This document shows positions 1 to 64,000 of a stretch of DNA of 64,000 nucleotides, in pieces (positions within the stretch are counted from its first letter, which is position 1; the number at the start of each line of letters is the position of its first letter). Source of the DNA: Eledone cirrhosa. Taxonomy: Eukaryota. The stretch lies in the NCBI GenBank assembly GCA_964016885.1, contig OZ024765.1:2914001-2978000 (forward strand). Direction: 5' to 3'. Both the position numbers and the translations under genes were made by a program. Under the pieces are notes generated by a model. The model saw only the letters and a list, made by a program, of their open reading frames with translations. It ran no database searches and was not told the origin of the DNA.

Positions 1-2312
1 AAAGTAGAAAGTTTAAGAGAACAAGGGAGAGAGAGGAAAGTAGAAAGTTTAAGAGAACAAGGGAGAGAGAGGAAAGTAGAAAGTTTAAGAAAACAAGGGA
101 GAGAGAGAGGGGGGAAAGTAGAAAGTTTAAGAGAACAAGGGAGAGAGAGGAAAGTAGAAAGTTTAAGAGAACAAGGGAGAGAGAGGAAAGTAGAAAGTTT
201 AAGAGAACAAGGGAGAGAGAGGAAAGTAGAAAGTTTAAGAGAACAAGGGAGAGAGAGGAAAGTAGAAAGTTTAAGAGAACAAGGGAGAGAGAGGAAAGTA
301 GAAAGTTTAAGAAAACAAGGGAGAGAGAGAGGGGAAAGTAGAAAGTTTAAGAGAACAAGGGAGAGAGAGGAAAGTAGAAAGTTTAAGAGAACAAGGGAGA
401 GAGAGGAAAGTAGAAAGTTTAAGAGAACAAGGGAGAGAGAGGAAAGTAGAAAGTTTAAGAAAACAAGGGAGAGAGAGGAAAGTAGAAAGTTTAAGAGAAC
501 AAGGGAGAGAGAGGAAAGTAGAAAGTTTAAGAGAACAAGGGAGAGAGAGGAAAGTAGAAAGTTTAAGAGAACAAGGGAGAGAGAGGAAAGTAGAAAGTTT
601 AAGAAAACAAGGGAGAGAGAGGAAAGTAGAAAGTTTAAGAGAACAAGGGAGAGAGAGGAAAGTAGAAAGTTTAAGAGAACAAGGGAGAGAGAGAGGGGGG
701 AAAGTAGAAAGTTTAAGAGAACAAGGGAGAGAGAGGAAAGTAGAAAGTTTAAGAGAACAAGGGAGAGAGAGGAAAGTAGAAAGTTTAAGAGAACAAGGGA
801 GAGAGAGGAAAGTAGAAAGTTTAAGAGAACAAGGGAGAGAGAGGAAAGTAGAAAGTTTAAGAGAACAAGGGAGAGAGAGAGGGGAAAGTAGAAAGTTTAA
901 GAGAACAAGGGAGAGAGAGGAAAGTAGAAAGTTTAAGAAAACAAGGGAGAGAGAGAGGGGAAAGTAGAAAGTTTAAGAGAACAAGGGAGAGAGAGGAAAG
1001 TAGAAAGTTTAAGAGAACAAGGGAGAGAGAGGAAAGTAGAAAGTTTAAGAGAACAAGGGAGAGAGAGGAAAGTAGAAAGTTTAAGAGAACAAGGGAGAGA
1101 GAGGAAAGTAGAAAGTTTAAGAAAACAAGGGAGAGAGAGAGAGAGGGGAAAGTAGAAAGTTTAAGAGAACAAGGGAGAGAGAGGAAAGTAGAAAGTTTAA
1201 GAGAACAAGGGAGAGAGAGGAAAGTAGAAAGTTTAAGAGAACAAGGGAGAGAGAGGAAAGTAGAAAGTTTAAGAGAACAAGGGAGAGAGAGAGGGGAAAG
1301 TAGAAAGTTTAAGAGAACAAGGGAGAGAGAGGAAAGTAGAAAGTTTAAGAAAACAAGGGAGAGAGAGAGGGGAAAGTAGAAAGTTTAAGAGAACAAGGGA
1401 GAGAGAGGAAAGTAGAAAGTTTAAGAGAACAAGGGAGAGAGAGGAAAGTAGAAAGTTTAAGAGAACAAGGGAGAGAGAGGAAAGTAGAAAGTTTAAGAGA
1501 ACAAGGGAGAGAGAGGAAAGTAGAAAGTTTAAGAAAACAAGGGAGAGAGAGAGAGAGGGGAAAGTAGAAAGTTTAAGAGAACAAGGGAGAGAGAGGAAAG
1601 TAGAAAGTTTAAGAGAACAAGGGAGAGAGAGGAAAGTAGAAAGTTTAAGAGAACAAGGGAGAGAGAGGAAAGTAGAAAGTTTAAGAGAACAAGGGAGAGA
1701 GAGGAAAGTAGAAAGTTTAAGAAAACAAGGGAGAGAGAGAGAGAGGGGAAAGTAGAAAGTTTAAGAGAACAAGGGAGAGAGAGGAAAGTAGAAAGTTTAA
1801 GAGAACAAGGGAGAGAGAGGAAAGTAGAAAGTTTAAGAGAACAAGGGAGAGAGAGGAAAGTAGAAAGTTTAAGAGAACAAGGGAGAGAGAGGAAAGTAGA
1901 AAGTTTAAGAGAACAAGGGAGAGAGAGGAAAGTAGAAAGTTTAAGAGAACAAGGGAGAGAGAGGAAAGTAGAAAGTTTAAGAGAACAAGGGAGAGAGAGG
2001 AAAGTAGAAAGTTTAAGAGAACAAGGGAGAGAGAGGAAAGTAGAAAGTTTAAGAGAACAAGGGAGAGAGGAAAGTAGAAAGTTTAAGAGAACAAGGAAGA
2101 GAGAGAGGAGTAGAAAGTTTAAGAAAACAAGGGAGAGAGAGGGGAGTAGAAAGTTTAAGAAAACAAGGGAGAGAGAGGAAAGTAGAAAGTTTAAGAGAAC
2201 AAGGGAGAGAGAGGAAAGTAGAAAGTTTAAGAAAACAAGGAAGAGAGAGAGGAGTAGAAAGTTTAAGAGAACAAGGGAGAGAGAGGAAAGTAGAAAGTTT
2301 AAGAGAACAAGG
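1..2312. repeat. 36-bp purine-rich tandem satellite (aaagtagaaagtttaagagaacaagggagagagagg)n
   Basis: About 60 near-identical units with variable (GA)n length; runs off the left window edge. Confidence 0.97.
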
Positions 2313-2807
2313 TATCAGGTTATTAAGTATAAAATGTCCAAGATTTAAATAAAAAGTACATTAAAACATCGGACATTTTATATTTAATGGTCTAATAGAA
2401 ATGAAGAAAGGGTAGGAGGAGTCGGGTAGTGGGAGTAATGGAATTAATAAGAAAGGAGGGGGAGGAACAATAAAACAAGATGAGAGTAGTGGTAGGAGTA
2501 GAGAATCGGTAGGAAAATAAAGAGGGGGGGGACAGGGAGGCAGAAATAGTAATAGAGAGGGTAGGAGGAATCGGGTAGTGGGAGTAATTGAGGGGAGGGG
2601 AAAGAGGAACAATAAAACAAGGTGAGGGTAGTGGGGAGGAGTAGGGAATCAGTGAGAGAAAATAAAGAGAGGGAAAAAGAAGGGGAGGCAGTGACAATAA
2701 TAGAGACGGGAGAAAAAAGAAATTCAAGTAAAGATATTATTTTATTTTGGTCAGCGAGACATATAGCCAGACATGACTAATGCCGACTACGCGACCGAGA
2801 ACGAGGC

Positions 2808-2815
2808 TATAAATA
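2808..2815 (+). promoter_or_regulatory. Putative TATA box of the acid phosphatase gene
   Basis: ggcTATAAATAcccc in a locally CpG-containing non-repetitive patch ~150 bp upstream of the ATG; Inr-like CTAGTC ~25 nt downstream. Confidence 0.5.
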
Positions 2816-2965
2816 CCCCAGATATTATCGACTAGTCACTACTACTACTATTCATTCTTTCACACACATACACACACAACGAAAAAGTTGGAGGAACTAA
2901 CATCAACATCGTCTAAATTATCTCATCTGTCATCGTTTTGTAGTTATCGTCGTCGTTATCTCTCT

Positions 2966-3076
2966 ATGGCATCTCCATCATCATCATTGTCGTCTTCATG
3001 TGTCTTCTTGGTTCTATTGTTGACCAGTTATTTCTTCTCCATTCAAGCTTCGTCCACTCTCAAGTTGGTCCATGTC
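2966..3076 (+). CDS. ACP2: Acid phosphatase exon 1 (signal peptide)
   Basis: [37 protein letters not shown] then gtaagt donor. Confidence 0.85.
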
Positions 3077-3452
3077 GTAAGTATACAATATTTCCTATAT
3101 ATATATATACATCTATGTATGTATATATATATATATATACATGTATGTATGTATATATATATATATACACATATATACATGTATGTACATATATATATAT
3201 ATATATATAATATAAGATCACGAAGGAAATGTGGTAAGGAACCAGGTGGACCATAACGCACCAAAGTACTCAATACTTAGGGTAGTAGAGTGGGTAATAG
3301 GAACAAGTAAGACCCCGACGGCTGAGCTCAAGCCGTTTCGACGGCTAATTCTTATAATATAAGATCAAAAGATGGTTAAAAGAGTTCCAAGTATTTTATA
3401 TATATATATATAATATATATATATATATATGTGTGTATGTAAAAGGTAAACA

Positions 3453-3509
<57 letters not shown>

Positions 3510-4766
3510 ATAGGTTTATATTTATGTGTGTGTGTGTATATATATATGTATGTGTGTGTATAGTTTTATATTTGTGTGTGTGTGTATATGCAAAAGTTTT
3601 ATTTAAAATTGTTGGGTTACAACAAGTAAATATTTTATAACTGATATAAAGCACTCGACAAGTTTTTGGAGTAGATATACGATATTAAACAAATGGAAAC
3701 TATATTTATAAAACCATATTTATTTCATTATACATATTTCAGGGATACCATATTAAAAATATGGCATGCCTTCGTATGTGTGTATATATATATATGTGTA
3801 TATTTATATATGTATGTATGTATATATGTGTGTATGTATATATATGTGTGTATGTATATATGTGTGTATGTATATATATATGTGTGTGCGTATGTATATA
3901 TATATATATGTGTGTGTGTGTGTATATATAGTTATGTGTGTGTATGTATATATTTATATATAGTTGTCTGTATATATATATATCCTTGAGCAAGACACTT
4001 TATTTCACATTGCTCCAGTTTACTCAGCCGTAGAAAAGGATATGATAGGGACTGGGGTCCCTATCATTCCACTGCAAAGGGGTTGTGGAGGTGCCACGGC
4101 ACAAAAGCACCCAGCACTCACTGTAAATGAGGTTGGTGTTAGGAAGGGCATCCAGCTGTAGAAATCTAGGCAGAATCAGTTCCCGTCCCACCCTTGCAAG
4201 CAGGGAAAAGTAGAAGTAAAATGATGATGATGATGTATGTATTGATGTGTATAACAGATATTGATAAATCAGTTATTTACATAAATGACTATGTAATGAC
4301 AATATATTAATATATATATCATCATCATCATCAACGTTTAACGTCCGTGTTCCACGCTTGCATGGGTTTGGACGGGGGTATTCCCACTTGAGGCAAGAGT
4401 GATTGTCTTGCTCGCATAGGACTGTCTGGCAGGTTTTCTACAGTTGGATGCCCTTCCTAACACCAACCACATTTACAGTGTGGGGCTGGGAGGTTTTTAC
4501 CGTGTTGCCTACACGGCCACATTACAGCGTGGACTGCGTTTTTTTGTCGTGACACCTACACGATCTCATTTGTTTCGGCCTGGATGTTGTGGCACCAACA
4601 TAACTTTACATAGAACGGGGTGATGTGGGTGGTGGGACGGGGGTGTATTTTGTTAGAGATGCCTACTGGCTGTAGTAGGTTTTACTATGTATTTAGGTAA
4701 GGCGGGTCTTCTAACAGATATTGATAAATCAGTTATTTACATAAATGACTATGTAATGACAATATA

Positions 4767-4805
<39 letters not shown>

Positions 4806-7800
4806 GAATAATCGAGTATCGAAAAATCGGCGCACGAGTTCACGATAAACAAAATTCGATATGAGCGGCAGAGGGCTCCATAATTTAGATAAATCAGAGC
4901 TATATATATATATATATAATACTTATACATGTGTTATTAATTACACTGTGAAACATGTCTGCCTGTCAAATGTTTCTATGATTGCAAAAACATGTGTTGT
5001 CTGTGTGTGCATGTCATGTATATGAGTGTATGTATATATGTGTGTGTGTATGTGTATATATATGTGTGTGTGTATATGTATATATATATATATATGTGTG
5101 TGTATATATGTGCGTGTATGTATATATATGTGTGTGTATGTGTATATATATGTGTGTGTGTATATATGTGCGTGTATGTATATATATGTGTGTGTGTATG
5201 TGTATATATATATGTGCGTGTATGTATATATGTGTGTATGTATATATATGTGTGTGTGTATGTATATATATGTGTATGTGTATATATATATATGTGTGTG
5301 TATATATGTGCGTGTATGTATATATATGTGTATGTATGTGTATATATATGTGAGTATATGTATATATGTGCGTGTATGTATATATATGTGTGTGTGTATG
5401 TGTGTATATATGTGTGTGTGTATATATATGTGTGTGTATGTGTGCGTGTATGTATATATGTGTGCGTGTGTGTGTGTATGTATATATGTGTGTGTGTGTG
5501 TGTGTCATTTTACAGACATGTCAGCGTGTGTGTATGTTTGTCTCCTCTGTCTGTGTGTGTGTGTGTGTTATTTCACACACATGTATGTGAGTTATTCACA
5601 CCTGCCTTTAAGTATTTGTAACTCTGTCTGTCTGTCTATGTCACTCTACACACACACACACTAACACTCACAGACACACACACACACACACACACCTATA
5701 TAGTCCTCAGTAGCCCTAGCTATATATAGAGTGTGTACACACATACCTATATAGTCCTCAGTAGCCCTAGCTATATATATAGAGTGTGTACACATACACA
5801 CACCTATATAGTCCTCAGTAGCCCTAGCTATATATATAGAGTGTGTACACACACACACACACCTATATAGTCCTCAGTAGCCCTAGCTATATATAGAGTG
5901 TGTACACACACACCTATATAGTCCTCAGTAGCCCTAGCTATATATATAGAGTGTGTACACACACACACCTATATAGTCCTCAGTAGCCCTAGCTATATAT
6001 ATAGAGTGTGTACACACACGCACACACCTATATAGTCTTCAGTAGCCCTAGCTATATATATATATATAGTGTGTACACACACACCTATATAGTCCTCAGT
6101 AGCCCTAGCTATATATATAGAGTGTGTACACACACACCTGTGTTAAATCTGTCATTCAAGCAGCACTTGTCCATTGTTGAGAGACTAATGTGGTTTTTAT
6201 TGACTCACATTAAACCTTAGCACCATCCTATATATTAAACATTGCTATTACGCTCATATATTGTTTCTACTTTTGGCACAAGGCCAGCAAATAACCCTCC
6301 AGTACATTACTGGTACGTTATGTATTAAACCTTGCTTTTACTCACATGTATTAAACGTTGCTTTTACCCACATTTATTAAACACATGTATTAAACTTTGC
6401 TTTTACCCACATGTATTAAACCTTGCTTTTACCCACATGTATTAAACCTTGTATTTACCCACATGTATTAAACCTTCATATTACGACCATACTGGAGCAA
6501 CATCCCATATAATAAACCTTGGTATTGTAACTATATTTTTATTGAAACCCTCTCACTGGTTCTATGTAACTTGACTAGTTTCACTCATTTGAATATGACC
6601 ATACTGGAGCACCATCCTATATATTAAACCTTAGTTTTACCCACATGTATTAAACCTTAGTTTTACCCACATGTATTAAACCTTAGTTTTACCCACATGT
6701 ATTAAACCTTGGTATTACCCACATGCATTAAACCTTGGTATTACCCACATGTTTTAAACCTTGCTTTTACCCACATCTATTAAACCTTGCTTTTACCCAC
6801 ATCTATTAAACCTTGCTTTTACCCACATGTATTAAACCTTAGTTTTACCCACATGTATTAAACCTTGGTATTACCCACATGTATTAAACCTTCATGTTAC
6901 AACCATGCTAGGACACCGTCCCATATATTAAACCTTGGTATTGTAACTATATTTCTATTGAAAACCAATGGCTGCTTGTATATACCTTCATTGGCTTCAG
7001 TCATTTGACAGGACTGTTGTGATCATGCTAGGACACCGTCCCATATATTAAACCTTGGTATTGTAACTATATTTCTATTGAAAACCAATGGCTGCTTGTA
7101 TATACCTTCATTGGCTTCAGTCATGTGATCATGCTAGGACACCGTCCCATATATTAAACCTTGGTAGTATAATAATATAGAAGGTGAATTGGCAGAGTTG
7201 TTAGAAAGTCAGATAGAATGCTTTCTGGTATTCGTTCCGACTCACTGATCTCTGAGTTCAAATCCCACCAAAGTCAACTTTGCCTTTCATCTATTCATGG
7301 TTGATTAAAAAAAGTACCAGTCTACTACTGGGGTTGATTCTTCCTCTATATCTCTTTCTCATTTCCTTTCTTTCACTCTCTCTCTATCCTTCTCTGGAAG
7401 AAATTTACAGTATTCAGACCCAGATGTTTTTCGTGGTCTTCCTCTACTGCGTCTTCCCTCTACTGGGATTTCTTGGCACTTCTTTACCCAGCGGTCATCT
7501 TCCATGCGCGTCGCATGTCCATACCATCTCAGTCTTCTCTCCCGCACACTACAGCCTATCCCTCTTATACACATCTTCTCTCTCAACACATCACATGTCC
7601 ATACCATCTCAGTCTTCTCTCCCGCACACTACAGCCTATCCCTCTTATACACATCTCTCTCAACACATCACATGTCCATGCCATCGCAGTCTTCTCTCCC
7701 GCACACTACAGCCTATCCCTCTTATACACATCTTCTCTCTCAACACATCACATGTCCATGCCATCGCAGTCTTCTCTCCCGCACACTACAGCCTATCCCT

Positions 7801-10800
7801 CTTATACACATCTTCTCTCTCAACACATCACATGTCCATGCCATCGCAGTCTTCTCTCCCGCACACTACAGCCTATCCCTCTTATACACATCTTCTCTCT
7901 CAACTCACCTAAGCTTGGTCATTCACACACATTGACATTGCACATCCAACGGAGCATGCTTGCTTTCTTTTTCTCCAGCCGTTGCATCCCACACAGGCAT
8001 CATATAACCGGCCTTTCGTTCGTAGGGAGAAACCCTTCTTTGTCAACAGAGAAAGCAGCTCCCTAAACTTCTTCCAACCCGTCCTTATTCTAGATACCAT
8101 GGTCTCGGAGTATCCTCCTCCCTTACTAATCTGATCACTAGAGAAAGATGGACTCTGCCAGGTTTAAAAGTGCCCTAGAAATGCCATATGTTAATACGGC
8201 ACCCTTATGACTTCCTTGGGAGTTAAGGAACCATGCATGTATTTCGGTAGAGGGTCGGATGCCATGCTTTGCAGCAAAGAGTTAGGTCTCTTTACGTTCA
8301 GAGTTCAAATCCCACCGAGGTTAACTTTGCCTTTCATCCTTACGGGGTCGATAAAATAAAGTACCAGTAATACACTGGGATAATTGCTGGCCTTGTGCCA
8401 AAAGTAGAAACAATTATTACAATATTTCTATTTAAAACCAGTGACTAATTTTATTTACCTTTACTGGTTTCAGTCATTTGACTACGACCATACTGGAGCA
8501 CCATCCCATATATTGAACTTTGGTATTATAACTATATTTCTATTGAAAACCAGTGACTGGTTTTATATATCTGTACTGGTGTCAGTCACTTGACTGTTGT
8601 GAACATGCTAGGATACCATCCCATATATTAAACCTTGGTTTTTCCTCACATATATTAACCCTTAAGCATTTACATTATTCTATATTTACTATTATGTTTT
8701 CATGGTAAAGGCTTTACCTCACATAATATTGAATCTATGAGATTCTGATATTATTTATTTTGAGAGCAATACCTTAACATAAGTATGAGCAGCCAGTTAC
8801 AGCCGGTTTGAACAGAAAAAGATAGATAATTCTGGCCAGATGTGGCCAGTTTATCTGCAGGCGCCCCACGCTGGGAATCACAGATATAGAGTAATGTAAA
8901 TGCTAATAGGTTAAATGATGATGATGATGATGATTTCATTTTTTTGATTGATGTTTTTCTTTTTTTTAAATTTCTAGTTATATCGCCATGGAGACCGATC
9001 CCCAACTTCTGATTACCCAAATGATGACCAGAAAGATGTTTGGCCAAAGGGTCTTGGTCAGCTGACAAAGGTAAGTTTATCTCACAGGTAATTAATGTAG
9101 GTTTATTAAATGGCAGGTTTGAGGTATACAAATAAATATTGATAGACAGATAGATTGGTAGATAGATAGATAGATAGATTTCTTTATTTGTCACAGGGGC
9201 GTACAAAAATGGGACATTACAAGACGTGACGGCAGAGGTTTTACATAAAATCTTTAATAAACTATATATAAAATTGAAATCCCCAATAGGGGGGAACGTT
9301 ACTGCAGGGTTGTTTTACACCCCGTGGATAGAACAACCCTCAACACCAGGAACACGTTTTGTAGGTGTTCCTGTCTTCCCTCTGTTTGTCTTCCTCAACC
9401 TACAGGTTTATATACAGAGAAGGCCCATTCACTCGGGTCATTTTCGCCACATTCACCCACCTTTCAGCGAATTTACTGGGGTGTAGCACCTCTCTCTCCA
9501 CTCTCACCTTCCTTCTGAAGTGGTACTTAAAGAAGGGGATAAGTTGTCATCGAGAGAGAAAGGTGTTTGCCCCCAGTCCTTTTAACCTCATCCACCATAT
9601 TACCTCTTTCGCCATAGCCACCAGACAGAGGAAAACTGCTTCTCCTTCATTCTTAAATGAAGGCAGCGGGGTGATTCTCACGATGGACTCAGCTGACAAC
9701 TGGATGTGTCCCACACGTGACAGTAGCTGTTCGACATAATTCCACAGGTCGGTCAGCCCTGGGCACTGAACAATTGCGTGGAGGACGGTTTCAGTGTCCT
9801 GCTCGCATTTTTAACAGGTCCTTTTGGCAGGATCTCTGCCAGGGTGTCCGTGCCTGTAGATTTTGTATAGATAGATAGGTAGATAGATAGATGGACTGAT
9901 AGATAGATAGATAAATAGACAGATAGACTGGCAAACTAATTGATAGAGATGGTGTTGTTTCGTACTAATATTTAATGTGATGTAGTCATAGTGTTGTTTT
10001 GTACTAAATGTTTATAGTATCTTTACTGGTGGACAGATTGTTGTGAATATTTACAGTATTACAGTAAAGACTTTAATATTTAATGTGATGTAGTCATAGT
10101 GTTGTTTTGTACTAAATGTTTATAGTATCTTTACTGGTGGACAGATTGTTGTGAGAATTTACAGTATTACAGTAAAGACTTTAATATTTAATGTGATGTA
10201 GTCATAGTGTTGTTTTGTACTAAATGTTTATAGTATCTTTACTGGTGGACAGATTGTTGTGAATATTTACAGTATTACAGTGAAGACTTTAATATTTAAT
10301 GTGATGCAGTCATAGTGTTGTTTTGTACTAAATGTTTATAGTATCTTTACTGGTGAACAGATTGTTGTGAATATTTACAGTATTACAGTAAAGACTTTAA
10401 TATTTAATGTGATGTAGTCATAGTGTTGTTTTGTACTAAATGTTTATAGTATCTTTACTGGTGGACAGATTGTTGTGAATATTTACAGTATTACAGTAAA
10501 AACTTTAATATATAATGTGATGTAGTCATAGTGTTGTTTTGTACTAAATGTTTATAGTATCTTTACTGGTGAACAGACCGTTGTGAATATTTACAGTATT
10601 ACAGTAAAAACTTTAATATATAATGTGATGTAGTCATAGTGTTGTTTTGTAGTTTTCAAGAATGTCTTGCTAATGTGTTTTTGTGTGATACAGGATGTTA
10701 AAATGTAATACTAATGTCTTTATTCATCTCTCTGTCTTAAAGACTGGAATGCAGCAACAATACCAACTGGGAAAATATTTGAGAAACCGTTATGACACGT

Positions 10801-13800
10801 TTCTTAACACTTCCTTTCACACCGATGAGGTAAATATATATACGATTGTTACCATCAGGGCTTATGAGAGGAGGACGGGGGAGAACTGCAGACACTGTTT
10901 CTGGGTGATTACCCTTCATCAGTACAGTTTACTGCTTACCTGCCAACTGCTAGTGAAATATATTTTCTAAAATATGCTGTGACTGTGTATATATGTATGT
11001 ATGTGTGATGGTGTGTGTGTATATATATATATATATACCATCATCATACATCTATTCTTCCACGCTAGCATGGGTTAGGCGGGTTGTCCTGTTGTGGGCA
11101 ATGCTGGGTCGGGTGACCATGTGCTGCTCATACAGAACTGATTCTGGCTTGATTTCTACAGCTGGATGCCCTTCCTAACACCAACCTCATGTAGTGCTTT
11201 TTTTTCCGTGGCGCCTACACAGCCACTTTACAGTGTGGACTGGGTGCTTTTTTGTTGTGACACCTCCCCTCCCACTGTAAAGTGGGAGGGGATGGGGGCA
11301 TATTGTCTATATACTTCAGCTTCAACTTGTACCTGTGGGAAGTCGGGTCTTCTTATATTTTTTAATGTTCTCTTTTGCAGATCTATGTCCAAAGTACTGA
11401 CAAAGACAGGACCTTAATGAGTGCCTATTGTAACTTGGCTGGTTTCTTCTACCCTTCGGCTGATGATGTCTGGAACCCTAACCTCATGTGGCAACCAATC
11501 CCGGTCCATACCATTCCTCGGATGCAAGACTACGTAAGAACATTCTTCATTATCGCTCCTTCAGTGGATTGGCAGTATCGGTAGACGGTCGGACGCCATG
11601 CTTTGACGCATAGAGTTACGGCCCTTTACGTTCTGGGTTCAAATACCGCCGAGGTCAACTTTGCCTTTCATCCGTACGGGGTTCGATAAAATAAAGTACC
11701 AGTAATACACTTGAGTAATTGCTGGCCTTGTGCCAAAAGTATAAGCAATTATTGTTCCATCAGCTATAGGGCTGTGGATTAGAAGAATCGGTAGAGCGTC
11801 GGGCAGCATGCTTTGCAGCACAGAGTTACGGCCCTTTGCGTTCTGAGATCTGGTCCCGTCCCGCCGATAAAATAAAGTACCAGCAATACACTGGTGTCGA
11901 TTTAATTAAATTTCCCCCTTCCCCAAAATTGCTGGCCTTGTGCCTTTATAAGAAACCATATTATTATTATTTGGCAGTAATCGGTAGAGCATCAGACACC
12001 ATGCTTTGCGGCATAGAGTTGCGGCCCTTTACGTTCTGAGTTCAAATCCCACCAAGGTTAACTTTGCCTTTCATTCTTACAGGATCGATAAAATAAAGTA
12101 CCACTTCCCTTTAAATAGCTGGCCTTGTTCCTAAAGTAGAAACAGTTATTTATAATTATCATCATCATCAATCAACGTCCATGTTCCACGCTAGCATGGG
12201 TTTGACAAGTTTGTCCCATTTAGAGGCAAGTTGGGTCAGGTGATCAGGTCTTGCTCAAATAGGAGAGATTCTGGCTTGATTTCTACAGCTGGATGCCCTT
12301 CCTAACACCAACCTCATTTACAGTGTGGGCTGGGTGCTTTTTTGCCGTGGCACCTCCACGACCAATTTGCAGTGGAATGATAGGGACCTCAGTCCCTATC
12401 ATCTCATTTCTACAGCTGAGTAAACTGGAGCAATGTGAAATAAAGTGTCTTGCTCAAGGAAATAACACATCACCTGGTCTGAGAATTGAACTCACAACCT
12501 TTCGATTGCAAAGCCAATGCTCTAACCACTAAGCCATGTGCCTCCATGTATATATATATATATATTTTCATGCATATGCATATACCATATATGTAATATA
12601 CATACAAACTTTATATTGGCAATAATAATGAAATTATAGTGTACAGCCCTCAGGTGCACTACAACTAAATGGTCGGTATTATGGAGTTCAAATCACACTA
12701 TGGTTATCTATGCCTGTCATCCTTAGGGATCTGACATAGATCAATAACTAGAATCAAACCCCTTATTTTGCAGTTGCTTTACATGGAGTCCAGCTGTCCG
12801 AAATTCATGAAACTTTACGAAGACCTTTTGAAATCAGATGTTTATAAAAACAAATTACTTGAATTCGAGGTAAGTGAAACAACTTCACCGTTATTGTCTT
12901 TCTCAGTTCTGAGTTCAAATCCCACCAGGGCCAACTCTGCCTTTCATCCCTTCAGGGCTTGATAAAATAACGTACCAGTAATTCACTGATGTTGATAGCT
13001 AAGGTCAACTTTGTTTTAAGGAAATAATAGTAAACCTATTCTATGTACTACCAGCATGACAATAACAACATCACAACACCACTACCATCACTATCATCAT
13101 TGTTTTAATATAATATTGGTAACACTAATTATCATCATCATCATTTTACATCCGCTTCTCCCTGCTTGCAAGGGTGGGACGGGTTTTATTCAGCACAGCA
13201 TCTCTCCACGTGTCACGGTCCTTCGTCATCTCCTCCGTGAGCTTCAGTGATCTGAGGTCTGCTCTCAACACCTCCGCCCATTTTTTTTATGGTCTTCCTC
13301 TACTGCATGTTCCTTCTATTGGGACATCACATGTCCATACCATCTCAGTCTTCTCTCCCGCAGACTACAGCCTATCCCTCTTATACACAGTTTCTCTCTC
13401 AACTCACCTATGCTTGGTTGTTCACGCACATTGACATTGCACATCCAACAGAGCATGCTTGCTTCATTTCTCTCCAACCGTCACATCTCACCCAGGCATC
13501 ATAACCGGCCTTTCGTTCGTAGGGAGAAACCCTTCTTTGTCAACAGAGGCAGCAGCTCCCTAAACTTCTTCCAACCCATCCTTATTATAGATATTGTTAT
13601 ACTTTGGTAGAGTCATGCTGCCAATAAAAACACATGCACCTGTTGGGTTTCACTTCAATTTATTATAAATTTCCAGTTGGTTGGCTGGTTCAATAACCGG
13701 ATGGTTGTTTATATAATGTCAAAGCTCTTTCGTCACACATTCTGTGACCTCCTCAGTGACTTATTTTATGTCTCTCCTTTGTTCTGTTCTACACCATATA

Positions 13801-16800
13801 TATTATCTGTCATTATCACCACCACCATCATCACTATTATTTTTAAAATAATAATTCTAATACTAATAAAAAAAATTAAAAAGTATCTCGTTCTACATGG
13901 CTGAATACAATAAATGTAATCTGAGTTTTTCAAATATTAATAACAACATTCAATTCGTTTGTAATTATGCAAACAAGCCTCATTTTTAAAGCCATGTCAG
14001 TAGAATGAACCCCTCATTCTTGCTCTTGTGTTGGCATGTGAACAGAACTGCAGACACTAATGTTTCTGGGTATCACTCTTCATCAGTACAGCTCACTGTT
14101 CACCTGCCAGCTGTCAGAGCTAGTGAAAATATATGCTATTTTCTAAAATACTTTACATGCCAACACAAGAGCAAGAATGAGGGGCTCATTCTACTGACAT
14201 GGCTTTAAAAATGAGGCTTGTTTGCATAATTGCAAACGATCAAATGTTATTAATATTTGAAAAACTCAAATTGCATTAATTCTAATACTAATATATATAT
14301 ATATTATACTCTCTCCACGACCACCATCATACAGGGTCTGATGTCATTGGTAAGTGAAGAAGCTGGATCTACAAGAGACCTGGAAAGTGTCACATCTGTC
14401 TATGACAATCTCTTTTGTAAGGTAAATATACCATTATTGTCATCATTTTACATCTGCTTTCCATTCTGGCATGGGTTGGACAGTTGTCACAGTTTTACCC
14501 TTGACAGAAATAATTATTTTTAGCATTCACACCAACACTGCCATTTTACAGGGTGGACTGGGTGTTTTTGTTGTGGTGCCAACACTACCATTTTACAGGG
14601 TGGACTGGGTGCTTTTTGTCATGTCAACAGCACTACCATTTTACAGAGTGGACTGGGTGTTTTTGTCGTGATGCCAACACTACCATTTTACAGGGTGGAC
14701 TGGGTGTTTTTGTCCTGATGCCAACACTACCACTTCACAGGGAGCATTTTATTGTGACACTAACATTACCACCTAACAGGGTGGTCTGGGTCAGTGTTAT
14801 TAGACACTAGCACTACCTCCTTAAAGGGTGGACTGAGGGTTTTATCATGACACCAGCATGACAACATTTACAGAGTGTACTGGGTGTTTTTTGTCTTGAC
14901 ACCAAAACTGCCACCATCATTATTCATCATCATACGTCCATTTTTTCGCACTCGCATGGGTTCGACAGGTTGTCATATTATGACACAGGTCAGGTCCAGA
15001 GACCACATCTTGTTCATATGGGTCTAAAGTCTGTCTTAAGACAGATGTGAGGCCAATGTTTATCCCGGTTTCATGGTGTGAAGTGACTGAGAGTACTAGA
15101 CTTCCCTGGACAGCACGCCAGTCCATCACAGGGTTAAAGACTATCTTAAGCCAGAAGGCTCATTTGGCCGGTGCTTATCCCAGTTTGATGGCGTGAAAGG
15201 ACTGAGAGTATAAAACACCCCTTGGACAGGACACCAGTCCATCACGGTTAAACCCCCAGCTATTGCAAGTACTCATTTTTCAGCTGAGTATACTGGAGCA
15301 ACGTGAAATGAAGTGTTTTGCTCAAGAACACAACACACAACCCAGGAATCGAACCCACGACATTATGATCGTAAGTCCAACACCCTTACCACTAGGCCAC
15401 GTACCTCATGAAATATGTTTTATGGATTTTCAATTTTGTTTTTTAGCGTGCTCACAATTACACGTTACCCAGTTGGGCCACAAATAAAGTTATGTCGAGG
15501 CTAAAGGTCTTGGAGGTTATTAAAATGAAGTTCTATTACTACAACCCTTCGATGAGGCTTTTGAAAGGAGGTAAATGGTTTAGTTTCTTCTTCTATATAT
15601 ATCATCATCATCATCGTTTAATGTCCATCTTCCACGCTAGCACGGGTAGGACGTGTTGACACTTAGGGAGAGAATCAGGTCAGAGGACCATGTTTAGCTC
15701 ACCCGGGGTAGATTTTGGCTTGGTTTCTACAGCTGGATGTCCTTCCTAATGCCAACCACTTTACAGTGTGGACTGGGTGCTTTTTGTCATGATACCTACA
15801 CACCTACAGTGTGGACTGAGTGCTTTTTGTTGTGACACCTACATGACCACTTTGCAGTGGGGACTGGGTGCTTTTTGTTGTGACACCTACATGACCACTT
15901 TGCAGTGTGGACTGGGTGTTTCTTGTGACACCTACATGACCACTTTGCAGTGGGGACTGGGTGCTTTTTGTTGTGACACCTACATGACCACTTTACAGTG
16001 TGGACTGGGTGTTTCTTGTTGTGACACCTACATGACCACTTTACAGTGTGGACTGGGTGCTTTTTGTCATGATACCTACACACCTACAGTGTGGACTGGG
16101 TGCTTTTTGTTGTGACACCTACATGACCACTTTGCTGTGGGGACTGGGTGCTTTTGTCATGACACCTGGGGGACCACTACATGGTGTGGGATGGGAACTA
16201 GGGAGGGAGGGAGAGGAAGCTTGGGGAAATTGGGGTAGTAGGTAATAGGGGAGGGATGGTTACCACAAAAGGTGGTGTATAGAAAGGGAGACGGTTGTGG
16301 AAGGTGTTGCCTACTAGGTATAAGCCTCATCCATATGTGTATATATATATGTATATATATATATATGTATATATATATATGTATACAAGGCCCTTGTATA
16401 TATATGTGTGTTTGTGCATAGAACACTATAAAGAAAACAGAAGTCGGGTATAGGTAGATAGTTAGTTCATTGTTTTACGCTCGTTTCAGAGGGTCGATTG
16501 ATAAATGGAGATTGATGTATTGATTAGCATGATAGTGGTTGAGTTACTACCCATTTCTAGTCTAGAAAACCCTGTTCAATCGGCCGTCTTCCTGCCAGAT
16601 ATAGTCCTATACGAGCGAGACACGGTCACCCGACCAATCTTGGCTCAAGTGGGACAATTCCCGTCTAAACCCATGCTAGCGTGGAAGATAGACATTAAAC
16701 GATGGTGATGTTGATGATGATGATCTCGGTAATTTTACCTGCCCTAGATAGATATCCATACATTACGGTTTGTCTCTTTGATATGTTTCAGGTCACCTTT

Positions 16801-19800
16801 TGTGGGAAATTGTTGAAAATATGAAGTTGAAAGTCAGTGAACCAGAAACACTGCGAAAATTTGTCATGTACTCTGCTGTAAGTTGTTGTTGTTGTTACTG
16901 TTGTTGTTGTTGCTGCTACAGTTGTTGTTGCTGCTGCTACAGTTGTTGCTGCTACAGTTGTTGTTGCTGCTGCTACAGTTGTTGTTGTTGCTGAGGTTGT
17001 TGTAGTTATTGTTGCTGTTGCTGAGGTTGTTGTAGTTATTGTTGCTGTTACTGTTGTTGCTGCTACAATTGTAGTTGTTGTTGCTGTTGTTGTTGTTGTT
17101 GTTACTGCTGTTGTTGTTTTTACTGCTGCTGTTGTTGCTGCTACAGTTGTTGTTGCTGTTACTGTTGCTACAGCAGTTGTTGTTGTTGTTGCTGTTGTTG
17201 TTGTTGCTGTTGCTGTTGTTGTTACTGCTGTTGTTGCTGCTACAGTTGTTGTTACTGCTGTTGTTGCTGCTACAGTTGTTGTTGTTGTTACTGCTGTTGT
17301 TGTTGCTGCTATAGTTGTTGTTGTTGTTGCTGTTGTTGTTGTTGTTGTTACTGTTGTTGTTGTTGTTGTTGTTGTTTAATTGGTACAATTTTAATTATCA
17401 AAACAATGAAAGACGAAGTTGACCTCAAAAAGATTTAAATTCCAAGAAATCAGAGAGCCGAAACTGTACAATACAGCACAAAACATTCTATCCAATGCTC
17501 TACCGACTCAGTCAGTTTGCTACCCACTAACAACATTACACTATTATGGCATGTAAGGCCATGTGTCTCCTTGGGGAACTGTAGGGGTCACCTATTGACA
17601 TACAGGATTTCTAGGGCATTTTTTAAACCCTTTAGTATTTAAACTGGCCATATCTGGCTGTAACTAGCCACTCATACTTATGTTATGGTATTGTTCTGAA
17701 AATAGATAATATAAATATCTCATAGATTCAATATTATGTGTACCAGTAACGCATTGGGGTCGATTTAATCGACTTTCCCCTCCCCAAAAATTGCTGGCCT
17801 TGTGTCTAAAGTAGAAACAATTATTATTTATAGGTAGAGGGTCGGACGCCATGCTTTGCAGCATAGAGTTAAGGCCCTTTGCGTTCTGAGTTCAAATCTC
17901 ACCGAGGTTAGCTTTGCCTTTCACCCTTACAGGGTTGATAAAATAGAGTACCAGTAATACACTGGGATAATTGCTGGTCTTGTGTCTAAATGTAGAAACA
18001 ATTATATTTCTCGGTAGGGCATCAGACAACATGCTTTGCAGCACAGAGTTACGGCCCTTTATATTCTGAATTCAAATCTCACCGAGGTTAGCTTTGCCTT
18101 TCATCCTTACAGGATCGATAAAATAAAGTACCAGTAACACAATGGGGTTGATTTAATTGACTTTAAATTGTTGGCCTTGTGTAGAAACCATTATATCGGG
18201 TTGTAACATAAATTCCCGCCGTTGTTATAAAACTTCTTAATAAAAAAAACGGCGTGAATTTATGTTACAACGCAATATATATATATTTTTTCTCTGTTGC
18301 CCCTCTACAGCATGATTCCACGATGATAGCCCTTCTGATGACCCTAAACGTGTTCAACGATATCCTCCCACCTTACGCCTCCTGCTTTATGATAGAGCTG
18401 CACCAAAACGCTAACCAGTCATACTACGTACAACTCCTTTACAAGAACTCAACTTCTGACTTGGTACCTGTCGTTCTAACACTGCCAGGTATGTATGTGG
18501 GTTTTTTATATATAATACTAGACCACCCGTCACCCATTGGGTTCACTTCAAAATAATTTTTAAAAAATCGTGTTCACTTCAAAATAATTTTTAAAAAATC
18601 GTGTTCACTTCAAAATAATTTTTTTTAAATCGTGTTCACTTCAAAATAATTTTTTTTTAAATCGTGATCAATTCAAAATAATTTGTAAAAAATCGTGTTC
18701 AATTCAAAATAATTTTTTAAAAATCGTGATCACTTCAAAATAATTTTTTAAAAATCGTGTTCAATTCAAAATAATTTGTTAAAAATCGTGTTCACTTCAA
18801 AATAATTTGTTAAAAATCGTGTTCACTTCAAAATAATTTTTTTAAAATCGTGTTCACTTCAAAATAATTTTTTTTTAAATCGTGATCAATTCAAAATAAT
18901 TTGTAAAAAATCGTGTTCACTTCAAAATAATTTTTTAAAAATCGTGTTCAATTCAAAATAATTTTTTAAAAATCGTGATCACTTCAAAATAATTTTTTAA
19001 AAATCGTGTTCAATTCAAAATAATTTGTTAAAAATCGTGTTCACTTCAAAATAATTTGTTAAAAATCGTGATCACTTCAAAATAATTTTTTAAAAATCGT
19101 GTTCAATTCAAAATAATTTGTTAAAAATCGTGTTCACTTCAAAATAATTTGTTAAAAATTGTGTTCAATTCAAAATAATTTGTTAAAAATCGTGTTCACT
19201 TCAAAATAATTTGTTAAAAATCGTGATCAATTCAAAATAATTTGTTAAAAATCGTGTTCACTTCAAAATAATTTGTTAAAAATCGTGTTCACTTCAAAAT
19301 AATTTTTTAAAAATCGTGTTCAATTCAAAATAATTTGTTAAAAGTCGTGTTCACTTCAAAATAATTTTTTAAAATCGTGTTCACTTCAAAATAATTTTTA
19401 AATAATTAGAATATACACAGACATGTATATATATATAGGGTTGGATAACATTCATGAGCTCAAGAATCCTTAGATAAATTTTCCTCCCCTTTCCCAATTA
19501 CTACCAGACTCTAAGGTCACCTCACCACACCAGACTCTAAGGTCACCACACCAGACCCTAAGGTCACCTCACCACACCAGACCCTAAAGTCACCTCACCT
19601 CACCACACCACACCTCACTAGATCCTAAGGTCACCTCACCACACCTCACTAGATCCTAAGGTCACCTCACCACACCTCACCCTAAGGACGGGCCACGGCA
19701 CCTGTCTGACCTCTTTTTCCTGACTCCTTTTATCCCAGTTCCTACCCGACGCTAATATTTACTTCATATATATTTGCCCCCATCTGCAGGTTGCGATAAG

Positions 19801-22800
19801 AAGTGTTTGTGGAGTGAGTTTGTTAAGTTAACGAAGGCGTCCGTCACAGCCAACATTGAAGAGGATTGTGAAATACCTACAGACACATGTAAGTTTTATC
19901 TTTTGAATCTACTCATTGCCTTTTTCTGTCTTTGGGTGATTTTCACTCTGTGCAGCTTTTGAGGGTTGACATCATCATCATCATCATTGTTTAACGTCCA
20001 TCTTCCACGCTATGATGGGTTAGACAGGTTTGTCCCATTTAAAGGCTCGTCTTAATGCCATCCACTTTACAGTGTGGACTGGGAGCCTTTTAACCGTGTC
20101 TTTTACACGACCACTTTACAGTGAGTACTGGCTGCTTTTTGTCATGTCACCTACATGACTACTTTACAGTGAGTACTGGCTGCTTTTTGTCATGTCACCT
20201 ACATGACTACTTTACAGTGAGTACTGGGTGCTTTTTGTCATGTCACCTACATGACTACTTTACAGTGAGCACTGGCTGCTTTTTGTCATGTCACCTACAT
20301 GACTACTTTACAGTGAGTACTGGCTGCTTTTTGTCATGTCACCTACATGACTACTTTACAGTGAGCACTGGCTGCTTTTTGTTGTGACACCTACATGACT
20401 ACTTTACAGTGAGTACTGGCTGCTTTTTGTCATGTCACCTACATGACTACTTTACAGTGAGTACTGGGTGCTTTTTGTCATGTCACCTACATGACTACTT
20501 TACAGTGAGCACTGGCTGCTTTTTGTTGTGACACCTACATGACTACTTTACAGTGAGTACTGGCTGCTTTTTGTTGTGACACCTACATGACTACTTTACA
20601 GTGAGCACTGGGTGCTTTTTGTTGTGACACCTACATGACTACTTTACAGTGAGCACTGGGTGCTTTTTGTTGTGACACCTACATGACCACTTTACAGTGT
20701 GGACTGGGTGCTTTTTGTTGTGACACCTACATGACTACTTTACAGTGAGCACTGGGTGCTTTTTGTTGTGACACCTACATGACCACTTTACAGTGAGTAC
20801 TGGGTGCTTTTTGTCATGTCACCTACATGACTACTTTACAGTGAGCACTGGCTGCTTTTTGTTGTGACACCTACATGACTACTTTACAGTGAGTACTGGC
20901 TGCTTTTTGTTGTGACACCTACATGACTACTTTACAGTGAGCACTGGGTGCTTTTTGTTGTGACACCTACATGAATACTTTACAGTGAGCACTGGGTGCT
21001 TTTTGTTGTGACACCTACATGACCACTTTACAGTGTGGACTGGGTGCTTTTTGTTGTGACACCTACATGACTACTTTACAGTGAGTAGTGGGTGCTTTTT
21101 GTCATGTCACCTACATGACTACTTTACAGTGAGTACTGGGTGCTTTTTGTCATGTCACCTACATGACTACTTTACAGTGAGCACTGGGTGCTTTTTGTTG
21201 TGACACCTACATGACTACTTTACAGTGAGCACTGGGTGCTTTTTGTTGTGACACCTACATGACCACTTTACAGTGTGGACTGGGTGCTTTTTGTTGTGAC
21301 ACCTACATGACTACTTTACAGTGAGCACTGGGTGCTTTTTGTTGTGACACCTACATGACCACTTTACAGTGAGTACTGGGTGCTTTTTGTTGTGTCACTT
21401 ACATGACCACTTTACAGTGAGTACTGGGTGCTTTTTGTCATGTCACCTACATGACCACTTTACAGTGTGGACTGGGTGATTTTTGTTGTGTCACTTACAT
21501 GACCACTTTACAGTGTGAGCTGAGTGCTTTTTGTTGTGACACCTACATGACCACTTTACAGTGTGGACTGGGTGATTTTTGTTGTGACACCTACATGACC
21601 ACTTTACAGTGTGAGCTGAGTGCTTTTTGTTGTGACACCTACATGACCACTTTACAGTGTGGACTGGGTGATTTTTGTCGTGTCACTTACATGACCACTT
21701 TACAGTGTGAGCTGAGTGCTTTTTGTTGTGACACCTACATGACCACTTTACAGTGTGGACTGGGTGATTTTTGTCGTGTCACTTACATGACCACTTTACA
21801 GTGTGAGCTGAGTGCTTTTTGTTGTGACACCTACATGACCACTTTACAGTGTGGACTGGGTACTTTTTGTTGTGACACCTACATGACCACTTTACAGTGT
21901 AGGCTGGGTGCCTTTTATGCTTTTTGTCATGTCACCTACACGACCACTTTATATATAGAAATATTGTCTTATTCACCAGAAACCCTTGCAAATTTGTAAC
22001 TATACTAAGAAGCGAGGGTACTTACATAAATATTGTTACAAGTACAACATTAGTGGACGTTAAACGAAGATGGTGATGATATATACACATATTTTGTGTG
22101 TGTGTATATATATATATATACACACACACAAACACAATATATATATATATATATATATGTGTGTATATTGCCATTGTTTAATTTCCATTTCCCCTGCTAG
22201 CCAAGGCTGGCCGGGTCTACATAGATCAAGTCAGTGCTAAAGTGGGGCTACTGTCCTCATATATATATATAATTCAATATATAGGGTGTCCCCAAAAAGT
22301 GTATACACACTGTACAGGCAATACTTATTAGAATGCACAGCCTTTCCCAAAAATATAATTGTTTCTACTTTTTGCACAAGGCCAGCAATTACCCCAGTGT
22401 ATTACTGGTACTTTATTTTATTGACCCTGTAAAGATGAAAGGCAAAGTTGACCTCAGCGGGATTTGAACTCAGACCATAAAGGGCCGTAACTCTATGCTG
22501 CAAAGCATGGCGTCCGACCCTCGACCGATTCTGCCAATCCACCTTTCCCCAAAATATAATGATCTACAACAGACATAATTCAACTGTATGTAAACACCCA
22601 GAAATGTTTATAGAATTTAAATAATTATTTCTACTTTTGGAACAAGGCCAGCAATTATTTCAGTGTATTACTGGTACTTTATTTTATCGACCCCGTAAGG
22701 ATGAAAGGCAAAGTTAGCCTCGGTGGGATTTGAACTCAGACCGTAAAGGGGCGTAACTCTATGCTGCAAGGCATGGCGTCCGACCTACCGATACTGCCAA

Positions 22801-23871
22801 TCCACCGCCTTTACATGATTTAAATAATTGTTTCTACTTTAGGCACAAGGCCAGCAATTACCCAGTGCATTACTGGTACTTTATTTTATCGACCTCGTAA
22901 GGATGAAAGGCAAAGTCAACCTCGGTGGGATTTGAACTCAGATCGTAAAGGGACGTAACTCTATGCTGCAAGGCATGGTGTCCGACCCTCTACCGATACT
23001 GCCAATCCACCGCCTTTACATGATTTAAATAATGCATATAAAATAGAATTTATTTTAATGCATTTTTTTTTTGCTGTTGAAGTGTGTATACATTTTTGTG
23101 GGACACCCTGTATGTTCTGATACTTTAACATGGAATATATATATATGTATGTGTATACAATATATATTTTAACTATTATGCAATAGTCATTCCAATACTG
23201 TTATTTAACAGTTATTTCAATGATGTCTAACTGTTATTGAACTGTTATTTAACAGTTATTTCGATGCTGTTTAACTTATTTTAACTGTTTTATAATAATT
23301 ATTTTGATGTCGTTAACTTATTTTAACAATTATTCCGATGTTTAACTTAAGTTATTCTGATGCTGTTTGACAGTAACTGTTATATAACAGCTACTCCGAT
23401 GCTGTTTAACTTTAACTATTAAATAACAGTTATTTTGATGCTGTTTAACTGTAACTGTTATATAACAGTTCTTTCAATGTTGTTTAATTTTAACTGTTAT
23501 TTAACAGCTATTTTGAAGCTGTTTAACTGTTATGTAACAGTTATTTCAATGTCATTTAACTATTATATAACAGCTATTACAATGCTGTTTAAATCTAACT
23601 CTTTTAAACAGTTATTTCGATTCTGTTAAAACTGTTATATAACAGTTATTCCGTTGTTGTTTAAATTTTTTAACTGTTATTTTTATAACTTTTTAAATTT
23701 TTTTACTGACATTTTTTCTTTTCTTTTTCTCTGTTTGGTCTTTTTTTTTCAGTTACTTCGCCAGTTCTGGTGTCAGTTGCCTTAATAATTGTTTTCGTTG
23801 TTATAATTGCCCTCACCACTCTGTGTTTTCGGTTCCGAAGAAGGGACTCATACTCACATATTCAGGTCTAG
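2966..23871 (+). CDS. ACP2: Lysosomal acid phosphatase-like histidine acid phosphatase, 11 coding exons, ~410 aa
   Basis: Exons 2966-3076, 8978-9070, 10743-10829, 11381-11533, 12774-12869, 14335-14421, 15447-15570, 16792-16877, 18311-18488, 19790-19888 and 23753-23871, all GT-AG with compatible phases, 1233 nt in total. Signal peptide, [31 protein letters not shown]|HD, PPYAS, TM helix and YSHI tail. Confidence 0.93.
5680..6140. repeat. ~55-60-bp minisatellite with embedded (CA)n/(TA)n
   Basis: cacctatatagtcctcagtagccctagctatatatagagtgtgta x8. Confidence 0.9.
6320..6895. repeat. 26-bp minisatellite (acatgtattaaaccttagttttaccc)
   Basis: Two interrupted blocks. Confidence 0.85.
7410..8140 (-). 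mobile_element. Degraded RTE LINE fragment containing ~5 tandem copies of an ~80-bp ORF piece
   Basis: [13 protein letters not shown]...KGRLYDACV and RRLRWYGH...RSRGRPRK; related fragment at ~13200-13590. Confidence 0.85.
8978..9070 (+). CDS. ACP2: Acid phosphatase exon 2 (catalytic RHGxRxP)
   Basis: ttctag|[31 protein letters not shown]|gtaagt. Confidence 0.96.
9180..9867 (-). mobile_element. 3' fragment of a Tx1/L1-clade LINE (CCHC zinc knuckle) inside a (GATA)n tract
   Basis: Minus strand reads [29 protein letters not shown]...VIWWMR; (AGAT)n on both flanks. Confidence 0.75.
9950..10650. repeat. 108-bp tandem repeat, ~6 copies
   Basis: taatgtgatgtagtcatagtg recurs every 108 bp. Confidence 0.92.
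10743..10829 (+). CDS. ACP2: Acid phosphatase exon 3
   Basis: aag|[29 protein letters not shown]|gtaaat. Confidence 0.93.
10884..10929 (-). ncRNA. Hammerhead-like motif (second copy 14045-14094 on -)
   Basis: AACUGUA CUGAUGA a GGGU-aauc-ACCC a GAAA CAgUG UC UGCAGUU; 7-bp stem I, GUC site. Confidence 0.68.
11381..11533 (+). CDS. ACP2: Acid phosphatase exon 4
   Basis: ttgcag|[21 protein letters not shown]...[15 protein letters not shown]|gtaaga. Confidence 0.95.
11563..12150 (+). mobile_element. Cluster of three tRNA-derived SINEs with a Meta-type core
   Basis: Head ttggcagtatcggtag...gttcaaatccc then aactttgcctttcatccttacggggtcgataaaataaagtaccag. Other copies near 7183, 8245, 17830, 18010, 22358-23013 (-, x3), 39520-40806, 46216 and 50350 (-). 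Superfamily assignment from memory. Confidence 0.8.
12774..12869 (+). CDS. ACP2: Acid phosphatase exon 5
   Basis: ttgcag|[32 protein letters not shown]|gtaagt. Confidence 0.92.
13913..14277. mobile_element. Foldback/MITE-like element, ~125-bp TIRs around a ~110-bp core
   Basis: aatgtaatctgagtttttcaaatattaataac...ggcatgt / acatgcc...gttattaatatttgaaaaactcaaattgcatt. Confidence 0.85.
14335..14421 (+). CDS. ACP2: Acid phosphatase exon 6
   Basis: atacag|[29 protein letters not shown]|gtaaat (YDxLFC motif). Confidence 0.9.
15447..15570 (+). CDS. ACP2: Acid phosphatase exon 7
   Basis: ttttag|[42 protein letters not shown]|gtaaat. Confidence 0.92.
16792..16877 (+). CDS. ACP2: Acid phosphatase exon 8
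   Basis: tttcag|(G)[28 protein letters not shown]|gtaagt. Confidence 0.93.
16880..17376. repeat. (GTT/GCT)n trinucleotide tract
   Basis: Starts immediately after the exon 8 donor. Confidence 0.95.
18311..18488 (+). CDS. ACP2: Acid phosphatase exon 9 (HD proton-donor motif)
   Basis: ctacag|[31 protein letters not shown]...LTLP-G|gtatgt. Confidence 0.95.
18541..19403. repeat. 32-33-bp AT-rich minisatellite (gtgttcacttcaaaataattttttaaaaatc)
   Basis: About 26 copies. Confidence 0.93.
19790..19888 (+). CDS. ACP2: Acid phosphatase exon 10
   Basis: ctgcag|(G)[32 protein letters not shown]|gtaagt. Confidence 0.92.
20110..21950. repeat. 48-bp minisatellite derived from the RTE-type element interior
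   Basis: actttacagtgagtactgggtgctttttgttgtgacacctacatgact, ~38 copies; smaller array at ~15760-16165. Confidence 0.93.
22282..23110. mobile_element. Tc1/mariner-type MITE with three nested SINEs
   Basis: TIRs (c/t)agggtgtcccc aaaaagtgtatacacac / gtgtgtatacatttttgtgggacaccctg, TA flanks. Confidence 0.75.
23753..23871 (+). CDS. ACP2: Acid phosphatase exon 11 (TM helix, cytosolic tail, stop)
   Basis: Long pyrimidine tract, cag|(F)[38 protein letters not shown]; phase matches exon 10. Confidence 0.88.
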
Positions 23872-25002
23872 GTGACATTCCTCCCTGTCCCCCTGTCCCC
23901 TTTTATTTTCCGTATTTTTTTTTTTTTTTTTTTTTCTATCTTTTCTGTATTTCTTGGTTGTGTGGCAAACTGGGTGCCGGGATTTCTGGAGAATGTATGG
24001 GTTGGAAGAGACGGTGGGGTGGGGCATTTGCTATATTTTGGGAGAGGGGTGGGGCATTTGCTATATTTAAGGGGGGTGGGGCGCCATTTACTATATTTAG
24101 GGAGGGGGGACATTTGCTGTATTTTTAAAACTATATTTTTCTATTTGTTCTTTGAGAGAAAAGAAGAAAAAACACATTTTTTAAAATATAGTAATAATAA
24201 TAATAGTAATTTGTTTTTCCACTTATTGTATTTTTTTAATTATATTCTTCTATTTGCTCTTTAACAAAAAAAGGGGAAAAAACCACACAATTGTAAAATG
24301 TATTTTTTTTTTTTTTTAAAGAAATAATAACAACAATAATAATGTAATGTTGTACTTTGGTAGGGTCATGTTGCCAATAAAAACACATGCACTGGTTGAG
24401 TTTCACTTCAGCTCTGTTTGTAGTTAAATACCTGATTCCTTGGTTGGTTTAGTAACTGAATAGTTATTTAGTTGTCAAAGCTCTTTCGTCACACGCCATC
24501 TCACCTTTTCAGTGTCTTGTCCTCGTTTTGACGATGCTAATTGAGAAGGTCAAGGTCAGAGAATGTCTGACAAAAGAGCTTTGACAATTAACCTTCAACA
24601 CGCTAGAAATTTTTGAGTTACTTCCCTTGATACTATATTATGTATTAAGGCAACATTATTCTATCGGCAACTTAATGCCCCTATAGCATCCAGAAGGTTA
24701 ACAAACCATCCAGTTACTAAACTAACCAATGATTCGATTAGCTCCCTGTCTACTAACTAGTTTCTAACATGTGAAGAAGTGTGGTTGAGTGGTTAGAAAA
24801 CTGGATCCACAATTGTGAGGTTGTCAGTTCGATTCTCTGACCAGGCGAGGCATTATGTCCTTGAGCAAGGCACTTTATTTCACGTTGATCTTACTGCCAG
24901 GAGTTGTGACCTGTAGATAGTATCGGCAGTGGAAAGACCAATGGAAACATTGTCTCCTTGGTCCAATTTGAGAGTTGTGAACAGTGGATAGTATCAGCAA
25001 TT

Positions 25003-27340
25003 GACCCAGTGGTAAGGGTGTTGGACTTAGGATCATGATGTTGTGGGTTCGATTCCTGGACTGGGCTGTGTGTTGTGGTCTTGAGCAAGACACTTCATTT
25101 CACGTTGCTCCAGTGGTAAGGTGTTGGACTTACAATCATATCAAAGGTTCAATACCTGGACTGGGCTGTGTGTTGTGGTCTTGAGCAAGACACTTCATTT
25201 CACGTTGCTCCAGTGGTAAGGTGTTGGACTTACAATCATATCATAGGTTCAATTCCTGGACTGGGCTGTGTGTTGTGGTCTTGAGCAAGACACTTCATTT
25301 CACGTTGCTCCAGTGGTAAGGTGTTGGACTTACAATCATATCATAGGTTCAATTCCTGGACTGGGCTGTGTGTTGTGGTCTTGAGCAAGACACTTCATTT
25401 CACGTTGCTCCAGTGGTAAGGTGTTGGACTTACAATCATATCATAGGTTCAATTCCTGGACTGGGCTGTGTGTTGTGGTCTTGAGCAAGACACTTCATTT
25501 CACGTTGCTCCAGTGGTAAGGTGTTGGACTTACAATCATATCAAAGGTTCAATACCTGGACTGGGCTGTGTGTTGTGGTCTTGAGCAAGACACTTCATTT
25601 CACGTTGCTCCAGTGGTAAGGTGTTGGACTTACAATCATATCATAGGTTCAATTCCTGGACTGGGCTGTGTGTTGTGGTCTTGAGCAAGACACTTCATTT
25701 CACGTTGCTCCAGTGGTAAGGTGTTGGACTTACAATCATATCATAGGTTCAATTCCTGGACTGGGCTGTGTGTTGTGGTCTTGAGCAAGACACTTCATTT
25801 CACGTTGCTCCAGTGGTAAGGTGTTGGACTTACAATCATATCATAGGTTCAATTCCTGGACTGGGCTGTGTGTTGTGGTCTTGAGCAAGACACTTCATTT
25901 CACGTTGCTCCAGTGGTAAGGTGTTGGACTTACAATCATATCATAGGTTCAATTCCTGAACTGGGCTGTGTGTTGTGGTCTTGAGCAAGACACTTCATTT
26001 CACGTTGCTCCAGTGGTAAGGTGTTGGACTTACAATCATATCATAGGTTCAATTCCTGGACTGGGCTGTGTGTTGTGGTCTTGAGCAAGACACTTCATTT
26101 CACGTTGCTCCAGTGGTAAGGTGTTGGACTTACAATCATATCATAGGTTCAATTCCTGGACTGGGCTGTGTGTTGTGGTCTTGAGCAAGACACTTCATTT
26201 CACGTTGCTCCAGTGGTAAGGTGTTGGACTTACAATCATATCATAGGTTCAATTCCTGAACTGGGCTGTGTGTTGTGGTCTTGAGCAAGACACTTCATTT
26301 CACGTTGCTCCAGTGGTAAGGTGTTGGACTTACAATCATATCATAGGTTCAATTCCTGGACTGGGCTGTGTGTTGTGGTCTTGAGCAAGACACTTCATTT
26401 CACGTTGCTCCAGTGGTAAGGTGTTGGACTTACAATCATATCATAGGTTCAATTCCTGGACTGGGCTGTGTGTTGTGGTCTTGAGCAAGACACTTCATTT
26501 CACGTTGCTCCAGTGGTAAGGTGTTGGACTTACAATCATATCATAGGTTCAATTCCTGAACTGGGCTGTGTGTTGTGGTCTTGAGCAAGACACTTCATTT
26601 CACGTTGCTCCAGTGGTAAGGTGTTGGACTTACAATCATATCATAGGTTCAATTCCTGGACTGGGCTGTGTGTTGTGGTCTTGAGCAAGACACTTCATTT
26701 CACGTTGCTCCAGTGGTAAGGTGTTGGACTTACAATCATATCATAGGTTCAATTCCTGAACTGGGCTGTGTGTTGTGGTCTTGAGCAAGACACTTCATTT
26801 CATGTTGCTCCAGTGGTAAGGTGTTGGACTTACAATCATATCATAGATTCAATTCCTGGACTGGGCTGTGTGTTGTGGTCTTGAGCAAAACACTTCATTT
26901 CACATTGCTCCAGTGGTAAGGTGTTGGACTTACAATCATATCATAGGTTCAATTCCTGAACTGGGCTGTGTGTTGTGGTCTTGAGCAAGACACTTCATTT
27001 CACGTTGCTCCAGTGGTAAGGTGTTGGACTTACAATCATATCATAGGTTCAATTCCTGAACTGGGCTGTGTGTTGTGGTCTTGAGCAAGACACTTCATTT
27101 CACGTTGCTCCAGTGGTAAGGTGTTGGACTTACAATCATATCATAGATTCAATTCCTGGACTGGGCTGTGTGTTGTGGTCTTGAGCAAAACACTTCATTT
27201 CACATTGCTCCAGTATACTTAGCTGAAAATGGAAAAGCTGGGAGTTTAACCCTGCGATGGACTGGCGTCCTATCCAGTGGAGAGTCTTGTACTCTGTCAC
27301 TTCACACCATGAAACCGGGATAAGTACCGGCCAAATGAGT
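25003..27340 (+). repeat. 22 tandem copies (100-bp unit) of the tRNA head + CORE domain of a SINE, ending in one SINE tail
   Basis: Unit cagtggtaaggtgttggacttacaatcatatcataggttcaattcctggactgggctgtgtgttgtggtcttgagcaagacacttcatttcacgttgctc. Dispersed family members near 12400 (-), 15030-15405 (-), 24780, 31550-31990 (-) and 41060. Confidence 0.93.
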
Positions 27341-27354
27341 CTTAAATGGTTTAA

Positions 27355-27552
27355 CCCTTTAACATTTATATTGCTCTATATTTACTATTACATTTCCATG
27401 GTAAAGGCTTAATATCGAATCTATGAGATTTTGATATTATTTATTTTGAGAACAATACCTTAACATCAGTATGAGTGGCCAGTTATGGCCAGTTTGAAAC
27501 GAAAGAGGTGAGAGAATTCTGGCCAGATATAGCTGGTTTAAATGCTAAAGGG
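27355..27552. mobile_element. piggyBac-type MITE (TTAA TSD, CCCTTTARCATTTA TIR)
   Basis: ttaa|ccctttaacattta...taaatgctaaaggg|ttaa; another copy at 8659-8910. Confidence 0.82.
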
Positions 27553-27802
27553 TTAAGACGGCCTTAATAGAAGCATTGTTTCCTTGATCCGATAACTGAA
27601 TGAGATCTAGGAACTTGTGATCAGTCGATACTATATATATTATACTCCAGAAGAAACCTGTTGAGTGCTTCTATTCTGTTATAAATTAACTTTGTTGAAT
27701 AATCAACAAAACAAATAACTTATTGTTTATATATATATATATATATATATATCATCATTTAAAATCCATTTTTCCATGCTAGCATATATGTGTGTGTGCA
27801 TG

Positions 27803-27871
<69 letters not shown>

Positions 27872-28088
27872 CCCATGCTAGCGTGGAAAATGGACGTTAA
27901 ACGAAGATGATGATGATGATGATATGTATATATGGATATTAATGATACTCTGGATAAAAATTCATGTTGAGTGCTTCTAATCTGTTGTAAATTAACTTTG
28001 TTGAATAATCAACAAACCAATTAACTCATTGTTAATATATATATATATACACATATATATACAGAGGCACCAGTTGTGTGTATATATA

Positions 28089-28139
<51 letters not shown>

Positions 28140-28375
28140 GTGAGGTTTTTTTTACAAAATGAAAAATAACCGAGGTGTCCTACACGAGTGAAAGTATAAA
28201 GAAAAAGGGATGAAATCGAAAATGCAACTGGAGTCTTATTTTTTTTTTAAAATATATATATTTATTTGGTTCCTTTACCGGTTTCGCAGTTCTTCTGCTT
28301 TTCAAAAGGTGAGTTGAGATGGAGGGTCTGTGTTTTTCTCACATGAGAAAAACACAGACCCTCCATCTCAACTCA

Positions 28376-28413
28376 CCTTTTGAAAAGCAGAAGAACTGCG
28401 AAACCGGTAAAGG
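28376..28413 (+). ncRNA. Minimal type-I hammerhead ribozyme, U3-A8 core variant (mirror copy 28272-28309 on -)
   Basis: CCUU UUGAAAA GCAG-aagaa-CUGC GAAA CCGGU A AAGG: stem I, core, stem II, palindromic stem III, GUA site. Confidence 0.8.
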
Positions 28414-28482
28414 AACCAAATAAATATATATATTTTTTTAAAAAATAAGACTCCAGTTGCATTTTCGATTTCATCCCTTTTT

Positions 28483-28525
<43 letters not shown>

Positions 28526-28713
28526 TGTAATCAACAACATGAGACAATTATTCCATTTATATATATTCCATATATATATCAGGATTTAGCTGTAAACCAA
28601 TAAAGTAGTTTAGTTTCTCAGCTAATGAAACCAAAAGTGACAATAACAGCTAGAGCATCTGTTTTGATATAAGCAACATGACCCTACCAAAGTATAACTC
28701 ATATATATGTATA

Positions 28714-28791
28714 CAGGGTGTCTCAAAAATGTATACACACTTCAACAACATTCTTATAAATATGTGTATACATTTTTGGGGGGATACCCTG
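28714..28791. mobile_element. 78-bp minimal Tc1/mariner-type MITE
   Basis: ta|cagggtgtctcaaaaatgtatacaca...tgtgtatacatttttggggggataccctg|ta. Confidence 0.75.
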
Positions 28792-28799
28792 TATATATG

Positions 28800-28849
<50 letters not shown>

Positions 28850-28939
28850 CATACATATATATACAAACAGAGGCACCAGTTGTGTGTATATATATATATA
28901 TATATACATATATATACAGAGGCACCAGTTGTGTGTATA

Positions 28940-29007
<68 letters not shown>

Positions 29008-29122
29008 TATACAGAGGCACCAGTTGTGTGTATATATATGTGTATATATACATATATATACAAACAGAGGCACCAGTTGTGTGTATATATATATTTGTAT
29101 ATATACAAACAGAGGCACCAGT

Positions 29123-29153
<31 letters not shown>

Positions 29154-29349
29154 GTATATATACACACACACACACACAAATAAGTGGTGCCTCTGTTTGT
29201 ATTTGCAACATGACCCTACCCAAGTCTAACAGTAGCTGTAGTAAACATTTATTTTTTTTTTTACTTCATATATATTTTTTAAACTATATTTTTCTATTTG
29301 CTCCGTAAGAACGGAGAGGAAAATCATGTTTAAAATATTTTTTTTAATA

Positions 29350-29386
<37 letters not shown>

Positions 29387-29539
29387 TTAATAATGATAAT
29401 TTAATGATGTTTTTTTGTTGTTGTTGTTGTTGTTGTTTTTGTCATTGTTTTGTATACCACCACCACATCCACCCCCACCACTACAATCATCTTCACCATC
29501 ATCATCACCACCACTACCATCATCATCACCACCACTACC

Positions 29540-29570
<31 letters not shown>

Positions 29571-30050
29571 CTAACCCCACCATCATTACCACCACCAATA
29601 TCATCAACAACGACAACAACAACAACACCACCACCACCTTGTTTGTTTTGCCGGAAAAATTTGTTTCTGTGGAACCTCCTTCTTGGCTGTGAGAGGTCAT
29701 TGCTGTTGTTGTTGTTGTTGTTGGTGGTGGAGGGTGTTGTTGGTAGTGGTGGTGGTGGTGGTGGTGGAGGGTGTTGTTGGTAGTGGTGTTGTTGATGGTG
29801 TTGTTGGCAGGGATGTTGTTGGTGGTGGTGGTGGAGGGTGTTGTTGGTGGTGGTGGTGTTTACTAAAAAGGACTCGGTTCATAGCTGTTGTTGGTGGAGG
29901 GGGTAGTAGTGGTGATGGTAGTTGTGGTGTCGGTGTCTACTAAATAGGTACTTGGTACATAGCTAAAGTGGTATTGGCAGTGGTGTAAGTGGTGGTGTTT
30001 ACTGAAAAGGCAAATGGTATTGATGGTGGTAGTATTTACTAAATAGAAAC

Positions 30051-58783
<28,733 letters not shown>

Positions 58784-58869
58784 ACTGGTGCTGTACTGTC
58801 AAGGTGAACGAGGACCGAGAGAGAATTTGGAACACTGGACGGCTGCAATTGGAAGATAAGAGATACATA

Positions 58870-59530
58870 CATAAAGCTGACCGTACCCAATTACATCTCC
58901 CAAAGGCAACGACACACGACTGTGACCTTTGGCGTCACGCAGTAATACAGAAGACCTCCCCCCCCCATGGGTACAAGCTGAAGCTGAAGCATATAGACAA
59001 TATACCCCCACACCCTCCCACTGCAAAGTGGTCGTGGAGGTGCCACGGAAAAAAAAGCACCCAGCGCTCACTGTAAATGAGGTTGGTGTTAGGAAGGACA
59101 TCCAGCTGTAGAAATCAAGCCAGAATCAGTTCCTGTATGAGCAAGGCATGGTCAGCCGACCATGATGATGATGATGATACCATCATCACCGTTTTACGTC
59201 CGTTCTTCCACGCTAGCATGGGTTAGACGGGTTGTCCTGTTGTGGGCAGTGTCTGGTCGGCTGACCATGCCTTGCTCATACAGGAACTGATCTGGCTTGA
59301 TTTCTACAGCTGGATGCCCTTCCTAACACCAACCTCATTTACAGTGAGTGCTGGGTGCTTTTTCGTGGCGCCTACACGTCCACTTTACAGTGTGGGCTGG
59401 GTGCTTTTCTGCGGTGGGGGGGGGGGGGGCATATTGTCTATATGCTTCAGCTTGTACCCATGGGAGGTCGGGTACTCTGTATTACTGTCTAACGCCAGAG
59501 ATCACGGTCGTGTGTCATCGCCTTTGAGAG
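58870..59530. mobile_element. Tail-to-tail pair of the same RTE-derived element
   Basis: 58870-59180 (+) and 59180-59530 (-), meeting at gatgatgat/catcatc tails. Confidence 0.82.
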
Positions 59531-59593
59531 GTATATATATATATATATATCAATGATATTAATAAATGGAAACTATATTTATAAAAACATATT

Positions 59594-59654
59594 TATTCTA
59601 TTATATATATTTCAAGGGTACCAAAACTTTGGTACGCTCTCATCAGATAAAATA
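59594..59654 (-). ncRNA. Hammerhead motif, family B (also 59748-59810 +, 41335-41391 -, 44318-44383 -, ~42692-42750 -, truncated ~3720-3773)
   Basis: UAUUUUAU CUGAUGA GAG-c-GUACCAAA-gu-UUUGGUAC-c-CUU GAAA UAUAUA UA AUAGAAUA. Confidence 0.72.
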
Positions 59655-60484
59655 CAAAGTTTGTTTTATAAATATTGACATATCCAGGAACGAGATGTTA
59701 ACGGTTCAAGTTTTTCTGGATAGTCAATATTTATAAAACAAACTTTGTATTTAATCTGAAGAGAGCGTACCAAAGTTTTGGTACCCTTGAAATATATATA
59801 TAATAGAATAAATATGGTTTTATATATAGTTTCCATTTATTAATATCATTGATATTATACTCCAGAAAATCTGTTGAGTGCTTCAAATCAGTTATAAATA
59901 TATATATTTGTTGAATTACCAACAAATTAAATATCCCTTTGCATATATATATATATATATAGACAATATGCCCCCATCCCCTACCACTGTAAAGTGATCG
60001 TGGAGGTGTCACGGCAAAAAACACCCAGAGATAAAAATACCTAAAAGAGGCATACATTTGCTGTATGTTTAATTCTTGGTAATTTTCAGAGGCCTGTAGA
60101 TGGAAAAATATACAAAATTCACTTGATTTAATAAGATATTTGAACTCTACAGAAAAAGTTAGCCCCAAACACATGAGTTCAAAGTTGTGCTTACCTTATT
60201 AGAAGAGAAATGGCTGTCTCAAGTTGGTCCGAGAGACTCTTTAGGAAAAAAATGTACAATTAATTAATATTTTTAAAAGCCTACAATTTCAAAACTATCA
60301 AAGATCTTGATTTAATACTTGATATTTTTCCATCGTATAGGTACAGGAGCTAGTATGAATATGTACAGGAGGATCTGATGGGGTGACCAGGACCCCTCTG
60401 GGTGATTTGACATGGAATGACCCTATATATATATACAATACTTTTTGAGCCCTCTTCGGATTTCAGCCTTCGTAATTATTATTA

Positions 60485-60960
60485 TATATGTGTGTATATG
60501 CATATATATATATGTGTGTATGTATATATATATATATATATGTGTGTGTATGTATATATATATATATATGTGTGTGTATGTATATATATATATATATATA
60601 TGTGTGTATGTATATATATATATATATATGTGTGTATGTATATATATATATATATATGTGTGTATGTATATATATATATATATATGTGTGTATGTATATA
60701 TATATATATATATGTGTGTATGTATATATATATATATATGTGTGTATGTATATATATATATATATGTGTGTATGTATATATATATATATATATATATGTG
60801 TGTATGTATATATATATATATATGTGTGTATGTATATATATATATATATGTGTGTATGTATATATATATATATATGTGTGTATGTATATATATATATATA
60901 TGTGTGTATGTATATATATATATATATATGTGTGTATGTATATATATATATATATGTGTG

Positions 60961-61001
<41 letters not shown>

Positions 61002-61075
61002 ATGTATATATATATATATATGTGTGTGTATATATACATATATATATATATACACACATATATATATGTATGTGT
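60485..61075. repeat. (TA)n/(TG)n compound microsatellite
   Basis: Similar tracts at ~3100-3210, 3400-3590, 3775-3980, 5020-5505, 28790-29180, 44700-45240, 58135-58630 and 62060-62470. Confidence 0.95.
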
Positions 61076-61842
61076 GAATGTGTTGAACATTGAAAAAAGG
61101 CAAAGATTAGTGCTTAATCATATGTATATATATACAGAGAGAGAGATATAGATATATGTGTGTGTATATATATATGTATGTACAAGGTATGTATGTCTCA
61201 TGGTCGGGTCGTTGGCGACTAAACTGGCAACCCCACCAAGGTTTCTTGGTGAGGAGGGTGACTTTGGACATCCTGCAGGACTAAAAACAAAACCTGTCAA
61301 AGGGCAAAGGAGCTCTTAAGAGTCAATGGCCATCCAAAATCACCGGGAGAGATGACCCCTTAGCCTTTGTCAAGGCAGAATTCTAGGAGAAGGAAAACTC
61401 TGATATAACACCTGCAACCCTGATGGTATCCAATGATGTTGACTTGTTCTTCTTGTTGGTAAATATCATCTTGGTTAAGAGAGTGGGACTGGCTTTGTGC
61501 AGTGCCTTTGCTCACTATAAAAGCTTCACGGCACAGGCATTGCTTTATATCTGGAGATCTCTCTGCACTTGTCGTCACATGGTACCATGGGCCCAGCACT
61601 ATGTGTCAGTAATTGTCACAAGTGTAGTGTTTGTACCAGAGTTTTCAAGTCGCTGGCTGGACTAAAAAGTCACACTCGTTCAGCGCATCGGTAGGGGTTC
61701 TCCTACATGGATATAAAGTAGTGGCCGTACTCGAAAACGAGTTGGCAGCCACCATGTACAAGGTAAACAGAAGTAACAACACAATCGGTACAGTATATGG
61801 AAGAGATATATTGGGTTAACGGTTGAAATAGCAGGAAGAGGG

Positions 61843-61878
61843 TCTTAACGTTTCGGACGCTAGTCCTTCATTAGAAGA
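61843..61878 (-). ncRNA. Penelope-type minimal hammerhead with G5A core mutation (probably dead)
   Basis: UCUU CUAAUGA a GGAC-uagc-GUCC GAAA CG UU AAGA. Confidence 0.68.
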
Positions 61879-62775
61879 AAGAATGAGAAATAAAATAGAT
61901 TGAAGGGACGGACGGGGTGGAATTGGAAAAAATGTCTTTAGATAAAAATAACAGGTCCATTTATGTTGACAGCATACCTGATGGAAGAATTGTACACACT
62001 TCTTTTCTTTGTTCACACCTTGCTGAAACTGTTTTGAGGACTGGAGTGTATAAATACATGTGTATATATATATATATGTGTGTGTGTGTGTATGTATATG
62101 TATATATATGTGTATGTATATATATGTATGTATATATGTGTGTATATATAGATATATATACACATGTATATATGTGTGTATATATAGATATATATGCACA
62201 TGTATATATGTGTGTGTATATATGTATATGTATATATGTGTGTATATATAGATATATATGCACATGTATATATGTATATGTATATATGTGTGTGTATATA
62301 TGTATATGTATATATATGTGTGTGTGTATATGTATATATGTGTGTATATATAGATATATATACACATGTATATATGTATATGTATATATGTGTGTATTTA
62401 TAGATATATATACATACATATATATATACACATACACATATATATATATGCATATACATGCACTCATATATAAATAGACTCAGGCTGGTAAACAAAATTA
62501 TATGAACACACACATACACACACTATTGCCTTAGAGCTGCTTCTACTACACCCCACCCCATCATTATATGGCCTAAATATATATACATATGTATACACAC
62601 ATCCTTGGCCTTTGCAAACAACACTCTAAAGTCCTATCTTGTTTCAGAAATGGAGCTAAAGTGATGTTAGTTATTACAATGATGATGATTTATGTATGTG
62701 TGTGTATGAATGTATATATATATATATAATATAATAAATAACAAAGAACGCCTATAGCATATGCATATCTTTACT

Positions 62776-62821
62776 TGCTAACATTGTTTCATCCGCACTA
62801 TAAGTGGGACTCATCAGAGCA
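62776..62821 (-). ncRNA. Minimal type-I hammerhead ribozyme
   Basis: UGCU CUGAUGA GUCC-CAC-uuaua-GUG-c-GGAU GAAA CaauG UU AGCA. Confidence 0.75.
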
Positions 62822-64000
62822 TAAAGGTTAATTACATACCATACAAGCAATAACAAATCCAAGACATTGAAGAATGAAAAATAATAATAGACGATAAAGG
62901 ATATTAAGGAAGTAAAAATAAAGATAAGCATAAAAATAAAAATAAAAATAAGATAATAAAATAAACAATGAAAAATAAGGGGTGCTATCAGTCACAGTTG
63001 GGCGGGGTGCTGTCAACATATAGTTACATACAAGCATACACATGGATAAGAGAACAGACAAGAGTAGATAAGATAGATAGGATTAGGTAAGAGTAGGTAA
63101 AAAATAGGTGAAAAACAGACTTATAATATATATAAGAAAATATAAAGAAGTATATAACAAACTTACATATAAAATATAAAATATACAGATAATAGTGATA
63201 CAGGGTAAGGAATGAGATAAAATAATATAAAATTAAAATTAAAATTATATAAAATAGAACATAATATAATATAATCATAAAATAAGATAAAATAAGGTAA
63301 ACTAAAATAAAATAAAATAGACTAAATTAAAATAATATAATATAAGATATAATTAAATGTAATTAAATAAATAAATAAATAAAAATTAAATAAATAAATA
63401 AAATTAAAATTAAAATTAAGTTTAAATAAATAAATAAATAAATAAGTAAATAAATAAATAAATAAATAAATGGAATTAAATAAGTAAATAAATAAAATTA
63501 GATAACATGAAATGAAATAAAATAAAATAAAATGAAATAAAGTAAATTGAGATAAGATATATATTTTTTTAGAATATATCTCTTGAATATATCAGGGGCC
63601 CACGAAGGCACTAAGTGTCACAGTTATGTGTATCACTTGACCATTCTTTTAAAATATATCTCTTGAAAATATCAGGGGCCCACGAAGGCACTAAGTGTCA
63701 CAGTCACCAGTATCACTTGACCATTGCAAGGCAATGGAGGCGTCCCAGGTTGGGCAGTCCCAAAAGTTCACTCGAAAGTCGCGGGTGTGCATTCACACAG
63801 TTGAGCGGTGGGGTAATCACAAACCGGTTCACACCCGGGCAGGAGTCCAATGGTCAGAGAGAGGTGCATCGAAGGGAGGTAGAAGAATTCACGTGCATTA
63901 GCAAGCGAGGTGCAGGCGGGTTAGCCAAAGCAAGCAGACACAGTTGGAGCGCATACAAAAGATATATAAAAAGACAGAAGATATATAAAAAATAGCTTCA

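What the first reader, a model, noticed from the sequence alone, without database searches (positions are those of the whole stretch)
24350..59940. Six ribozyme-bearing palindromes all share the same head-to-head polarity
Seen: inverted repeats at ~24473-24587, 28195-28489, 37068-37241, 42878-43015, 55855-56559 and 59547-59855 belong to five different families. In every case the hammerhead reads outward from the centre (+ strand in the right arm, - strand in the left). Spacers are tiny in three cases (CA, TCT, CA). Known: Penelope-like elements often carry inverted pLTR copies at 5'-truncated ends. Inference: a shared fold-back/self-priming step of the cDNA repeatedly generates hairpin insertions, so each one delivers a ribozyme on both strands and a perfect dsRNA stem to any host intron.
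Basis: partly seen in the sequence, partly recalled or inferred. Interest (0 to 1): 0.78.

Follow-up and report, generated by a model that had tools for sequence, protein, structure and literature searches.

The report
Mirror-image Penelope retrotransposon insertions
These mirror-image repeats are insertions of Penelope-like jumping genes, a known arrangement; in every two-armed copy checked exactly one half carries a short extra end piece, which likely means that both cut ends of the chromosome each started their own copy from one RNA rather than one copy folding back on itself.

Summary
The six inverted repeats are real and head-to-head. They are insertions of five Penelope-like element (PLE) families; family A has a full-length copy with RT, GIY-YIG nuclease, pLTRs and tail. 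The head-to-head layout, hammerheads on opposite strands and a self-priming explanation are already published (Arkhipova 2013, Cervera 2014, Craig 2021). This scan also found such palindromes in other genomes.

'A ribozyme on both strands' is overstated: 5 of 12 arms pass a hammerhead descriptor, and a read-through RNA is predicted to lock the motif in the arm-arm duplex.

What is added: in 105 of 105 same-family pairs exactly one arm carries the 60-90 nt tail. That arm is often the shorter one, and in 9 pairs the arms barely overlap or not at all. Arms share alleles; one four-A>G haplotype occurs only in its own two arms. Plain cDNA fold-back cannot give this.

Best reading (0.55): twin priming on one RNA from the two RT start sites shown in vitro, joined by microhomology. 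Main rival (0.27): fold-back plus a nuclease nick at the pLTR end.

The parts
55855..56219 (-). Family A tail-less arm, ending at the pLTR end; hammerhead core at 56060
56222..56617 (+). Family A tail-bearing arm; hammerhead core at 56354; pLTR end 56559; tail 56560-56617
55842..55853 (+). Left copy of the 12-bp target-site duplication
   Evidence: empty-site joint 55841>56618 with 12 shared letters in contigs of 3 of 4 runs laid
56618..56629 (+). Right copy of the 12-bp target-site duplication
28133..28341 (-). Family C tail-bearing arm (tail 28133-28194); U3-A8 hammerhead core at 28305
28344..28489 (+). Family C tail-less arm; U3-A8 hammerhead core at 28380
37009..37161 (-). Family D tail-bearing arm (tail about 37009-37065); hammerhead core intact, stem I truncated at the junction
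37165..37245 (+). Family D tail-less arm; stem I truncated, 13-nt deletion in the stem II region
42626..42945 (-). Family E tail-bearing arm (arm 42873-42945); its tail is interrupted by a family-B-related hammerhead insertion at about 42682-42830; non-canonical core
42948..43020 (+). Family E tail-less arm; non-canonical core
59542..59690 (-). Family B tail-less arm; hammerhead core at 59646
59713..59942 (+). Family B tail-bearing arm (tail about 59856-59939); core at 59756 with a stem I mismatch
24345..24520 (-). Old family-A-related arm ending at the pLTR end; decayed hammerhead
24535..24737 (+). Old family-A-related arm, decayed and interrupted at about 24593-24700 by a TTAA-flanked insertion; tail status cannot be scored
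   Evidence: read by eye
43021..43341 (.). Missed head-to-head pair, family A relative: tail plus 9 nt on minus (43021-43090), long tail-less arm with an intact hammerhead on plus (43092-43341)
41280..41563 (.). Missed head-to-head pair, family B: long tail-less arm on minus (41280-41426), short tail-bearing arm on plus (41454-41563)
13906..14284 (.). Missed asymmetric inverted pair of a sixth family; hammerhead-like core only in the long (minus) arm at 14086; tail not scored

Best explanation
Each palindrome is one Penelope-like element insertion, likely made by twin priming on a single sense RNA. Shown: the insertion is head-to-head, one arm ends at the tail end and the other at the pLTR end, a 12-bp target duplication flanks it where the target is not a pure microsatellite, and the arms share alleles. 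Inferred: the element's nuclease nicks both target strands about 12 nt apart, usually in (TA)n. One 3' end primes reverse transcription at the tail end and the other at the pLTR end, 60-90 nt upstream; these match the two start sites seen in vitro for a lizard PLE. The two cDNAs run towards the RNA's 5' end, one displacing or blocking the other, and stop independently or together at the RNA's end. Their 3' ends then anneal through 2-5 nt of microhomology or short templated fillers, and each copies the other. Both outer ends are therefore element 3' ends, which forces the outward polarity. The hammerhead is there because it sits in the pLTR. The palindromes are likely by-products, not ribozyme-delivery devices.
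For: Tail on exactly one arm in 105 of 105 same-family pairs: family A 40 (38, plus L041 and L047 read by eye), families B-E 65 (61 by script, 4 resolved by eye). Control: tail-to-tail neighbours are same-type in 9 of 13 (tallied by eye; Fisher p 4e-9). In family A the tail arm is shorter in 13, longer in 17 and within 10 nt in 8 of 38; arm starts are not significantly correlated (rho 0.19, p 0.25). Nine pairs have a tail-only arm with no real overlap (L184, L204, L206, L041, L047, L132, L146, L160, L162); the five in family A stop about 40 nt past the pLTR end, and contigs show a joint at the same place. L199 has a non-overlapping upstream inverted arm and L203 a 34-nt filler from RNA upstream of both arms, as in L1 twin priming. 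Four of 57 family A insertions are lone tail-less copies. One template: 27 variant sites shared by both arms, 2 discordant at alleles seen elsewhere; the four-A>G sense-strand haplotype of L036 occurs twice in 3 Gb, in its two arms. Microhomology of 2 nt or more in 14 of 20 junctions without an insert, against 14.5% expected (p 3e-8). 12-bp duplications in 3 of 3 non-microsatellite targets. In vitro, a PLE protein cuts and extends both strands and starts at two sites bounding the tail (PMC11167929).
Against: Fold-back followed by a nick at the pLTR end on either strand also gives one tail per pair, shared alleles and either arm longer. Eight of 38 centres are symmetric within 10 nt, two of them inside the ORF, as fold-back predicts. 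Three family A insertions have only 10-20 nt inverted stubs (L040, L186, L189), and chimeric junctions hold 4-9 nt inverted remnants, so snap-back copying does occur. The model needs strand displacement on an RNA:DNA hybrid, which was not tested. The editing-like haplotype is a single locus, there is no family-wide A>G strand bias (25 vs 10, p 0.48), and arm-to-arm gene conversion could also share alleles. In the older families many common alleles sit on one arm only (B 14 of 19, C 56 of 75, D 9 of 18, E 16 of 22); I read these as query-selected recurrent changes and a slipping T/A tract but did not prove it. L203 and L188 could be later deletions. Copies were the best hits to window arms, not a random sample.
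Confidence: 0.55

Rival explanations
1. Fold-back plus nuclease resolution. One cDNA is primed at the tail end, stops, folds back and copies itself; the GIY-YIG nuclease then nicks one strand at the pLTR/tail boundary, and the freed end is joined to the second target end. A nick on the copy gives a long tail arm; a nick on the first strand gives a short one.
For: Explains one tail per pair, shared alleles, symmetric centres (8 of 38) and microhomology. Craig 2021 attributes the one-sided tail to nuclease resolution of the intermediate. Short inverted stubs show snap-back copying.
Against: Needs fold-backs over 1-2 kb in many pairs and repeated landing about 40 nt into the tail from stop points 75-2084 nt away. 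L203 holds pieces that neither arm could template. Lone tail-less copies and the in vitro second start site show direct priming at the pLTR end.
Confidence: 0.27
2. Both target ends are primed, but on two separate RNA molecules carried by a protein dimer.
For: Four head-to-head pairs join different families: L039, L049, L082, L101. A dimer is predicted for the lizard protein. One-arm alleles are frequent in the older families.
Against: Family A arms agree at 27 variant sites and differ at 2 alleles seen elsewhere; the L036 haplotype is private to one insertion. The chimeras keep inverted remnants of a family C centre and L049 has two tails, so deletion between neighbouring insertions could have made them.
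Confidence: 0.07
3. Self-priming on an antisense RNA, as proposed by Arkhipova et al. 2013: an antisense transcript folds at its 3' end and primes its own copying, and the hairpin is then integrated.
For: Published explanation of head-to-head junctions; accounts for shared alleles and symmetric centres.
Against: The only substitution cluster found is A>G on the sense strand in both arms, which fits A-to-I editing of a sense template (inference, one locus). In vitro priming used sense RNA. It gives no reason for tail-only arms.
Confidence: 0.06
4. Plain cDNA fold-back, with no second priming and no nick.
For: Symmetric centres and pairs whose tail-less arm is a subset of the tail arm (17 of 38 shorter, 8 near-equal).
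Against: Cannot make the 13 of 38 pairs with a shorter tail arm or the 9 tail-only arms, and does not explain why the copy stops at the pLTR end.
Confidence: 0.04
5. Assembly artefact from fold-back reads.
For: No contig of the laid runs spans the centre of the 55.9-kb or the 37.1-kb palindrome.
Against: Arms stop at two fixed element positions, do not copy the flanks, carry target duplications and differ by point changes. Contigs of public runs show head-to-head joints of family A and the empty site, and match both outer ends of the 37.1-kb pair exactly, though just at the bridging limit. These runs may be the assembly's own sample.
Confidence: 0.01

Closest known systems
Insertion units of canonical EN+ Penelope-like elements (Arkhipova et al. 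2013, PMC3846280; Craig et al. 2021, PMC8557442)
   Same: Inverted 5'-truncated copy at the 5' end, head-to-head as the most frequent arrangement, tail at one end, short target duplication, AT-rich targets, long Asn-rich ORF insert.
   Different: Tail is 60-90 nt here, against 30-40 nt in those papers. They call the tail optional or often one-sided; here it is on exactly one arm in 105 of 105 pairs. Their mechanisms are antisense self-priming and nuclease resolution.
Neptune/Nematis-type PLEs with a CX2-5CxxC linker (Craig et al. 2021)
   Same: Family A ORF has RT, then a CX4CxxC linker, then a GIY-YIG domain with two Cys and two His; it inserts in (TA)n.
   Different: Clade not tested by a tree; ORFs of families B-E were not recovered.
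PAc (Poseidon) in vitro system (Frangieh et al. 2024, PMC11167929)
   Same: Both strands cut and extended; two RT start sites bound the tail; AT-rich target; hammerhead not needed for insertion in vitro.
   Different: The parts I read do not model the inverted arm or tie the two start sites to the two target ends; the element is of another clade.
LINE-1 twin priming (described in bioRxiv 10.1101/2024.08.27.596794)
   Same: Both nicks prime on one RNA, cDNA ends join by microhomology, and internal deletions, overlaps and templated switches occur; L199 and L203 match these patterns.
   Different: In L1 the second primer anneals at chance internal sites and gives a mostly non-overlapping inversion; here the second start is fixed near the first, so the arms overlap and form palindromes.
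[quoted passage not shown]
   Same: Type I motifs with short or palindromic stem III, an extra base before stem II, a U3-A8 variant, and pairs on opposite strands 100-700 bp apart.
   Different: Family E has a CAGAAGA core, which I did not see in the passages read; activity is untested.

Membership tests
EN+ Penelope-like element | Single ORF with RT followed by a C-terminal GIY-YIG nuclease | tested here: met
   Family A only: 1282-codon open frame in L031. Pfam on the whole frame found nothing at 0.01; on pieces RVT_1 E 8.8e-5 and GIY-YIG E 0.0022, both under the curated cut-offs. Atlas neighbours with RT and GIY-YIG families score 0.96.
EN+ Penelope-like element | pLTR-ORF-pLTR partial tandem with tail | tested here: met
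   L031, L205, L208.
EN+ Penelope-like element | Adjacent inverted 5'-truncated copy, tail at one end | tested here: met
   105 pairs in five families.
EN+ Penelope-like element | Hammerhead motif in the pLTR | tested here: met
   Descriptor passes with an exact core in 20 of 30 (B), 22 of 30 (C, U3-A8) and 19 of 30 (D) sampled loci and in family A arms; family E has only a non-canonical core.
EN+ Penelope-like element | Short target-site duplication, AT-rich target | tested here: met
   12 bp in 3 of 3 non-microsatellite family A targets; most others lie in (TA)n, where it cannot be read.
EN+ Penelope-like element (families B-E) | Own RT/nuclease ORF | not tested
   Only 1.5-kb flanks were fetched; assignment rests on hammerhead, tail, target and insertion anatomy.
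Neptune/Nematis clades | CX2-5CxxC linker before GIY-YIG | tested here: met
   Motif read in the L031 translation against the definition; no tree built.
Active self-cleaving ribozyme | Cleavage of its own RNA | not testable with these tools
   Needs an assay; such minimal motifs showed no monomer activity and low dimer activity.
Non-LTR retrozyme | Tandem repeats with a hammerhead in each unit | tested here: not met
   The six are inverted pairs, not tandems (definition).
MITE / DNA transposon with terminal inverted repeats | Fixed inverted ends and a fixed internal part | tested here: not met
   The two ends differ by the tail, and centres vary by more than 2 kb between copies.
LINE-1-type twin priming | Both target ends prime on one RNA | tested here: inconclusive
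   Genomic patterns fit but fold-back plus nick is not excluded.

The most novel reading that the evidence does not exclude
Penelope-like elements use programmed twin priming as a routine insertion route: one target strand starts at the tail end, the other at the pLTR end of the same sense RNA, and the cDNAs are joined by microhomology. This one step would explain the inverted pLTR, the head-to-head rule and the one-sided tail that the field calls undefined.
Probability: 0.55. Interest if true: 0.6.

Novelty: new member of a known kind. Interest (0 to 1): 0.36.

Why it matters
The feature itself is known, so it matters little as a discovery. Its use is as a data set. How PLEs build their tandem and inverted insertions is described as still undefined (Craig 2021). 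The strict one-tail rule, the tail-only arms and the shared alleles rule out plain fold-back and narrow the choice to two models that an existing in vitro system can separate. If twin priming at two fixed sites holds, it links the two RT start sites seen in vitro to the two ends of genomic insertions. For the host, these families seed long hairpins in introns: here four pairs lie between exons of an SLC13-like transporter gene. Any effect on that gene is untested.

Tried and rejected
Rfam: no family at gathering threshold; the E-value scan listed 150 of 368 matches, nearly all microRNA models on microsatellites and hairpins, with no hammerhead among those shown. Raw repeat scans were swamped by microsatellites. 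Pfam on the whole family A frame gave nothing.

A family-wide sense-strand A>G bias was not found, and the A>G excess among shared private variants was not significant (3 of 8 vs 5 of 48, p 0.08). An early impression that arm lengths are correlated did not hold in the larger sample.

Sequencing runs: no RNA holder listed and only contigs were offered, so expression and ribozyme cleavage were not examined; neither window centre tested was covered.

Rows dropped before counting: four duplicate loci of the same insertion (L072, L085, L108, L128); L073, which is two separate insertions; three low-complexity zones of family A in the variant counts; L188, L195 and L208 in the junction count.

MITE and retrozyme readings were rejected (see membership test). 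Cross-family pairs were considered as proof of two templates and set aside as ambiguous. PMC9977147 (passages) and bioRxiv 10.1101/2024.12.14.628481 (passages) did not bear on PLE palindromes.
Full report
1. Observation. The window is G000:C26:2914001-2978000 of a 3.0-Gb, microsatellite-rich animal-like genome. All six inverted repeats are present and read outward; shuffles give none (0 in 20). Identities run from 79% to 100%, and only the 55.9-kb pair is a perfect stem. A type I hammerhead descriptor passes 5 of the 12 arms; the others have a weakened or truncated stem I, a non-canonical core or decay (by eye). Three more head-to-head pairs lie at 13.9, 41.3 and 43.0 kb.

2. What they are. 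The 55.9-kb arm finds near-identical copies genome-wide (40 of 331 candidates scored). L031 holds pLTR, a 1282-codon frame, pLTR and tail, with an inverted truncated copy upstream. The frame has weak RT and GIY-YIG matches, Atlas neighbours of that architecture and a CX4CxxC linker typical of Neptune/Nematis PLEs. Families B-E share the anatomy (hammerhead, fixed pLTR end, 60-90 nt tail, (TA)n targets), but their ORFs were not fetched.

3. Polarity. Of 116 distinct focal copies of B-E (best hits, 1.5-kb flanks), 65 have a directly joined head-to-head partner and none a directly joined tail-to-tail one; 13 tail-to-tail neighbours are separated by target DNA, one by only a short TA run. Of 57 family A insertions read with long flanks: 39 have two arms reaching the element end, 5 have an inverted arm ending internally, 2 are joined head-to-head to another family, 3 have 10-20 nt inverted stubs and 8 are lone. 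One neighbouring pair in L204 brings family A to 40 pairs.

4. The tail rule. In all 105 same-family pairs one arm ends at the tail end and the other at the pLTR end; six were scored by eye. The window pairs obey it in 7 of 7 scorable cases (five are among the 105). In 38 family A pairs the tail arm is shorter in 13, longer in 17 and within 10 nt in 8. Nine pairs have a tail-only arm. Centres vary by over 2 kb but cluster at one spot in families A and C, which I infer to be the RNA's 5' end; contigs of public runs show joints at the family A spot.

5. One template. Family A arms share 27 variant sites (8 private) and differ at 48 private sites and at 2 alleles seen elsewhere, over 19,459 compared sites. 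A haplotype of four sense-strand A>G changes in 36 nt occurs exactly twice in the genome, in the two arms of L036; I infer A-to-I editing of a sense RNA, from one locus, and found no family-wide bias. Against this reading, older families show many one-arm common alleles. The alignments show linked diagnostic sites agreeing between arms while the sites my queries selected disagree, which fits recurrent change but is not proof.

6. Junctions and ends. Of 35 family A centres, 14 have 2-5 nt microhomology, 1 has 1 nt, 5 are blunt and 15 carry inserts; microhomology exceeds chance (p 3e-8). All three non-microsatellite targets have 12-bp duplications; for the window copy, contigs show the empty site. 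In two of the three, the target end next to the tail-less arm is complementary to the pLTR end (by eye).

7. Mechanism. A fold-back copy can only contain what its template contains, so short or tail-only tail arms exclude plain fold-back. Twin priming on one RNA explains all classes, including L199 (non-overlapping upstream arm), L203 (filler from upstream RNA) and lone tail-less copies. It matches in vitro data in which both strands are extended and two start sites bound the tail (PMC11167929; parts 1-2 of 4 read, supplements not read) and L1 twin priming (bioRxiv 10.1101/2024.08.27.596794, passages). Fold-back with a nick at the pLTR end on either strand also explains most classes, at the cost of long-range fold-backs with repeated landing in the tail and a later deletion in L203. 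I put these at 0.55 and 0.27. Nick geometry, priming order, strand displacement and joining are all inferred.

8. Function. Read-through RNA is predicted to pair 91-100% of the right-arm hammerhead with the left arm (4 of 4 folded). Minimal PLE hammerheads showed no monomer activity (PMC4209133, passages) and were dispensable for insertion in vitro. No RNA data were available.

9. What is known. Arkhipova 2013 (PMC3846280; passages and Discussion) states that head-to-head is the most frequent arrangement, notes the tail on one inverted pLTR and proposes antisense self-priming. Craig 2021 (PMC8557442; passages) draws the inverted copy and one-sided tail and calls the cycle undefined. Cervera 2014 notes opposite-strand hammerhead pairs and the U3-A8 core. 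A retrozyme preprint (10.64898/2026.07.22.740005, part 1 of 5) concerns tandem units. I found no paper proposing twin priming for PLEs in searches; subscription papers such as Arkhipova 2006 and the supplements were not seen, so it may be in print. Three earlier notes of this scan report similar palindromes in other genomes; none exist for this genome.

10. Verdict. Real, ordinary for PLEs, with an overstated ribozyme claim. The counts add a testable constraint on an open mechanism. New member of a known kind; interest 0.36.

Noticed in passing
window 50119-50415, 45123-45530, 31338-31502 (minus strand): Open frames holding exons of an SLC13-like (Na_sulph_symp/CitMHS) transporter gene; several palindromes lie between them.
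   Followed up: partly
window 51181-55268 (minus strand): LINE with a 944-codon endonuclease-RT frame and an upstream 424-codon frame; a second RT fragment at 41618-42646.
   Followed up: partly
window about 24589-24704: About 110-bp insertion with short terminal inverted repeats between TTAA copies, inside the old palindrome's right arm; piggyBac-like by recall.
   Followed up: no
L089 (family C): A 70-nt unit running from the presumed RNA 5' end to just past the hammerhead cleavage site is repeated three extra times in one arm; it may record copying of a self-cleaved or circular RNA fragment.
   Followed up: no
family E, L153-L182; window 42873-43020: Conserved hammerhead-like fold with CAGAAGA in place of CUGANGA; the last core base is G in all query-selected arms and A in all 13 partner arms that cover it.
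   Followed up: partly
L039, L049, L082, L101: Head-to-head joins between arms of different PLE families, including two further hammerhead families.
   Followed up: partly
L036:5655-5700: Cluster of four sense-strand A>G changes shared by both arms and found nowhere else in the genome; looks like fixed A-to-I editing.
   Followed up: yes
window 56288-56305 and 43092-43110: The family A centre hot spot lies just upstream of an AA(A/G)ATGGCG motif that resembles a YY1 site (recalled), as would suit an internal promoter.
   Followed up: no
window 24990-27230, 20100-21900, 30300-31130, 32500-33740, 34290-35600, 39520-40800, 45600-49950, 50650-51270: Long tandem arrays with units of 48-100 bp, several apparently amplified from pieces of a tRNA-like SINE.
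   Followed up: no
window about 4260 and 59160: Two further local inverted-repeat centres, apparently pairs of an interspersed SINE-like repeat rather than hammerhead elements.
   Followed up: no
window 62817-62787, 44375-44334, 10922-10898 (minus strand): Further lone hammerhead-like cores.
   Followed up: no
window about 3214-3253 (plus strand): Short hydrophobic frame after a methionine that resembles a signal peptide; no Pfam match.
   Followed up: partly
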